Virus record (IMG/VR): IMGVR_UViG_3300032116_000065
Span: 1-64,000 of that record
Strand: one strand, 5' to 3'
DNA from: a virus
DNA: 64,000 nt
The position numbers and the translations under genes are program-made. The notes beneath the pieces are model-generated. The model saw only the letters and a list, made by a program, of their open reading frames with translations. It was not told where the DNA came from and made no database searches. How positions within the stretch are numbered: the stretch's first letter is position 1; every line of letters begins with the position of its first letter. Of the stretch, positions 1-64,000 are shown piece after piece.

Positions 1-5
1 TGTTA

Positions 6-35
6 TATCTTACTATATGTATTCGCAAAAGTCAA
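6..35 (-). promoter_or_regulatory. sigma70-type promoter TTGACT-N17-TAAGAT, reading out of the window
   Basis: Hexamers and 17-nt spacing read directly on the minus strand. Confidence 0.55.
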
Positions 36-36
36 C

Positions 37-113
37 TGGTGGGACCACTTGGACTTGAACCAAGAATCAACAAATTATGAGTTTGCTGCATTAACCAATT
101 ATGCTATAGTCCC
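37..113 (-). tRNA. tRNA with CAT anticodon (Ile2 or Met)
   Basis: Cloverleaf, anticodon loop CTCATAA, GTTCAAG T-loop, encoded CCA. Confidence 0.9.
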
Positions 114-118
114 TCGTT

Positions 119-769
119 CTATAATTCCACCCAATGTCTGTCTTGAGGCTCAAACTTTGTTTCATAAGAAATCGGAAAACTGATGCTGAGACGTTTTGAC
201 AAACTAATTGCACGATGATATACTTTCATAGGAATAAAGATGGCATCTCCTGGAGACATGACAACTTCAATCAGGGGGCTTTCTTCTAGATGCTCTGCGT
301 TTTTTTCTTTTACGTCACAACCCCAGATTTGGAATCTAGAGGAACCCTCAATCTGTACAATCAGATTATGCGAATTATCCCAATGTATGCCAAAACCCCT
401 GGATAAATCTTCAGCAACTGTAAAGTAAATGTGCGCATCAACGCAAGAATTAGTAAAAGTAGATTCGAGTTCTTTACAAATAGAGTTGACCTTTTTGTTC
501 ACTCTTGATGCATCAATTATGGAGCATAAATTTGTTCTCAACTCTCTTTCTAAGAGAGTTGGTGGATATGTATTGACATCCGTCAACCAACCTTGATTGT
601 TCCACGAATATTCTTCTTTGTTTATAAATTTGAGGCGTTGATGATTTACAAATGGTCTCAAATTTAATAAGTTTTCTAACTCTCGCCAAGAAAAGATATT
701 TGGAAAAGCATTGATGAAGTGACTTGGTTGCAGTTTTTCAATCTCACTTTTTACTTTAGATGCAATCAT
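119..769 (-). CDS. JmjC/cupin-domain Fe(II)/2OG oxygenase
   Basis: FGIHWD...LIVQIEG and PGDAIFIP...HRA...SISF, giving an HxD...H facial triad. Confidence 0.8.
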   Translation of the reverse strand: MIASKVKSEIEKLQPSHFINAFPNIFSWRELENLLNLRPFVNHQRLKFINKEEYSWNNQGWLTDVNTYPPTLLERELRTNLCSIIDASRVNKKVNSICKELESTFTNSCVDAHIYFTVAEDLSRGFGIHWDNSHNLIVQIEGSSRFQIWGCDVKEKNAEHLEESPLIEVVMSPGDAIFIPMKVYHRAISLSKRLSISFPISYETKFEPQDRHWVEL

Positions 770-1338
770 ACTTGTTTTATATTAAACGATATCGATATTC
801 GAGTCAAGTCGCCATCAGATGGAAGAACATCATGAGATGTCCATGAAGGGAATATCATCATCATTCCATTAACAGGTTTATAAAAAATAGCATGATGAAA
901 AAAGTTATTCTTTTCGGACAATTTTAATGGATAATGTTTTTGTAAAAACAAGTCATCAAAAAAGCGAATGTTTCCAGTGTTCTCGTCTGTTTGAATGTAT
1001 ATCACACCTGAGAATGCACTTGATGGGTGCACATGTTTCTCGTTGTAATCACCACGTTGATTAATGTTGATCCAAATATTGTCTAGTTCTAAGCGAAGTC
1101 CATCTTCTATTTCTTTTGCAATTTTATCACATCGATGTTCTATCTCAGACTTTATGGTGCCAAAACTTTTTAAGTCTTGCACGTTTAAATCTCGACTTTG
1201 CCATCCACCACGATTTGTAAAAATTCTATTTGGATAGTTGTTATTTTTTAATTCTAAACACTCGTTTGCAATATCACTACAATTGATGTTGAGATGATCG
1301 ATCCATATAGGTGTAAAAAACCAATTCTCTCTTTTCAT
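766..1338 (-). CDS. putative 2OG-Fe(II) oxygenase (TIGR02466-like); start moved to MKRENW
   Basis: WININ...HVH...SGVIY...IFPSW..HDV...RISISFN; GAGG upstream of ATG 1338; the longer ORF runs over tRNAs. Confidence 0.8.
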   Translation of the reverse strand: MKRENWFFTPIWIDHLNINCSDIANECLELKNNNYPNRIFTNRGGWQSRDLNVQDLKSFGTIKSEIEHRCDKIAKEIEDGLRLELDNIWININQRGDYNEKHVHPSSAFSGVIYIQTDENTGNIRFFDDLFLQKHYPLKLSEKNNFFHHAIFYKPVNGMMMIFPSWTSHDVLPSDGDLTRISISFNIKQV

Positions 1339-1350
1339 AAGCACCTCAAA

Positions 1351-1425
1351 TGGAGTTGCGGACTGGACTCGCACCAGCATAAAAGAGTTTTGCAGACTCT
1401 TGCATAACTTTTCTGCCACCGCAAC
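1351..1425 (-). tRNA. tRNA-Cys(GCA)
   Basis: Cloverleaf with CCA; T-loop reads TGCGAG instead of TTCGA. Confidence 0.88.
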
Positions 1426-1426
1426 G

Positions 1427-1502
1427 TGGTAGCAACGGTTGGACTCGAACCAACGATAAACTCCGTATGAAGGAGGTGCATTAGCCACTATGCTACGTTG
1501 CC
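1427..1502 (-). tRNA. tRNA-Met(CAT)
   Basis: Cloverleaf, anticodon loop TTCATAC, CCA. Confidence 0.88.
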
Positions 1503-1504
1503 AT

Positions 1505-1590
1505 TGGCGGAAGGCAGTGTAATCGAAACACATTCCCGAGGGAACCATCTGTTTAGCAAACAGCGACAAATCCTCTCTGCTTTACCTTCC
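1505..1590 (-). tRNA. tRNA-Ser(GCT)
   Basis: Long variable arm, GCT anticodon, G discriminator plus CCA. Confidence 0.85.
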
Positions 1591-1595
1591 TAAAC

Positions 1596-1672
1596 TGGCG
1601 ACTCGGATGGGACTTGAACCCACGACCTCATGCGTGACAGGCATGTGAACTAACCAACTGTTCTACCGAGCC
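1596..1672 (-). tRNA. tRNA-Asp(GTC)
   Basis: Canonical cloverleaf, CCA. Confidence 0.95.
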
Positions 1673-1677
1673 ATGAT

Positions 1678-1754
1678 TGGTGGGACAAGATGGATTCGAA
1701 CCATCGACCTCAGTCTTATCAGGACTGTGCGCTAACCAACTGTGCCATTGTCCC
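1678..1754 (-). tRNA. tRNA-Ile(GAT)
   Basis: Canonical cloverleaf, CCA. Confidence 0.95.
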
Positions 1755-1763
1755 GAAATAAAA

Positions 1764-1849
1764 TGGTGGGAAAGGAAGGAATCGAACCTACTCAGCCGAT
1801 GGCGCCAGATTTACAGTCTGGTGTGACTCTCCAACTTCACCGCTTGCCC
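1764..1849 (-). tRNA. tRNA-Tyr(GTA)
   Basis: Long variable arm, GTA anticodon, CCA; one acceptor-stem mismatch. Confidence 0.9.
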
Positions 1850-1858
1850 ACATAAACT

Positions 1859-1932
1859 TGGCTGAGGAGCATGGATTCGAACCACGATAAGCAGGATCAA
1901 AACCTGCTGTCCTGCCGTTAGACGACTCCTCA
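1859..1932 (-). tRNA. tRNA-Gln(TTG)
   Basis: Cloverleaf, CCA. Confidence 0.93.
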
Positions 1933-1940
1933 ATAAAAAG

Positions 1941-2272
1941 TGCAGGATGAGATAACTGGGTTTGCTCGTTCTAGGCATCCGATGGAGGCAACACATTACT
2001 GCTTGCCACATCCTGCGAAAAAGTTGCTTCTCCCTGCTGGTGGTCACTTTTCATCCACTTCACAACACAGGGAGATTCTCGTATTGCCAACGACCGTTCG
2101 GTTGGACGGCAGATTTCTCTGGGCATCATTGACTCATCTGCGTTGCCGCAGTAAGGTGTTGCCAAACCACCCATGCTTGTCACAGCATTTCTTTATCGTC
2201 TGGGTCAGACTAGCCACTAACAATGGCGCGACAAGATAGCCGAAGCGTACATTGCTGCAGAGGCTTCGGGCA
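1941..2272 (-). ncRNA. candidate structured ncRNA, part 3' of tRNA-Ala
   Basis: Consecutive stems CCGAAGC/GCTTCGG, CTTGTCGC/GTGACAAG, CTGCG-GCAA-CGCAG, CTCCCTG/CAGGGAG, GCAGGATG/CATCCTGC; no credible ORF. Confidence 0.6.
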
Positions 2273-2277
2273 TATTT

Positions 2278-2352
2278 TGGTGGAGGATGAGAGAATCGAA
2301 CTCTCAACTCTGCGATGCAAACGCAGCGTGTTCCCATTAGCACTAATCCCCC
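2278..2352 (-). tRNA. tRNA-Ala(TGC)
   Basis: Cloverleaf, G3:U70 pair, CCA. Confidence 0.93.
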
Positions 2353-2357
2353 AAATA

Positions 2358-2510
2358 AGGTGTGGGCTACCATTCAAGGTTTGTCTTAATCCTTACCCCC
2401 ACACAGCAAGGCTGCAATCCGTTCTGCCTCATAATTCAATCAGTGCTACCGAAACGGATAAGCCCTTACACTGATAGGATGAACCCGACAGATGCATCTG
2501 CAGGTCACCA
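2358..2510 (-). ncRNA. candidate structured ncRNA, part 5' of tRNA-Ala
   Basis: Stems ATCAGTGT/GCACTGAT and GTGTGGG/CCCACAC; loop-loop complement ATCCGTT/AACGGAT. Confidence 0.55.
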
Positions 2511-2513
2511 AGA

Positions 2514-2588
2514 TGGCTGGCGTGGTAGGGATCGAACCTACGACAGAGTGATTAACAGTCACTTGATCTACCGCTGATCTACACGCCA
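2514..2588 (-). tRNA. tRNA-Asn(GTT)
   Basis: Cloverleaf, CCA. Confidence 0.95.
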
Positions 2589-2598
2589 AAAACTAAAC

Positions 2599-2672
2599 TG
2601 GCTTCCCGATACGGACTCGAACCGCAACCAAGAGTTTTGGAGACTCGTATGCTTCCATTACACCATCGGGAA
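2599..2672 (-). tRNA. tRNA-Trp(CCA)
   Basis: Cloverleaf, CCA. Confidence 0.92.
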
Positions 2673-2674
2673 AT

Positions 2675-2750
2675 TGGTGGGTCTAGCAGGACTCGAACCT
2701 GCATCAAACTGGTTAAGAGCCAGATATAATCACCGTTATACGATAGACCC
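2675..2750 (-). tRNA. tRNA-Lys(CTT)
   Basis: Cloverleaf, CCA. Confidence 0.92.
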
Positions 2751-2757
2751 AAACGTA

Positions 2758-2831
2758 TGGTAGGGCTGGAGGGTAACGCTCCCTCTTTTACGGATTAAAA
2801 GTCCGTTACATCACTTTAATGTTTCAACCCC
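2758..2831 (-). tRNA. atypical tRNA-Lys(TTT)
   Basis: Acceptor and anticodon stems and CCA intact; T-loop AGCGTTA and A8 are non-canonical. Confidence 0.8.
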
Positions 2832-2853
2832 AAAAAATCATAACAAAGTAATC

Positions 2854-2928
2854 TGGTGAACCCAAGGGAATTCGAATCCCTATTCCATCCGTGAAAGGGA
2901 TGTGTCCTAACCGTTAGACGATGGGTCC
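2854..2928 (-). tRNA. tRNA-Glu(TTC)
   Basis: Cloverleaf, CCA. Confidence 0.93.
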
Positions 2929-2934
2929 AAAAAT

Positions 2935-3009
2935 TGGTGCCTTCAGAGAGATTTGAACTCCCAACCTACTGATTACAAATCAGTTGCACTACCGTTGTGC
3001 TATGAAGGC
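2935..3009 (-). tRNA. tRNA-Thr(TGT)
   Basis: Cloverleaf, CCA. Confidence 0.95.
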
Positions 3010-3098
3010 AGAATTGATACCTGCCCCAACTCCCGCAGAATATCGTGGTCTCCCATCTCTGAATAGAGAATCAAAACCTTACCCAAGAATCATTTCAA

Positions 3099-3110
3099 TT
3101 TTAAACAGCA
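3099..3110 (-). promoter_or_regulatory. boxA-like antitermination site TGCTGTTTAAAA in the tRNA-operon leader
   Basis: 10/12 match to rrn boxA TGCTCTTTAACA, about 30 nt after the predicted start. Confidence 0.5.
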
Positions 3111-3145
3111 AGAGCAATCGCGAAGGACGCTCAACTCATACAATC

Positions 3146-3205
3146 ATTATACCGTATGAGGTCTTACAAGTAAACTAAAAAAACTCTATAAAAATCAATA
3201 ACTTA
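3146..3205 (-). promoter_or_regulatory. tRNA-operon promoter (TTTACT-N17-TATAAT) with upstream IHF site
   Basis: T4-early-like GTTTAC -35, perfect -10; AATCAATAACTTA at 3193-3205 matches WATCAANNNNTTR, with an A-tract. Confidence 0.75.
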
Positions 3206-3317
3206 GAAAAAGGTCGCAGTTTTCGATGCAGGGAGGGAAACAACTAGTAGCATCTTGGGACTTTGTCCTACCAAAAAAGTTTTGGGCGTCGCGAATCACG
3301 CAGAAAATTGTCAGTCT

Positions 3318-3346
3318 AGTATATAGTACAATTTCAAAAAAATCAA
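3318..3346 (-). promoter_or_regulatory. sigma70-type promoter TTGATT-N17-TATACT
   Basis: Hexamers and 17-nt spacing. Confidence 0.5.
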
Positions 3347-3492
3347 GTTTCTCGAACTGCTTTCAGCAAAATCCAAACGTAAAAAAGAACAATCGCAGTT
3401 GAGATCCAGCCCCAAACAGTTCCTCTGTTTACAACAGCAAAGTAAATGTTTAGAGCCAAAACTAACAAGTCAATCAATGGTGCATACTTCAT
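3343..3492 (-). CDS. small two-TM membrane protein (49 aa, not in ORF track)
   Basis: MKYAPLIDLLVLALNIYFAVVNRGTVWGWISTAIVLFYVWILLKAVRET; ATGA-coupled to the upstream gene. Confidence 0.6.
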   Translation of the reverse strand: MKYAPLIDLLVLALNIYFAVVNRGTVWGWISTAIVLFYVWILLKAVRET

Positions 3493-3677
3493 GCATACTC
3501 CGTTACTTTATCGAGACGCTTCATCGGGAAAGCACACTTGCCTTCTTTGCGCATTCGCACTTGATATTCTACCGTACAATCGAAACAGATGTCAAGTGTT
3601 TTACTATTCTTGACAGTTTGCAATTCAGTCTGATAGACCTTCCACTGATACTCGCTGAAACAGGATGGCTTGATCAC
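3489..3677 (-). CDS. hypothetical small Cys-containing protein
   Basis: Coupled ORF in the early-gene run; CxxC plus two further Cys. Confidence 0.6.
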   Translation of the reverse strand: MIKPSCFSEYQWKVYQTELQTVKNSKTLDICFDCTVEYQVRMRKEGKCAFPMKRLDKVTEYA

Positions 3678-3985
3678 AATGGCAACTCCTGTTGTGCTTC
3701 GTGAAACTTGCGTATCTGTTCGGCATTGAATTCATCAATAGCATCGGAATCTCGATCAAGAATATGACAATATTCGCCAATCAGATCTTCAAACTGAAGA
3801 AACAGTTTATCGAACTTGGCTTGATAAAGAGCCTCTATACCCAAAAGCATATTGGCAATCTTATCCTCTCGATCAACCTCGAGTGGAGCATCAAGAAGAT
3901 ACTCAGTCACAGTCCGAATGTCGCTGGTCACATTCCAGCAATTCATAATCTGTTGTTCAAAATCAAAACGATCAAACTTTTTCAT
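3674..3985 (-). CDS. hypothetical protein
   Basis: Overlapping neighbours, SD-like GAGG. Confidence 0.7.
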   Translation of the reverse strand: MKKFDRFDFEQQIMNCWNVTSDIRTVTEYLLDAPLEVDREDKIANMLLGIEALYQAKFDKLFLQFEDLIGEYCHILDRDSDAIDEFNAEQIRKFHEAQQELPL

Positions 3986-4160
3986 TGTTTACATCCTCAA
4001 AGTCAAACCACTCACAAATCTCATTCAATACTGCTTGTTCAATCTGGCTATGAATATAATGTGGTTCTGGGGTATCACTATGTTTGTGTGCACGATTCCA
4101 TCCAAGCATCACGCCATTCTCAACACACTGAGCAATTAGATTGTATTCTTTTGCTTTCAT
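3972..4160 (-). CDS. hypothetical protein (start MKAKEY)
   Basis: GGAGG SD, ATGA coupling. Confidence 0.65.
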   Translation of the reverse strand: MKAKEYNLIAQCVENGVMLGWNRAHKHSDTPEPHYIHSQIEQAVLNEICEWFDFEDVNNEKV

Positions 4161-4453
4161 TTTACAACCTCCCAGCGTGGCGTTCTGTGCCAAACGATCT
4201 TTGAATTTGTTTTTTCATACTGCTCAACCAACTGCTGCAATGTCCACACATCATCAGTCTCAACAGTATCAAGCCAATCACTGAAAGTGGCATAATCACT
4301 AGACTTCATTATTGGCAAACCGATTTCTTCTGGATAACTCCAATCGCCACCATACATGTCGATACGACCACCAGCCCAATCACTGCCATGCTCTTTGATC
4401 CAATCTATATTGATCGGACCCATGAAATTGGTACTGTAATGAATAGGCATCAC
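4157..4453 (-). CDS. hypothetical protein
   Basis: Coupled ORF. Confidence 0.7.
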   Translation of the reverse strand: MMPIHYSTNFMGPINIDWIKEHGSDWAGGRIDMYGGDWSYPEEIGLPIMKSSDYATFSDWLDTVETDDVWTLQQLVEQYEKTNSKIVWHRTPRWEVVK

Positions 4454-4689
4454 TCGTTGCCTTCACCATAATACTTCAACACAGTCTTGAATGCATCGAT
4501 GTGTCGCTGAATCTCAGCAATGTCTTTCTTCTTGTTTGTGTCGAAGATAGCCATGCCAGTTCCAGCCTTGCGGTTCTCAAGATCAACTTCAAGATTCTCA
4601 AGAACACTCTTCATTGCACAAGTTGCGACCTTGTCAATTGTATCCCAATCAAGTTCAACTGTGATTTTCTTGTCCATTTTCATCTCCAA
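4450..4689 (-). CDS. hypothetical protein
   Basis: Coupled ORF. Confidence 0.7.
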   Translation of the reverse strand: MEMKMDKKITVELDWDTIDKVATCAMKSVLENLEVDLENRKAGTGMAIFDTNKKKDIAEIQRHIDAFKTVLKYYGEGNE

Positions 4690-4832
4690 AAAATGCGAAT
4701 AAAGATTGGTCCGATTCGAATGTCACGATACGGATTTCCATTGTTAAATCGAACATCTGATCCAAACGACCAATAATCACTCAGTCTAACATCAATCCAA
4801 CGGTTGAATAATTTGAATTCAAATTTCACCAT
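4680..4832 (-). CDS. small hypothetical protein (start MVKFEF)
   Basis: Fills the gap in the run; GAGG upstream. Confidence 0.45.
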   Translation of the reverse strand: MVKFEFKLFNRWIDVRLSDYWSFGSDVRFNNGNPYRDIRIGPIFIRIFWR

Positions 4833-5271
4833 AGACCTCAAACTCAAACTCACCATCGACAACAGTCACCTTGACCAACTTGCCATCAGCACCACCGCTT
4901 GTGCGCAGATAGTCACGACCACCATCAATCATGTATGGTCCCTTTGCGACATAATCATGCCGATAGCGACTCACAAGAACCTCACCATCATCCGTCAGCA
5001 AGCCAGTGATCGGTTCGCTGAATGCACTTTTGGCATCTGTAATCATCACACCCTGTCCTGGAACCGTGAAGATTCCAAAGTAGTGTGAGTGACCCTGTGA
5101 CAAATCAGGATTCGGTTGATAGAAAACATCAACAGGCATCTCGCTCCAACCACTATCGCGTTTGATTGCCCAGTATCCCATGTACTTGGCTTTGTACTTC
5201 TCTTCGATAATGTTGAGAGCATACTTGTGGTCAAAGTGATACGATTCAGGTGTCTTGATAAACATATTCAT
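4819..5271 (-). CDS. hypothetical phage protein with IDGGRDYLR motif (start MNMFIK)
   Basis: Recurrent phage motif; the promoter at 5278-5306 lies inside the longer ORF. Confidence 0.7.
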   Translation of the reverse strand: MNMFIKTPESYHFDHKYALNIIEEKYKAKYMGYWAIKRDSGWSEMPVDVFYQPNPDLSQGHSHYFGIFTVPGQGVMITDAKSAFSEPITGLLTDDGEVLVSRYRHDYVAKGPYMIDGGRDYLRTSGGADGKLVKVTVVDGEFEFEVYGEI

Positions 5272-5277
5272 ACATCC

Positions 5278-5306
5278 ATTATATACTAGCAAGAATAAAA
5301 AGTAAA
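5278..5306 (-). promoter_or_regulatory. promoter TTTACT-N17-TATAAT
   Basis: Same -35 as the tRNA promoter, perfect -10. Confidence 0.65.
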
Positions 5307-5316
5307 GCAATTCTTG

Positions 5317-5709
5317 CTAACTAAACTCTCTTGAACAGAACGAATAACCTTCTGGATCATCCCAATCCCACTCTGGATTGAACCAGCCTTCCTTGCGACC
5401 TTCTTCGTTGTGAACCTTCACTTTGTAACCTTGTGGGTGATACTCATTTACCACCACATAACCTGGTCTGCCATAAATTTCTATCAATTCAACAAACTTA
5501 TCAAATGGAACCGTACCACCATACTCATCGTAGATAATTTTGTCAACAAGATACTCTTTCCACTTTTGCCAAGTGGTCAAACCATCATACTTGTAACCAT
5601 GGAATGAGAATGCCCAGCCATATGAATTCTTGCCGATGTGATACTTCTCATCGTATCGCTTACAGCATTCGCAAACATTTTCAACAACATAGTAATTAGT
5701 GCCCATCAC
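5317..5709 (-). CDS. hypothetical phage protein (MGTNYY...HIGK.S.GW.F family)
   Basis: Recurrent phage motif, CxCC. Confidence 0.75.
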   Translation of the reverse strand: MMGTNYYVVENVCECCKRYDEKYHIGKNSYGWAFSFHGYKYDGLTTWQKWKEYLVDKIIYDEYGGTVPFDKFVELIEIYGRPGYVVVNEYHPQGYKVKVHNEEGRKEGWFNPEWDWDDPEGYSFCSREFS

Positions 5710-6077
5710 ACAACTCCATAAGTCTGCACAGTCTCGCGAATCCAGAACGCAGCATCTTCAGACTCAGAATCCCAAGAAGAATCTGCATTATACTGACGCA
5801 AGATTTGCTCTGTCGTTTGCAGATCATCCAAGTAGCCACGACCGAACTGCGCAAAACGATCTTGTACATCTTCGCATGCAAAGTCAGAATCCCAAGAAAA
5901 CTCTGATTGAAACGCATCGCATCCGTCACAGGAACCATATGATCCCTGCACCCAACCACGCTGTCCTTGGTATTCCACCAAAGCAACCCATGAGCCTTGC
6001 CAGTCACCAAACTCCTGGAACGCGAGCACTCGCGCACCAGCAGCCTCTAATGATTGTTGATAATCTTTCACACTCAT
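5706..6077 (-). CDS. hypothetical protein with YGSCDGCD motif
   Basis: Coupled ORF, CxxC. Confidence 0.7.
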   Translation of the reverse strand: MSVKDYQQSLEAAGARVLAFQEFGDWQGSWVALVEYQGQRGWVQGSYGSCDGCDAFQSEFSWDSDFACEDVQDRFAQFGRGYLDDLQTTEQILRQYNADSSWDSESEDAAFWIRETVQTYGVV

Positions 6078-6481
6078 TACTTTTTACTCACAGCACCTAT
6101 GTGCTTACAATCTTTACGAAACTCAAACGCCTTACATGTGCAACTGAACTTACCATTCACACGCTGAACAAGATAGACTCGTTTGCCATCTTCGCTCTTG
6201 ACCTTCCATGCCTTTGTCTCAGTTGCGACTTGCGTAGCACCACCGATGATGTATTCAATCTTTACAACATGCTGCGACTTCGCATTGTACTCGCTCACAG
6301 GATGATCAGCCGCACCAGTCTCAACAGCGAACATGAACGGATCGCGGAAGATAGATTGAACAACCACACCCTCGCGAGTGTATGTAACATAATTGTCATA
6401 CTCACCACGATACGCATAAGTGTTCGGATACATCGTAGTGACGCGAACACGAGAACCAACTTTAGGAACTGCAACAGCCAT
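6077..6481 (-). CDS. SWIM zinc-finger protein
   Basis: C-terminal SCTC...CKH; TAATG coupling. Confidence 0.75.
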   Translation of the reverse strand: MAVAVPKVGSRVRVTTMYPNTYAYRGEYDNYVTYTREGVVVQSIFRDPFMFAVETGAADHPVSEYNAKSQHVVKIEYIIGGATQVATETKAWKVKSEDGKRVYLVQRVNGKFSCTCKAFEFRKDCKHIGAVSKK

Positions 6482-6795
6482 TATAATCCCACCCATCGAT
6501 GATCTTTGTACGAATCAGTATTCAACACATTGCCACGAATAAAATTCTTCGCAGGTTGCGCCCACGACGCCGCCTTCAGAATGTCACCATACTTCCAGCC
6601 ATCGTGTTCCTTGATGCAGATGAAAGAGTGCACCGAACGCGAACCCCAACTGGTATTCACAACCTTCAGAAACTTGCGACCACGATCGAACGACACTTGA
6701 TAGTTTCCATCGTGACCACTCTTGTTATAGTTCTCAACAAGATGATCAGCATACTTGTAAAGAGCCATATCAAAATCATAATTTTCGAAAAGCAT
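6481..6795 (-). CDS. hypothetical T4-like phage protein (GDILKAASWAQPAK motif)
   Basis: Recurrent motif; start MLFENY just after the upstream stop. Confidence 0.75.
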   Translation of the reverse strand: MLFENYDFDMALYKYADHLVENYNKSGHDGNYQVSFDRGRKFLKVVNTSWGSRSVHSFICIKEHDGWKYGDILKAASWAQPAKNFIRGNVLNTDSYKDHRWVGL

Positions 6796-6797
6796 AA

Positions 6798-7169
6798 TTA
6801 ACCCCAGTTCTTCCCACTCAAATAACCATACGGCACACCAAGGCAATGTTCAAGATACTCAACATCACCTCGCGTTTCGTGCGCGTCATGCATCATGCGA
6901 ATGCAATCTTCGCGGGTTGAATCAACGACGATCTTCATCGTCTGCTTCACCCAACCCTCAAACTCAGCAATCGCCATATTGTGGTAACGCTGCTCCTCAC
7001 GAATCGAATCGCCGACAGCGTCGACCAATCGATCCCAGAGATGCTGCTTGGCGTCATCGCTGCACGCATCCCAATCAGACCAGAAGAATTCTCCAGGACG
7101 AACGCCATAGGCGTCCTTGTAGAGATCGGAGACGATATTTTCGTCGAAGGTGTAATTTCTTGTTTCCAT
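6798..7169 (-). CDS. hypothetical protein (SDLYKDAYGVRP motif)
   Basis: First gene after the promoter at 7176-7204. Confidence 0.75.
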   Translation of the reverse strand: METRNYTFDENIVSDLYKDAYGVRPGEFFWSDWDACSDDAKQHLWDRLVDAVGDSIREEQRYHNMAIAEFEGWVKQTMKIVVDSTREDCIRMMHDAHETRGDVEYLEHCLGVPYGYLSGKNWG

Positions 7170-7175
7170 ACAACT

Positions 7176-7235
7176 ATTATCGTACAGACAGGCTAAAACA
7201 ACAACAGAAAAAACTCTAATAAAATCAATAACTTA
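7176..7235 (-). promoter_or_regulatory. promoter TTGTTG-N17-GATAAT with upstream IHF site
   Basis: AATCAATAACTTA at 7223-7235, A-tract at 7208-7213. Confidence 0.65.
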
Positions 7236-8115
7236 CGAAAGGGATGGTTAAGTGCCTGAGAGAAAAGGTTCTGATTCTGTTCTGAGAATTGTTTCTATCC
7301 ACTATCAGCACAGAATATTCTGGAACTTCCATCCAAACGGATCTGTCCCATGTAAGTGGTTCCGAAGAAACAAGAACACCATCGTCTGTGGAGTTATACC
7401 ATTGACTTGCAAATGTTATATTCTTCTCAGATTTGAATGGTGCAAAATCAAACGCAAAGCGCACAGCAGCCAATAAATTTCCATCACACATCGTGAGATT
7501 GACTGATGATCTGCGCGTCACTTTATGCTGAATCATAACTTCGTGAATCGCGCGCAATGTTTTACTCAATGCTTGCAATAAGTCATCTGAGTTTATTGAT
7601 TCATGTGGTTGTTCAAGAGATGATAATATAATTGCATAGATCCATTCACTGTCAGTTGACCCCTGAATCGATTTTGCAAATTCAGGTTTGACATATTTGA
7701 TTAGATCAAATCGCAAATCTCGAAAACTCTCCAACTCACCAAGATGAGCCATCGCAAGACGAACGCTATCAAACTTAAATGGATGAATGTTTTGTTCGTT
7801 TATTTGCGCATTGGTGGCATTGTTCTGAAAGACTCCTCTCACATGAGCCAATAATGCACTGGCTTGAGTCTTAGATGCTATAGAACGTAAGTTGCGATCA
7901 AATGTCGCGATGTTTGTATTGCGATAAACAAACGGCTGTTCTGGATTTCTAGAATTGGAATCCCACGCCATCACACCCATTCCTGCAAGATTCATTGCAA
8001 GCATTGAGTTGAACATACGTGCATCGATGTTTTGCTTTATGAAAGAGATTTCCATCTCATAAAGCAATTCATCAACGGGAGTGGGTGATCCAACATACCC
8101 CAGCATTCGACACAT
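7225..8115 (-). CDS. class II (Ntn) glutamine amidotransferase, EgtC/YafJ-like
   Basis: N-terminal MCR, AHVR, NIHPF, GSTDSE, SSEPL. Confidence 0.85.
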   Translation of the reverse strand: MCRMLGYVGSPTPVDELLYEMEISFIKQNIDARMFNSMLAMNLAGMGVMAWDSNSRNPEQPFVYRNTNIATFDRNLRSIASKTQASALLAHVRGVFQNNATNAQINEQNIHPFKFDSVRLAMAHLGELESFRDLRFDLIKYVKPEFAKSIQGSTDSEWIYAIILSSLEQPHESINSDDLLQALSKTLRAIHEVMIQHKVTRRSSVNLTMCDGNLLAAVRFAFDFAPFKSEKNITFASQWYNSTDDGVLVSSEPLTWDRSVWMEVPEYSVLIVDRNNSQNRIRTFSLRHLTIPFVSY

Positions 8116-8121
8116 TTGAAT

Positions 8122-8316
8122 TTATCGACGGTCTTCGAAATCTGGGTCTACGAACCAATCTTCCTCTTCGAGGATATCGTCATCCTCATCGGATTCATAC
8201 GATGCATTCGGATTGAACTTCCAACGCGACTCATTTTTCAAACGTCGCTGCTTCAATCCTTCACTGTTCCGTCCATAATCTTTTTCACGGAACTCATTCT
8301 TCTTTTTGCTGGACAT
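8122..8316 (-). CDS. small protein, basic N-terminus and acidic C-terminus
   Basis: ORF in operon. Confidence 0.6.
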   Translation of the reverse strand: MSSKKKNEFREKDYGRNSEGLKQRRLKNESRWKFNPNASYESDEDDDILEEEDWFVDPDFEDRR

Positions 8317-8318
8317 GA

Positions 8319-8852
8319 TTACTTACTCAAACGCTCCTCTTTTAGTTTATTACAAAAGATCTTGTACAGACCCAACTCTCTTCCATATGCTTCAATTTCC
8401 CACGGACTGTCGAAATACTTTTCTTCGTCTGTATAATGTGAAGCATCAAAGACCAAACCTTTGTAGCGAACATCGCCGCTCTTGTAGTCGAATAATTCAT
8501 TATTGAGATATTGTTTGATGTGAGTCAATTCATGACCAAGATCAATGAGTAACTGTTTGAGACGTGTTTGTGGCTTCTTGCCGAGTTTGCTGATGCGCTT
8601 ATAGTTTAAAACAACAGTGAACTTCTTGTTGCCTTCTTCATCAAGACCGTCATAGGTGCACCATGCTTTGTACTTCTTCAAGTCCAACAAATCAGCGGCA
8701 TCTCGAATTTCATCCTCACCAAGAACCTTGATGGTGATTTTCGACTTTCGCTGAACGCATGGTCGCACTAGACGATTCAAGACGAATCTTGAATACTTCC
8801 GAATCATGGCTGAATCGGAACGACGGAGATAATTGCTCGTAATTGCAATCAT
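8319..8852 (-). CDS. putative HExxH zinc metallopeptidase-like protein
   Basis: LGHELTHIKQY...PWEIEAY. Confidence 0.75.
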   Translation of the reverse strand: MIAITSNYLRRSDSAMIRKYSRFVLNRLVRPCVQRKSKITIKVLGEDEIRDAADLLDLKKYKAWCTYDGLDEEGNKKFTVVLNYKRISKLGKKPQTRLKQLLIDLGHELTHIKQYLNNELFDYKSGDVRYKGLVFDASHYTDEEKYFDSPWEIEAYGRELGLYKIFCNKLKEERLSK

Positions 8853-9952
8853 TATTCTACTCGCAGAAGAATGGTGTCCTTATTGATTCGACCGTTCAAC
8901 TCACTGGGCTTCGAATTGATCTCACCCATAACCTTTCGCAGAACAACTTTGCCGCCATCCAAGACTCGCGAGAGCACATCCTTTGGCTTTCGGAGAGTCT
9001 TGGAGATTGACTCACTGTATTTATAATTTTCGATTGTGGATCCCTTGACCGCAAGACCAGCCTCGTCTTTCGCAACATAGACTCCAAGTCGACGATTCTT
9101 GACGTTATAGATCCAGAGTTTCTGTGCTCCCATGATCTTTACAGGATCGATCGAAACCAACTTATTATCGATATCATCCTTCTTGAACTTGAGACGAGCA
9201 ACCTTCTTCTCAAACGAGACTGGCTTCTTCTTGCGAGGCTTGCGAGAGGCATTCTTGTTAGACGCCAATTTCTCAGCATCAGTCGCAATCGCAGTGAAGA
9301 ATTTCGCAGCCTCAATCATTTCTTTGCGAGGGCGCGGATAGGATTCTTTCACATACTCATCTTTCGATTCGATGATCGCAATCCAGTCTGCTGCTCGAGA
9401 CTTGAAGTATTCTGCAATTTTCGAAGCATGCATCGGCTTCACTTCGTTCTCGACCATCCAGGTGTATGGTACAAATTCTTCTCCGTTTTGCTCATGCCAA
9501 ACGTCGTCGAACTTACCTTCGAGTTCCATGACGAAATAGTCGACTTTGGATTGAACTCGCTCTTGAATAGAGACAACGTTGCTTGTGTCAACGACTGCTG
9601 CTCCAAGATTCTTTTCTGCGACGATTTTGTCCAAGCGATCTCGGAAAACATTCATGCGCTCCTGAAAGTTATCAAAAACAGAATCTGGAATCCATGCGCC
9701 ACGACTGAGGCATCGCGCCAACCAGCCGTCGACGATGTTCCAAGAGAGATTAAGACTCGGTGCTGCTTGCTTTTGCAGTTCTGTAATCTGACTGTTCTTG
9801 GTCAGATATTCGACCAGATACTTGCGAGCATCCTTGGACTCTTTATTGTGATTGTACCACTGAAATGCGAACACCAAATCAAATTGGCTGCAGGGCTCAG
9901 TGCGCTTTTCCCAGGTGGGTTCGGGAACAACCTTCGGTATGAACTTTGCCAT
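8852..9952 (-). CDS. hypothetical protein of T4-like phages
   Basis: 366-aa ORF with its own promoter (TTTACT-N17-TAAGAT, 9960-9988). Confidence 0.8.
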   Translation of the reverse strand: MAKFIPKVVPEPTWEKRTEPCSQFDLVFAFQWYNHNKESKDARKYLVEYLTKNSQITELQKQAAPSLNLSWNIVDGWLARCLSRGAWIPDSVFDNFQERMNVFRDRLDKIVAEKNLGAAVVDTSNVVSIQERVQSKVDYFVMELEGKFDDVWHEQNGEEFVPYTWMVENEVKPMHASKIAEYFKSRAADWIAIIESKDEYVKESYPRPRKEMIEAAKFFTAIATDAEKLASNKNASRKPRKKKPVSFEKKVARLKFKKDDIDNKLVSIDPVKIMGAQKLWIYNVKNRRLGVYVAKDEAGLAVKGSTIENYKYSESISKTLRKPKDVLSRVLDGGKVVLRKVMGEINSKPSELNGRINKDTILLRVE

Positions 9953-9978
9953 ATTCTTTATCTTACTCTACAATTTCT

Positions 9979-10008
9979 AAAAAGTAAAGTCGCCCCTTTC
10001 GGGGCGAC
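9979..10008 (-). terminator. intrinsic terminator
   Basis: GTCGCCCC-GAAA-GGGGCGAC followed by TTTACTTTTT. Confidence 0.85.
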
Positions 10009-10020
10009 CCTTGTTATTGG

Positions 10021-10251
10021 TTAGGCTATCGTGTCTACGCTTTCGTTTCCGTTACCGTAGTCCGTGATTTCGTCTATGAATCCGCGTCCGTCGTACTTGC
10101 CGTTGTTATAAGTGACTACCGTGTTTAGCGTGAAAAACGCTTTTCGTCGGCTTTTGGTTCTTAATACTAGTTTGCTGCCGTCTACTAATCCCTTTCCCGT
10201 GAATGGGTTTGTAACTTTTGCGCTTTTGTAAACTTCGTAATATACCTTCAT
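10021..10251 (-). CDS. 76-aa hypothetical early protein (start MKVYYE)
   Basis: Own promoter, AAGGA SD and terminator; the longer ORF overlaps the promoter. Confidence 0.7.
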   Translation of the reverse strand: MKVYYEVYKSAKVTNPFTGKGLVDGSKLVLRTKSRRKAFFTLNTVVTYNNGKYDGRGFIDEITDYGNGNESVDTIA

Positions 10252-10297
10252 TTTTTTCCTTCGCCGTGTTTGCGGCTTTCTTTCACCAACACAGAAT

Positions 10298-10418
10298 ATT
10301 ATCCTATAAAACGGCTGAAAAGGCAACAGAAAAAACCTGAATAAAATCAATAACTTATAACCTATTGATTTATAAGGCTTTTTTTTCTGTTGACTCGAAT
10401 ACGAAATCCCTATACAAT
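10298..10418. promoter_or_regulatory. divergent sigma70 promoters with two abutting inverted IHF sites
   Basis: Minus: TTGCCT-N17-GATAAT; plus: TTGACT-N17-TACAAT; IHF cores at 10345-10357 and 10358-10370. Confidence 0.8.
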
Positions 10419-10585
10419 ATTAGATCAAATTGTTTCTCTGAGGGGTATATAACATTATAACGTTATAACGACAGAACATTACTACTGAACGGGACTCGTT
10501 TAGTAGTAAGGTGTTAGATTGTAAAAATAGGTTATGTTTAAGGAGTAAGGTCAGAATGTTTCTGACCGTATAGAGAGAGTGACGT

Positions 10586-10771
10586 ATGAAAACTGAAAAG
10601 TTTGGTTATAAAGTAACGATCAATCACCCTTTTCGCCTTCCTGGGCAACCTAAAAAGCGTGAGCCTGTGGTAGTGGTGAAATCTGAACGAGAGGCGAATC
10701 TGATAGCCTTTCGGCTGAACGGTCGGTCTCGCGTTGAGCCTATGTATAAAGTTGAAAAAGTCGTAGCCTAA
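10586..10771 (+). CDS. small basic hypothetical protein
   Basis: Downstream of the plus-strand promoter, purine-rich SD. Confidence 0.65.
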   Translation: MKTEKFGYKVTINHPFRLPGQPKKREPVVVVKSEREANLIAFRLNGRSRVEPMYKVEKVVA

Positions 10772-10784
10772 ACTGGAGAGTATT

Positions 10785-10925
10785 GTGAAAAAGACTAAAG
10801 TGAAAAAAGTTAAATTTGTCTACTCTTTTAAGAAGTTTCGCCGTGATGCTCGGAAACACGGTCCTATGAAAATCTATACGCCTGATGAAGTTCGCGCGTT
10901 TAATATTCTGCGTGGTTTGATCTAA
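10785..10925 (+). CDS. small basic protein (46 aa, GTG start, not in ORF track)
   Basis: GGAG SD; ends at the terminator. Confidence 0.6.
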   Translation: MKKTKVKKVKFVYSFKKFRRDARKHGPMKIYTPDEVRAFNILRGLI

Positions 10926-10960
10926 AAAAATGGGGGGCGAAAGCCCCCCATCTTCTTTCT
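10924..10960. terminator. bidirectional intrinsic terminator
   Basis: A7-TGGGGGGC-GAAA-GCCCCCCA-TCTTCTTTT between convergent genes. Confidence 0.9.
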
Positions 10961-10974
10961 AGGTTTTCTAAAAC

Positions 10975-12012
10975 TTAGAATGTGTAGACAAGGTCGACCA
11001 TGAGTCGCTTGTAGTCTACTTTGCTGGCACCAACTTCAACATCGAAGTAAGATCCACGAACAGCCCAGCCATCGGCTAGACCATAAGCAGCGCGAAGTGC
11101 TGTGCCGTCATGAAGAACTGCTTCACCACCAAAGTCACTATCTGTCCATAAGGCTGATAGTGCGTTGGCTTCTGCGTCTTGCTTCATTAGGCTGACTTCC
11201 CAATCACCTGCTTTCTTAACGCCGCCAAGACGGACGCCATAAGCAAGTGCTGTGTCTGCTTTCTTTGCTTCATCATTCTTCAATTGCTGAACAAATAGTT
11301 TTACAGGAATACCAGCAACTTCTTTTGCTGCTGATGCTGTAAGAACTAATTGCTTATGCTTTTCAGTTGAACTACAAACTGGAAGTGATGGAACTGATGC
11401 TCCACCAGCAACAGAAAGAGGATATACGATATAGCATAAAGATGCTTTAGTATTCACTTCCTGATCCAATAGTGCTGCGTGTGCAGCAACATCAAGACCA
11501 GCAACTTTCTTTGCTACGCCAACTTGTAAACCAACAAGTGTGCTATCCTTATCTGCAGCATTTTCAACCAACTTGAGTTTGAATGCTGTAGCAGATAGAC
11601 CACCATCATTTTTCAGCGCAACTGCAAGACCTTCAGGCTTGATGTCACCATCAAACATAAGACCTTCAGTAACCCATGGCTGATTCATTTTGCCAAGTGT
11701 TACTTTTACATTATCTGCAGCCGCATATTCAACATACGCCAAATTAAGATCAACGGTCTTTAACGAACCGCCAGCCATGTCATTCCATGATGACTTTGCT
11801 GAACCAGTGCGAACGCCAACAACAACTTTTGTTTTGTCATTGACATCTGCCTTGGCAACAAGACCAACGCGAAAACGATCACGATCTGAATTGGTGTTGC
11901 CAATTTCTAAACTATCACTACGATAGCCAAAATCGCCACTCCACTTTACATCGGCTGCTTGCGCAACTGACATTGATCCCAAAATAACAGATGCTAGAAT
12001 TGCTTTGTACAT
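10975..12012 (-). CDS. outer-membrane porin (putative porin family), probably for phosphate uptake
   Basis: Signal peptide, amphipathic beta strands, RDRFR and FDGDIKPEG motifs, C-terminal YTF; directly after pstS. Confidence 0.8.
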   Translation of the reverse strand: MYKAILASVILGSMSVAQAADVKWSGDFGYRSDSLEIGNTNSDRDRFRVGLVAKADVNDKTKVVVGVRTGSAKSSWNDMAGGSLKTVDLNLAYVEYAAADNVKVTLGKMNQPWVTEGLMFDGDIKPEGLAVALKNDGGLSATAFKLKLVENAADKDSTLVGLQVGVAKKVAGLDVAAHAALLDQEVNTKASLCYIVYPLSVAGGASVPSLPVCSSTEKHKQLVLTASAAKEVAGIPVKLFVQQLKNDEAKKADTALAYGVRLGGVKKAGDWEVSLMKQDAEANALSALWTDSDFGGEAVLHDGTALRAAYGLADGWAVRGSYFDVEVGASKVDYKRLMVDLVYTF

Positions 12013-12040
12013 ATTATAACTCCTTGTCTACACCGCGAAA

Positions 12041-13039
12041 TTACGGCTTAAAGTTTTTCATGACTTTAACATCATTTCTTGTTTGAGCAAGATCTGATTT
12101 ATCAAGAGAAACTAAACCACGGTCTGAAAGATAACCTTCCTCGCCAATGGCTTTGTCACTCACGTACTCATTCACGAATTCTTTGATACCAGGAATTGCA
12201 CCAATGTGCTGCTTCTTGACATAAATGAATAGTGGACGAGCCGCAGTATATTTAGACGCCGAGATTGTTTCGAAAGACGGTACAATCCCGTCGATTTTCA
12301 AGCCTTTTAGTTTATCTGTGTTCTCTTCCAAGAAAGAATAACCAAAAATACCAAGAGCATTCTTATTTGTTGCAAGTTTTTGAGCAATCAAATTATCATT
12401 CTCACCTGCTTCAGCATAAGCACCATCTTCACGAATTGCGTGACATGCCTTTTTGTTTTCAAGAGCACATCCTTCTTCCATGAATAACTCTAGGAAACTA
12501 TCACGTGTTCCAGAAGTTGGTGGTGGACCAAGCACTTCAATCTTGATTGCTGGTAAAGAAGCATCAACATCTTTCCATGTTTTATTTGGATTCGCAATCA
12601 TTTGACCAGATGCGTTTGGAATTGTTTTAGCAAGAGCGACATAGACTTGCTTCTTTGTCAATGCAGATAATGCACCTGCTTTGCTTTCTGCGATAACAAT
12701 TCCATCAAAGCCAATCTTGACTTCTAGAATTTCTGTCACGCCATTCTTTGCGCATGTTTCAACTTCAGACTTCTTCATTGCGCGTGATGCATTTACAACA
12801 TCAGGATGCTGCGGACCAATACCTGCGCAGAACATTTTGATTCCACCACCAGTGCCAGTTGACTCGACCTTTGGTGTTTTGAACTTACCACCACGACCGA
12901 ACTGTTCAGCAACAGCAGTAGTGAATGGGTATACAGTTGAAGATCCTACGATTGCGATCTGATCTCTTGATTGCGCATTCGCAACATGAGATGCAACAAT
13001 AAGACCAAGAGCGAATAGAACAGCGAGTTTAGATTTCAT
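12041..13039 (-). CDS. pstS: periplasmic phosphate-binding protein PstS
   Basis: Signal peptide, GSSTVYP, STGTGGG, SGTRD, RPLFIY. Confidence 0.95.
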   Translation of the reverse strand: MKSKLAVLFALGLIVASHVANAQSRDQIAIVGSSTVYPFTTAVAEQFGRGGKFKTPKVESTGTGGGIKMFCAGIGPQHPDVVNASRAMKKSEVETCAKNGVTEILEVKIGFDGIVIAESKAGALSALTKKQVYVALAKTIPNASGQMIANPNKTWKDVDASLPAIKIEVLGPPPTSGTRDSFLELFMEEGCALENKKACHAIREDGAYAEAGENDNLIAQKLATNKNALGIFGYSFLEENTDKLKGLKIDGIVPSFETISASKYTAARPLFIYVKKQHIGAIPGIKEFVNEYVSDKAIGEEGYLSDRGLVSLDKSDLAQTRNDVKVMKNFKP

Positions 13040-13080
13040 AGACTGACTCCTTTGAATTGGAATCAGTATATAGAGACGGA

Positions 13081-13281
13081 TTATTTCGATTGTATTAAAA
13101 AATGGGGGTCATCGTGTAAATGTATGAAAAAAGTTTTCAATCCATCTACTTGCTGAATGAATCCGTATGGTCCTGGGCGCTTGGAAGAATACCATGAGTC
13201 CATCTTTCGAATGAGAACCCATTCGTTTCCATACAACTCTAAGAATCGATGACCATACAAGGATTTAGGTTGGAGTGTCAT
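13081..13281 (-). CDS. hypothetical protein
   Basis: Short ORF in gene run. Confidence 0.5.
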   Translation of the reverse strand: MTLQPKSLYGHRFLELYGNEWVLIRKMDSWYSSKRPGPYGFIQQVDGLKTFFIHLHDDPHFLIQSK

Positions 13282-13289
13282 ATAAGTCT

Positions 13290-13406
13290 CGGTTCATCTA
13301 TCGTGATACAGTGCGCACTGTGTCCTAGATTCCTCTTTTACAAAAGCAGCCATCGCTGTGCGACAAACCTTACACCGAAAGGTAGGGCGGCTGGTTCGTT
13401 ATTTAG
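13290..13406 (-). ncRNA. candidate structured RNA/leader after a late-type promoter (CTAAATA)
   Basis: Three-way junction closed by CAGCC/GGCTG, plus a long hairpin at 13296-13330. Confidence 0.45.
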
Positions 13407-13410
13407 TATT

Positions 13411-13668
13411 TTATCCCATTGAAATTGACTTGACGTTCTCAACTCTAAAAGAACGCCAGCCATTTGCATTCACATCCCAAACAGATACAGTATTGCTCGA
13501 AGTCTCTTTCACTACAACTTGACCGTTTGTAGTTGGTACATTTGGGATATGTTCACTGAGTAGTGTGCAAGTCATCACACGCTCATCACCGTTCACTTTC
13601 GTAAATGTCACTGTAACAACATTGCTACGAAGCATATCAATCAAACCATCACGAGTAAACATTGTCAT
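13411..13668 (-). CDS. SH3/WYL-like beta-barrel protein of T4-like phages
   Basis: VTFTKVNGDERVMTCTL...VWD....WRSFR. Confidence 0.8.
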   Translation of the reverse strand: MTMFTRDGLIDMLRSNVVTVTFTKVNGDERVMTCTLLSEHIPNVPTTNGQVVVKETSSNTVSVWDVNANGWRSFRVENVKSISMG

Positions 13669-13669
13669 A

Positions 13670-14041
13670 TTATACCTGCGCCAAAATTGGATTTAGGGAT
13701 TTTCTAGGTAATTCAAAGTTCTTGAATGTAACTCTGATCAACTCTTTGACTGTTTTCTTGGGAATACAGCCATCTTTGACCATCAATCCATTATACCCTG
13801 ATTTCGCATAGTTGTCAATAAATCGACGCACATCACCAATATGAGCCTTCATAAACTCTACAGTGTTCAGATCATCTGGTTTGAATGTGAGAACATGGTA
13901 TTTGTGTGACCCAATCTCCTCATTCATTGGAGTAAAAACATCATTGAATTTGTAGACTGTGGTTTCACAAGCAATCTGATCACCATCAATTGTCAATCCC
14001 CAAAGTGCGCCGTCAACCTCATCTATTTCTTGTTCGGTCAT
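13670..14041 (-). CDS. hypothetical protein
   Basis: Coupled ORF. Confidence 0.7.
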   Translation of the reverse strand: MTEQEIDEVDGALWGLTIDGDQIACETTVYKFNDVFTPMNEEIGSHKYHVLTFKPDDLNTVEFMKAHIGDVRRFIDNYAKSGYNGLMVKDGCIPKKTVKELIRVTFKNFELPRKSLNPILAQV

Positions 14042-14979
14042 TATACGCTCCTGAAGTATTCGATCGTTTTATCCAATCCCTCCGACAACGCAATAGTTGG
14101 TTCCCACTTCAACTTTTCTTTTGCTAATGTAATATCTGGCTTGCGTTGCTTTGGGTCGTCTGCAGTTGGTTCCTTGTAAACCTTGTACCCTTTATTTAAC
14201 TTCTGTATAATTATAGTCGCAAGTTCATCAACAGTAAACTCCCCAGGATTACCAAGATTAATTGGTCCAATTTCCTTGGAGTTCGCAAATTTAATAATAC
14301 CTTCCACAAGATCATCGACGTACTGAAAACTTCTTGTTTGTTTCCCGTCACCATAAATTTCTAGAGGCGCATCAGCAAGAGCAGCGACAATAAAGTTAGA
14401 GACAACTCTTCCATCGTTCTTTGCCATTCTCGGTCCATAAGTATTGAATATGCGGAATACGCCAGTGTTGACATCGTATTTTCTCCTGTAATCAAAGAAC
14501 AAAGTCTCTGCTGCACGTTTACCTTCATCATAACATGCGCGTGGACCTGTTGGATTTACATTACCATTATAACTCTCGGGTTGAGGATGAACTTCTGGGT
14601 CACCATACACCTCAGAGGTGGACGCTTGTACAACACGCGCCTTTGTCTTACGAGCAATCTCAAGAATATGATATGATCCCAGCACACAAGTCATCATTGT
14701 TCCAATTGGATCACGCTGATAATGAACAGGTGAAGCAGGACATGCTAAATTATAAATCACATCTAATGATCGAGTTGAAAAGTAATCAAGAAATATTGAA
14801 CTGATAATATCATGTTCATAAAAACGAATATTCGGATGTCTGATAAAACTCTGAACATTCTTCATTGTGCCTGTATAGAAATTATCTACACAGTAAACTT
14901 TATGACCCTGACTTAATAATTTTTCTACCAAGTGACTACCAACAAAACCCGCACCACCAGTCACTAATACATTTTTCAT
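14041..14979 (-). CDS. UDP-glucuronate decarboxylase (UDP-xylose synthase), extended SDR
   Basis: TGGAGFVG, LACPASPVHYQ, STSEVYGDP, CYDEGKR, RIFNTYGP, DGRVVSNF. Confidence 0.92.
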   Translation of the reverse strand: MKNVLVTGGAGFVGSHLVEKLLSQGHKVYCVDNFYTGTMKNVQSFIRHPNIRFYEHDIISSIFLDYFSTRSLDVIYNLACPASPVHYQRDPIGTMMTCVLGSYHILEIARKTKARVVQASTSEVYGDPEVHPQPESYNGNVNPTGPRACYDEGKRAAETLFFDYRRKYDVNTGVFRIFNTYGPRMAKNDGRVVSNFIVAALADAPLEIYGDGKQTRSFQYVDDLVEGIIKFANSKEIGPINLGNPGEFTVDELATIIIQKLNKGYKVYKEPTADDPKQRKPDITLAKEKLKWEPTIALSEGLDKTIEYFRSV

Positions 14980-15545
14980 ACAGTTTCCTTTTTATTTGCT
15001 TTCTCTTGCATATAACGAGCAATATACCAAGCATCAACAACATCTGTTGTCGGAGATCCCAACTTTGTTGTTGGACTGATAATCTTGTGTAAGTCTACTC
15101 CAGTCTCAGCAACAAATGCATCGTACATCTTTTCTTTTGTTGCATTACCCTTGCCTGTTGCATATTTCTTGACTACAGTTGGCGGAACAGTAAAGAATTT
15201 GTATCCTTGCTTATAAAGCATATACTTTAGTATACCGCAATTCTCAGCTAAATTAAACACTTTACCTTTGGAACCAAAAGAATAGTCTTCAATTAGAACA
15301 ACGACATCTTCTCTTTTAAATTCAGCAAGAATAGTCATGACCCATGAAGCGATATTTTCATATCGCTCTTGGTCTGTTAGATATTCGTCGTGTTGTTCGC
15401 CGAGAATGTTATGAAACTTTCCCTGTACAGTCTTGCGATCGTTTAGATAGTAGAAGAATGAATTTGAGAATGTTTTGTCGCGTGCAATGCACACGCATGG
15501 AGAAGTTAGGCTATAATCAATTCCAACTACGATCATTTTCTTCAT
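14976..15545 (-). CDS. RuvC-like Holliday-junction resolvase
   Basis: GIDYS, IEDY, PTVVKK.ATGKGNA.KE, DVVDA. Confidence 0.8.
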   Translation of the reverse strand: MKKMIVVGIDYSLTSPCVCIARDKTFSNSFFYYLNDRKTVQGKFHNILGEQHDEYLTDQERYENIASWVMTILAEFKREDVVVLIEDYSFGSKGKVFNLAENCGILKYMLYKQGYKFFTVPPTVVKKYATGKGNATKEKMYDAFVAETGVDLHKIISPTTKLGSPTTDVVDAWYIARYMQEKANKKETV

Positions 15546-15729
15546 CGTCGTTCAAATCATCATCAAAACTCTCATCCTCATCATCATTGAAATCAAGTTC
15601 TTCATTCTCATTGTCATAGAAATCACCGCAGAATGGGCAGTGACTTGGAGTATAACTAACTTCATCTTCTTCAAATGATAAAACAAATGATGATCCACAA
15701 TTATCACATGTGAGTTTTAGATCTGGCAT
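15517..15729 (-). CDS. zinc-ribbon protein with acidic tail
   Basis: CDNC...CPFCG followed by a D/E-rich tail. Confidence 0.75.
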   Translation of the reverse strand: MPDLKLTCDNCGSSFVLSFEEDEVSYTPSHCPFCGDFYDNENEELDFNDDEDESFDDDLNDDEENDRSWN

Positions 15730-15730
15730 A

Positions 15731-16072
15731 TCAACCTCTTGTAATTGATGTAATTTTTTCTATTTGTTTTTTGATTACTGCTTCTCGATTTGGCCAATTG
15801 ATAATTGGCTTCTCAGGATTCTTCATCAGATTATATAGCAAAGGAAGAATTAATCCCTCTACTTCTTTGAGTTGCGCTTTGTGCTTCTCTTCCATAGCGG
15901 TAACATATGCATTCTGAAGAGATTTTTCTTGAGCATCCATTAGCGAATCAATCTTTGCTTGTAACAATAACAATTGATCGTTATTCTGCGTTACTGGCGC
16001 AGGAGCAGGTGCTGCTACTGTTTCTTCGTCTTCAAAACTGAATCCAAAATCATAATCGTTTGTTGTTGTCAT
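15731..16072 (-). CDS. hypothetical T4-like phage protein
   Basis: DFGFSF...PLLYNL.KNP....I.WPNR. Confidence 0.75.
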   Translation of the reverse strand: MTTTNDYDFGFSFEDEETVAAPAPAPVTQNNDQLLLLQAKIDSLMDAQEKSLQNAYVTAMEEKHKAQLKEVEGLILPLLYNLMKNPEKPIINWPNREAVIKKQIEKITSITRG

Positions 16073-16081
16073 TTTAACCTC

Positions 16082-16654
16082 TTACCAAACCCAGGACACG
16101 TAACTATATCTAGTGCCCTTCGTAACTGCTGTGACTGTGTGTGGATACATGAAGTTGCTTGGAAATATCATTAATTGTCCAGCCTTGAGTTCAATTTTTT
16201 CTGAATCCCAAAAAATTAGATCTCCACCCTCATAATCATCATTTAAAGATCCAAGAATCGAAAGAGTCGGAATACCCTTTCTTTCTCCATCAAACATACT
16301 GTGAATATGATCACAATGAAGTTTCATTTTTGTACCAGTATCGTATTTGTTGAAACGAACTGTTGAATATCCACCCCAGCCGTTAAACCAATCTTTGCAA
16401 TGAGCAAAATCTTTTATGATGTATTGTTCAATAGCAAACCAAATCTTTTTGTTGATTGCTATTCCATTTTCTGAGTTTGAATATGAAACTGCAAGGTCAT
16501 CATCATAACTTATGAAGCCTCCATGTTGCATATAAAAAGAATGTTTTTGCCAAGAGTTATTTTGTATTTCTTCAACAACAGTCTTACAAAAATCTAGATC
16601 TAGAAAGTTATCATAGATCTTCATATAATCTTTCACATTCATTGACATTGACAT
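16082..16654 (-). CDS. 2OG-Fe(II) oxygenase, prolyl-4-hydroxylase-like
   Basis: HCD...LNDDYEGG...FPSNF.YPH.V..V..G.RYS. Confidence 0.88.
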   Translation of the reverse strand: MSMSMNVKDYMKIYDNFLDLDFCKTVVEEIQNNSWQKHSFYMQHGGFISYDDDLAVSYSNSENGIAINKKIWFAIEQYIIKDFAHCKDWFNGWGGYSTVRFNKYDTGTKMKLHCDHIHSMFDGERKGIPTLSILGSLNDDYEGGDLIFWDSEKIELKAGQLMIFPSNFMYPHTVTAVTKGTRYSYVSWVW

Positions 16655-16658
16655 AATA

Positions 16659-17306
16659 TTACTCTCTCTTTTTTATATCATACTCATATCTATCATCGTC
16701 GGAAAGAACCCATTTTGATGTATTCTCAACAGACCACATCTGCGTACCAAGTTTTCTTTCAATAACATTTTGTCCAGGTTTCGTCACGAAAGAAGGTTCA
16801 AATGCACGAACTCGATTGTTAGGTTGAATCGCAAAGTTACCATTATCTAGTTTAATCACATGACCGCACTTATGTTGCCCTGGAACTTCACTGAATCCAA
16901 CATCAGCAATATTTCTATCTTCATGTGCCCAGTCAAGTGTGAACATATATGTTCCTTCATTCCACTTCTTGTTTCTATCAATGTACTTTATTCTCTTGTT
17001 ACAGAGAAAATCAAATTGCGTGACGCCGATATATGAACTGAATGAATCCCAAAGAACTAAATTATAGAGTTCTTCTTGCGGCGCAGGATTTTTATGACAG
17101 AATGCGTGTATCGGCATGCGGAACCAAAGCCCTTCGTCCTCCATGATGAAATGAAAAAGCGGGGCACGATGCGGTATCGACGCCACGCCGAATATAAGGA
17201 CGGGAAGATATGTGTCCTTCGCTTCATCGAACTCTGTTCTGTTCTGAAGAAAATTAGTCCGCACATAACATTCTATGGGCGGGATGTTTGCATTAATATA
17301 TGCCAT
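16659..17306 (-). CDS. hypothetical phage protein
   Basis: 215-aa ORF; HKCGHV..LDNGNFA.QPNNR. Confidence 0.8.
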   Translation of the reverse strand: MAYINANIPPIECYVRTNFLQNRTEFDEAKDTYLPVLIFGVASIPHRAPLFHFIMEDEGLWFRMPIHAFCHKNPAPQEELYNLVLWDSFSSYIGVTQFDFLCNKRIKYIDRNKKWNEGTYMFTLDWAHEDRNIADVGFSEVPGQHKCGHVIKLDNGNFAIQPNNRVRAFEPSFVTKPGQNVIERKLGTQMWSVENTSKWVLSDDDRYEYDIKKRE

Positions 17307-17321
17307 AGGTTTATATAGTCA

Positions 17322-17352
17322 AAAATAAAAAAAGGGGACCGAAGTCCCCTTT
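17322..17352 (-). terminator. intrinsic terminator
   Basis: GGGGAC-TTCG-GTCCCC followed by a T run. Confidence 0.9.
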
Positions 17353-17371
17353 CTTAGTAACTCAGTTTAAA

Positions 17372-17560
17372 TTACTGAGCAACTGGTGCTGCGTCTACAA
17401 CTTCAGCGGCTGGTGCTTCAACAACAGCAGCATCGGCTGGAGCGGCTTCTTCGGCAGGAGCAGCAACTTCGGCTGCTGGAGCCTCAACTGCAACTTCTTC
17501 CTTTGCGCCACAACCAACGAGACCAAGAGCAACTAAACCAACAAGAATTGACTTTGTCAT
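17372..17560 (-). CDS. small Ala/Pro/Glu-rich lipoprotein
   Basis: Lipobox LVGC after a hydrophobic stretch; AGGAG SD. Confidence 0.75.
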   Translation of the reverse strand: MTKSILVGLVALGLVGCGAKEEVAVEAPAAEVAAPAEEAAPADAAVVEAPAAEVVDAAPVAQ

Positions 17561-17578
17561 ATTTTTCTCCTTTCTATT

Positions 17579-19465
17579 TTAAATCTCGCATGCACCAGCG
17601 GTACACGCAAGTTCCTTTGCTGAAGTTGTAGTATCTGTTTCTTCCATAAACTCCACCCAGTTGATGTCAACGTTTTGGAGCGCAAGAAGTTCAGTGTACT
17701 TCGCTTCATCAATTTCTTCATAAGGTGCTTGACGATAAGAACCATTGTCTCGTGGCAAGAATGAAACTCCAGAGAGAATTGAGATATTCTTATAGACCCA
17801 TGCACCAACTTCCATCCATTCATCATCACCAACGTATACAGTGATTGATGGCTTGTGTTCACACCAGTGATCCTGGTAGATTTTCCAAAGTTCCAACTGC
17901 TCAATGGCAGTCATGTCATTGCGAGTGACGGAGTTCTTTGGAGCCTTCATTGGGAAACTGAATACCCAGTTTGACTTGCTGTAGAAATCTTCTTCAGCTT
18001 TGTATCCCTTGTCAATCATAAACTGAGCAAGCGGATCCTTCATGTCTGCTCTTACACGGCGAATGTAAAACTGAGCATAACGTGGGTGAATGCCTGATGC
18101 GGAATCCACCAATTGAGAAACAGTGCCTGAAGGTTTAACGCAAGTGATTGCAGCCGACTGTGGAACACCAAGAGCCTCGGCGAGTTCTTTATTCGTTTCA
18201 ACACACTGTAAGCGAATTTCATCAAGAGCATCTGCCAGTTTTTGAGACGGCTTATTTAGAAGTTTGTGATCGCAAATACCAGTCAATGAAACACCAAGTA
18301 GTCTTTCCTCATCACAATTATTCTTCCATTTCTTATTAATGTAACGGAAGTCTGTTAACGTTGACTGCAATGTACCAATGATTGTTGCAAGACGAGCCTT
18401 ACGCTTCAATGACTCAACGTCATCGTTTGCACGGACGACAATCTCTGAAAGATTACAGAACTCAAATGGACGCAAGATAATTTCAGAGCAAGGATTTGTA
18501 CCGAACTCATGCTTTGGATCGCGGCGACCATTCTTCATTGCAACTGCTTGTGAAGCAGCGCGAGAGAAAATGCCACGCTCACCAGACTTGGACATATAGA
18601 GAGCATGCCATTCATTCATGAATGTGTCCATGTCTACTTGTTTGTCATACACCGCTGAAATGTTTGCCAATGCGCGCTGCCCATTGTGCGCCCACCAGTC
18701 ACCTGACTTTGCATGACGCAATTGGTCGTCGTTGAGGTCGGTAAGAGAAATGAGAGCAGAACGGCGAACACCACCGCAAACAACAATATCAGCAATCTTG
18801 CAAACAATGTCATGACACTCCAACGTTGATAGTTTCCTACCACGTGCCTTTTGGAAAATATTTAATGTGAACTTGATGAGATCTACAAGTGGCTCTGGAC
18901 CAGATGCGCGACCACCAAATGTCTTGAGTCGCTCACCTGCTGGACGCACCTTTGATACATCCCACTTTGCAATCTTTCCAGAATACAAAAGCGAAATGAT
19001 CTCACGATATGCTGAAGCCCAACCAATTTTACTATCAGCAACGACAACAGTCGTATCTGTTTCGTGTAGTTCTTCTGGAACTTCTGGAAGTTTGTTTGTA
19101 TACTTTGATTCAACAGAAAATCCAACACCTGTTCCGCACATAAGAATATACATGATCTCGTCGAATGCTTTGACATTATCAATGGCGACATAGGAGCAAT
19201 TATATCCAGCCACTTGATCCTTTTCTAGAGCAGGACCAGCAGTCATCAAGCAACGCATTGATGGCATGACTTCCAAATTTAAAATTGCTGAACGCAACTC
19301 ATCCCATGGAACTAATTTGTTTTCGTTTGTGCGATTCTTAAAAAAATTGATATAACGATCTACAGTCTCATCCCATGTTTCGCGGCGACCAAGTTCGTCA
19401 TTGAAACGAGCATAACGTGAAATGTGAATGAAATCTTGATAAATGGACGGAAGTCTTGTCGCCAT
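17579..19465 (-). CDS. nrdJ: class II adenosylcobalamin-dependent ribonucleotide reductase
   Basis: YNCSY, GTGVGFSV, GGVRRSA, GTNPCSEI, TCVKPSGT, C-terminal CTAGAC; no small subunit adjacent. Confidence 0.9.
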   Translation of the reverse strand: MATRLPSIYQDFIHISRYARFNDELGRRETWDETVDRYINFFKNRTNENKLVPWDELRSAILNLEVMPSMRCLMTAGPALEKDQVAGYNCSYVAIDNVKAFDEIMYILMCGTGVGFSVESKYTNKLPEVPEELHETDTTVVVADSKIGWASAYREIISLLYSGKIAKWDVSKVRPAGERLKTFGGRASGPEPLVDLIKFTLNIFQKARGRKLSTLECHDIVCKIADIVVCGGVRRSALISLTDLNDDQLRHAKSGDWWAHNGQRALANISAVYDKQVDMDTFMNEWHALYMSKSGERGIFSRAASQAVAMKNGRRDPKHEFGTNPCSEIILRPFEFCNLSEIVVRANDDVESLKRKARLATIIGTLQSTLTDFRYINKKWKNNCDEERLLGVSLTGICDHKLLNKPSQKLADALDEIRLQCVETNKELAEALGVPQSAAITCVKPSGTVSQLVDSASGIHPRYAQFYIRRVRADMKDPLAQFMIDKGYKAEEDFYSKSNWVFSFPMKAPKNSVTRNDMTAIEQLELWKIYQDHWCEHKPSITVYVGDDEWMEVGAWVYKNISILSGVSFLPRDNGSYRQAPYEEIDEAKYTELLALQNVDINWVEFMEETDTTTSAKELACTAGACEI

Positions 19466-19478
19466 TATGTGCTCCTTA

Positions 19479-20141
19479 TTATTCTGTTGCGATAAATTGT
19501 GTTGAAAGAGGGAATACCTCAGCGATAACCTTTGCGCACTCTTTGGCTATTTCCATATGCTCTTTCTGAGTGCCGTTGCCGCTTCGGAGTTGTATATAGT
19601 GAATCCATGAACGCAAGGATCCGCTCATATACATTCTGGACATAATTAATCCTTCTGGGAGCAATGCGCGTGCTTGTTCCTTTGCAATACCATTCGCAAT
19701 TGCCCAGTTATAATGAATCTTGACTTGTTCAATCAAGTCTTGTTGACGTTTATCCCATTCGTATTGAAGCATAACATCAACGCCTTCAGAGATAGAGTTT
19801 TGACGATTCTTCGGATCCTGAAGTCTTGCTTCACGTGTTACAAATTCTAGATCCTTGGTTGGATCAGCATAACGTTGTGAAAATTCTTGAAAAGAAAAAC
19901 TACGATGACGTAGAATTTGGCGTGCAATGTCACGTGTTGTTTCAATTTCTAAACACATGGTTGCCATTTCTAATGGTGACCAATGCTGATGCTTGACCAA
20001 ATACTTGATCAACTTTTCTGATGTTTCAGAATTAATTTGATTAGAGGGATTGGACACTCTTGCGCAGAAAGCCACAAGGTCCGTTGGTGTGTCCAATCCC
20101 TCGAGAACTGGTTTACTGTATGATACTAATTTAACGTTCAT
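19479..20141 (-). CDS. thyX: flavin-dependent thymidylate synthase
   Basis: HWSPLE, QILRHRSFSFQEFSQRY, QKEH. Confidence 0.95.
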   Translation of the reverse strand: MNVKLVSYSKPVLEGLDTPTDLVAFCARVSNPSNQINSETSEKLIKYLVKHQHWSPLEMATMCLEIETTRDIARQILRHRSFSFQEFSQRYADPTKDLEFVTREARLQDPKNRQNSISEGVDVMLQYEWDKRQQDLIEQVKIHYNWAIANGIAKEQARALLPEGLIMSRMYMSGSLRSWIHYIQLRSGNGTQKEHMEIAKECAKVIAEVFPLSTQFIATE

Positions 20142-20392
20142 TCATTTGCCTCAAATACTAAAGTCTTATGACGAATTTCTTTCACACCGCCTTGTGCTGC
20201 TAATTCTTGTCCGCGCACAAACGCATCTTTATATTCTGGGTGCTTGCTATCATCAAACCACCACCACTTATCAAAGAAATATTTTGGTGCACGCTGATAT
20301 TCAACATACCAAAGTCCACTGTGAAATTGCACGCGAACTCTTTTGATTGGATGTTTGACAATTTCTAAACCTGCGTCATCTAGTGTAACCAT
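20138..20392 (-). CDS. hypothetical protein
   Basis: Coupled ORF. Confidence 0.65.
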   Translation of the reverse strand: MVTLDDAGLEIVKHPIKRVRVQFHSGLWYVEYQRAPKYFFDKWWWFDDSKHPEYKDAFVRGQELAAQGGVKEIRHKTLVFEANE

Positions 20393-20393
20393 A

Positions 20394-21473
20394 CTAGCAC
20401 CTTTTCCAATGCGTAAACTTCAGTTTTGCTGTCAAGCCACTGAATGTGTTAGAATCTATAATATCTTTTATTTCACTCAAAGTCAAACCATTTTGTATCA
20501 TTTCATTAATATCTTTTCCCTTTGTATGCTCAGGGAAAAGACAAACTGTATGACCAGAATCTATAGACTTCTCAATTTGTTTTACAATATCACGATTGCG
20601 TGGTTCATTATCATAAACAAGAGTTACATCTAACTCTGGAAAAATTGCTGCCACGCCGCCCAAATTAGAATCGCCAGAGGCAACGCAATTCGGGAGAAAA
20701 TATGAATCAAACTGCCCTTCAACGACGTAGATTCTAGTTTCTTTCCGTACACGGTGCAGTCCAAACACTTTCTTCTCATCTGACACCTTTACAGTGACGT
20801 ATCGAATCTTGGTATCAGACAATGCCCTTCCTGCGACGTTGGTAATCTCTCCTTTTTCGTTAGTGTAAAGGAGAACTACACGATCGTCGTTTGGGACCTC
20901 GTCTTTGCCATGATTGGGGAACTCTTTATCTAGGAATTCTCTGAACTGAGGGACGAATAGAATTTCATCCCAGAACTGCTCAGGAATCTTCCTGTTTTTT
21001 ATATAGGCTCGAGCATAGTGCTCTTCAGGAAGATTGTTTATACTATAATGTGCAAACGCTCTTGTTGTTCTCTCCAGGCTTTCAACTGGCGCTGAATCTC
21101 TTCTGGGCTCGAGGAGAGTAGACTGGAGTCTGGCGTAGGCGTTCCCCTTGAGTTGTTCGAAATCAGGCTTCTTGACGTTAGAGCCGTATCCTGTTTGACC
21201 AGTTGCATATCGTTCGAGGATATACTGCTTATAGGTTGTACCATCGACGTGCTCCAGAAACTTCGCAAACGTCGTAGACTTGCCGCAATTGTGGCAGATG
21301 AAGAAGTAGTCGTTTGACTTGCGATAAACATAGCCTCTCGCCTTCAACTTGTTCTTTTGCGAATCACCACAATATGGGCATCGAAAATTGTAGAGATCAG
21401 TATTCTTTTGCTTATACTGCTCTAACTTTGATGATACAAAACCAAGAAATTTTCTATCAATATAAATTGACAT
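20394..21473 (-). CDS. 61: T4 gp61-like DNA primase
   Basis: NFRCPYCGDS...CHNCG zinc finger, VVEG.FDS, YDNEPRN, KDINEM TOPRIM motifs. Confidence 0.93.
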   Translation of the reverse strand: MSIYIDRKFLGFVSSKLEQYKQKNTDLYNFRCPYCGDSQKNKLKARGYVYRKSNDYFFICHNCGKSTTFAKFLEHVDGTTYKQYILERYATGQTGYGSNVKKPDFEQLKGNAYARLQSTLLEPRRDSAPVESLERTTRAFAHYSINNLPEEHYARAYIKNRKIPEQFWDEILFVPQFREFLDKEFPNHGKDEVPNDDRVVLLYTNEKGEITNVAGRALSDTKIRYVTVKVSDEKKVFGLHRVRKETRIYVVEGQFDSYFLPNCVASGDSNLGGVAAIFPELDVTLVYDNEPRNRDIVKQIEKSIDSGHTVCLFPEHTKGKDINEMIQNGLTLSEIKDIIDSNTFSGLTAKLKFTHWKRC

Positions 21474-21511
21474 AATGTAAAATCATTCACCAACGGATCA
21501 ATCATTATATA

Positions 21512-21856
21512 CTATTTGATCTCGAAAGGCAACCCCACTCGAGATAAAATCCAACCAACAACAGCAGCGCCACCAATTACAATCCAGCGCCACTTGTTTA
21601 GGTCTTCGATCTTTTGTTTTTCAACTTCGTGTTGTGCAGCCATCTCTTGACGAAGTGATTTGATTTCATCCATGATGGAAACTTCAATCTCTTCAATCTT
21701 CTTATGAACTTCACGGAGTTCGTCGTTATGCTGCTTCTCAAGTTTATCAAGAGTTCTATCGAACTTCTCGTAGATTACAGAGAAGAAGGAAATCTTCTCT
21801 CTCATTGCAGCGACCTCAGTCTCTATTTTACTGAGTTTGCTCTCAAAGTCAACCAT
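21512..21856 (-). CDS. coiled-coil protein with C-terminal TM helix
   Basis: Heptad pattern followed by KWRWIVIGGAAVVGWIL. Confidence 0.75.
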   Translation of the reverse strand: MVDFESKLSKIETEVAAMREKISFFSVIYEKFDRTLDKLEKQHNDELREVHKKIEEIEVSIMDEIKSLRQEMAAQHEVEKQKIEDLNKWRWIVIGGAAVVGWILSRVGLPFEIK

Positions 21857-21857
21857 T

Positions 21858-22016
21858 TTACTTTACCGCCTTGCTTTTTGTTTTTATTCCTGCTCGACGC
21901 AATGTTCTTGCACGGCAGTGGGCTTTTTGAGAGAATCCTTTTGGGTTGGAGCAATTTATTGTTTTTTTATACTTATTGCTCCAACTCTCAGAGAGAAATT
22001 CCTTGAAAGTGTACAT
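21858..22016 (-). CDS. 52-aa basic protein with T4-type capsid-targeting leader (putative internal head protein; not in ORF track)
   Basis: MYTFKEFLSE-SWSNKYKKTINCSNPKGFSQKAHC...; TAATG coupling. Confidence 0.7.
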   Translation of the reverse strand: MYTFKEFLSESWSNKYKKTINCSNPKGFSQKAHCRARTLRRAGIKTKSKAVK

Positions 22017-22303
22017 TATTTATTATTTTCACTCTTTTCCTGTATTACAGCAAGTTCACGATCGGATAATCTATCCCAAATACTTGGTGTTTCTTCGTAT
22101 TTCTTTTCAACAATTCCATACATATGCTTTAGCATATATGCTCGAGTTGCATCATCACCAAGTCTTTCTTTGCACAATTCATCACTGGCTTTTGTTTTCC
22201 ATACATTTGGAAACAGACCATGCACTAAAAGAATGAAAGCGATTCGCCATGCACGATAGAGATGTTTAAAATACCCATAACCAACTTCGTTAAGGTGTGA
22301 CAT
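22016..22303 (-). CDS. hypothetical protein (DUF6356-like)
   Basis: HL..VG.GYF.HL..A...LVHGLFP pattern. Confidence 0.6.
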   Translation of the reverse strand: MSHLNEVGYGYFKHLYRAWRIAFILLVHGLFPNVWKTKASDELCKERLGDDATRAYMLKHMYGIVEKKYEETPSIWDRLSDRELAVIQEKSENNK

Positions 22304-22514
22304 CTTTTGCTGCCTCTGCCTTTTGTTTTTCTTGTTCTTCGAGAATCTTTTTAACTTCTTCAGGACTTGGCTTTTGTATAAGTTTTAACTCTTTTGGTGG
22401 AGTCATTAAGATTGGATCAACTTCCAACTTCTCAAGTTTAGGAAGTAATCGTGTTAATGGACTACCACAGCCAGCTAAAAACAAAGATAATAAAATCACC
22501 AGAAGGTATTTCAT
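22290..22514 (-). CDS. o-spanin-like lipoprotein (start MKYLL)
   Basis: Lipobox LAGC, Pro-rich, directly after the i-spanin-like gene. Confidence 0.7.
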   Translation of the reverse strand: MKYLLVILLSLFLAGCGSPLTRLLPKLEKLEVDPILMTPPKELKLIQKPSPEEVKKILEEQEKQKAEAAKDVTP

Positions 22515-22516
22515 AT

Positions 22517-23068
22517 TCAACCCTCCTTCTTTTTCCATGGCAGGTCAGGCAGTTTGATGTCAATGCCTCTCTTGGCATTTTCATCATCGATCTTTTTATT
22601 CACTTCAATAATATACTTTTGCAAAGAAGAAAGTTGCTGAGCATTTTGCAAACAAATTGAATAGTTTTCTGCAATTGTTTGTAATGCTTGATTATCTCTA
22701 ACAAAAGAACTTGAAGGATCTGCAGCAAGATTCATATCAAGTTCAAGTTTAGGAGAAGCGGAAGCATTATGCGTATGAACCCAGCCATTCGATAAATCGT
22801 ATTGACCAGGAACTGCATTTGCTGCAGCCTCTACAATCTTGGTTTCTTTTTCTTTAATCTTTGTGACACGATCAACGAACTCAACCTTTACAACCTCGCG
22901 AATCATCGCTTGCTCTTTCTTTAAGGCAATTGACAATTCTTCGGCTTCGTTTGCTGCGCGTTGAATCTCGACCTCACCTTGCGCGATACCTTTTTTATAA
23001 CCAGCGCCAAAAGCACCGCCAACTAAAAGAACCACCGCAAGGATCTTATATGGTAATGGTATAAGCAT
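22517..23068 (-). CDS. i-spanin (Rz-like)
   Basis: N-terminal TM, coiled coil, ENY..C..NA.QL..LQ. Confidence 0.7.
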   Translation of the reverse strand: MLIPLPYKILAVVLLVGGAFGAGYKKGIAQGEVEIQRAANEAEELSIALKKEQAMIREVVKVEFVDRVTKIKEKETKIVEAAANAVPGQYDLSNGWVHTHNASASPKLELDMNLAADPSSSFVRDNQALQTIAENYSICLQNAQQLSSLQKYIIEVNKKIDDENAKRGIDIKLPDLPWKKKEG

Positions 23069-23071
23069 AAA

Positions 23072-23239
23072 TTAATCTCTTGGCCAAATATTACTCTCGA
23101 CCTGATCGTTGAGCCACATGCTTGCGCCTAACAATTTGGAGTATGTCCAATATGTGGCATTAGAAAGCCATAAGAATAATGCAGCCAACCACTTGAACAA
23201 GTAGATGAATGGAATTGCGAATGGCTCTAATATAAACAT
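23072..23239 (-). CDS. small hydrophobic protein (55 aa, not in ORF track)
   Basis: TAATG-coupled, fills the gap. Confidence 0.5.
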   Translation of the reverse strand: MFILEPFAIPFIYLFKWLAALFLWLSNATYWTYSKLLGASMWLNDQVESNIWPRD

Positions 23240-23661
23240 TATTCGCACCAACTCTGTTTCTTTTCACCAAAGTATGCACGAGCATGACCATTCTTGATTA
23301 GAAGTTCAGAAAGTTTCTGACCATCAAGAATCACGTCACCAAGCACACGACCACCAAACTTATCATGCTCTTTCAATTCAATCTGAATCTTCTTAGCATT
23401 CGCAACTGCGTTCTTTGTAAACGCACTTGCCTTTTCGGCAGCAGCAGCTTCAGCAGGACATGCTGCTCTCGCACCCTTTTCTGGCGTATCAACACCCAAG
23501 ACACGCAAACTTAATTGCGGTTTCAATGGTGCTGGCATGAATGGTGCTTCGAACACCACTGTGTCGCCATCAGCGACCTTGAGAATCTTCCAGTCGTAGG
23601 GATTGGCTACAGCAACAGAGGATAAAGATATAGCAGCAATAAATGCTGCTATTCTTTTCAT
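23239..23661 (-). CDS. staphylococcal-nuclease (thermonuclease) family protein with signal peptide
   Basis: DGDT, RVLGVDTPE, DKFGGRVL; leader MKRIAAFIAAISLSSVAVA. Confidence 0.9.
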   Translation of the reverse strand: MKRIAAFIAAISLSSVAVANPYDWKILKVADGDTVVFEAPFMPAPLKPQLSLRVLGVDTPEKGARAACPAEAAAAEKASAFTKNAVANAKKIQIELKEHDKFGGRVLGDVILDGQKLSELLIKNGHARAYFGEKKQSWCE

Positions 23662-23888
23662 GCCTTTGGCGCCTTTGGCTTACGAGCCTTCTTGACTTTT
23701 TCGACAGCAACATCTGCTGCCTTTACTGCTTCTGCCTTTGCTTCAACAGCAACTTCTTTAGCAGCATGTAGAACATCTTTAGCGTCTACAACACCGTCAT
23801 TGTTTGCATCTGGCTTTTTCCATAATTTCCAGGCAACCCAACCAGCAACAACTACTAATACTAATACAACTAATGTACCCATGATCAT
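23658..23888 (-). CDS. small membrane protein with EF-hand-like loop
   Basis: N-terminal TM, DANNDGVVD, Ala/Lys-rich tail. Confidence 0.7.
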   Translation of the reverse strand: MIMGTLVVLVLVVVAGWVAWKLWKKPDANNDGVVDAKDVLHAAKEVAVEAKAEAVKAADVAVEKVKKARKPKAPKA

Positions 23889-23894
23889 CTCCTA

Positions 23895-24119
23895 TTATTT
23901 TTTAGCGAATTTCTCCGCAACAGTAGTACCAAGTCCAGCCACAACAATCATCATCATAGAATCATACATAAATTGCTCTACTGTAAAACTCCAGAACAAG
24001 TTAAGTACGAAAGCCAACGCAACTAAAAAAGTTGCTAAAAATGTAATTACACGCTTTGAAGAAACAGAGCCATTGACTCCATCTGAAAGCATTGACTTTA
24101 AATTTTCTAATAGATTCAT
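23895..24119 (-). CDS. two-TM holin-like protein
   Basis: SSKR before TM1, second TM, basic C-terminus. Confidence 0.6.
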   Translation of the reverse strand: MNLLENLKSMLSDGVNGSVSSKRVITFLATFLVALAFVLNLFWSFTVEQFMYDSMMMIVVAGLGTTVAEKFAKK

Positions 24120-24274
24120 TTTCGTCTCCCCAATACCCTATTTGCTTGTTTTACAAAATTCATATACTTGACTGCAACATGATAGTCATAAGTCAGTATT
24201 AGAATCCGATTGCGAAAACTCACAATATATCGCTTTTCTGCATTGCGGAGACATAATGTTTCCATTATCGTTTC

Positions 24275-24814
24275 TTATTTAGCCAATGGATTTTCCCATG
24301 CTTTTTGAATCTTCTCGTCGACTTTCTTCTCTAATTCCTTTAATTTAGCGTCTGTTTCGCGCTCGATCGCTCTCAATCGCGCCGACATATCGCGATCTGT
24401 GACGCCGACGAATCCACGGACTTCCTTATCTAACTCGCGATTACGTCTTTCGGCGGCATCGACATCGGCTTGAAGGCTATCGATATCACCTTTTAGATCT
24501 GAACGAACGTCGCGGATAATATCACCACTTTCATCGACCATGACAACTGCATTATCAACACGCTCTTCCATCTTGGTGATGCGCTCTTGGATTGCGGATA
24601 AGTCTGGAGCAACATACTCTTGAATCTGTTGCTTCATGTCCATGTAATCTTTATAGAACTCAAAGGCTCCATAAAGACCACCCAATACAGTAGATACAAT
24701 ACCGCCAGCGATCATTAACTTTGCTGGGGTAAAACTGTACCCACCAATGCTGATGACCGTATTTGGGTCAACTGCTGCTTCTAGTTTATCTACCTTCTCG
24801 TCTAAATCGCTCAT
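24275..24814 (-). CDS. membrane-anchored coiled-coil protein
   Basis: One TM followed by long heptads; ends NPLAK. Confidence 0.8.
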   Translation of the reverse strand: MSDLDEKVDKLEAAVDPNTVISIGGYSFTPAKLMIAGGIVSTVLGGLYGAFEFYKDYMDMKQQIQEYVAPDLSAIQERITKMEERVDNAVVMVDESGDIIRDVRSDLKGDIDSLQADVDAAERRNRELDKEVRGFVGVTDRDMSARLRAIERETDAKLKELEKKVDEKIQKAWENPLAK

Positions 24815-24837
24815 TTGTATTGCTCCTTGTCTATACT

Positions 24838-25281
24838 TTATCTAGTTATAATATAAGCAAATCCAAAAATTATGCCAACAAGCATAAAAAATAAAATTCC
24901 TACACAAACCATTAATGTAATTTCTTCTTGCCTGTGCGCGGCTTCAATTTCAGCGCGACGCCTTGCTTGCGCTGCTGCTAATTCCATCTGCGCATGCATT
25001 TTTTGAAACTTTACCCAATCATCCCATAATCCAGGTCGCCCAGCAATCAACATATAGTCTTTAAGTTCTCTTTCCTTTCTTCGCACTTCTTCTAATGCAA
25101 AAAATTCTTCTAGTCGGCTGCGCTCATTTGCAGGTGTTTCAATAACTTTCTTTTCTAACTTTCGTTTACCTTCAAAGAAACTTCCTAATTGACCTGCACA
25201 CTCACCTAATTCTCTGCCGTTAGAGACAACCTCCTTGATAACAGCATATGCAGCATTGATTGCTGCCAGTTCTGCTAACAT
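24838..25281 (-). CDS. helical protein with C-terminal TM
   Basis: TAATG-coupled ORF. Confidence 0.75.
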   Translation of the reverse strand: MLAELAAINAAYAVIKEVVSNGRELGECAGQLGSFFEGKRKLEKKVIETPANERSRLEEFFALEEVRRKERELKDYMLIAGRPGLWDDWVKFQKMHAQMELAAAQARRRAEIEAAHRQEEITLMVCVGILFFMLVGIIFGFAYIITR

Positions 25282-27518
25282 TACTTGTACTGTTCTTCGA
25301 TCATTTTTTTATAAGTGTCTGTGTTTCCTTTTTCAAGGAAATATGCGCCACGGGCATTGTCCTTAATAATAACACCTTTGTAGATGTCTTCTGGTCTATA
25401 GAACGGTACATCTGGAATTCTTTGTGTTAGATATGAACTTACATCTGCATCTACTGCAATTGCTGATACAATGCCTGATTGATCAGCGTCCATGTAGTTT
25501 GCATTAATCGCATCTTGTTGCTCTTTATTAGCAGCAACTACTTGCTCTGCACGAACCTCAGCGTCACTCTTTTCTTCTATTGGCTTGATAATTCCAAGGA
25601 ATTCAAGACTCATCGCATTTGGCGCTTGATTAAATGTATTAGCCATTGCTAATGCTGGATCAACCATCGCTGTTGTTACTTCTGCGTCTTTGCTTGACTC
25701 ATCATCAAATGCACTTTGGTCTGCTGTGGCGCGACTGGCTTCCACAACTGCAAGTGCCTCATCTGTTTCTACAATATCAACAGTTGGACCACGAACAAAT
25801 GATTCAGCAAGCATCTCAGCTTCTTGTTCAATTTGGCTTGTTGTTTCACTTGTTGCAAACTCAACTGTTTGCCCCATATCTGTTTGCACTTCTGCGCCAG
25901 AATCAGCAACCACTGTTTCTTGTTGTGTTACATCTTCTGATACAGAAGCACCAACCTGTGTTTCTGTTGTCTGCTGTTCGGTCACGCTTTGAGCAGATAT
26001 ATCAGTTGATTGCGTTTCCGTGGACACTGCGGCAGTAGATTGAGTTGTAACTGATGCTTCGCTTGAGAATGTTGCAATTGATTCAGCTTCTCTTGAAGAA
26101 TCATTAGATGCAGCATCACTTGCAGCTAAAGTTTCTGATAATGCTTGTTGACCTATTTGTCTACCAGTCTCAAGGACATCTAATCCAGTATCGGATACGG
26201 ATGAACTTTCTTCTTTTTGTTCTGTGAAGACATCTGCAGCTGCTACTATTTCGGTTGACTCAGCTACACTTGATTGATCATTAGATGATCTGGTTGTTGT
26301 AGTAGTTGCTGCACTTTCTGTAGTAGGACCACTAGCAGCATTGGTAGTTGATGAACTAACTTCTGATGCAATTGTAAGGGCATTTTGTAATACATCTTTA
26401 GAAATTGCGTCAGCAAGAATCTGAGCCTTTTCTTCATCAGTTAGTTCTCTATAAGTTGCAACAACTGCTGGCTCTGCTAGATCTTCTGCTACATCCTCAA
26501 CCAGTAAGATTTCTTCTTCATCAGTTTCTTCAGCAAGCATTTCTTCTAGGTCTTGGTCAAGAAGTTCTTCAGTTGCTTCTTCATCAGCAACATATATTTC
26601 TTCTTCCTCTTCCTCAACATATTCAGAGCCATCATCTGAACCATCATCACTTCCATCGTCAACTAGTTCTTCAAGTTCTTCTTGAGTCGCTTCCTGTTCT
26701 TCAATAGCAGCTAAAATTTCTTCTGGGTCGGTGTAGTCAGTTACACCATCGTCAATACCAATAGTATCAATCACACAAGAAGGGTCGTATGGATTTGTGG
26801 TACAATCAGGGGCTGTTGATATTGGAACAATCTCTGATGACTGCACAAAGTATGTTGTGTTTTGTAAAGATGATGGATTGTTGCCCCAATAAAATTGAGT
26901 AAATTCTGTGGCAGTGTCGCCCTGAAAACCAGAGGTAAATGTTCTACCTGTTGCCATTGTATAATCAAACGAACCGTAATTTATAGAAAAACTACTATCA
27001 GCAAATAACCTAATTTCAAAATCAAACTTATTTGGTGAACCTAATTCATCAACGCCATACCAACCAACAGTGAATGAATTTCCTGTAGACTTATAATACG
27101 GATTGCCTGGATTATTAAAATCAGCAAGATCTGACCACATAGCAAAAATGCTATTGTTTAAATTATAGTATGATTGATTAGATAAAAATGGCAATTCATT
27201 ACCACTGCAGCAACCATTGGCATTGCTGGTAAAACTTATCAATCCATTTTGCGAGATATAAACTGAATCAAACAAACTACCAAAAAAGTAAAAATCAAAT
27301 TGTAAGTCAATTGGTTGGAAAGTAGAACCATCATCATACAATGTTAATGGTATTCCAATTGAGTTTTGATTGATATTTTGTAATGGTGTTTGTGATTGCG
27401 TAACAGTATATGTCTGTTCAACCGTAGGATCATATATAGGGGGCGGTGGTGGCGGAGTGTACTCCTGCGCGAACGCAGGAGCCACCGCCAATAGTAGTAG
27501 AGCGAGAAGTCGCTTCAT
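25281..27518 (-). CDS. large secreted protein: nidogen(NIDO)-like domain plus long acidic/Ser-Thr region
   Basis: Signal peptide, FDFYFFG..FDSVYISQNGLISF...IFAMWSDL, CxxxPxDPxC, E/D-rich linker. Confidence 0.75.
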   Translation of the reverse strand: MKRLLALLLLAVAPAFAQEYTPPPPPPIYDPTVEQTYTVTQSQTPLQNINQNSIGIPLTLYDDGSTFQPIDLQFDFYFFGSLFDSVYISQNGLISFTSNANGCCSGNELPFLSNQSYYNLNNSIFAMWSDLADFNNPGNPYYKSTGNSFTVGWYGVDELGSPNKFDFEIRLFADSSFSINYGSFDYTMATGRTFTSGFQGDTATEFTQFYWGNNPSSLQNTTYFVQSSEIVPISTAPDCTTNPYDPSCVIDTIGIDDGVTDYTDPEEILAAIEEQEATQEELEELVDDGSDDGSDDGSEYVEEEEEEIYVADEEATEELLDQDLEEMLAEETDEEEILLVEDVAEDLAEPAVVATYRELTDEEKAQILADAISKDVLQNALTIASEVSSSTTNAASGPTTESAATTTTTRSSNDQSSVAESTEIVAAADVFTEQKEESSSVSDTGLDVLETGRQIGQQALSETLAASDAASNDSSREAESIATFSSEASVTTQSTAAVSTETQSTDISAQSVTEQQTTETQVGASVSEDVTQQETVVADSGAEVQTDMGQTVEFATSETTSQIEQEAEMLAESFVRGPTVDIVETDEALAVVEASRATADQSAFDDESSKDAEVTTAMVDPALAMANTFNQAPNAMSLEFLGIIKPIEEKSDAEVRAEQVVAANKEQQDAINANYMDADQSGIVSAIAVDADVSSYLTQRIPDVPFYRPEDIYKGVIIKDNARGAYFLEKGNTDTYKKMIEEQYK

Positions 27519-28984
27519 CAGCCACCTACGGAGGCTACTGGAAGTTCTTCAGATGTTTCTTGCTCTTTCTTTTCCCAGAATTTCCACCACTTCTTCTTGA
27601 AGTCTGGTCTTTCTTCCTTATTACCTGTCCACTCTGTTGTTGCTTCCTTACCGATCTTACCCATGTATGGGCAAGGTGTTCCAGCCATTTCCATAGCCTT
27701 GAACACTCTTTCGTCTTGGCACATTAGTGACACAGCAGCAACCTTCATACCCATGTCGTATAGAGTCTTGGAAAGTTTCAATCTTTCGCAATTCATATCA
27801 CGAACTGCCTTACCAGCAGAGACACCGAACACTTGAGTTTGAACAGCGCCAGAAACGCCTGATACACAGACGTCCTGGCTATATGTTGAGATCATTGGAG
27901 CAATAGCAGAAGCAGGAGGTGCTTTGATTGTTGTTTCTGATTTGGTGATATTTTCATTACGATTAATGTTAGTATTTGTGTTATCTGTCTTTACACTTGA
28001 TTGGCTTGTGCTTTCTGATTTGTTTACATTCTCGTTCTTATTAACAGCAGTTGATGTGCTCACATTTACATTGTTATTATTATTTGTGGCAACAGAAGTG
28101 CTGTCGTTCTTATTCACATTTGTGTTAGTTGAAGTAGAGACATTGTTGTTGTTATTTGTGTTGGTTGATGTAGAGACATTATTGTTATTGTTAGTATTTG
28201 TTGAATTGATATTTGTGTTGTTGTTATTATTGTTATTATAAGTTACCTCACCAGACAAATTGTTATTATTGTTATTTGTGTTTGTTGAGGTTGATGTGCT
28301 CACATTGACATTGTTGTTATTATTAGTATTATTAGATGTCGTTGTGTTCACATTGTTATTATTATTTGTATTTACAGATGTGGTGTTATTTGTATTCTGG
28401 TTGATATTAGTCAATGTACCAGACTGAATGTTATTGTTCGTATTCACATTCGTGTTGTTATTCGTATTTGTAGCCGTAGAAGTCGAAGTATTCACATTGT
28501 TATTATTATTTGTCAAAGTACCAGACTGAATGTTATTATTCGTATTCACATTCGTGTTTGTATTTGTACTGTTCACCACCGAATTGTTATTATTCGTATT
28601 TGTAGCGGTGCTAGTAGAGGTATTATTGTTGTTGTAGTTTACTGTACCACTATTAATGTTATTATTCGTATTCACATTGGTATTGGTATTCGTAGAGGTC
28701 GAAGTCGAAGTGTTTGTGTTCACATTCGTATTCGTATTATCAGAAGTCGAAGTAGAAGTTGAAGTATTCGTATTCTGATTAATATTAGTTGCAGTACCAG
28801 ACTGAATGTTATTATTCGTATTCACATTCGTGTTGGTATTGTCCGATGTCGATGTGGAAGTCGATGTTGAATTTGTTGTCGTATTGACATCGGAGGTCGT
28901 ATTGACCGTAGAAACTGTTGTAGTCTGGGCGAATGCCTGTGTTGCGCCTACTGCGAATAGTAGCGCAAGAAGTAACTTCTTCAT
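27518..28984 (-). CDS. secreted Asn/Thr-rich repeat protein with C-terminal Cys-containing domain
   Basis: Signal peptide, about 330 aa of N/T/S/V repeats, APPASAIAP...CERLKL...GTPCP. Confidence 0.85.
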   Translation of the reverse strand: MKKLLLALLFAVGATQAFAQTTTVSTVNTTSDVNTTTNSTSTSTSTSDNTNTNVNTNNNIQSGTATNINQNTNTSTSTSTSDNTNTNVNTNTSTSTSTNTNTNVNTNNNINSGTVNYNNNNTSTSTATNTNNNNSVVNSTNTNTNVNTNNNIQSGTLTNNNNNVNTSTSTATNTNNNTNVNTNNNIQSGTLTNINQNTNNTTSVNTNNNNNVNTTTSNNTNNNNNVNVSTSTSTNTNNNNNNLSGEVTYNNNNNNNTNINSTNTNNNNNVSTSTNTNNNNNVSTSTNTNVNKNDSTSVATNNNNNVNVSTSTAVNKNENVNKSESTSQSSVKTDNTNTNINRNENITKSETTIKAPPASAIAPMISTYSQDVCVSGVSGAVQTQVFGVSAGKAVRDMNCERLKLSKTLYDMGMKVAAVSLMCQDERVFKAMEMAGTPCPYMGKIGKEATTEWTGNKEERPDFKKKWWKFWEKKEQETSEELPVASVGG

Positions 28985-29096
28985 TTGAACTCCTGAATGG
29001 GTTTGTAGATATCAAATCCATACTGCCTTCAACACTAGGAAGGCGAATCTCAGCAGTTTAAATGATCAATTCAAGTCTATCTTTTGTTTTATTTAG
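28985..29096 (-). promoter_or_regulatory. late-type promoter (CTAAATA) and structured 5' leader
   Basis: T4-late-like -10; hairpins GCCTTC/GAAGGC and TTGAATT/AGTTCAA. Confidence 0.5.
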
Positions 29097-29100
29097 TTAT

Positions 29101-30513
29101 TTAGTAGATCTCACGCCACTGCAAGGCTGCACCGACTGATGCAATCTGATTTCCTGCTGTGGTAATTGTTCTAACCACGACTACATAAACTTCTGAATCT
29201 GTTGAGTCAAAGTTCTGAACAATGATATTTTTCTTTGCCGCAGTCAATGCGCCTGATGCAACTGGAGAGAGGGAGTTCTGCGATGCGCCAGCAGGTACAA
29301 ATCCTGTAGCAAATGACTCACCATTAGTAATGGTATCTGCATTGATACAGTACTCAACACCGCTTGATGGTGAAGCAGAAGTCCAAACAAGAGCACCAGT
29401 GTTATTTGCAAGGAAAGATGTATTTGCAAGTTTACGCACTTCGTAAACGATACTATTTGTTTCAGCATGCAGAGCAATTTGATTTAAACGAACGCTGATT
29501 CGATTTGGAAATCCTTGGAAATCATTTTTAAGTCGAATTGCAACTAATGGAAGTTCAGTTGCCGAAGGTGTTGCAGTTGATCGATTATTTGCAGTGATTG
29601 CAAAATCAATACCTGATTCAATATAACCGCCTTCGCTTGCGACAGTAGAACAAATCTGATCCATTGATCCACCTGTTCCTGCTCCAGTATTGCGAATCTC
29701 ACAGCGAACTGGAAGGTTTGGGTTTGCGATATAAACCTCATCAAGAACATTTGAGTGGAGGTACTCATGAGCAATAATTACTTTACCATTATGAACAAAT
29801 CCGCAACGAACACGACCAACACCAAGCCACTGAAAATCTGTATAGGTTAATTGAGTTTTGGTGATGTCTAGATTAAATCCGCTCAATCCTGTTCCATCGC
29901 ATTTATCTACATTCCAATCTGATTGTGGAACACGACGTTGGTAAGTATAAGGCACACCATTAATTGTTGTAACTACATTGGATTCATTTGCTGTATTGCC
30001 AGTATATGAGCGAATAACCCAGTTGAGTGTCTGTGTTGTATTTGCAACTAGATTTCCATTTGCTGTATTGCTACCCACTTGTTCGAAGTAGATACCATCG
30101 CGATCATCGAAATATCCAGTTCTTTTCGTTACATTTCGATCTGGTGCACCAAAATTGAAAGAAGAAAAGATTAATTGACTCTTTCCTGGTTGATAGTGGT
30201 GATAAAATTTAGTCTGGTGAATTGCATAAGCAGAAGAATTACTATTTGTAGAGAGTGTTGCTTGTGCTTTATTCATCTCAAATGTAACTGAGCCATTTGA
30301 AGTGACATCCAAAAAGTTTGGATCGATTGCAAAGAGATGCTTATAATCACCGAGCGTGAACAATTCAGAAACACGAGTGCGACCAAACGCATCTGGTGAA
30401 ATACCTTTAACTTCTAGTCCGTCACCAACGGCTGTTACAGGAAACGGATTACTTGTCGCAACAATCGTATTTGCGTTCAGAACATTGACATTTTTATTAT
30501 ACAAATAAGTCAT
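29101..30513 (-). CDS. beta-rich putative structural protein (start MTYLY)
   Basis: DAFGRTRVS, YQPGKS, DFQWLGVGRVRCGF; TAATG coupling. Confidence 0.75.
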   Translation of the reverse strand: MTYLYNKNVNVLNANTIVATSNPFPVTAVGDGLEVKGISPDAFGRTRVSELFTLGDYKHLFAIDPNFLDVTSNGSVTFEMNKAQATLSTNSNSSAYAIHQTKFYHHYQPGKSQLIFSSFNFGAPDRNVTKRTGYFDDRDGIYFEQVGSNTANGNLVANTTQTLNWVIRSYTGNTANESNVVTTINGVPYTYQRRVPQSDWNVDKCDGTGLSGFNLDITKTQLTYTDFQWLGVGRVRCGFVHNGKVIIAHEYLHSNVLDEVYIANPNLPVRCEIRNTGAGTGGSMDQICSTVASEGGYIESGIDFAITANNRSTATPSATELPLVAIRLKNDFQGFPNRISVRLNQIALHAETNSIVYEVRKLANTSFLANNTGALVWTSASPSSGVEYCINADTITNGESFATGFVPAGASQNSLSPVASGALTAAKKNIIVQNFDSTDSEVYVVVVRTITTAGNQIASVGAALQWREIY

Positions 30514-31310
30514 TAGATAATTCTCCAATAATCACCACGGAATAGCATGTGCAATGCTCCGTTGTTGACTGCTAATATGGCTCCGTTTGCATCGTTGTCG
30601 ATCGGACCAGAGATAGTAATATTATGCGTTTCACAGTTTCCTGATTCGTCTTTGATCACAATCTCACGACCAGAATCTGGAACAGATGGAATGACAATCG
30701 TGACAGGACCAGCATGATTCACACCAATATAATAGTCATTGTCCTGGACTGTATATGTGTTCGTTGTTACAAGAGTTGTATTGTGAATCACATCGAACGG
30801 ATTGATTTCGTCCATGACGAACATACCATTCATATATTTCATATAACGACCGTTTGCTACAGTTGATTTGTCCAAGTCATCCTGATCAATAATTCTTACA
30901 GCACCAGTTCCGCCGCTTCCCCACGAAAGTGTATTGACTTTCTGTAATAAATCCATTACAGTTTTTCGTAAAGCCTCAAACTCTTTATCCATCAATGCAG
31001 TTGCTAATGGTGGCTTTTTCGTATTTGAAACTGTGTCGAGATAATTAGCGACCTGCTGAACTTTATAATCTTCGGGTAGTTGTAGATTAGTCTCAGCAGG
31101 TTTTGCTGGAATTGATTCAATTTCAGTAAGCAAATCTTCTTTGAGGATTGGAATCTTTTCTTCAGCGATGACTTCTTGTTTTGGTTCACCAAAAAGAGCA
31201 GCAGCAAGTTTTTCTTCGCGATCAACAGACTCAATCAATGCTTGATCAACTGGCTGGCCAAACATGCGAGCCATTTTTACCAACAATTTCTTTTCTTCAA
31301 GTGTTTTCAT
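30513..31310 (-). CDS. hypothetical, probably tail-associated protein
   Basis: GSGGTGAV linker and C-terminal DYYIGVN...IKDESG domain. Confidence 0.75.
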   Translation of the reverse strand: MKTLEEKKLLVKMARMFGQPVDQALIESVDREEKLAAALFGEPKQEVIAEEKIPILKEDLLTEIESIPAKPAETNLQLPEDYKVQQVANYLDTVSNTKKPPLATALMDKEFEALRKTVMDLLQKVNTLSWGSGGTGAVRIIDQDDLDKSTVANGRYMKYMNGMFVMDEINPFDVIHNTTLVTTNTYTVQDNDYYIGVNHAGPVTIVIPSVPDSGREIVIKDESGNCETHNITISGPIDNDANGAILAVNNGALHMLFRGDYWRII

Positions 31311-31331
31311 TAGAAGTAAATGATCAAGTAT

Positions 31332-32936
31332 TTACGAAGAAATTGTACTAATTAGGACAAATTTTCCATTACCACCATACGTTGAATTTACAACGCTGTA
31401 AGAAGCTCCAGTGCCACCTATTCCTGCATTTGCGCATCTAGAGTCTGTATTATTGCCAGGATTAAATTGATATCCAGTATATAGTGTGGTTTGGCTGGTA
31501 TATGTTGGATGTGCATAACCGCTTCCTCCGCCACCTCCACCAATTATGTCCCCAGAATTTTGCCCTGCACCTCCACCATAATAACCAGATCCACCTCCTC
31601 CAGAAACTAATGCATCGTTAGGTGCAGCACTAGTGCCATATCCTCCAGTTAATGCACCTCCTGGCGTGTCAAATGAATTAGGATTCGGAAGATATCCACC
31701 TGCATTTTGTGTTCCGCCAGTGCCTGCGTATACTGATGTATTACTGCCGTTCCAAGTGCCGTTTTCTCCATTTGCGCCACCACCAGCACCACCAACGCAT
31801 ATTACACTTGGTCCACTATTTCTATGGAGACCTGCTCCTCCACCACCACCTGCAATTAAAACTGAATTTGCATGTGTTTCAGTTCCTCTAAATATACCAG
31901 TGTATGCTCCACCACCACCACAACCCCAATTACCATCATCAGTAATTGCTCCACCACCACCAGCAACACCACCACCGAAAAGCACAGTCGCTTGATTTGC
32001 GCCTCGACCACCTTCTCCAACTCTAATCGTATATGATACACCACTAGTTAGAGTTACTAATCCTTTCGCGCAGCCACCACCACCGCCTCTCATATTTCTA
32101 TGAGGAACTGTTGAACTGTCTCCACTTCCTGTTGCTCCTCCGCCACCAGCACCCCACATAATAATATTTGCTGTTAAATCGCTAGAAGTGCTTATTGTCC
32201 AAGTTCCATTTGATGTTAATGTCAATTCGCCATCTATAGATGGATCCCAGGTTGATTTCCCGTTTACTGATGGTGTGATGGAAAATGAAAGATTTCCACT
32301 TGATGCGTTTATACTAAATGCTTTGGATGATTTTTGTAATTCTAAATCTGTTGCAGTTACTGTGAAGTTATAAGTTGTTTCCACTCCAGGTGGTGATGTA
32401 AGAGTTCCACTGAGCAATCCATTCGCAGCAAGTGATAGTCCTGATGGTAGTGAGCTGCCGTCTTGTAGTGCATAACTCACTGTTGAGTCGCTCGTGGCAA
32501 CTAATGATCGTGATAGTGCACTTGACGCACCCCAAGAAGTCAATGGTGATTCAGTTACCCAAACAGGTCCTGCCGACACTACCATTCCAGGAACCACAAC
32601 TGCTGTTCCACCGTCTGGATTGACGACGTATAGTGGATAGGTTGTTCCAGTAGAAAGTGCTGGTGTTGTAAATGAGAGTGATGTTGAGTTTGTTCTTGAC
32701 ACGGAAGGAACAGCAGCACCGTTCACATAAATCTGCACACCAGCATCGAATCCTGTTCCTGTAAGAACAATCGATTCGTTGCCTGTATTTACAGTTGCTG
32801 TTGCGCTGTTTGGATAAGTGATTGTTGTGACTTTCGGACCACCACCAGCAGAAATCTGAGACACGACAGTTGTTGTCAACTGTGTTGTTGTAATCGTGTT
32901 TGCTGTGATATAACTACCGTCTAATTTGCGTGCCAT
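31332..32936 (-). CDS. fibre-tip/adhesin: anchor peptide + IPT/TIG + Ig-like + glycine-rich domain
   Basis: Shared N-terminal motif, LPSGLSLAANG, WGAGGGG repeats. Confidence 0.8.
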   Translation of the reverse strand: MARKLDGSYITANTITTTQLTTTVVSQISAGGGPKVTTITYPNSATATVNTGNESIVLTGTGFDAGVQIYVNGAAVPSVSRTNSTSLSFTTPALSTGTTYPLYVVNPDGGTAVVVPGMVVSAGPVWVTESPLTSWGASSALSRSLVATSDSTVSYALQDGSSLPSGLSLAANGLLSGTLTSPPGVETTYNFTVTATDLELQKSSKAFSINASSGNLSFSITPSVNGKSTWDPSIDGELTLTSNGTWTISTSSDLTANIIMWGAGGGGATGSGDSSTVPHRNMRGGGGGCAKGLVTLTSGVSYTIRVGEGGRGANQATVLFGGGVAGGGGAITDDGNWGCGGGGAYTGIFRGTETHANSVLIAGGGGGAGLHRNSGPSVICVGGAGGGANGENGTWNGSNTSVYAGTGGTQNAGGYLPNPNSFDTPGGALTGGYGTSAAPNDALVSGGGGSGYYGGGAGQNSGDIIGGGGGGSGYAHPTYTSQTTLYTGYQFNPGNNTDSRCANAGIGGTGASYSVVNSTYGGNGKFVLISTISS

Positions 32937-32948
32937 TTTCTTTTCCGA

Positions 32949-34655
32949 TTATCCGTTGAGTTTGATAATAACAATACCAGAGCCGCCAGACCCACCATAA
33001 GAGGTGAAAGAAGCATCACCACCTGCACCGCCACCACCACCACCAGTGTTTGTTGTTCCAGATGTACCATTCGAATTGGCAGGTGCTCTTGGTGCGCCAG
33101 CTCCCCCTCCTCCTGTTCCGCCAGAACCAGCAATATCACCAAATTGGGTTCTGCTTGTACCTGCTCCCCCGCCGCCAGCATAAGTTAATGTTATTCCTGT
33201 GATAGAAGACACAGCTCCACTACCACCATTACCATTTGAACCTGCTTGCGCGTTTTGACCAGCAGCTCCTGCGCCACCACCACCACCGCCATTAGCGCGG
33301 AAGTTTGGATAATCGCCAGTAAGAGCGTTTCCTCCATTATTTCCTTGTGATGGTGACACGCTCGGTGTATTACCAAGCCCACCATTACCACCACCATCAC
33401 CGTGACCACCACCACCAGAACCACCATCTGCAGCACCAACATTTGAAGGACCTCTAACACCACCTTTGCCGCCACCTGCGGAAGTTATAGTAGCAAAAAT
33501 TGAAGAAGATCCATTAGAAGCTCCTAAACCTGTATTAATTCCTGCTCCACCAGCACCAACTGTAACTGTGTAGGTGTTTCCTGCAGTTACTGAGAAATTT
33601 GCACCAACTCTAAATCCACCAGCACCACCACCACCACCGCTGGTGTATCCTCCTCCAGATCCTCCTCCACCAATAACTAGATACTCAACAGAAGTGACGC
33701 CTTCTGGACATTTCCATTCTGTTGTTGAATTGAAAACTTGAATACCAAAATTTGGCATTACATATTTAAGAATTACAATACCAGAACCACCAGATCCACC
33801 TGTTCCAGAATTAGAACCACCACCTCCACCACTACCAGTGTTTGGAGATGCTGCGGTATTTACTGCACCTGCGCCACCTGATCCAGCTGATCCAGCTGAT
33901 CCACCATAACCACCAACTCCACCAGCACCACCACCTGCATAGGTTACGCTAGAACCAGATAAACTTGACGCTGTTCCATTTCCACCATTTCCACCAACAG
34001 AAGTTGTTCCGTTTGTACCAACAGCACCTGATCCACCACCACCGCCACCACCATATGCTGGTGCACCATACGTTGAATTACCACCATTATTTCCTTGAGA
34101 CGGGTTTACAGATGGTATATTACCAGAACCACCTGTTTTTCCTGAGTTTGGATTAGATGCAACTCCTGCACCACCACCAGATCCTCCATTTCTACCATCA
34201 GAATCTACTCCACCATTTTTACCACATCCGCCGCCACCACCGCCAGCAGAAGTAATAGTATCAAATACAGAACTAGATCCATTAGATCCTGCAACAGTTG
34301 AACCGCTTGGAGTGCCAGTTCCACCGTTTCCACCAGCACCAACAGTGATTGTATAAGTGTTTCCAGCAGTCACTGGAAATGCAGTTCCTGTTCTAAATCC
34401 GCCAGCACCGCCACCACCTGCTCCAATGTCACTTGCACCACCACCTCCTCCACCACCAGCAATGACAAGATACTCAACCTCAGTGACACCTGTTGGACAT
34501 GTCCATGATCCAGATTGTTTAAATGTAAGTACAACAGTTTTTGGCGAAGGGTAATTCCATACTGGATTTACAACCTGTCGTGTGCGCGAAAGCACATGAG
34601 TTGGATTCAACCCACGATTTCCAATCGTTATAAGTGAACCAATCTTAAATCCCAT
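32949..34655 (-). CDS. adhesin-like protein with two glycine-rich domains
   Basis: Two VEYLVI.GGG...GSGIVI units. Confidence 0.85.
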   Translation of the reverse strand: MGFKIGSLITIGNRGLNPTHVLSRTRQVVNPVWNYPSPKTVVLTFKQSGSWTCPTGVTEVEYLVIAGGGGGGGASDIGAGGGGAGGFRTGTAFPVTAGNTYTITVGAGGNGGTGTPSGSTVAGSNGSSSVFDTITSAGGGGGGCGKNGGVDSDGRNGGSGGGAGVASNPNSGKTGGSGNIPSVNPSQGNNGGNSTYGAPAYGGGGGGGSGAVGTNGTTSVGGNGGNGTASSLSGSSVTYAGGGAGGVGGYGGSAGSAGSGGAGAVNTAASPNTGSGGGGGSNSGTGGSGGSGIVILKYVMPNFGIQVFNSTTEWKCPEGVTSVEYLVIGGGGSGGGYTSGGGGGAGGFRVGANFSVTAGNTYTVTVGAGGAGINTGLGASNGSSSIFATITSAGGGKGGVRGPSNVGAADGGSGGGGHGDGGGNGGLGNTPSVSPSQGNNGGNALTGDYPNFRANGGGGGGAGAAGQNAQAGSNGNGGSGAVSSITGITLTYAGGGGAGTSRTQFGDIAGSGGTGGGGAGAPRAPANSNGTSGTTNTGGGGGGAGGDASFTSYGGSGGSGIVIIKLNG

Positions 34656-34987
34656 TAGGTGATCTCTGTTCCGAATACGCTAAATGAAAGATTTGAGTTT
34701 GAAGTATATACAGAAATTACATCCGTGTTTCCAAGTGTAATTCCTAATGACAATGCAACAGTATCTAGTGCAGCAATCGGAGCATCATATGCAAGGTAAT
34801 GCTGATTGGCTAGAGCAGCCCCCGCCTGTTGTGCTGCAACACGATAAGTGCAATTTGATCCATTATTTCTATTTACAATCACTATAGAGGAAACAACTGT
34901 CTGTGTTGCTGCAGGAACAGTATATACGTTATGTGTGGTGTTTGCAGTTGCTGCAACCTGACCAAGAATTTTATATGTTTCTGGCAT
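34655..34987 (-). CDS. about 110-aa adaptor-like protein (paralog of 56215-56547)
   Basis: TYKILGQ...YTVPAATQ...FG.EIT. Confidence 0.8.
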   Translation of the reverse strand: MPETYKILGQVAATANTTHNVYTVPAATQTVVSSIVIVNRNNGSNCTYRVAAQQAGAALANQHYLAYDAPIAALDTVALSLGITLGNTDVISVYTSNSNLSFSVFGTEIT

Positions 34988-34988
34988 T

Positions 34989-35183
34989 TTATAGTCCTGT
35001 TAAAAACGATTTAGCAAAGCCACCAGAAGCACTAGCGGCTGAAGTGTTTGCAGTGTTTGCTTGAGCATATGCAGCATTTGCTGCTGCGAGTGCTGCATAT
35101 ACTTGACTCCATGCATTAGCGTTCATTTGAGTTGTGGTGACTGTATTCGCTTGAATCGCACCGCCTTTGAGTTTACGAGCCAT
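34989..35183 (-). CDS. short stalk protein: anchor peptide + ANAAYAQAN coil + hydrophobic tail
   Basis: Paralog of 43721-43912. Confidence 0.75.
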   Translation of the reverse strand: MARKLKGGAIQANTVTTTQMNANAWSQVYAALAAANAAYAQANTANTSAASASGGFAKSFLTGL

Positions 35184-35185
35184 GA

Positions 35186-37762
35186 TTATTTATCCTTTAA
35201 AGCAGAAGTTGGTGCAGTGAAGTTAGATGTGTAGCGAGCGTAGCCTTTGGTGATGCGAAGATCGTCGATGTAGCCATTATGTAAATAATTTGTATCATAA
35301 TATCCACCAATTACCATATATGTTCCAGTGTAATTGTTTGTGTCTGCTACTGATATTACTTCTGTGCCATTGACATAAAGTTTTGTAGTTCCACTATTTC
35401 TTACTACTGCAGTATGATACCATGTATTTGGTGTAATACTATAACTTGCACTTTCAGAATTACCGTTGCGATAAATTTGCCAAACACCAGTCTGATAACC
35501 AAGTGCTAAATTTGATGTTGATGCTTGCAATCCTCCAGCCGTCGACGATATCTGCCATATTCCTCTATGGTTTGTATCCAACTTATTTACCCAACACTCT
35601 ACCGTAAAATTTCCTGTTCCAAGAGATATTAGCGGATTACTTGGACCAGTATGTACACGATCTCCAGTTCCATCGAAATACATTGATCCAGTCCCATACT
35701 TATACTGTGCAGTGCTTACTTTTGCATCACCCACTGTTTCGAGAACATTTTTCGCTGTTTGATCGAAGATGCCAGCATTGGTGAAGTTGCAGAGTAGAGA
35801 TGTGTTGGCGATGTTTGTTGGTGGTGATGTGATTGTTGGTGCAATTGCAGAACCTTTTATAACACGCAAACCAGATATGTAACCTTTATGAGTCGTTGTA
35901 GAGTTATACTCACTCAATACACCAATGCTGATTGTTTCAGCTGCATTGTTTATCGTTCCTGAAATACTGGTGGTCCCCACAGATACTCCATTCTTATAAA
36001 AAGTTAATGTTGTGCCTGATCTTGTAACAGCAAAATGATCCCATTGTCCTGTTGTGTTAGTAACTGAAGCTGTGTAGTTTTGTGTTCCACCAATATTTGC
36101 GTAAAGACCAATCAATGTAGATTGGATTCTAAAAATCCAAGCTGTGCTGGAACCCCACTGACACACCAATACATTATACTGTGATGCAAAAGTTTCAGTA
36201 TATGCCCAACATTCAATAGTGAAGTCACCAGATCCAAAATCAAATGCGGCATTGTCTGTAATGCGTAAATAATCATCAGTTCCATCAAAATACCCACTCC
36301 CGCCAACATTCGCTGTTGAATATGCAGCTGTTGGAGCAAATGGAGACCATGCTTGAATAGAAACATCACCATTACGAGTGATAGTGAAGTTGTTATTACT
36401 ATTATCTTTGAAACGATTTGATTGGCAAGTAAGCAGCGAGGTGTTGGCGATGGCTGTGAGCAGGGCGGTTGGTGGAGTGAATGTTGATGTATAAACTGCA
36501 GTACCTTTTACCATGCGGAAGTTAGATATATAACCTGTAAAAGTATAACCTAAATTTGTAGGATCGCCGCCTATTCCCAAAGACGCGGTACTGTTTAAGT
36601 TCACGGAATTTGTAACCGAGCCCGTTGATACTCCATTTCTGTATAATACAAGTGATGTACCGCTTCTAACTACAGCTATATGATACCAATTATTAGGAGA
36701 ATATGTTCCCGAAGATTCTGTTATCACTAAAGAACCATTGACCCAAAGTTCTATTCTTCCACTGGTAGAAAGTGTTTGCATTAAAATAGCACCTGAAGCA
36801 CTAAACCCCTTTCCAAATACAGTTGCTACCCCAGTACTTGTTGGTTGCATCCAAAATTCAATAGTAAAATCACCACTTCCCATTTGCAGAGCTGCATTGT
36901 CGGCAACTGTTAAATAATCCCCAGTACCATCAAAAAATGCACTCCATCCAGTTTGACTAAACGGAGAGAAACTACCTTGAGTTGCATTACCATTTCTTGT
37001 AATGGTGAAATTATTATTGCTAGAATCTAAGAATGTGTGGTTGTTTTGATTGTTCGTTCCGTCAGCATGAATCAATAGAACATTATTAGCGAATAATACA
37101 CCTTCTCCAGTTGACGTCGTGACAGTAAACTGTCTCGTGGAGTCTTGATTTTGAGCATCAGTTGCAATCACACTAAACGTATATGTTGTTGCATTACCAG
37201 TTGGTGAACTGACTGTTCCACTGATTAGCCCATTTGCTGCAAGACTAATTCCAGTTGGTAAGGTATTTCCTGCTGCAAGCGCATAAGTGATTGGTGTGTC
37301 ACCTGTGGCAGATAGAGAATAACTCCAGGAAATTAACTCATCTTGCGATGCACTTAAACTTCCTGCTGACGTGACCCATGTTGGCTCACCAGAAATTAAT
37401 AATCCTGGATATAGAATCGCAGTTCCACCATCTTCTGGATTGATCACATAAACAGGATAGGTTCCAGTCGAAAGTGCTGGTGTTGTGAAAGAAATATTGC
37501 TTGCACTGATAAACGATTGAGAAGGTACAGCAGCACCGTTCACAAGAACTTGTGCATTGGCAGCGAAACCAGAACCAGTAATATAAACAGTTTGACCACC
37601 TGTTGAGTTTGCAGCAGTGTCATTGCTTGGATAGATGAGGCTCTTGACTTTCGGACCACCACTAGCACCAGATTGAATTTGAGTCACAACAGTTGTTTGT
37701 AACTGGGTTACACTAATCGTATTCGCTTGAATTGCAGAACCAGGGAGTTTATAGATACTCAT
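35186..37762 (-). CDS. fibre-tip protein: anchor + IPT + Ig-like + three LamG/ConA-like domains
   Basis: Three FDGT.D...FTIE.W...WxH.A..R units. Confidence 0.85.
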   Translation of the reverse strand: MSIYKLPGSAIQANTISVTQLQTTVVTQIQSGASGGPKVKSLIYPSNDTAANSTGGQTVYITGSGFAANAQVLVNGAAVPSQSFISASNISFTTPALSTGTYPVYVINPEDGGTAILYPGLLISGEPTWVTSAGSLSASQDELISWSYSLSATGDTPITYALAAGNTLPTGISLAANGLISGTVSSPTGNATTYTFSVIATDAQNQDSTRQFTVTTSTGEGVLFANNVLLIHADGTNNQNNHTFLDSSNNNFTITRNGNATQGSFSPFSQTGWSAFFDGTGDYLTVADNAALQMGSGDFTIEFWMQPTSTGVATVFGKGFSASGAILMQTLSTSGRIELWVNGSLVITESSGTYSPNNWYHIAVVRSGTSLVLYRNGVSTGSVTNSVNLNSTASLGIGGDPTNLGYTFTGYISNFRMVKGTAVYTSTFTPPTALLTAIANTSLLTCQSNRFKDNSNNNFTITRNGDVSIQAWSPFAPTAAYSTANVGGSGYFDGTDDYLRITDNAAFDFGSGDFTIECWAYTETFASQYNVLVCQWGSSTAWIFRIQSTLIGLYANIGGTQNYTASVTNTTGQWDHFAVTRSGTTLTFYKNGVSVGTTSISGTINNAAETISIGVLSEYNSTTTHKGYISGLRVIKGSAIAPTITSPPTNIANTSLLCNFTNAGIFDQTAKNVLETVGDAKVSTAQYKYGTGSMYFDGTGDRVHTGPSNPLISLGTGNFTVECWVNKLDTNHRGIWQISSTAGGLQASTSNLALGYQTGVWQIYRNGNSESASYSITPNTWYHTAVVRNSGTTKLYVNGTEVISVADTNNYTGTYMVIGGYYDTNYLHNGYIDDLRITKGYARYTSNFTAPTSALKDK

Positions 37763-40329
37763 TATTTGTCCTTCAACGCAGAAGTTGGCGCTGTGAAGTT
37801 TGATGTGTAGCGAGCATAGCCTTTGGTGATGCGAAGATCGTCTAAGAATCCATTTAATGATCTAGTATTACTTGCATCTGAAGCGCCTATGACAGAATAA
37901 TTTGTGCCACCATTATATGCATTTGTGTTTGTTGCAGTTGATCCAATTTGAACGCCGTCTACAAATGCTCTTAGTGAACTTCCTGATCTGCACCATGCAA
38001 TGTGATACCAAGTATTAATACTTGGCGACCATGAAAAGTTACTATCGAATGCTGTGTTGTATCTGCCGATAACTAAACCTACACCAGTTCTGTAAAGAAT
38101 ATCATAGGCTCCTGTTGTGCCATCAGATCCCAATATTGCTTGATCTGCGCCAACGGTATTGAAGCGCACCCAAGTTTCAACTGTGAAATCGCCAGATCCA
38201 AAATTTAATAGAGTTGCATTCTTGGTTATCTTGATATAATCACCAGTACCATCAAACGAAATAGAACCAGTACCATACTTAAATTGCGCAGTGCTAACTT
38301 TGGCATCACCGACTGTTTCAATTACATTCTTCGCTGTTTGGTCGAAGATGCCAGCGTTGGTGAAGTTGAGAAGTAAAGATGTATTAGCAATGTTTGTTGG
38401 TGGTGCTGTTGGTGGAGTAAACGCAGAAGTATAAACAGCAGTACCTTTCACAATTCGAAGACCTGACAGGTATCCATTTAGAGGATTAACTCCCGCAGAT
38501 GGTCCTGCGCCCACACCTAAATTAGAGGCACTATTCATTAAAGTCGTTGAGTTAGTGACAGTTGTAATCAAACTGCCATTCGTGAATAATCGTATCGAAC
38601 TTCCACTTCTCGTTAATGCAATATGAAACCATTGACCTGTTGCCATTGTTCCAAAAGAACTGCCGCTCAAAACATCCCATGTAGATCCAGAACTAGCGTA
38701 TGCTATGAGACTACCTGACGACAGGAAAATCAGATAGGGACTGATAGCTGCAGCATTCCATCCTTTATCAACAACAATTTGTGTGCCTGATACAGAATTG
38801 AAATATACCCAAAATTCAATAGTAAAATCAGTAAATGATTCTAATGCGACATTATCTGGTACTGACAGATAATCTCCAGTCCCATCAAAATACCCACCAC
38901 CACCCACATTTGCTGTTGAATACTCAGCAGTTGGAGCAAATGGAGACCATGCTTGAATAGAAGTATCACCATTGCGTGTGATTGTGAAGTTGTTATTGCT
39001 ATTGTCTATAAATCGATTTGATTGCAGTGTAAGTAATGCCGTATTGGCATCTGAAGTAAATTGTGTTGTTGATGGTGTGAAATTGGCTGTATATCTTGCA
39101 CTATTTGAAACTCTTAAATTAGAAATATATCCTGGCCAATTTTCAGTAGTGCCTGAAGTCCAAGAACCAATATATCCCGTTGATCCACTAAATCCTACAT
39201 TGGTTGTTGTATCTAAAACCTTTGTTCCACCAATAAAACCAAACACATTAGAAGATTGTCGAACAACTGCCACGTGAACCCATGTATTTTGAACTAGATT
39301 AGTTGCAGCTGTTGCTGCAGAAAAACCATAAAAACGAAGTTTTCCTGCATCTAATAACATTCCTAAACTAGTACTGGTTACAAAAATATCATGAAAACCA
39401 GAGTGATTTCCTGTGTAATATACCCATGCTTCAATTGTTAATGGTCCAGTTCCTATAGAAGATAATGTTGATCCAGGACTATAAGTTAGATAGTCTCCAG
39501 TTCCATCAAAATATCCACTCCATCCAGTTTGACTAAATGGACTAAATGTTCCTTGAGTTGCATTACCGTTTCTAGTAATAGTGAAGTTATTATTCGAAGA
39601 ATCCAAGAATGTATGATTGTTTTGATTATTCGTTCCGTCAGCATGAATCAATAAAACATTATTCGCAAACAACACACCTTCGCCTGTTGATGTTGTAACA
39701 GTAAATTGTCTTGTAGAATCTTGATTCTGTGCATCGGTTGCGACAACACTAAATGTATAGGTTGTTGTATTGCCTGATGGAGATGTGATTGTTCCACTGA
39801 TCAATCCATTTGCAGCAAGAGAAACTCCTGTTGGTAGTGAACTCCCAGCAGCAAGAGCATAAGTGATTGGAGCATCACCAGTTGCAGATAGAGAATAACT
39901 CCATGCGCTGAGTTCATCTTGCGATTCACTCAAACTTCCAGCAGCAGTCGCCCATGCAGGCTCAGCAGAAGAAATATAACCTGGAACAAAAATTGCAGTT
40001 GCACCAGAGTCTGTGTTGATCACATAAACTGGATAAATGCCTGCGGATAATGCTGGTGTTGTGAAAGAAATATTGCTTGCGCTGATGAATGACTTTGAAG
40101 GAACGGCATTACCGTTGATATAAATGGCATTATTTGTTTCGAAACCAGCACCGTTGATATAAACAGTTTGACCACCGACAGTGTTACCTGCTGTGTCATT
40201 TCCAGGATAGATCAAACTAGAGACGCGAGGTCCACCACCCGCAGAGATCTGATTCACCACAATTGTCGACAACTGCGTTGTTGTAATCGTATTTGCTACA
40301 ATTGCTGTTCCTGGTAATTTTTCTGCCAT
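37762..40329 (-). CDS. tandem paralog: anchor + IPT + Ig-like + three LamG/ConA-like domains
   Basis: Same architecture; identical C-terminus DDLRITKGYARYTSNFTAPTSALKDK. Confidence 0.85.
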   Translation of the reverse strand: MAEKLPGTAIVANTITTTQLSTIVVNQISAGGGPRVSSLIYPGNDTAGNTVGGQTVYINGAGFETNNAIYINGNAVPSKSFISASNISFTTPALSAGIYPVYVINTDSGATAIFVPGYISSAEPAWATAAGSLSESQDELSAWSYSLSATGDAPITYALAAGSSLPTGVSLAANGLISGTITSPSGNTTTYTFSVVATDAQNQDSTRQFTVTTSTGEGVLFANNVLLIHADGTNNQNNHTFLDSSNNNFTITRNGNATQGTFSPFSQTGWSGYFDGTGDYLTYSPGSTLSSIGTGPLTIEAWVYYTGNHSGFHDIFVTSTSLGMLLDAGKLRFYGFSAATAATNLVQNTWVHVAVVRQSSNVFGFIGGTKVLDTTTNVGFSGSTGYIGSWTSGTTENWPGYISNLRVSNSARYTANFTPSTTQFTSDANTALLTLQSNRFIDNSNNNFTITRNGDTSIQAWSPFAPTAEYSTANVGGGGYFDGTGDYLSVPDNVALESFTDFTIEFWVYFNSVSGTQIVVDKGWNAAAISPYLIFLSSGSLIAYASSGSTWDVLSGSSFGTMATGQWFHIALTRSGSSIRLFTNGSLITTVTNSTTLMNSASNLGVGAGPSAGVNPLNGYLSGLRIVKGTAVYTSAFTPPTAPPTNIANTSLLLNFTNAGIFDQTAKNVIETVGDAKVSTAQFKYGTGSISFDGTGDYIKITKNATLLNFGSGDFTVETWVRFNTVGADQAILGSDGTTGAYDILYRTGVGLVIGRYNTAFDSNFSWSPSINTWYHIAWCRSGSSLRAFVDGVQIGSTATNTNAYNGGTNYSVIGASDASNTRSLNGFLDDLRITKGYARYTSNFTAPTSALKDK

Positions 40330-40341
40330 TTTCTTTTCCGA

Positions 40342-40443
40342 TTATCCGTTAAGTTTGGTAATAATAATACCAGAGCCGCCAGATCCACCATAAGAGGCGA
40401 AAGAAGCATCACCATCTGCACCGCCTTTTAGTTTTCTTGCCAT
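40342..40443 (-). pseudogene. 33-aa chimeric relic of a deleted three-gene cassette
   Basis: MARKLKGGA (start of 34989-35183) fused to GDASF.SYGGSGGSGI.I.KLNG (end of 32949-34655). Confidence 0.8.
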
Positions 40444-40447
40444 TTAT

Positions 40448-41062
40448 TTAGTTATAGATCTGCCCCACCTCGAGAGCAGTTAGATTCTCTTCCGAACCTA
40501 TTAATCCTTTTGCAAAAGTATTAAACGAAAGACTGACACGAGTTTGTTCGGCTTGTACTACATTTACTGAGTGTCTTAGCGAGGAAGGAAAAATCACTAA
40601 TCTTCCTTGAGTGGCTTCTAACCACCAAGTTTTTGAATTGTAGAGATTGAAATTATCTGTCGGAAAGGAAATCTGATCATAATGATTTTTTTCAAAGTAA
40701 ATTCGATCTTTTGAATTATCTGTTTGCACATAGAAAACACCAGAAAGAAATGAGTTTGGATGCTCATGTGCATGATGCCATTGCCCTGGTTTACTATAAT
40801 TAACCCAAGACTGCGTGATATACAAATTTACATCTTTTGATGGTGCAACAACTTCCTGAAAATAGGTATCAATGGAAGTCTGAATAAAAGCGCGGAGATC
40901 TTTAAGTTCTTCTTTTCGAAGAATAAATCTATCCGCGCTTGTTGTATTGCCCATGTTGGGCTTCATTTCAAGATCTAATAGAGCACCTTTCTCAATTTCA
41001 GTTAAATCTCGACCCAGATGAAACATTCCAACCGCAGTCGGAAATAATGATATAATTTGCAT
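40448..41062 (-). CDS. putative 2OG-Fe(II) oxygenase (TIGR02466-like)
   Basis: SWVN...HEHPNSFLSGVFY...IFPSSLRHSV...RVSLSFN. Confidence 0.85.
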   Translation of the reverse strand: MQIISLFPTAVGMFHLGRDLTEIEKGALLDLEMKPNMGNTTSADRFILRKEELKDLRAFIQTSIDTYFQEVVAPSKDVNLYITQSWVNYSKPGQWHHAHEHPNSFLSGVFYVQTDNSKDRIYFEKNHYDQISFPTDNFNLYNSKTWWLEATQGRLVIFPSSLRHSVNVVQAEQTRVSLSFNTFAKGLIGSEENLTALEVGQIYN

Positions 41063-41087
41063 AATATAACTCCATGATTAAAATAGA

Positions 41088-41456
41088 TCAAGCTGGAACA
41101 GAATCCTCTTCCCAAGAAAGAGTTGACTCGTTCCAAATATATGCTTTCCCATCATCTGGCTTTGCAACTGGTGCTTCCCAATCCGCTGTCGTGTTATTCA
41201 ACGTCCAAGATACAAATGGTTTTGGTGGAACAAATGCATCGAGTTCTGCATTGTATGCAAAACCGATACCAGCATAACGCTTGCGCATATTTCCGTTGTA
41301 AGAAGTTTGCTTCCATGTGCCGCCAAGTAGACGTTCACAGAATGCTGCACCGATGTGTTCTTTCTCAACACCGTGCGCATCAGATGTGTCATCATTACCG
41401 ACAACAATAACTCTCTTTACAACATTATTTTCATCTAACTCTGCAAAGTGTGCCAT
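41088..41456 (-). CDS. tail-fibre-associated protein (MAHFAEL...WKQTSYN family)
   Basis: Recurrent motif next to glycine-rich genes. Confidence 0.75.
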   Translation of the reverse strand: MAHFAELDENNVVKRVIVVGNDDTSDAHGVEKEHIGAAFCERLLGGTWKQTSYNGNMRKRYAGIGFAYNAELDAFVPPKPFVSWTLNNTTADWEAPVAKPDDGKAYIWNESTLSWEEDSVPA

Positions 41457-41462
41457 ATTACA

Positions 41463-41744
41463 TTACTCCTTAGATTTGTACTCGTTCACTTCTTCGAAAT
41501 CTTCAGACTCAAAAACGCCTGTGATTTCCTGAATTTGTTTTTTCGTCCAGATTGTATTTATTGAATCTTCAAACTGCTTAATCTTTTCCATCGTATCATC
41601 TATTTCTTCCCACGTTGGCTGCGGTCTCTCGTCTTCCCAAATTGTTATATCACGATTGCTGATTTCCCAACGAGCACCTGGACGAAGTAGGTGCATTGCT
41701 GTGTTGATTCCATATAACTGATATATTTTTACTTCTTCATTCAT
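41463..41744 (-). CDS. XkdW-like small fibre-associated protein
   Basis: LRPGARW...W.D.R.QPT.EEI. Confidence 0.6.
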   Translation of the reverse strand: MNEEVKIYQLYGINTAMHLLRPGARWEISNRDITIWEDERPQPTWEEIDDTMEKIKQFEDSINTIWTKKQIQEITGVFESEDFEEVNEYKSKE

Positions 41745-41759
41745 AAAGTCACTCCAAGT

Positions 41760-43385
41760 TTACGGATTAAATTTTAAAATTACAATACCAGAAGACCCTC
41801 TACCTGCGGGATTTCCACCGCCGCCACCGCCACCAAGATTGTCAATTGCATTATTTCCTGCTGTTGTTGGTGCTGCTGGTCCTGCTCCACCATCTCCACC
41901 ACCTGATGGTCCTCCTATTGCTCTCGGTAGAGCACCTGTGTGTCCACCACCACCACCACCAAAGTACACATTGTACAATGTGCCACCTGCAATAAATGGA
42001 CAAATAATGCCAATTCCACCATTACCTGTTGCAGTTGGTGTTGCTGGGCTTGTGCTACCACCCACAGCGCCAGCGCCACCGCCTCCACCACCAGGATTTG
42101 GTCCACCAGTCGCATTGCCACCATTGTTTCCTTGTGATGGATAAACTGACGGAATATTTCCAGATCCTGCACTGGCTGTTGGTCCACCTGCTGTTCTTCC
42201 ACCGCCGCTTCCACCTGAACCACCTTGACCACGAGCATCGTTTGGAGTTCCTCCAGGTTGTCCAGGTGTTCCACCAGCACCACCGCCAGCAGAGGTAATA
42301 GTCCCAAATACACTATTTGTACCACTTGCACCTGAACCAGTGTCATATGGTGTTGCTGGATATCCTCCAGCTCCGCCAGCACCAATAGTAATTGTATAAG
42401 CATTGCCAGCAGTTAGTGGGTAATTAGAACCGAATCTAACACCACCAGCACCGCCACCACCGCCATACCAACCGCCTCCACCGCCGCCAGCAACAACAAA
42501 ATAATCGCAACTTGTGATACCAGTCGGACCAATAAATGAACTTGTGTTTACAAAAGCAACAACGCCTGTTCTTGACATAGAATATCTGAGAATAACAGTT
42601 CCAGAACCACCAGAACCACCAGCTGAACCACCATTCGGACCATACCCACCGCCGCCTCCGCCTCCGCCAAAGTTGGCAGTACCAGAACCACCTGGATATC
42701 CTGCTCCACCGCCAGGAGAAATTCCACCTTGACTTCCTGCGTTTGGATCTAGTGGAGTTCCGCCACCACCAGCACCATATCCACGCGCAGTACCAGTGAT
42801 TGATGACATTGCATTTTGTCCATTCGGACCGCCAGCACCACCACCACGACCTGTGCCTGGTGTTGCACTATATCCTTGTGCTGGACTATAAACGTTTGGT
42901 AGATTTCCTAATCCAGCAGGTGCGCCGCCAGAACCACCATTTTGTGGACCAGGTGCACCTGCGCCTCCACCATCTGTTTGTATTCCACCAGGAGTTGCAG
43001 GTGAGATACCAAAAAATGATGATGATCCAATGCTCCCGCCTCCACCACCCGCACCAATTGTAATAGTGTACAGATTATTTGCTGTAACTGCGTATCCAGA
43101 CCCTACTCTAAATCCACCACCGCCAGCACCAAATCCTGGGTTAAGATATGCACCTGCGCCACCACCACCACCGCCAGCAAGAACTAGATACTCGACAGTA
43201 GTAACACCATCTGGGCAACGCCACACAGATGATGAATTAAAATTTTGCACTACAGTTATTGCAGTAGAATCTGTGATGTATCCATATGTGCGAAAGAATG
43301 TGATATCATCAAGTGACCAAATACCTGCAACGTTTGCTGCAGTGGAACTAGCAATTCTTCTTGCGCCAATAAAACGTGTTGTCAT
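41760..43385 (-). CDS. adhesin-like protein with two glycine-rich domains
   Basis: GIWSL N-terminal motif; two Gly-rich units. Confidence 0.85.
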   Translation of the reverse strand: MTTRFIGARRIASSTAANVAGIWSLDDITFFRTYGYITDSTAITVVQNFNSSSVWRCPDGVTTVEYLVLAGGGGGGAGAYLNPGFGAGGGGFRVGSGYAVTANNLYTITIGAGGGGGSIGSSSFFGISPATPGGIQTDGGGAGAPGPQNGGSGGAPAGLGNLPNVYSPAQGYSATPGTGRGGGAGGPNGQNAMSSITGTARGYGAGGGGTPLDPNAGSQGGISPGGGAGYPGGSGTANFGGGGGGGGYGPNGGSAGGSGGSGTVILRYSMSRTGVVAFVNTSSFIGPTGITSCDYFVVAGGGGGGWYGGGGGAGGVRFGSNYPLTAGNAYTITIGAGGAGGYPATPYDTGSGASGTNSVFGTITSAGGGAGGTPGQPGGTPNDARGQGGSGGSGGGRTAGGPTASAGSGNIPSVYPSQGNNGGNATGGPNPGGGGGGAGAVGGSTSPATPTATGNGGIGIICPFIAGGTLYNVYFGGGGGGHTGALPRAIGGPSGGGDGGAGPAAPTTAGNNAIDNLGGGGGGGNPAGRGSSGIVILKFNP

Positions 43386-43708
43386 GTCATTTCCAAAATG
43401 CTTACTGTAACATCTAGATGATTATTTGAAGAAGCAGTTCCAAAAATATAATCATTTGCTTCTAAAACTAATTTACCTGTCAAAAAGGTTGTTGCTGCAT
43501 CTGCAGGAACAGGAACAGTATATACTAGAGCCTTTGCTGCTGCTTCACTAGAATCATAAACGTACATAGTTACGTCGGCAGAGTTAGCACCATCTTTGTT
43601 TGCAATTTGTCCCATGATAACAATAGATGTTGCATTCGCAGGACAAACATAAACATTAGCATTAGCTGTTGTTAGTGATGCTGCTCGTAACTTAAATACT
43701 TGTGCCAT
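43382..43708 (-). CDS. about 110-aa adaptor-like protein
   Basis: VYVCP...QIAN...VP.D....GKLVLE..D...SILEMT. Confidence 0.8.
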   Translation of the reverse strand: MAQVFKLRAASLTTANANVYVCPANATSIVIMGQIANKDGANSADVTMYVYDSSEAAAKALVYTVPVPADAATTFLTGKLVLEANDYIFGTASSNNHLDVTVSILEMT

Positions 43709-43720
43709 TTTATTCTCCGA

Positions 43721-43912
43721 TTAGGATAATGCAATCACTAAACCAAGAGAAACACCACTTTCTGCTGCTGTTGTTGCGCTATTTGCTTGAGCATAAGCCG
43801 CATTTGCAGTTGCAAGAGCAGCATAAACTTGCGCCCATGTTGCAGAGTTCATCTGAGTGTCGGTAATAGTATTTGATGCAATTGCATCGCCAGGTAATAG
43901 ATTGATTGCCAT
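43721..43912 (-). CDS. short stalk protein: anchor + coil + hydrophobic tail LGLVIALS
   Basis: Paralog of 34989-35183. Confidence 0.75.
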   Translation of the reverse strand: MAINLLPGDAIASNTITDTQMNSATWAQVYAALATANAAYAQANSATTAAESGVSLGLVIALS

Positions 43913-43914
43913 TT

Positions 43915-44487
43915 TTAACCTACATTAAAACTTAAACTAATTCTTTCCGTTTTAGTCGGTAGAGTTCGGTGCAACATATGACTCATAAAGACCATTCCTC
44001 TACCCACATTGCTATTTATTTCTACGTTATGGCAGTTATTTAAATTATATTCTGTATAATTCGGAAGTTTTGGTTGCATAAAATGCCATGGTGCTTGGAA
44101 AACAAAATCTTTTTCTTCTGAACTTTGCAGCCAAAATACCCCAGAAATCATAGAATCATGATGATTATGTAAATCTTGATAACCACCTTCTTCATATAGA
44201 TTTAACCAACTATCTAAAATACTCAATTTAGAACAATCGATTTTCATTTGTTCGCAATAAACATAAACAAGATTACCAAGAAATTGCTTAATCCCTGAAA
44301 ATTCTGACAATTCTAAAATATCACTTTTAGTTCGAACCGTGCTTATACATTTACTATGAAATGGTGTTTCTGCATTTTTTAATAATATTTCTTTAGAAAT
44401 AGAAATTAAATTTTCTGTAATTAAACCTCTTTCTTCTTTAAACATAACATTACAAGGAAAAAGCATCAACATATTAAAATCATTCAT
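43915..44487 (-). CDS. putative 2OG-Fe(II) oxygenase (TIGR02466-like; start MNDFNM)
   Basis: SWLN...HNH...ISGVFW...F.S..LH...RISLSFN; AT-richer than its neighbours. Confidence 0.8.
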   Translation of the reverse strand: MNDFNMLMLFPCNVMFKEERGLITENLISISKEILLKNAETPFHSKCISTVRTKSDILELSEFSGIKQFLGNLVYVYCEQMKIDCSKLSILDSWLNLYEEGGYQDLHNHHDSMISGVFWLQSSEEKDFVFQAPWHFMQPKLPNYTEYNLNNCHNVEINSNVGRGMVFMSHMLHRTLPTKTERISLSFNVG

Positions 44488-44488
44488 A

Positions 44489-45991
44489 TCAAAGTCCTGT
44501 AATAATAATCGCTCCATTATTTCCTGATGCAGTACCAAGACCGCCATTACCAAACGTAGAAAGGAAGTTTGGTGATGTATTTGGACTCCATCGATAATTC
44601 GCTTGTTGCGTATTTCCGCTCGTGACAACGTTAGTATTTATGTACCCCGAACCGCCGCCTCCACCGAAGCCGCCAGCATCACCGCCACCTTCACCGCCAC
44701 CCCAGTAACCACCACCGCCACCACCAGATCCCTGATCCCCACCGTTGTATGTACCGATACCACCATTACCAAACCCAACACCACCAGCGGCTGCTGGAGA
44801 ACCTGTATTACCACCACCACCATTTCTTCCTGATCCAGAAGCGCCAGTGCGGCGACCACCATTACCACCCGCTCCAGCAGCGGATTGTGTTCCACCATAA
44901 CCACCTGCTCCCACACTGAGAGCGTTTTGGCCAGTTGTGCCACCTCCACCACCACCGCCTCTAGCCTCTGCTGGACCACCACCTGCAGAACCGCCACCAC
45001 CACCAGCGACAATAATTGCAGTTGAGTTTGATTTAAATTCGATACCAGAGCCAGCACCAGCACCAGATGCTGCACGACCAGAAGGAGTGCTGGCGCCAGC
45101 AGAGCCAACAACTACATTATACTGAACTCCACTCTTAAAGGCAATTATTCCTGTTGAGTATCCACCGCCACCACCAGTTCCACTACCATATCCACCACCA
45201 CCCGCGCCCCAAACTTGAACATTGGCGCTGAAGTCGCCAAGAGGGGTGATTGTATACGCACCGTTTGTTGTAAGATTAAGCGTTGAGCCTGTTGTAAGAG
45301 CGATATTGCTTTGACCATTTACAGCAGGAGAAATCGAGAATGTGAACAAAATTCCAGTATAAGAGAATGCTCTTTCTGAATTTTGATTTTCTTGGTCGGT
45401 TGCGACAACAGAGAAATTGTAAGTTGTCTCTGCTCCTGGTGGAGAAGTTAATGTTCCACTAATTAATCCATTAGAAGCAAGACTTGTTCCTGCTGGTAGT
45501 GAACTTCCATTAGCCAGAGTATATGTGATTGTTGAGTCGGATATCGCTTCAAGTTGTTTGTTCATTCCAGCACTAACGACAAATTGACCTAATGATGATG
45601 AAGTTACCCATGCTGGATCGCCAGATACTTGAAATCTTGGGAATGTTCCAACACCACCATCAGAATTCACAACATATAATTGATAAAGACCCTGAGTCAA
45701 CGCAGGAGTTGTAAACGAGAGTGAGTTTGCATTTGCTCTAGAAACTGTTGGTGCTTCTGTTCCGCCAGAAATGGAGCCAATAAAAACTTTGACATTTGGA
45801 TTAAATCCTGTTCCAGTGACAGTGATTGTTTGTGCACCAACAGAATTAGCAGCAGTATCGTCACCAGGATAACCAACAGAAATAACTTTTGGTCCACCAC
45901 CTGCTTGAATGACAGCACTTACGTCATTTGCAAGTTTTGCTACAGTGACGGATCCAGGTACAATTGCTGTTCCAACTAATTTACCAGCCAT
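44489..45991 (-). CDS. fibre-tip/adhesin: anchor + IPT + Ig-like + glycine-rich domain
   Basis: Same architecture as 31332-32936. Confidence 0.82.
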   Translation of the reverse strand: MAGKLVGTAIVPGSVTVAKLANDVSAVIQAGGGPKVISVGYPGDDTAANSVGAQTITVTGTGFNPNVKVFIGSISGGTEAPTVSRANANSLSFTTPALTQGLYQLYVVNSDGGVGTFPRFQVSGDPAWVTSSSLGQFVVSAGMNKQLEAISDSTITYTLANGSSLPAGTSLASNGLISGTLTSPPGAETTYNFSVVATDQENQNSERAFSYTGILFTFSISPAVNGQSNIALTTGSTLNLTTNGAYTITPLGDFSANVQVWGAGGGGYGSGTGGGGGYSTGIIAFKSGVQYNVVVGSAGASTPSGRAASGAGAGSGIEFKSNSTAIIVAGGGGGSAGGGPAEARGGGGGGGTTGQNALSVGAGGYGGTQSAAGAGGNGGRRTGASGSGRNGGGGNTGSPAAAGGVGFGNGGIGTYNGGDQGSGGGGGGYWGGGEGGGDAGGFGGGGGSGYINTNVVTSGNTQQANYRWSPNTSPNFLSTFGNGGLGTASGNNGAIIITGL

Positions 45992-45992
45992 T

Positions 45993-48431
45993 TTATGTAA
46001 TCAAATATCGAACAATGACTATGCCAGATCCACCCAATCCACAAAGTTCTCCTGAACCACCCCAAGCACCACCACCACCACCACCAGTATTTGTAGTTCC
46101 ATCTGTTCCAGCAGTACCAGATCCAGAATTATATCTTCCGCCGCCACCACCGCCGCCCGCACCACCAATTGATAATAGTGGTGAATTTCCAGCGTGTCCA
46201 CCACCACCACCAGCATAGTAAGAAGGCGTTCCGCTGATTGTAGAAACTAATCCTGCTCCACCGCGACCTGTATTTGCGACTAGTGGAGCAGCCCCACTAT
46301 ATCCAGCCTCTCCTGCACCCCCTCCGCCACCGCCTCTTGCGCCAGTCCAGCTGCTGATATTTGTTCCACCAGCTCCACCAGCATTTCCTTGTCCTGGAGT
46401 TGCAGCGCCACCTGCGCCACCACTGCTTTCGCCCAAGCCACCGCCACCACCAGATCCTCCAGCAAGCCCTGCGTTTGCATTATACCATCCACCACCACCA
46501 CCGCCAGCAGCTTGAGTTATTCCTGTGATTGAACTATTTGCTCCATTTCCACCACTAGTGTATGATGATGTTCCTCTCGCTCCACCAGCACCAATTGTGA
46601 CAGTGTATGTTGTATTTGCAGTTGGAACAAATCCAGAACCTGTGACAACACCGCCACCACCACCGCCGCCGCCCCAACCACCACCGCCACCACCAGCAGC
46701 AACAATCAAATATTCAACGTTGAGGCTGTTTGGATTTGCATCAACTACAAATGATCCAGAAGAAGTGAACGTGTGTATCTTATAATTACCAGAATATGTG
46801 ATTGTTCCACCATTCGCTTTTAATGATGGATTAATTACAGTCAGACTAAATGTTTTTTCTGTATACTGTAATTCTGGATCAGGACCAGCCTGTACTGTGA
46901 AACTATATGTTGTTGATGCATTTGGTGGGTTTGTGATATTACCAGTTATTACACCATTTGATGCAAGATTTAATCCTGGAGGAAGTGCACCAGAAATAAG
47001 TGTATATGAAAGATTGCTCACAATGGTATCATTTTTTGGATACTTGATGTAAACAATACCAGAACCGCCAGCACCACCAACAGCTTGGTGACCGCCACCA
47101 CCACCACCACCGCCAGTGTTTGCTCCAGCAGCACCACCAGTACCAGCAACACCATTTGACCCATTTGACAGACCACCAAGACCACCAATACCTGCAGTGC
47201 CACCTGGCCAAGTGCTACCACCACCGCCACCACCATAACCACCTTTACCAGCTTGACCAGCAGTATGACTTCCGCCACCGCCACCACCAGCATAGTAATA
47301 TGATGTTCCAGAAATATTTGATGAATATCCATCGCCACCATGACCAGCACGAGTTCCACTCACAGCGTCGATTGTACCGTTAGCCATTCCAGCCAGTGAA
47401 GTGTTGCCACCAGCACCACCGCCACCACCAGCGTAGTATTGATCAGAGACTTGCGTTTCTGGTGAATTACCACCACGAGTTCCTCGTTGCCATGATGGAA
47501 TACCGATTGCATTTGCACCCAATGATTGTGGTGCGCCAGAGTAACGATATCTTGCAGCAGAACCACCACCGCTACCACCAATAGCAGCATTACCGCCAAC
47601 ATATGGAGGATCAGTTCTGTGACCTGACCCGCCTCCACCACCACCAACTGCAATGATCGTGTTTCCAAATGATGTATTTCCACCATTCGCACCAGCTGGT
47701 GGAGTTGATGCATATCCTGTTCCACCAGCACCACCTGCACCAATTGTGATTGTATAATTTGTAGCAGTCACTGTGACTGTGTTGGCAAGAACACCACCAC
47801 CGCCACCACCGCCACCCATGTCATTACCGCCACCGCCACCAGCAGCAACAACGAGATACTCTACTGCTCCGCCACCAAAAGAAACATTGAATGATGATGT
47901 AGATGTGAATGTATGAATAGTGTAGTTATTAATATTTGCAACTGTGCCACCAGTTGCATAAATTGGGGTTATATCTCCAGGATTATATGCAAACAATGGT
48001 GCAAGAGAAACATTAGTGTTTGGAGAAACAGTTCCAAGATTTGCACCAGTCAACCAAGTCGGTGTTCCAGATATTGTAATTCCTGGGAAATAGACTGCAG
48101 AGCCGCCGTCAGTATTCACGACATAAAACGGGACTGTCGGACCTTGTGTATTTGCAGGAACAGTAAAGGAAAGAGAATTGGCATTTGCGCGTGTAACCGT
48201 AGAAGAAACCACGCCATTAACATAAACTGTAACACCAGGATTAAAACCTGTGCCTGTAACAATAACTACAGAATTTCCAGTATTATCAGCAGCGAGTGCA
48301 TTATTAGCATATGCAATTGATAATACTTTTGGACCACCACCTTGCGCAATAACATCAGAAACATCTGATGCTAATTGCGTTGTGGTAATACTTCCATCAA
48401 CAATTGCATTTCCAGATAATTTGCCAGCCAT
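45993..48431 (-). CDS. fibre-tip/adhesin: anchor + IPT + two glycine-rich domains with an Ig-like segment
   Basis: Two GGT...Y.IHTFTS...VEYL.VAAGGGGG units. Confidence 0.85.
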   Translation of the reverse strand: MAGKLSGNAIVDGSITTTQLASDVSDVIAQGGGPKVLSIAYANNALAADNTGNSVVIVTGTGFNPGVTVYVNGVVSSTVTRANANSLSFTVPANTQGPTVPFYVVNTDGGSAVYFPGITISGTPTWLTGANLGTVSPNTNVSLAPLFAYNPGDITPIYATGGTVANINNYTIHTFTSTSSFNVSFGGGAVEYLVVAAGGGGGNDMGGGGGGGGVLANTVTVTATNYTITIGAGGAGGTGYASTPPAGANGGNTSFGNTIIAVGGGGGGSGHRTDPPYVGGNAAIGGSGGGSAARYRYSGAPQSLGANAIGIPSWQRGTRGGNSPETQVSDQYYAGGGGGAGGNTSLAGMANGTIDAVSGTRAGHGGDGYSSNISGTSYYYAGGGGGGSHTAGQAGKGGYGGGGGGSTWPGGTAGIGGLGGLSNGSNGVAGTGGAAGANTGGGGGGGGHQAVGGAGGSGIVYIKYPKNDTIVSNLSYTLISGALPPGLNLASNGVITGNITNPPNASTTYSFTVQAGPDPELQYTEKTFSLTVINPSLKANGGTITYSGNYKIHTFTSSGSFVVDANPNSLNVEYLIVAAGGGGGGWGGGGGGGGVVTGSGFVPTANTTYTVTIGAGGARGTSSYTSGGNGANSSITGITQAAGGGGGGWYNANAGLAGGSGGGGGLGESSGGAGGAATPGQGNAGGAGGTNISSWTGARGGGGGGAGEAGYSGAAPLVANTGRGGAGLVSTISGTPSYYAGGGGGHAGNSPLLSIGGAGGGGGGGRYNSGSGTAGTDGTTNTGGGGGGAWGGSGELCGLGGSGIVIVRYLIT

Positions 48432-48440
48432 ATGATTTCA

Positions 48441-49241
48441 TTAACTCCAATACTCTGTCAATACACCTGCACCACCTCCGCCACCACCGCCACCACCACC
48501 GCCTGATCCAGCGATGGAATCATCGATAACATTAACTGGTCGAATCTTTGTCTCAATTGCAATTGGTTCTCTGCGAGTGTTTATAACAACTGCTTTTCTT
48601 TGCTCATTAATTCGAGTTCGTTTAGGTTCTGCTCTACTTTGAACTTCAACTTGTTTGATTACACTATTATCAAGTTTAAGTTGAGATGTGTGTGGACTGT
48701 TATTTTTACTATCTTGAACAAATACATATCGTTCATTAATATTTGTCGGTTTTCTGTCAGTCGCAACGTTTCGATCTGAGATTATAACTAGTTTATCATT
48801 ATTTCTATATGGAATTCGATAACCAAATACTCGATTAGATTCTTCAACAACAACAGGTCTCACATACACAGCCACTTTAGACGATTCAGTTCGAACTTGA
48901 GTTGTAACTCGCGGATTAAATGTTGCATATTTTGGGCTATCTTCTACACTATTAACTAATCTTTCTGAGACAGAAAACGTTTTATATACCACATTACTTG
49001 TTTGTATTTGCGGTGTGCTGTTTACATAAACAGCAACAGTTGTAGTCGATCCAAAATTAGCTGGTATAGGAGAATTAACACCAATAATGGTTTTGGTGTT
49101 AATCGGAACACTGGTTCTACCAGGAGATACAGAAGATTTAACAACAATTGAGACAACCGAACCTAACTTAATTACATTATTAGATGCAAAAACAGTTAGG
49201 TTCGGCTGATATGAGTTAAATCGTGTATCAACTAATGCCAT
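48441..49241 (-). CDS. Val/Ser/Arg-rich beta-type hypothetical protein
   Basis: Coupled ORF; poly-Gly linker before terminal EYWS. Confidence 0.7.
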   Translation of the reverse strand: MALVDTRFNSYQPNLTVFASNNVIKLGSVVSIVVKSSVSPGRTSVPINTKTIIGVNSPIPANFGSTTTVAVYVNSTPQIQTSNVVYKTFSVSERLVNSVEDSPKYATFNPRVTTQVRTESSKVAVYVRPVVVEESNRVFGYRIPYRNNDKLVIISDRNVATDRKPTNINERYVFVQDSKNNSPHTSQLKLDNSVIKQVEVQSRAEPKRTRINEQRKAVVINTRREPIAIETKIRPVNVIDDSIAGSGGGGGGGGGGGAGVLTEYWS

Positions 49242-50953
49242 TAGATGTCGACACTGGCAATAATATTATTCAATCCACCACCAGAAATTGTAATCGAAAT
49301 CTGCGTATTTGTTGAGTTACTTGTTGTCACTGTTGTATTCTTACTATTGCTTGCAGTGAAAATCATTCCATTCCCATCAATAGAGAGAGATACATTTGCT
49401 GCAACACGTTCGCCATTGCTATTATAAGCATTGACATTCGCAGTTGTAGAGATTGAATTTCCAGTATAAACATAACTTGTATTTGCCATCAATACACTAA
49501 TTGTAATTGGTAACGTTGGCGTAATTGCGTGGATCGTATGATATCCCTTTTCGCGGCTTGAACCCCAAAGACGATTCGTTTGATCCAATCCAATCATTCT
49601 AAACTCAGTAGGATAAGTTCCAGTTGCAACCCATCCATCAGTTGAATTAAATGTATAGAATTTTAAACTTCCAGTAATCGGAACTGCCATTTGAGTTCCA
49701 GCATCATTCATCGGCATCAATCCTCTTGGAATATCATTGACGCTAGAGAATGTAACTTTACTGTGGAAGGTTAGAACATCATCACCAGTTCCAGAACCAA
49801 TTGAATATGTCATCATGGTTCTTTTTGCAGCACTACTCCAACGACTTGCACCACTACCAAATGCAGCAGATTTGTCTACGAGCCAAAATGTGATATAGTT
49901 TGTTCCGCCAACAGTAAACTGCCATGGCTGCATGCGCCAGCTATTACGTTGATATCCATCAGCACCATCAGTTGTATAAGCTGCAGCATGAGTTGCATAT
50001 GTTTCAGCACCAGAATAAGTCATTGTGCAGTTAGCTGCAGCAATAGAACCATCAGCAGGATTCCAAACGTAACGAACTGGAGACAATGCTACATACGTTC
50101 CTTCAAAATGACTACTGTAGAATACACGACGAGTTGCACTATCACGACGAATGTTACTTGGATAACTTCTCATGTAGTTGGTATTGTAATTTCTGTAACT
50201 ATTGCTTATGACTGTTGTTGATGCAGTTGAAGATGCATTTAGTTTATAAATGTTATATCTGCTAAATCCGCCATGCTCAACAGCAACAAAAAACAAGAAT
50301 CCCGCATCGTCACGACCCATAAAGAAAAAGCGATAGTTTTGCATGTCTAGCGGACGAGTTACACCAGAAGGAGTTCCCGCCTCATAACCTGACCAAGTTA
50401 CTACACGATCAAACTCTGGACGACTACTGTGAAATCCCCACATTCTATTATTTGACACATCTTCAAATATGAATTGACTTGGTGCACCTTCATAATTACC
50501 TGACTGATAAGATGTTCCTAATGTTGCATCATCAGCAACTACGTGAATATTGTTATAATTGTCACCACTGTTAATGGTGGTTCTTCCAGGAATTGAATAA
50601 TAAGACTTTCCACCAGCAGTTTTCCAACCTTTTCTTACTGGAAAATTTGGAAAATCCATTGAACGCCAGCGAGTATCTATGAAGCCAGTATCATAGTGTT
50701 GGGAATCACCATTACCCCAAGATTGATCAACACCTTTAGATAAAACCATTGGACCAAAGTCTACAAAACTGTCTGGGCTCGTAAAGGTATACAATTCATT
50801 ATGATTGAAATGATACTTTTGCATCCAAAGGGGTGAAAGTGTGTTGGTGTCATAACCCTGACCTTCGATGAAGATTCGGCTTCTAGAAAGATTCGCGTCT
50901 TCAATGAGCGCGAACATATTAGTATTTGTTCTGTTTACTGCTATTTCTGGCAT
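49241..50953 (-). CDS. aromatic-rich beta protein, possible receptor-binding head
   Basis: 570-aa ORF with Ig-like C-terminus; position in the fibre cluster. Confidence 0.7.
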   Translation of the reverse strand: MPEIAVNRTNTNMFALIEDANLSRSRIFIEGQGYDTNTLSPLWMQKYHFNHNELYTFTSPDSFVDFGPMVLSKGVDQSWGNGDSQHYDTGFIDTRWRSMDFPNFPVRKGWKTAGGKSYYSIPGRTTINSGDNYNNIHVVADDATLGTSYQSGNYEGAPSQFIFEDVSNNRMWGFHSSRPEFDRVVTWSGYEAGTPSGVTRPLDMQNYRFFFMGRDDAGFLFFVAVEHGGFSRYNIYKLNASSTASTTVISNSYRNYNTNYMRSYPSNIRRDSATRRVFYSSHFEGTYVALSPVRYVWNPADGSIAAANCTMTYSGAETYATHAAAYTTDGADGYQRNSWRMQPWQFTVGGTNYITFWLVDKSAAFGSGASRWSSAAKRTMMTYSIGSGTGDDVLTFHSKVTFSSVNDIPRGLMPMNDAGTQMAVPITGSLKFYTFNSTDGWVATGTYPTEFRMIGLDQTNRLWGSSREKGYHTIHAITPTLPITISVLMANTSYVYTGNSISTTANVNAYNSNGERVAANVSLSIDGNGMIFTASNSKNTTVTTSNSTNTQISITISGGGLNNIIASVDI

Positions 50954-50965
50954 TGCTATGACTCC

Positions 50966-51160
50966 TTATTCTGCAGGTGGTGTTTCTTCTGTAACACCAT
51001 TCATTGTTTTTACTGTTTCCCACCACGCCATGGCTTCTGCTTCATCTGCCCACGCTGGCTGATCACCAGTAGAAGTAGGTTTAAATGGTTGATATACGAT
51101 GACTTGATCATCATTTAGAGCTTCAAAAGCACCGCCGACAAAACGAGTTGTAATTGCCAT
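50966..51160 (-). CDS. small fibre-associated protein
   Basis: YQPF.P...W..EAEA.AW. Confidence 0.65.
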   Translation of the reverse strand: MAITTRFVGGAFEALNDDQVIVYQPFKPTSTGDQPAWADEAEAMAWWETVKTMNGVTEETPPAE

Positions 51161-51162
51161 GT

Positions 51163-52821
51163 TTAGTTCCTAGTATACAAGAAAGTTACAGTAAGGTCTG
51201 CTCCAGGGACACCTGATCCTGCAGCTGCAGTATCAACAGTTATATAGTCTCCATTATTTATATTTGCAGCAACGTTATAGGTTTCAGAGGATGATTGAGT
51301 TGATGTAATATTTAAGGTGATAAAGTTAGCACCATTTTTCACAATAACAAATCGTGCATTCGATCCTGCAGGAGCAGTTTCTAATCTTGCCTTTACAGAG
51401 GTGAGAGTTATGTTTCCTGGAACGTACCATTTTTGAGTTCCAGCACTGACTGTTAACGTCCCTGTTTTATGAAAGTGGCGCTCAAAGGTTGGTTTATTTG
51501 CTACAATTCGAGCATCAGCCTGACCCGCAACCCAGTTGATAAACTCTGAGGTTGTATTTGCATAATCGACAAAGTTCTTTGGAATCCATTTACCTGTTAT
51601 TTCGTCTTTCCAAAGGAAAGACATCGCGAGATCGCCAGCAATTGGATCGTCTATAATAATCTCATTATACATTCCATTTTTAAGATGCTGCAAATATACC
51701 TTTGGAATACCATTTCCAGATAGATTAACTTGTAAATCTCGTACGATAATATTACCACGCATTGCTGCGTGATTCCCACATTGATAATGGAGAGTGTTCG
51801 GAGCATTATTTGCGACAATCCAAGTGAGAGTATTCCCAGAAGTTGCTCTACTATTTGAAATGCCAGTTGTATACTCACCGACATACGCACCAGACGAAAA
51901 GCTGTTTGCGTTACTTGTCGTAATATACAGTGGATGATTTGATTCGCTTCCAGTTACTTGAAAACGATAAGTTCCACCGCGATAAACAATCACTTCTTCA
52001 TTAAAGTTGTGGCTCTCATCGACATGCCAGTGCGCAGGGGCAGCTGCATTTCCTTGATGACTCATCATTCCTTCAAATGTAATGTTCACATTTGGTGCAT
52101 TGAGAGTTGGAGAAACTGCACCGAAAGTCTCTGGAATGTTCCAGGTTAAAGTTTGTACAGTATTCCCATTAATAGTTGTATTTCCATAAACAACACCATC
52201 AACTAGATTACCATTACCAGCGCCAGGAATCCACTTAATAAACGCATTGTGAATATGAGTTGCGTTAGCAACAGCGGTCACATTTAAATTACTTGCTTTA
52301 TTTGTCCAGACATATCTACCTTTCTTGTGAATGGTGATGGCTGGATCTAAAGTATTTGACGTGAGTGTTCGATTATATGGATTTCCATTTGAAAGCCAAG
52401 ACCATGACCATGATCCTGTTGAACCAATACCATGCGAATCAAGTGTAAAATTTAATATTTCTGGAGGAAACTTATCAACAGAACTCAGGTCAGCAATATC
52501 TCCTCCAAACCCAACATTCGAAGAAACTGCAGTTTGAATTTCTGCAATATTGATTTCACCATTCGTTGTATTCGAAGTAGCAGTCTTACCTTCTGCAGTA
52601 ATAATCAACGCCTTTGGACTTGGTGTATTTGCAGTTGGTTTGCCAACAATGGCAACAGTTCCTGTATTTGCATCAATAGAGAGTTTAGCACCACCTAAAT
52701 TAATCGTGCTACCGCTGAGATACATATCGCGAAAACGACCATTAGCAGTTCCAATATCAAACAACTCATTGTTTGCTGGAGTAAGGTGACCATCAATGAT
52801 TGTATTTTTCAGTAATGCCAT
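51163..52821 (-). CDS. structural protein with cupredoxin-like domain
   Basis: RGGTYRF...NHPLYI...LHYQCGNHAAMRG. Confidence 0.75.
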   Translation of the reverse strand: MALLKNTIIDGHLTPANNELFDIGTANGRFRDMYLSGSTINLGGAKLSIDANTGTVAIVGKPTANTPSPKALIITAEGKTATSNTTNGEINIAEIQTAVSSNVGFGGDIADLSSVDKFPPEILNFTLDSHGIGSTGSWSWSWLSNGNPYNRTLTSNTLDPAITIHKKGRYVWTNKASNLNVTAVANATHIHNAFIKWIPGAGNGNLVDGVVYGNTTINGNTVQTLTWNIPETFGAVSPTLNAPNVNITFEGMMSHQGNAAAPAHWHVDESHNFNEEVIVYRGGTYRFQVTGSESNHPLYITTSNANSFSSGAYVGEYTTGISNSRATSGNTLTWIVANNAPNTLHYQCGNHAAMRGNIIVRDLQVNLSGNGIPKVYLQHLKNGMYNEIIIDDPIAGDLAMSFLWKDEITGKWIPKNFVDYANTTSEFINWVAGQADARIVANKPTFERHFHKTGTLTVSAGTQKWYVPGNITLTSVKARLETAPAGSNARFVIVKNGANFITLNITSTQSSSETYNVAANINNGDYITVDTAAAGSGVPGADLTVTFLYTRN

Positions 52822-52822
52822 C

Positions 52823-54496
52823 TTATTTGTTCTCTAATTTCTTAACTTGTTCTTCTAACTGCTTTATAGCCTCAATCAAATACGCAGTAATTTTAGTATA
52901 ATATACACCAATTGGTTTTCCATCTTCATCATAAGAGACCAGTGTTGGAGCAACAGTCGCTACTTGTTCTGCAATCAATCCTGCTTCTAATTTCTCATGG
53001 TCTATCTTATTATAAGTTACACCGAGTAACTGCTTAATAACTGATAGTGCATCATTAATCGGATTAATATTTTCTTTAATTGCAATTGTTGATGTTTCAA
53101 CTAGATTATTACAACTAACTTCTCCAGTTACATAAACACTATTACCAACAGTAACGTTATTATTCGATACATTTGCAGTCAACGTAGAGGAAACAGAAAA
53201 TACGTTTCCATTTAAATTAAAGGTTAGATTAGATACACTTTTTGGCGACCCATCAAGATTAAATACAATCTGAGTGTTTGAGGTGGTTGCGCTAATATTT
53301 GCAGTTCCTGCAGGACCAGAAGGACCTTGTGGTCCCTGTGGTCCTGCGCCTTCAATTGTATATGCATCAACAACTGAGTTTGCTTCTGGAGCAGAAACGA
53401 AAACAATTGTTGCATTATTAACAGAATAATCAACATTTCTTTGAAGAACACGATCAACAAATACAAGCACACCATTTGCATTATTTGGTGTGGTGCTTAA
53501 TACAAAATTAAGAGTATTGCCATCGCCAGTGAATATATCATATGTTGATGGGTTTCCGCGTGGACCTTGTGGTCCCTGAGGTCCAACCGATCCAGAAGAT
53601 CCTGATGGACCTGTTGGACCTTGAGGTCCAGAATCACCAATAGTATATGCAATAATCTTAGTATTTGCATCTGGTGCCACATTAAAAATCAATTCATCGT
53701 TATTAGCGAGTGTGTATGCTGCATTAGATTGTAAAATAGCATCAACGAAAATGAGTGTGTGATTTGCACTAGTTGGCGATACATTCAAAACATATGTTGT
53801 TGTATTTCCATCGCCAGTGAACACATCTCGAAATGCTCCTGGATTGCCAGTACCAATACCAGCAGCACCTGTTGGTCCAGAAGGACCTTGTGGACCTTGT
53901 GGACCAAAGTTTCCTTGAGGACCTTGCGGACCAACAACACCTTGCGGACCCTGCGGACCTGAATCACCAATTGTGTAAACAATTATATCAGAATTGGTTG
54001 GTGGTGGTGATGTGAATTCTATATTTGCATTTACAACGTTGTAAGATGTATTCGTTTGAAGAATGTAATTAATAAAGACTAATGTGTGATTTTCATTCGT
54101 TGGCGTCACATTCAATGAATAGATGGATGTATTACCATCACCAACAAAGATATCTCGCGTGGATCCAGGATTACCTGTACCCGATCCACCACCACCTCCA
54201 CCGCCAAGACTTGTAAATGCTACATTAGTAATTCCATTAGTATTTGATACGGCAACTGTTACTGTTGCTGTATTAATAAAATTGATTGTGTTGGTTAGTG
54301 TATTCGATGCGCTGTTTGCAGTGATGTATAAATCTGCACCAGCACCAGCTGGACCTGATGGTCCTTGTGGTCCTTGAGGACCAGCATCTGGTGTTTGACC
54401 TAAAGACGTCCAAGACTCACCATCCCACTGCCAGGTGTTACCACCGTAGGAATATGTGTCATTTAGACTTGGTGAATTTGGAAAATTAATTGCCAT
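52823..54496 (-). CDS. collagen-like fibre with three GDGNT domains and C-terminal S74-type intramolecular chaperone
   Basis: GPQ triplets; S....KENI.PI..AL...GLIAEQV...Y.K....LIEAIKQL. Confidence 0.85.
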   Translation of the reverse strand: MAINFPNSPSLNDTYSYGGNTWQWDGESWTSLGQTPDAGPQGPQGPSGPAGAGADLYITANSASNTLTNTINFINTATVTVAVSNTNGITNVAFTSLGGGGGGGSGTGNPGSTRDIFVGDGNTSIYSLNVTPTNENHTLVFINYILQTNTSYNVVNANIEFTSPPPTNSDIIVYTIGDSGPQGPQGVVGPQGPQGNFGPQGPQGPSGPTGAAGIGTGNPGAFRDVFTGDGNTTTYVLNVSPTSANHTLIFVDAILQSNAAYTLANNDELIFNVAPDANTKIIAYTIGDSGPQGPTGPSGSSGSVGPQGPQGPRGNPSTYDIFTGDGNTLNFVLSTTPNNANGVLVFVDRVLQRNVDYSVNNATIVFVSAPEANSVVDAYTIEGAGPQGPQGPSGPAGTANISATTSNTQIVFNLDGSPKSVSNLTFNLNGNVFSVSSTLTANVSNNNVTVGNSVYVTGEVSCNNLVETSTIAIKENINPINDALSVIKQLLGVTYNKIDHEKLEAGLIAEQVATVAPTLVSYDEDGKPIGVYYTKITAYLIEAIKQLEEQVKKLENK

Positions 54497-54512
54497 ATGC
54501 TATTTATTTTTG

Positions 54513-64000: not shown

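What the first reader, a model, noticed from the sequence alone, without database searches (positions are those of the whole stretch)
1941..2510. About 570-nt ornate structured RNA candidate with tRNA-Ala embedded in it
Seen: elsewhere in the array tRNAs are 1-22 nt apart, but tRNA-Ala is flanked by about 160 and 345 nt of GC-richer sequence with no credible ORF. This sequence forms at least nine stems, two GCAA tetraloops, a multi-way junction (CTTGTCGC/GTGACAAG) and loop-loop complements (ATCCGTT/AACGGAT; ACCCA/TGGGT). Known: GOLLD and ROOL are large phage RNAs found near tRNA genes, and GOLLD can contain a tRNA. Inference: this is a divergent member of those classes, a new class, or several smaller RNAs cut from the tRNA transcript. 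I cannot assign a family by eye.
Basis: partly seen in the sequence, partly recalled or inferred. Interest (0 to 1): 0.75.

Follow-up and report, generated by a model that had tools for sequence, protein, structure and literature searches.

The report
Folded RNA genes among phage tRNAs
The two long gaps beside tRNA-Ala in this uncultured freshwater cyanophage-like genome are not one giant RNA: they hold three or four separate, conserved, folded small-RNA units matching no Rfam family, sitting in the tRNA operon much as phage T4's still-unexplained stable RNAs do.

Summary
The gaps are real: 345 and 161 nt on either side of tRNA-Ala, minus strand. The "one 570-nt RNA" reading is not supported. 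Relatives gain and lose the pieces independently, at exact boundaries.

- **modD (2513..2353):** about 130-210 nt with two pseudoknots, always just 3' of tRNA-Asn. 14 of 30 pairs covary.
- **modA (2277..2233):** an optional hairpin.
- **modB (2232..2022):** a discrete 211-nt unit found in 26 loci. These include non-T4-like phages, and in one phage group (L020/L021/L034) the fetched loci hold no tRNA. In the helices shared by all forms, 15 of 32 pairs covary. The core is nearly invariant and the central domain is variable.
- **modC (2021..1933):** a tRNA-sized unit with an acceptor-like stem.

None of the modules matches Rfam, including GOLLD, ROOL, tRNA, tmRNA, RNase P and the ribozyme families. 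BLASTN of modB and modD forms against GenBank phages found nothing, and T4 RNAC/RNAD show no similarity. No ORF is conserved.

Its CTTGTCGC/GTGACAAG junction is refuted.

Best reading: these are new families of stable structured RNAs, co-transcribed with the tRNAs and released by tRNA-processing enzymes. Their function is unknown. RNA-library contigs cover them, but RNA ends are not shown.

Earlier notes in this scan flag modD look-alikes (shared short words) on other phage DNA (e1-6068574, e1-5827845).

The parts
2353..2513 (-). modD: pseudoknotted RNA unit between tRNA-Asn and tRNA-Ala. It has a variable 5' hairpin (about 2477-2509). Helix a is 2468-2473 with 2441-2446. Pseudoknot helix b is 2454-2459 with 2417-2422. 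Helix c is 2408-2411 with 2391-2394. Pseudoknot helix d is 2398-2404 with 2360-2366.
   Evidence: Homologues at 75-90% identity always lie just 3' of tRNA-Asn. With my structure, 96.2% of cells pair and 14 of 30 pairs change on both sides, against 6.5+-1.5 in shuffles and 0-4 in slid controls. No Rfam hit. No BLASTN hit in GenBank phages.
2278..2352 (-). tRNA-Ala(UGC): an ordinary tRNA with an encoded CCA, not a part of the flanking RNAs.
   Evidence: ARAGORN and Rfam tRNA, 54.6 bits. In relatives it stands with or without modD and modA.
2233..2277 (-). modA: optional 5' hairpin with a GCAA tetraloop (stem-loop at 2239-2271) plus the linker to modB.
   Evidence: It is absent in the L016 type, L042, L048 and L020, and present 5' of the divergent modB copies. 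The stem changes in a compensating way (GCCCGAAGC/GCUUCGGC, GCCCGACAC/GUGUCGGC, GCCCCAAGC/GCUUGGGC), and some copies carry insertions at the tip.
2022..2232 (-). modB: a discrete 211-nt structured RNA.
- 5' domain: H1 2213-2227, H2 2198-2210, linker GAUAAAGAA 2189-2197, H3 2173-2188.
- Variable central domain: 2094-2172 (H4, H5 with GCAA, two small hairpins).
- Hairpin CGU[UGGCAAU]ACG: 2080-2092.
- Long hairpin H7: 2029-2075, with a tip of variable length.
- Tail: 2022-2028.
   Evidence: - 22 loci at 86-100% identity share exactly these boundaries.
- The covariance model finds four divergent copies at 45-60 bits.
- In the helices shared by all forms, 99.7% of cells pair and 15 of 32 pairs change on both sides, against 5.9+-1.5 in shuffles and 1-3 in slid controls.
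- One U-A pair is co-inserted in a small hairpin.
- Indels of 2, 17 and 19 nt occur, and several copies have stops in all frames.
- No Rfam hit. One copy per genome.
1933..2021 (-). modC: a tRNA-sized unit. It has a 7-bp acceptor-like terminal stem (2010-2016 with 1942-1948), a 5' hairpin (1987-2007) and a 3' hairpin (1954-1972). It has no T-loop, no CCA and no recognisable anticodon arm.
   Evidence: It fills the whole tRNA-Val to tRNA-Gln gap in L016, L017, L031, L033, L036, L045 and L046, and is absent in L018 and L019. Three compensatory pair changes are seen. No tRNA-model hit at E<=10.
3146..3174 (-). Sigma-70-like promoter match upstream of the first tRNA of the array (tRNA-Thr, 3009..2935).
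   Evidence: TTTACT-17-TATAAT, 10 of 12 matches. No promoter-like or terminator-like site lies on the minus strand between 3009 and 1351. This is a consensus match only.
2514..2588 (-). tRNA-Asn(GUU): the upstream neighbour of modD in every locus seen.
1859..1932 (-). tRNA-Gln(UUG): the downstream neighbour of modC. Its RNase P site would set the 3' end of the preceding unit.
   Evidence: the processing step is an inference

Best explanation
The two long gaps are occupied by separate small-RNA units that sit in the tRNA operon like extra genes. In order they are tRNA-Asn, modD, tRNA-Ala, modA+modB, modC and tRNA-Gln.

Shown:
- modB and modD are conserved RNA families with covarying helices, two of them pseudoknots in modD.
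- Each has exact boundaries that abut tRNA ends.
- Each is gained or lost independently of the other.
- Each also occurs in phages unrelated to this one.

Inferred:
- The whole array is transcribed from the promoter-like site at about 3146-3174.
- RNase P, cutting at the 5' end of the next tRNA, makes each unit's 3' end. Maturation of the upstream tRNA's 3' end frees its 5' end.
- The compact folds then persist as stable trans-acting RNAs, as RNAC and RNAD do in T4.
- The near-invariant loops and linkers of modB serve as a recognition surface for a conserved host or phage partner during infection. These include three GGCAA-bearing hairpin loops, the GAUnAGAA linker and the internal loop of the long hairpin. 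The partner is unknown.
For: - **Modularity:**. In the L016 type, modB fills the tRNA-Ala to tRNA-Val gap to the base, with 2 nt after the CCA and 0 nt before G1 of tRNA-Val.
- **Structure of modB:** (15 of 32 pairs with double changes, 99.7% of cells paired).
- **Structure of modD:** (14 of 30 pairs).
- **modB across phage types:** T4-like arrays; a 52% GC phage with a Sak-like annealing protein, where modB sits between small ORFs directly after a stop codon; and 52-55% GC array-bearing contigs.
- **Sequence constraint:** blocks of more than 40 nt are identical between phages of 38% and 52% GC, while neighbouring stems covary.
- **Transcription unit:** no internal promoter or terminator match on the minus strand.
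- **RNA libraries:** contigs from four metatranscriptome studies cover modB joined to tRNA-Ala, and modD.
- **Not coding:**
- **Precedent:** T4 annotates rnaC and rnaD at the end of its tRNA cluster. GOLLD and ROOL lie near phage tRNA islands (PMC12286853).
Against: - No RNA ends, strand or abundance are shown. Only assembled contigs could be laid, and DNA carry-over in the RNA libraries cannot be excluded.
- In the fetched loci of the L020-type phage no tRNA flanks modB, so tRNA-enzyme excision cannot be the general release route.
- The central part of modB is invariant within the long form, so its pairing is not established. One helix I first drew (GUCAAUG/CGUUGGC) is probably wrong.
- No partner protein was found.
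- The covariation rests on few independent lineages: about 3 long-form and 2-3 short-form for modB.
Confidence: 0.6

Rival explanations
1. The units are cis-acting punctuation. They would be structured spacers that guide or insulate folding and cutting of the long tRNA precursor, or protect its fragments from exonucleases, with no trans-acting role.
For: They always abut tRNA ends. modD always follows tRNA-Asn, and long-form modB always follows tRNA-Ala. In L020, modB sits between ORFs of one operon, where a stabiliser or processing site would make sense.
Against: Most tRNAs in the same arrays are only 1-10 nt apart and need no such spacer. Closely related arrays do without modD, modC or modA. 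Invariant blocks of more than 40 nt and a 211-nt multi-hairpin fold are far more than punctuation would need.
Confidence: 0.17
2. One or more units are self-cleaving ribozymes that trim the 3' trailer of the upstream tRNA, like the HDV-like theta ribozymes of gut phages, or belong to a new ribozyme class.
For: The units start within 0-2 nt of a tRNA CCA. modD has two pseudoknots and modB has an invariant core. Theta ribozymes are described at phage tRNA 3' ends (PMC10879173).
Against: No hit to any Rfam ribozyme family at E<=10 inside the units. The 5' end of modD, where an HDV-type P1 must start, is its most variable part. The modD strand order is two separate H-type pseudoknots with no P3 hairpin between them. 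The hammerhead-like CAGAUGAG...GAAA in modB lacks the conserved U. In L020, modB has no upstream tRNA.
Confidence: 0.08
3. The units are selfish or decaying cassettes. They would be relics of tRNAs or small mobile elements that hop between phage tRNA arrays, kept by drift or recent transfer and not by function.
For: Cassette-like presence and absence at exact boundaries. modB is 86% identical between unrelated phages, which suggests horizontal transfer. modC keeps an acceptor-like stem.
Against: Compensatory changes keep helices paired in all families. The divergent modB copies keep the same helices and loop sequences despite a replaced central domain. No repeats, target duplications or second copies were seen in the genome. 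There is no tRNA-model signal.
Confidence: 0.1
4. The whole 570 nt is one large ornate RNA of the GOLLD/ROOL kind, with tRNA-Ala in its linker.
For: GOLLD has a variable 5' part and a conserved 3' part, and sometimes carries tRNAs in its linker (PMC12286853). Here a more variable modD, tRNA-Ala and a highly conserved modB lie in that order.
Against: No GOLLD or ROOL match at E<=10. modB occurs without modD and modD without modB, including in a complete genome. In L065 they are separated by three tRNAs. No covarying pairing links the two sides.
Confidence: 0.03
5. The gap encodes a small protein, for example the 99-aa plus-strand ORF at 1940-2239, whose frame has no stop across modB in many copies.
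For: One antisense frame has no stop across modB in 12 of 20 copies.
Against: That frame has stops in L036, L037, L042, L048, L057 and L069. Indels of 2, 17 and 19 nt occur. The substitutions are paired stem changes, not synonymous ones. No Pfam or PHROGs match.
Confidence: 0.02

Closest known systems
Phage T4 small stable RNAs RNAC (species 1, 139 nt) and RNAD (species 2, 119 nt)
   Same: They are non-tRNA RNA genes inside the tRNA cluster of a T4-type phage, on the same strand and in the same transcription unit as the tRNAs, 120-210 nt long and of unknown function (annotation seen).
   Different: No sequence similarity. RNAC ends in a tRNA-like T-arm and acceptor, which modB and modD lack. 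modB also occurs outside tRNA clusters and in non-T4-like phages.
GOLLD and ROOL RNAs
   Same: They are phage-borne, intricately folded RNAs found at tRNA islands. They first came from lake, marine and rumen metagenomes, and their function is unknown (PMC12286853).
   Different: GOLLD and ROOL are about 580 to over 800 nt single units. Here the units are 80-270 nt and independent. No match to their Rfam models. Multimer formation is untested.
HDV-like theta ribozymes of gut Caudoviricetes (PMC10879173)
   Same: Structured, pseudoknotted RNA placed directly after a phage tRNA 3' end.
   Different: Theta ribozymes are minimal nested double pseudoknots that begin at the cleavage site. modD has two side-by-side H-type pseudoknots behind a variable 5' hairpin. 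modB shows no established pseudoknot. No ribozyme family hit.
Earlier scan notes on knotted RNAs in tRNA operons of large water phages (e1-6068574, e1-5827845)
   Same: They share short words with modD (6 and 18 of 32 words) and describe a conserved, doubly pseudoknotted RNA fused to a tRNA CCA end with no Rfam match.
   Different: Those notes concern other genomes, one of them after tRNA-Gln. They are unchecked AI notes, and I did not align their sequences. No look-alike of modB was on record.

Membership tests
GOLLD / ROOL (Rfam models) | Match to the family covariance model | tested here: not met
   cmscan of 1300-3400 on both strands lists no GOLLD or ROOL hit, either at gathering score or at E<=10. 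None appeared among the listed matches in 10 related loci at gathering score either.
GOLLD / ROOL (Rfam models) | One large unit of about 580 to over 800 nt whose domains always travel together | tested here: not met
   The modules are gained and lost independently.
GOLLD / ROOL (Rfam models) | Phage-borne, at tRNA islands | tested here: met
tRNA / tRNA-like (Rfam tRNA model, ARAGORN) | Cloverleaf with a T-loop and an anticodon arm | tested here: not met
   No tRNA hit at E<=10 inside 1933-2277 or 2353-2513. modC has only the acceptor-like stem.
HDV-like / theta ribozymes | Nested double pseudoknot (P1-P2-P3-P1'-P4-P2') starting at the cleavage site just after the tRNA | tested here: not met
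   No HDV-family hit. The modD helices are ordered a-b-a'-b' and c-d-c'-(e)-d', with no P3 hairpin, and the 5' end is variable. This was judged by inspection, not with a dedicated descriptor.
HDV-like / theta ribozymes | Self-cleavage | not testable with these tools
   Needs an in vitro transcription and cleavage assay.
T4 RNAC / RNAD | Sequence homology to T4 rnaC or rnaD | tested here: not met
   blastn-short gives only 7-11-nt chance matches.
T4 RNAC / RNAD | Non-tRNA stable RNA gene within the phage tRNA transcription unit | tested here: inconclusive
   Position and strand fit. Stability and ends are not shown.
tmRNA, RNase P RNA, 6S, SRP, group I intron, T-box and known riboswitches | Match to the family model | tested here: not met
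   ARAGORN finds no tmRNA. No Rfam family reaches E<=10 inside the units.

The most novel reading that the evidence does not exclude
modB is a new class of functional RNA machine spread horizontally among unrelated phages of freshwater picocyanobacteria. It would be either a ribozyme, an RNA that assembles into a higher-order particle as ROOL and GOLLD do, or a decoy that disarms a host RNA-targeting defence. Its near-invariant core would be the active or recognition site. modD would be a second, doubly pseudoknotted class from the same toolkit.
Probability: 0.12. Interest if true: 0.85.

Novelty: new variant of a known kind. Interest (0 to 1): 0.6.

Why it matters
Large phages carry tRNA arrays whose "spacers" are usually ignored. 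Here at least two spacers hold RNA families with comparative support as good as that of many curated Rfam families. One of them (modB) has blocks of more than 40 nt that stay identical between phages of very different base composition and gene content, a pattern that points to direct sequence recognition or catalysis. The function of the T4 stable RNAs has been open for about 50 years (my own knowledge), and GOLLD and ROOL still have no known role. A compact 180-270-nt family that occurs both inside and outside tRNA arrays is an easier object for biochemistry and structure work. It could show what phages gain from expressing folded RNAs together with their tRNAs.

Tried and rejected
- **Rfam.** The gathering-score and E<=10 scans found only tRNAs in the region, plus chance hits overlapping tRNAs.
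- **GenBank phages.** BLASTN with the window region, a short-form modB, the L065-type modB and a long-form modD found only tRNA-Ala or nothing.
- **Nearest cultured relative.** Cyanophage S-RIM32 (62% identity in a virion protein) has no modB by the covariance model.
- **GTDB species genomes.** A 20-mer scan gave one chance hit in a Coprococcus MAG.
- **18-mer GACCCAGACGATAAAGAA.** It returned nine unrelated coding hits, showing that pattern hits must be checked. Two of the hits for the 3' pattern were also chance.
- **T4 rnaC and rnaD.** No similarity.
- **Partner protein.** The ORFs flanking modB in L020 have no homologue in the window's genome.
- **L054 spacer.** The 393-nt spacer after tRNA-Ala is not a hidden modB.
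- **Metatranscriptomes.** Only contigs could be laid, so no ends, strand or level are available.
- **Structures I drew and dropped.**
  - The enclosing helix GUCAAUG/CGUUGGC. The short forms lack the 5' strand, and the local hairpin CGU[UGGCAAU]ACG covaries instead.
  - The alternative alifold pairing UUGGC/GUCAA, broken by the U-to-C change in L020.
- **Resemblances by eye with no supporting test.**
  - A hammerhead-like CAGAUGAG...GAAA, which lacks the conserved U.
  - A hairpin-ribozyme-like CCAGAGAAA.
  - A T-box-like GGGUGGU.
  - An anti-Shine-Dalgarno-like CACCUCC, present in L020 only.
  - A kink-turn at the tip of the long hairpin, not conserved.
  - A P22 boxB-like loop GUGACA, not kept in the short forms.
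- **Coding potential.** The ORFs were rejected.

Full report
**What is at the coordinates.** The window is an IMG/VR viral contig of 101 kb, about 60% complete. A virion protein is 62% identical to that of cyanophage S-RIM32, and most other hits are Synechococcus myoviruses. It is therefore an uncultured T4-like cyanophage relative. DNA runs holding the stretch are labelled mostly lake or freshwater.

A tRNA array runs on the minus strand from 3009 to 1351, with one more tRNA at 113..37. Rfam adds a tRNA at 2761-2831. tRNA-Ala(UGC) at 2278-2352 has 161 nt on its 5' side (2513..2353) and 345 nt on its 3' side (2277..1933). Most other gaps are 1-10 nt.

A promoter-like site lies upstream of the array at 3174..3146. 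No promoter-like or terminator-like site lies on that strand inside the array. Folding either gap alone is not convincing, with z = -2.07 and -0.93. No Rfam family matches either gap, even at E<=10.

**The region is modular.** A 35-mer from the long gap found four close relatives. Aligning them shows blocks that come and go at exact boundaries. I call the blocks modD, modA, modB and modC.

| Unit | Window (minus strand) | Present | Absent |
|---|---|---|---|
| modD | 2513..2353 | many arrays | L017, L019 and others |
| modA | 2277..2233 | most long-form arrays | L016 type |
| modB | 2232..2022 | all | none |
| modC | 2021..1933 | many arrays | L018, L019 |

A tRNA-Val sits between modB and modC in L016, L017 and L018 but not in the window. 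This alone rules out a single 570-nt RNA with an embedded tRNA.

**modB.** Further pattern scans of viral and metagenome contigs brought the set to 22 loci at 86-100% identity, 17 of them distinct, always with the same ends.
- In T4-like arrays, modB follows tRNA-Ala.
- In the L016 type it fills the tRNA-Ala to tRNA-Val gap to the base.
- In L020, L021 and L034 it lies in a quite different phage: 52% GC, a Sak-like annealing protein and no tRNA in the locus. There it starts right after a stop codon, between small same-strand ORFs.

A covariance model built from the 17 sequences then found four much more divergent copies, at 45-60 bits and E from 1e-11 to 1e-16. They lie in L057, L059, L065 and L069. 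These copies keep several features:
- three 5' hairpins and the linker GAUnAGAA;
- the hairpin CGY[UGGCAAU]RCG;
- the long 3' hairpin with its internal loop;
- the tail GAAGCA.

They replace the central ~80 nt (H4 to H6b) with a shorter, different segment.

On the model-based alignment, the helices shared by all forms pair in 99.7% of cells. 15 of 32 pairs change on both sides, against 5.9+-1.5 in shuffles and 1-3 in slid controls. That alignment is fitted to the model, so it leans towards the structure. The MAFFT alignment of the long forms alone gives 10 such pairs against 2.0+-1.1.

Other signs of RNA-level selection:
- A small hairpin gains one U-A pair by co-insertion.
- The tip of the long hairpin varies by +17 to +57 nt.
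- Blocks of more than 40 nt stay identical between phages of 38% and 52% GC while neighbouring stems covary.

The pairing of the central domain of the long form cannot be settled, because it does not vary. One enclosing helix I first drew is probably wrong. No frame is open in all copies, and the ORFs hit nothing. There is one copy per genome.

**modA.** The 45-nt GCAA hairpin also precedes the divergent modB copies, with compensating stem changes and tip insertions. It is best read as an optional 5' arm of the modB unit.

**modD.** The spacers between tRNA-Asn and tRNA-Ala form a second family, in short (about 160 nt) and long (about 210 nt) forms at 75-90% identity. A motif scan added L054, L055, L057, L059, L064 and the 52% GC contig L065, always just 3' of tRNA-Asn.

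The shared core has two hairpins whose loops pair with downstream segments, which makes two H-type pseudoknots. With that structure, 96.2% of cells pair and 14 of 30 pairs change on both sides, against 6.5+-1.5 in shuffles and 0-4 in slid controls.

modD and modB are independent of each other. The complete 188-kb genome behind L054 has modD and no modB, and several arrays have modB without modD.

**modC.** This 89-nt unit fills the whole tRNA-Val to tRNA-Gln gap in many relatives. It has a 7-bp acceptor-like stem and two hairpins, with three compensatory changes. It gives no tRNA-model signal.

**Expression.** Six metatranscriptome runs from six studies hold 28-38% of the sampled words. Laid contigs from four of them cover modB joined to modA and tRNA-Ala, and also modD. 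Some contigs carry the same module deletions seen in DNA relatives. Contigs show no ends, strand or level, and DNA carry-over is possible, so this is only a weak hint of transcription.

**Comparison with known RNAs.**
- T4 annotates two stable RNAs at the end of its tRNA cluster. They share context with these units but no sequence.
- GOLLD and ROOL share the phage tRNA-island niche, but not the model match, the size or the unity of the RNA.
- Theta ribozymes share the position after a tRNA, but not the fold order.
- Earlier notes of this scan flag modD look-alikes by shared short words in other water-phage tRNA operons, and similar unnamed pseudoknotted RNAs in other phage arrays. Those are unchecked leads. 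They agree that such units recur.

**Verdict.** The headline interpretation is wrong in form, because this is not one RNA and not GOLLD or ROOL. Its fallback options are right: several smaller RNAs, of new classes.

The most likely mechanism is co-transcription with the tRNAs, release by tRNA-processing enzymes, and action as stable folded RNAs that present invariant loops to an unknown partner. Only the conservation, structure, modularity and distribution are shown. Processing, stability and function are inferred.

Noticed in passing
window 1503-1595 (minus strand): A 93-nt gap between tRNA-Asp and tRNA-Met holds a tRNA-like unit. It has a 7-bp acceptor-type stem, a discriminator G plus CCA, and a T-arm with loop UUCGAUU. 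Both ARAGORN and the Rfam tRNA model miss it. It recurs at 78-93% identity in L017, L039 and L018, next to different tRNAs.
   Followed up: partly
window 2761-2831 (minus strand): A tRNA found only by Rfam (41.9 bits) and not by ARAGORN. By eye it has a UUU anticodon with an unusual D-arm and T-loop. It is conserved in L019, L039, L032, L046 and L040.
   Followed up: partly
window 13348-13392; L054 8322-8366; L055 3935-3979: The Rfam COG2908 RNA motif scores 71-73 bits. In the relatives L054 and L055 it lies inside the tRNA array, between tRNA-Thr and tRNA-Met. A catalogued structured motif is therefore also an array resident in this phage group.
   Followed up: no
L018 9315-9428 and L057 about 8394-8510: Another conserved unit of about 113 nt sits between tRNA-Ala and modA in two relatives, with apparent compensating changes. 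It is absent from the window.
   Followed up: no
L057 about 8640-8760: A tRNA-like sequence with a canonical T-arm (GUGGUUCGAUUCCAC) and an acceptor stem, but with a large internal insertion. No tool annotated it.
   Followed up: no
L065 950-1058 and L069 12920-13000: In the 52-55% GC array-bearing contigs, modB is followed at once by a long near-perfect hairpin (arms beginning UAUAUUGAAGCAC). This is a possible RNase III site or terminator.
   Followed up: no
L054 5191-5583: The complete 188-kb relative has a 393-nt gap after tRNA-Ala, where modB would be. The gap is not modB by the covariance model, so it presumably holds yet another unit.
   Followed up: partly
window 2022-2232 (plus strand frame): One antisense frame across modB has no stop in 12 of 20 copies, including some with insertions. 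This is probably a composition effect, since six copies have stops in all frames.
   Followed up: yes
L042 128-959, L043 243-972, L046 5327-5756: In some relatives the tRNA-Asn to tRNA-Ala gap is 430-830 nt. modD takes about the first 180-210 nt, followed by extra sequence. Part of the L042 gap resembles the window's 114-1350 gene region at 70% identity.
   Followed up: no

Follow-up and report, generated by a model that had tools for sequence, protein, structure and literature searches.

Organization of the divergent island

The window (the first 64 kb of a 101,318-nt IMG/VR contig with an estimated completeness of 60%) has nearly all of its genes encoded on the minus strand, and it contains, flanked by a 366-aa gene and a porin gene, an island of three small genes coding for proteins of 76, 61 and 46 aa (p76, p61 and p46; Table 1). 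A sequence-only reading of this DNA had described the locus as a terminator-bounded divergent island, and our scan recovered terminator-like hairpins together with two divergent promoter-like sites. On this arrangement, the island appears to consist of two divergent, self-contained early cassettes, p76 and the p61-p46 operon, each with its own promoter-like site and terminator, and the p76 mRNA probably starts near position 10291. The palindromic block lying between the two promoter-like sites recurs at other promoters of the contig, with copies at 7175-7235 and 95938-95977. The p76 terminator region overlaps the upstream region of the 366-aa gene.

Table 1. Features of the island, in coordinates of the window
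Feature	Position	Strand	Description
p76 3' UTR and intrinsic terminator	9973-10020	-	Hairpin at 9986-10011 followed by a T-run on the minus strand; plus strand free of CA
p76 gene, 76 aa	10021-10251	-	Sense strand free of TG except for the start codon
Predicted p76 leader, 40 nt	10252-10291	-	Shine-Dalgarno GAAGGA; free of TG except in the first ~9 nt; start site deduced from the promoter-like site
Sigma-70-type promoter-like site for p76	10298-10326	-	TTGCCT-17-GATAAT
Palindromic block AATCAATA...TATTGATT	10345-10370		Not depleted in CA/TG; taken as IHF-like in the sequence-only reading
Sigma-70-type promoter-like site for the p61-p46 operon	10390-10418	+	TTGACT-17-TACAAT
Structured leader, ~160 nt	10424-10585	+	Two hairpins conserved in locus L005 (z = -3.0); 5 CA vs ~13 expected
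p61 gene, 61 aa, basic protein	10586-10771	+	3 sense CA, the forced minimum
p46 gene, 46 aa, basic protein, GTG start	10785-10925	+	1 sense CA, the forced minimum
Bidirectional terminator hairpin	10930-10951		Common to the p61-p46 operon and the convergent porin gene

PHROG and Pfam searches of the contig identified T4-like myovirus markers (ribonucleotide reductase, baseplate wedge, tail-fiber proteins, PstS and porin), and the 366-aa gene has distant relatives in Cr30, phiM12, Stenotrophomonas phages and PA5oct, which likewise point to a T4-like myovirus. Nearly identical sequences occur in many metagenomes from lakes and fresh water, and the cassettes sit in a variable early region of this freshwater T4-like phage genome. 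Neither the island nor p76 matched any cultured phage in similarity searches, an Rfam scan of the region yielded nothing close to threshold, and no reads from two raw DNA runs of 2026 mapped to the stretch. Metatranscriptome contigs over the stretch covered the porin gene alone.

The p76 protein lacks His, Gln, Trp, Cys and internal Met. Its AF2 model (pLDDT 86) describes a small beta-beta-alpha-beta-beta domain, for which comparison with the PDB and BFVD returned weak PsaD-like or uncharacterized matches only and no convincing structural relative. Pfam and PHROG scans of p76, p61 and p46 gave no family match, and the p76 homologues detected in metagenomes fall into at least 158 clusters, all of them unnamed.

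A strand-specific dinucleotide purge

On the plus strand, the dinucleotide CA is nearly missing from both cassettes. Our recount was identical to the figures of the sequence-only reading: a single CA in the 311 nt of 9973-10283, located at 10249 and complementary to the p76 ATG, and four in the 395 nt of 10554-10948, at 10621 (an ATC|AAT junction), 10625 (His CAC), 10646 (Gln CAA) and 10857 (His CAC), three of which are forced by His or Gln codons. TG on the same strand is at a normal level, with 20 and 32 occurrences in these two segments, and the promoter block between them (10284-10553, 270 nt) holds 13 CA and is not purged. Contig-wide, the plus strand carries a mean of 24.7 CA per 300 nt (sd 6.5; 8.2%), which makes CA its commonest dinucleotide of two different letters after AT, in agreement with the earlier statements that CA abounds elsewhere and that plus-strand TG is undepleted here. 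The two 300-nt intervals of the island contain 1 CA each, the next lowest value on the contig being 7, and its CA-free gaps of 278 and 211 nt are both among the three longest of the contig, with the longest outside the island measuring 96 nt.

The counts were then set against a synonymous-codon model in which the protein is fixed and codons are drawn from the phage's own usage. Synonymous-codon shuffling was a check named beforehand, and the depletion stays significant under it: p76 has no TG against 14.4 expected (z = -5.6; the minimum over 20000 shuffles was 5), p61 has 3 sense CA against 9.9 (P = 2e-4) and p46 has 1 against 6.9 (P = 6.5e-4). All three genes stand at the lowest count that their protein sequences permit, and in an analytic version of the same test they are the top three outliers among 127 ORFs. 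The codon choices previously read in p76 are all borne out, with Leu encoded only by TTA or CTA, Ser only by AGC, and no NNT|G junction; in p61 and p46, Pro is always CCT. The description of the p76 message as UG-free holds for the gene body and fails at the predicted mRNA 5' end, the first 9 nt of which carry 3-4 UG (CA at 10284-10292).

A scan of all 16 dinucleotides revealed that in p76-type genes TG shows the strongest deficit and CG the strongest excess (21 CpG vs 8.7 expected in p76 itself), together with a general shift from T to C at third codon positions, and that in p61 and p46 CA is the sole deviant dinucleotide, mostly replaced by CT. The TG share in other phage genes is 8.2%. A genome-avoidance test further showed that the CA/TG purge is local and strand-specific and affects a dinucleotide which elsewhere outnumbers all others on the coding strand, unlike the genome-wide avoidance of palindromic 4-6-mers. 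Taken together, these data demonstrate that the purge is real and far beyond chance.

Because the purge is strand-specific, its cause cannot be a property of the double helix, and something must read one strand. The flexibility of CA/TG steps was rejected as a cause, since the step is identical in either orientation and a duplex property cannot be strand-specific. Readings based on a replication origin, an R-loop or primase sites were also considered, with nothing in their support.

Conservation of the purge in related loci

The same test in orthologous loci, likewise named beforehand, was performed on a comparison set of 29 IMG/VR loci carrying the 366-aa gene. The depletion is present in 12 distinct p76 homologues at 36-53% amino acid identity to the p76 of the window, which contain 0-6 sense TG per ~200 nt and 13-23 CpG, the leftover TG falling largely in Trp and Cys codons. 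A 101-aa gene unrelated to p76 occupies its slot in loci L005 and L016, and L009, L022, L024 and L026 carry a further unrelated family of 65-77 aa ('MKxENT..GFDYP'), as an insertion in L009, L022 and L026; both are equally TG-poor, and on the same strand. Since the purge is kept in 12 diverged p76 homologues and in two unrelated families at the same locus, we conclude that selection maintains it.

Codon context supports the same conclusion. Across the p76 family, T is the pyrimidine used before a G-starting codon in 12 of 139 instances (9%) and before other codons in 107 of 274 (39%), and in ordinary genes of the phage T occupies 79% of the pyrimidine junctions before G-starting codons. We regard this test as decisive for selection on TG itself. 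The same figures bear on a foreign origin of the cassettes, by which they would have been imported from a source with other codon usage and the depletion would be inherited composition. The variable region in which they lie and their somewhat higher GC content (43-54% vs 41%) would suit such an import, as would the presence in relatives of other GC-rich small genes in which low CA comes together with low AA and TA. Codon usage alone, however, cannot give the context dependence observed, CA is the only deviant dinucleotide in p61 and p46, the purge persists across homologues at ~40% identity, and we know of no genome that lacks TG; we therefore give importation hardly any credence.

The genes at 24285-24659 and 25170-25598 of the relative G001, and those at 72265 and 91447 of the relative G002, were evaluated as main-strand CA purges, which would have contradicted the strand rule, and were rejected as such, being GC-rich, with few A-ending codons and with AA, TA and CA all low.

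The purge is narrowly delimited. In loci that have 1-2.4 kb between p76 and the 366-aa gene, the intervening genes show normal TG, and in the complete relatives G001 and G002 only p76-type genes and other purged families are specific outliers. With neighboring genes normal, the purge belongs to single cassettes and not to the region. 

Only four loci have p61 or p46. The p61 orthologue of L005 shares 65% identity and shows a weaker CA purge, and p46 orthologues are present in L005, L015 and L016. These orthologues are always inverted relative to the main strand, avoid CA, and use CCT for all 15 of their Pro codons. At each locus seen, it is one and the same physical strand that is purged, namely the sense strand of nearly all phage genes. 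The claim that the purge keeps to one strand regardless of which strand codes is upheld here and in every relative examined; it concerns two independent transcription units only, for which coincidence, at an even prior chance, is possible.

In the relatives, a -10 hexamer lies 6-9 nt ahead of the ATG of TG-type cassettes, suggesting that their mRNAs are probably leaderless. Over the 35 nt upstream of these cassettes TG amounts to 50 against 49 expected, and over the 45 nt past the stop codon to 36 against 63, that is, half depleted. Normal TG upstream and depletion past the stop codon indicate that the purge coincides with the transcribed part. A translational logic might account for this extent, given that a sense strand without NTG offers no alternative start codon (ATG, GTG, TTG or CTG) in any frame, as would suit very short or leaderless mRNAs such as those predicted for p76-type genes in relatives. 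It would leave unexplained why CA is avoided in p61 and p46 and why, in this window, the purge extends over the 3' UTR and terminator; internal NTG codons that lack a Shine-Dalgarno sequence normally do no harm. We consider this logic very improbable.

A cause at the RNA level would require that mRNAs be kept UG-free (p76-type) or CA-free (p61 and p46) so as to evade an enzyme that cleaves or modifies RNA at a short motif and that could be the host's (an abortive-infection toxin or an ADP-ribosyltransferase) or the phage's own. It would be consistent with a purge spanning from the start codon or mRNA start to the terminator, with normal promoter DNA upstream, and the apparently leaderless cassettes of the relatives would have their whole mRNA covered. 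Furthermore, CmdT is said to be an RNA-modifying defense with dinucleotide specificity, acting at GA. Nevertheless, two different motifs would be needed for adjoining cassettes, p46 keeps ACA (AAACAC, with the CA at 10857) and the p76 mRNA is CA-rich (16 CA on the sense strand, ACA among them). A two-letter RNase would also destroy the remaining phage mRNAs, given their TG share, no nuclease candidate was found, and the TG-specific DNA shielding of the lineage reported below would be left unexplained. For its need of two RNA motifs, the ACA kept in p46 and the lack of an identified nuclease, the earlier proposal that these mRNAs are self-immune to RNases used in host shut-off finds no support, and we view an RNA-level cause in general as rather unlikely.

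Thymine hypermodification genes in the lineage

Among the relatives, Tet_JBP genes (PF12851) were identified in G001 (173 kb, complete), G002 (197 kb, complete) and G005, with an E-value of 1e-26, above the Pfam cut-off. In G001, the Tet_JBP gene is followed by a GATase and flanked by genes for an AAA_5 ATPase, a GNAT protein, a weak ParB_N match, an amino acid:DNA transferase (ADDT; PF18724, E = 5e-20) and a DNMK-like P-loop kinase (E = 3e-9). A protein search with the G001 ADDT returned matches in Ackermannviridae and other AADT-bearing phages. The transferase and kinase beside the dioxygenase were found in the close relative G001 only, and a thymidylate-synthase-like hydroxymethylase (PF00303) was absent from all four genomes searched. 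The window's 101-kb contig has no Tet_JBP and none of the neighbor genes of the G001 cluster; its end is equivalent to position 119,735 of G001, and because the contig stops ~7 kb short of the cluster position this absence is uninformative.

The G001 cluster has the gene set (GATase, kinase and AADT) known to accompany ParB-dependent T-dioxygenases of clade C1, and the ParB-dependent T-dioxygenase 5mYOX176 prefers NTG, then NTA (PMC13229309). In phages M6, ViI and phiW-14, the thymines that carry modifications precede G or C (TG or TC), TG being the step at which the M6 kinase works (PMC6449724), and TG is the thymine modification context in SH-Ab 15599 (PMC13458397) and in Pbunavirus (PMC12191111).

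Phage T-dioxygenases act on single-stranded DNA without ParB and oxidize iteratively (PMC13229309), and this activity would lend itself to a local mutational bias, in which 5-formyluracil made by a T-dioxygenase on the exposed non-template strand of highly active genes mispairs with G and converts TG into CG. The replacement of TG by CG in TG-type genes, their general T-to-C shift at third codon positions and the confinement of the purge to the transcribed part are all in line with such a process. In p61 and p46, however, the purged strand is the template, and the change from CA to CT is not a transition. Genome-wide, TG is favored and not eroded (79% T before G), and the counts lie exactly at the forced minimum, yet Trp and Cys codons are kept. 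Moreover, a 40-fold local shift across saturated divergence in unrelated genes would be hard to attain without selection. A mutational origin hence appears quite improbable.

A TG-shielding footprint at restriction sites

Marking of T before G would predict that restriction sites persist only where TG shields them. In this genome, CCGG, to which the flanks cannot supply TG, is absent (0 vs 66 expected), and GGCC occurs 10 times (105 expected), all 10 in the form TGGCCA, for which the neutral chance per flank is 0.51. AGCT is reduced to 72 occurrences (301 expected), and the reduction follows its context: sites without a TG half-context number 6 against 112 expected (ratio 0.05, a 20-fold depletion), the observed/expected ratio being 0.32 for sites with one TG half and 0.44 for those with two.

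The relatives G001 and G002 show the same footprint. In G001, CCGG is absent and 7 of 7 GGCC are TGGCCA; across this genome (G000) and G001, AGCT without a TG half-context is 12- to 20-fold depleted. G002 is stricter, with 20 of 20 GGCC in TGGCCA, none of 13 AGCT without a TG half, and CCGG at 3 against 133 expected. In the distant relative G004, a genome 73% complete in which the 366-aa protein shares 49% identity, no Tet_JBP was found, CCGG and AGCT are kept, GGCC is not TGGCCA, and no TG-purged gene was present. G004 is a single genome to serve as the negative control for a modification reading, and it is itself without the p76 family. A CA-free gap at the end of G004 was rejected as a purge, being an artefact of collagen-like repeats. 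The genome of the window behaves as if the T in TG were protected.

Discussion

In our judgment, there is about an even chance that the purge reflects selection against TG, as the context in which the phage modifies its own DNA, on one strand of the cassettes. From the purge, its conservation, its restriction to cassettes, the modification genes of the relatives and the TG footprint, all of them observed, we infer that the purge exists because of thymine modification. The hypermodification genes of the lineage and the TG footprint of the genome make it most probable that what is avoided is the context of the phage's own modification and not a host restriction site. An orientation-dependent constraint on DNA, raised in the sequence-only reading, is now better supported in the form of the phage's own modification context, through the pathway genes and the TG footprint, and host restriction has become less likely.

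It is very likely that this lineage puts bulky groups on the thymine of TG steps. In the mechanism that we propose, the lineage would mark thymine after replication through the successive action of a Tet/JBP T-dioxygenase, a 5-hmdU DNA kinase and an amino acid:DNA transferase, with T followed by G as the predicted marking site. The cassettes would have been recoded by selection, through synonymous and amino-acid choice, so that the strand bearing the sense sequence of almost every phage gene is left without TG. This clean strand would have no modifiable thymine, and the cassette DNA could be marked on one strand at most.

Three candidate benefits of a clean strand can be proposed, all of them conjectural. 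First, the cassettes may keep their integrity and expression under defenses that attack modified bases on both strands: with one strand clean, excision or nicking would be unable to yield a double-strand break, and the template of p61 and p46 would be left undamaged. END nucleases are an early-acting defense against hypermodified DNA and are countered by small phage inhibitors (PMC12191111); DNA glycosylases are also named as a defense against such DNA. Second, transcription may run more smoothly, as bulky marks beside G on the non-template strand could disturb contacts with RNA polymerase. Third, the island may act as a replication-coupled switch, in which one daughter duplex would bear a wholly unmarked island; if replication runs with transcription, the clean strand would be the lagging-strand template.

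Several observations weigh against a role of modification. The purge is missing from other early genes that share this promoter type, so modified templates can clearly be transcribed. For p76-type genes the clean strand is the sense strand and for p61 and p46 it is the template, and no single transcription-based rationale fits both. In Kuttervirus S118, a member of a family of known thymine modifiers, the first 100 kb presented a single marginal TG-poor tract (orf112). The purge sets in at the mRNA start and spares promoter DNA, a pattern that would fit an RNA-level cause too.

The published TG preference of TG-context thymidine hypermodifiers (M6, ViI, phiW-14, SH-Ab 15599, Pbunavirus and 5mYOX/ParB) is for the very step that is purged and that provides shielding here. 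With these systems, the relatives share the enzyme set (Tet/JBP dioxygenase, P-loop kinase, amino acid:DNA transferase and GATase). Restriction-site avoidance in virulent phages is similar in that a short word is removed by synonymous choice, and this genome also avoids CCGG, GGCC and AGCT. It differs in that the word purged here has two letters, is in effect non-palindromic, being removed from one strand only over ~1 kb, and is most likely a target of the phage's own enzymes rather than of a host nuclease.

The cassettes also resemble the PeSL cassettes that Arbiol et al. are said to have described in 2010 and that reportedly lie in hyperplastic regions of T4-type phages: small early genes with their own early promoter-like site and flanking stem-loops, in which even close relatives have different genes at a given locus. 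We know of no report of a dinucleotide purge in PeSL cassettes. The T7 gene 0.3 region and the T5 first-step-transfer DNA are motif-poor early or leading regions with anti-defense genes, and they share with the island the principle of first-expressed DNA free of sequence that exposes it to attack. Unlike them, T4-type genomes are circularly permuted and have no fixed leading end, and the word avoided here is tied to self-modification. ACA-less, MazF-resistant mRNAs offer a parallel as transcripts lacking a short motif, but p46 contains ACA and p76 has it frequently, and the unit avoided here is a dinucleotide that differs between the two transcription units.

A full-text literature search returned papers on TG-specific thymine marks and on the defenses related to them, and none on phage genes purged of their own modification context or purged on one strand only. 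What appears to be new here is the strand-specific form of the purge, the occurrence of two unrelated purged gene families at one locus, and the genome-internal footprint tying the purged step to the shielded thymine.

If the link to modification holds, p76, p61, p46 and the other purged families would be prime candidates for counter-defense or takeover functions tied to modified DNA. Sequence alone would then reveal, from the purged step and the surviving restriction-site contexts, which context an uncultured phage modifies, as well as which genes it needs outside modification. The cassettes would also provide a testable case for the effects of bulky thymine marks, on the template versus the non-template strand, on host RNA polymerase and on modification-dependent nucleases. 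More tentatively, and with the balance of our judgment still somewhat against it, TG-marking phages may shape their own epigenome by sequence, keeping a few early cassettes with one strand that can never be marked, as a viral analogue of unmethylated islands. If so, such unmarked windows might stay intact and transcribable under modified-base excision or cutting, or might switch state at the first replication.

Composition and expression signals of the small cassettes

The p76 protein of the window contains none of the five residues with CA- or TG-forcing codons, namely His, Gln, Trp, Cys and internal Met, even though CA is permitted on the sense strand of its gene. Homologues of p76 retain His, Gln and Trp, and some of them Cys.

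Start regions in related loci were compared for the p76 homologues (L006, L007, L009, L014-L018, L022 and L026) and for two unrelated TG-poor families found at the same locus, the ENT family (L009, L022, L024 and L026) and a 101-aa gene (L016 and L020). All present a -10 hexamer 6-9 nt upstream of the ATG, frequently arranged as TATAAT-GGTTGT-ATG. Because this spacing is so short, the mRNAs of these small early genes are probably leaderless when translated. By contrast, p76 of the window has a leader of about 40 nt carrying a Shine-Dalgarno sequence.

In the p61-p46 operon, the leader of 160 nt has a better fold than its shuffles (z -3.0), and two of its hairpins are kept in the related locus L005 with some compensatory changes. 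It has no match in Rfam and may be a regulatory leader. Contigs from two freshwater metatranscriptome runs, possibly derived from carried-over DNA, span part of the porin gene adjoining pstS; contigs of the same runs do not cover the island.

Coordinates of the features analyzed
Feature	Location	Strand	Context
p76 gene	10021-10251	-	window
p61-p46 leader	10424-10585	+	window
Porin gene	10975-13039	-	window
Metatranscriptome contig span	11020-12000		window, porin gene
TG-poor tract	NC_049437.1, 77340-77640	+	Salmonella phage S118
CA-free gap (189 nt)	G004:C1:125344-125532		distant relative
Thymine-hypermodification cluster	G001:C1:104000-120000 (L037)		complete relative

Dinucleotide-poor tracts in comparison genomes

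S118 is a Kuttervirus, a family known for thymine hypermodification. Its TG-poor tract (5 TG versus 21 expected, a marginal signal) overlies orf112, a 52-aa membrane-protein gene, and the deficit could be a product of amino-acid composition. The G004 gap was rejected as a purge, since a collagen-like Gly-X-Y repeat gene causes it; repeats can imitate dinucleotide purges.

Modification genes and restriction-site survival

The G001 cluster encodes an AAA_5 ATPase, a small HTH-like protein, Tet/JBP (430 aa), GATase, GNAT, a 443-aa protein (weak ParB_N match), ADDT, a DNMK-like kinase and several family-less proteins.

Across the whole G000 contig, CCGG (0 versus 66 expected), GGCC (10 versus 105) and AGCT (72 versus 301) are extremely depleted, and all three are strongly avoided also in the complete relatives G001 and G002. 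In these three genomes, every remaining GGCC lies within TGGCCA and most remaining AGCT sites are flanked by TG; through site survival one can therefore read, using sequence only, in which context an uncultured phage modifies its DNA.
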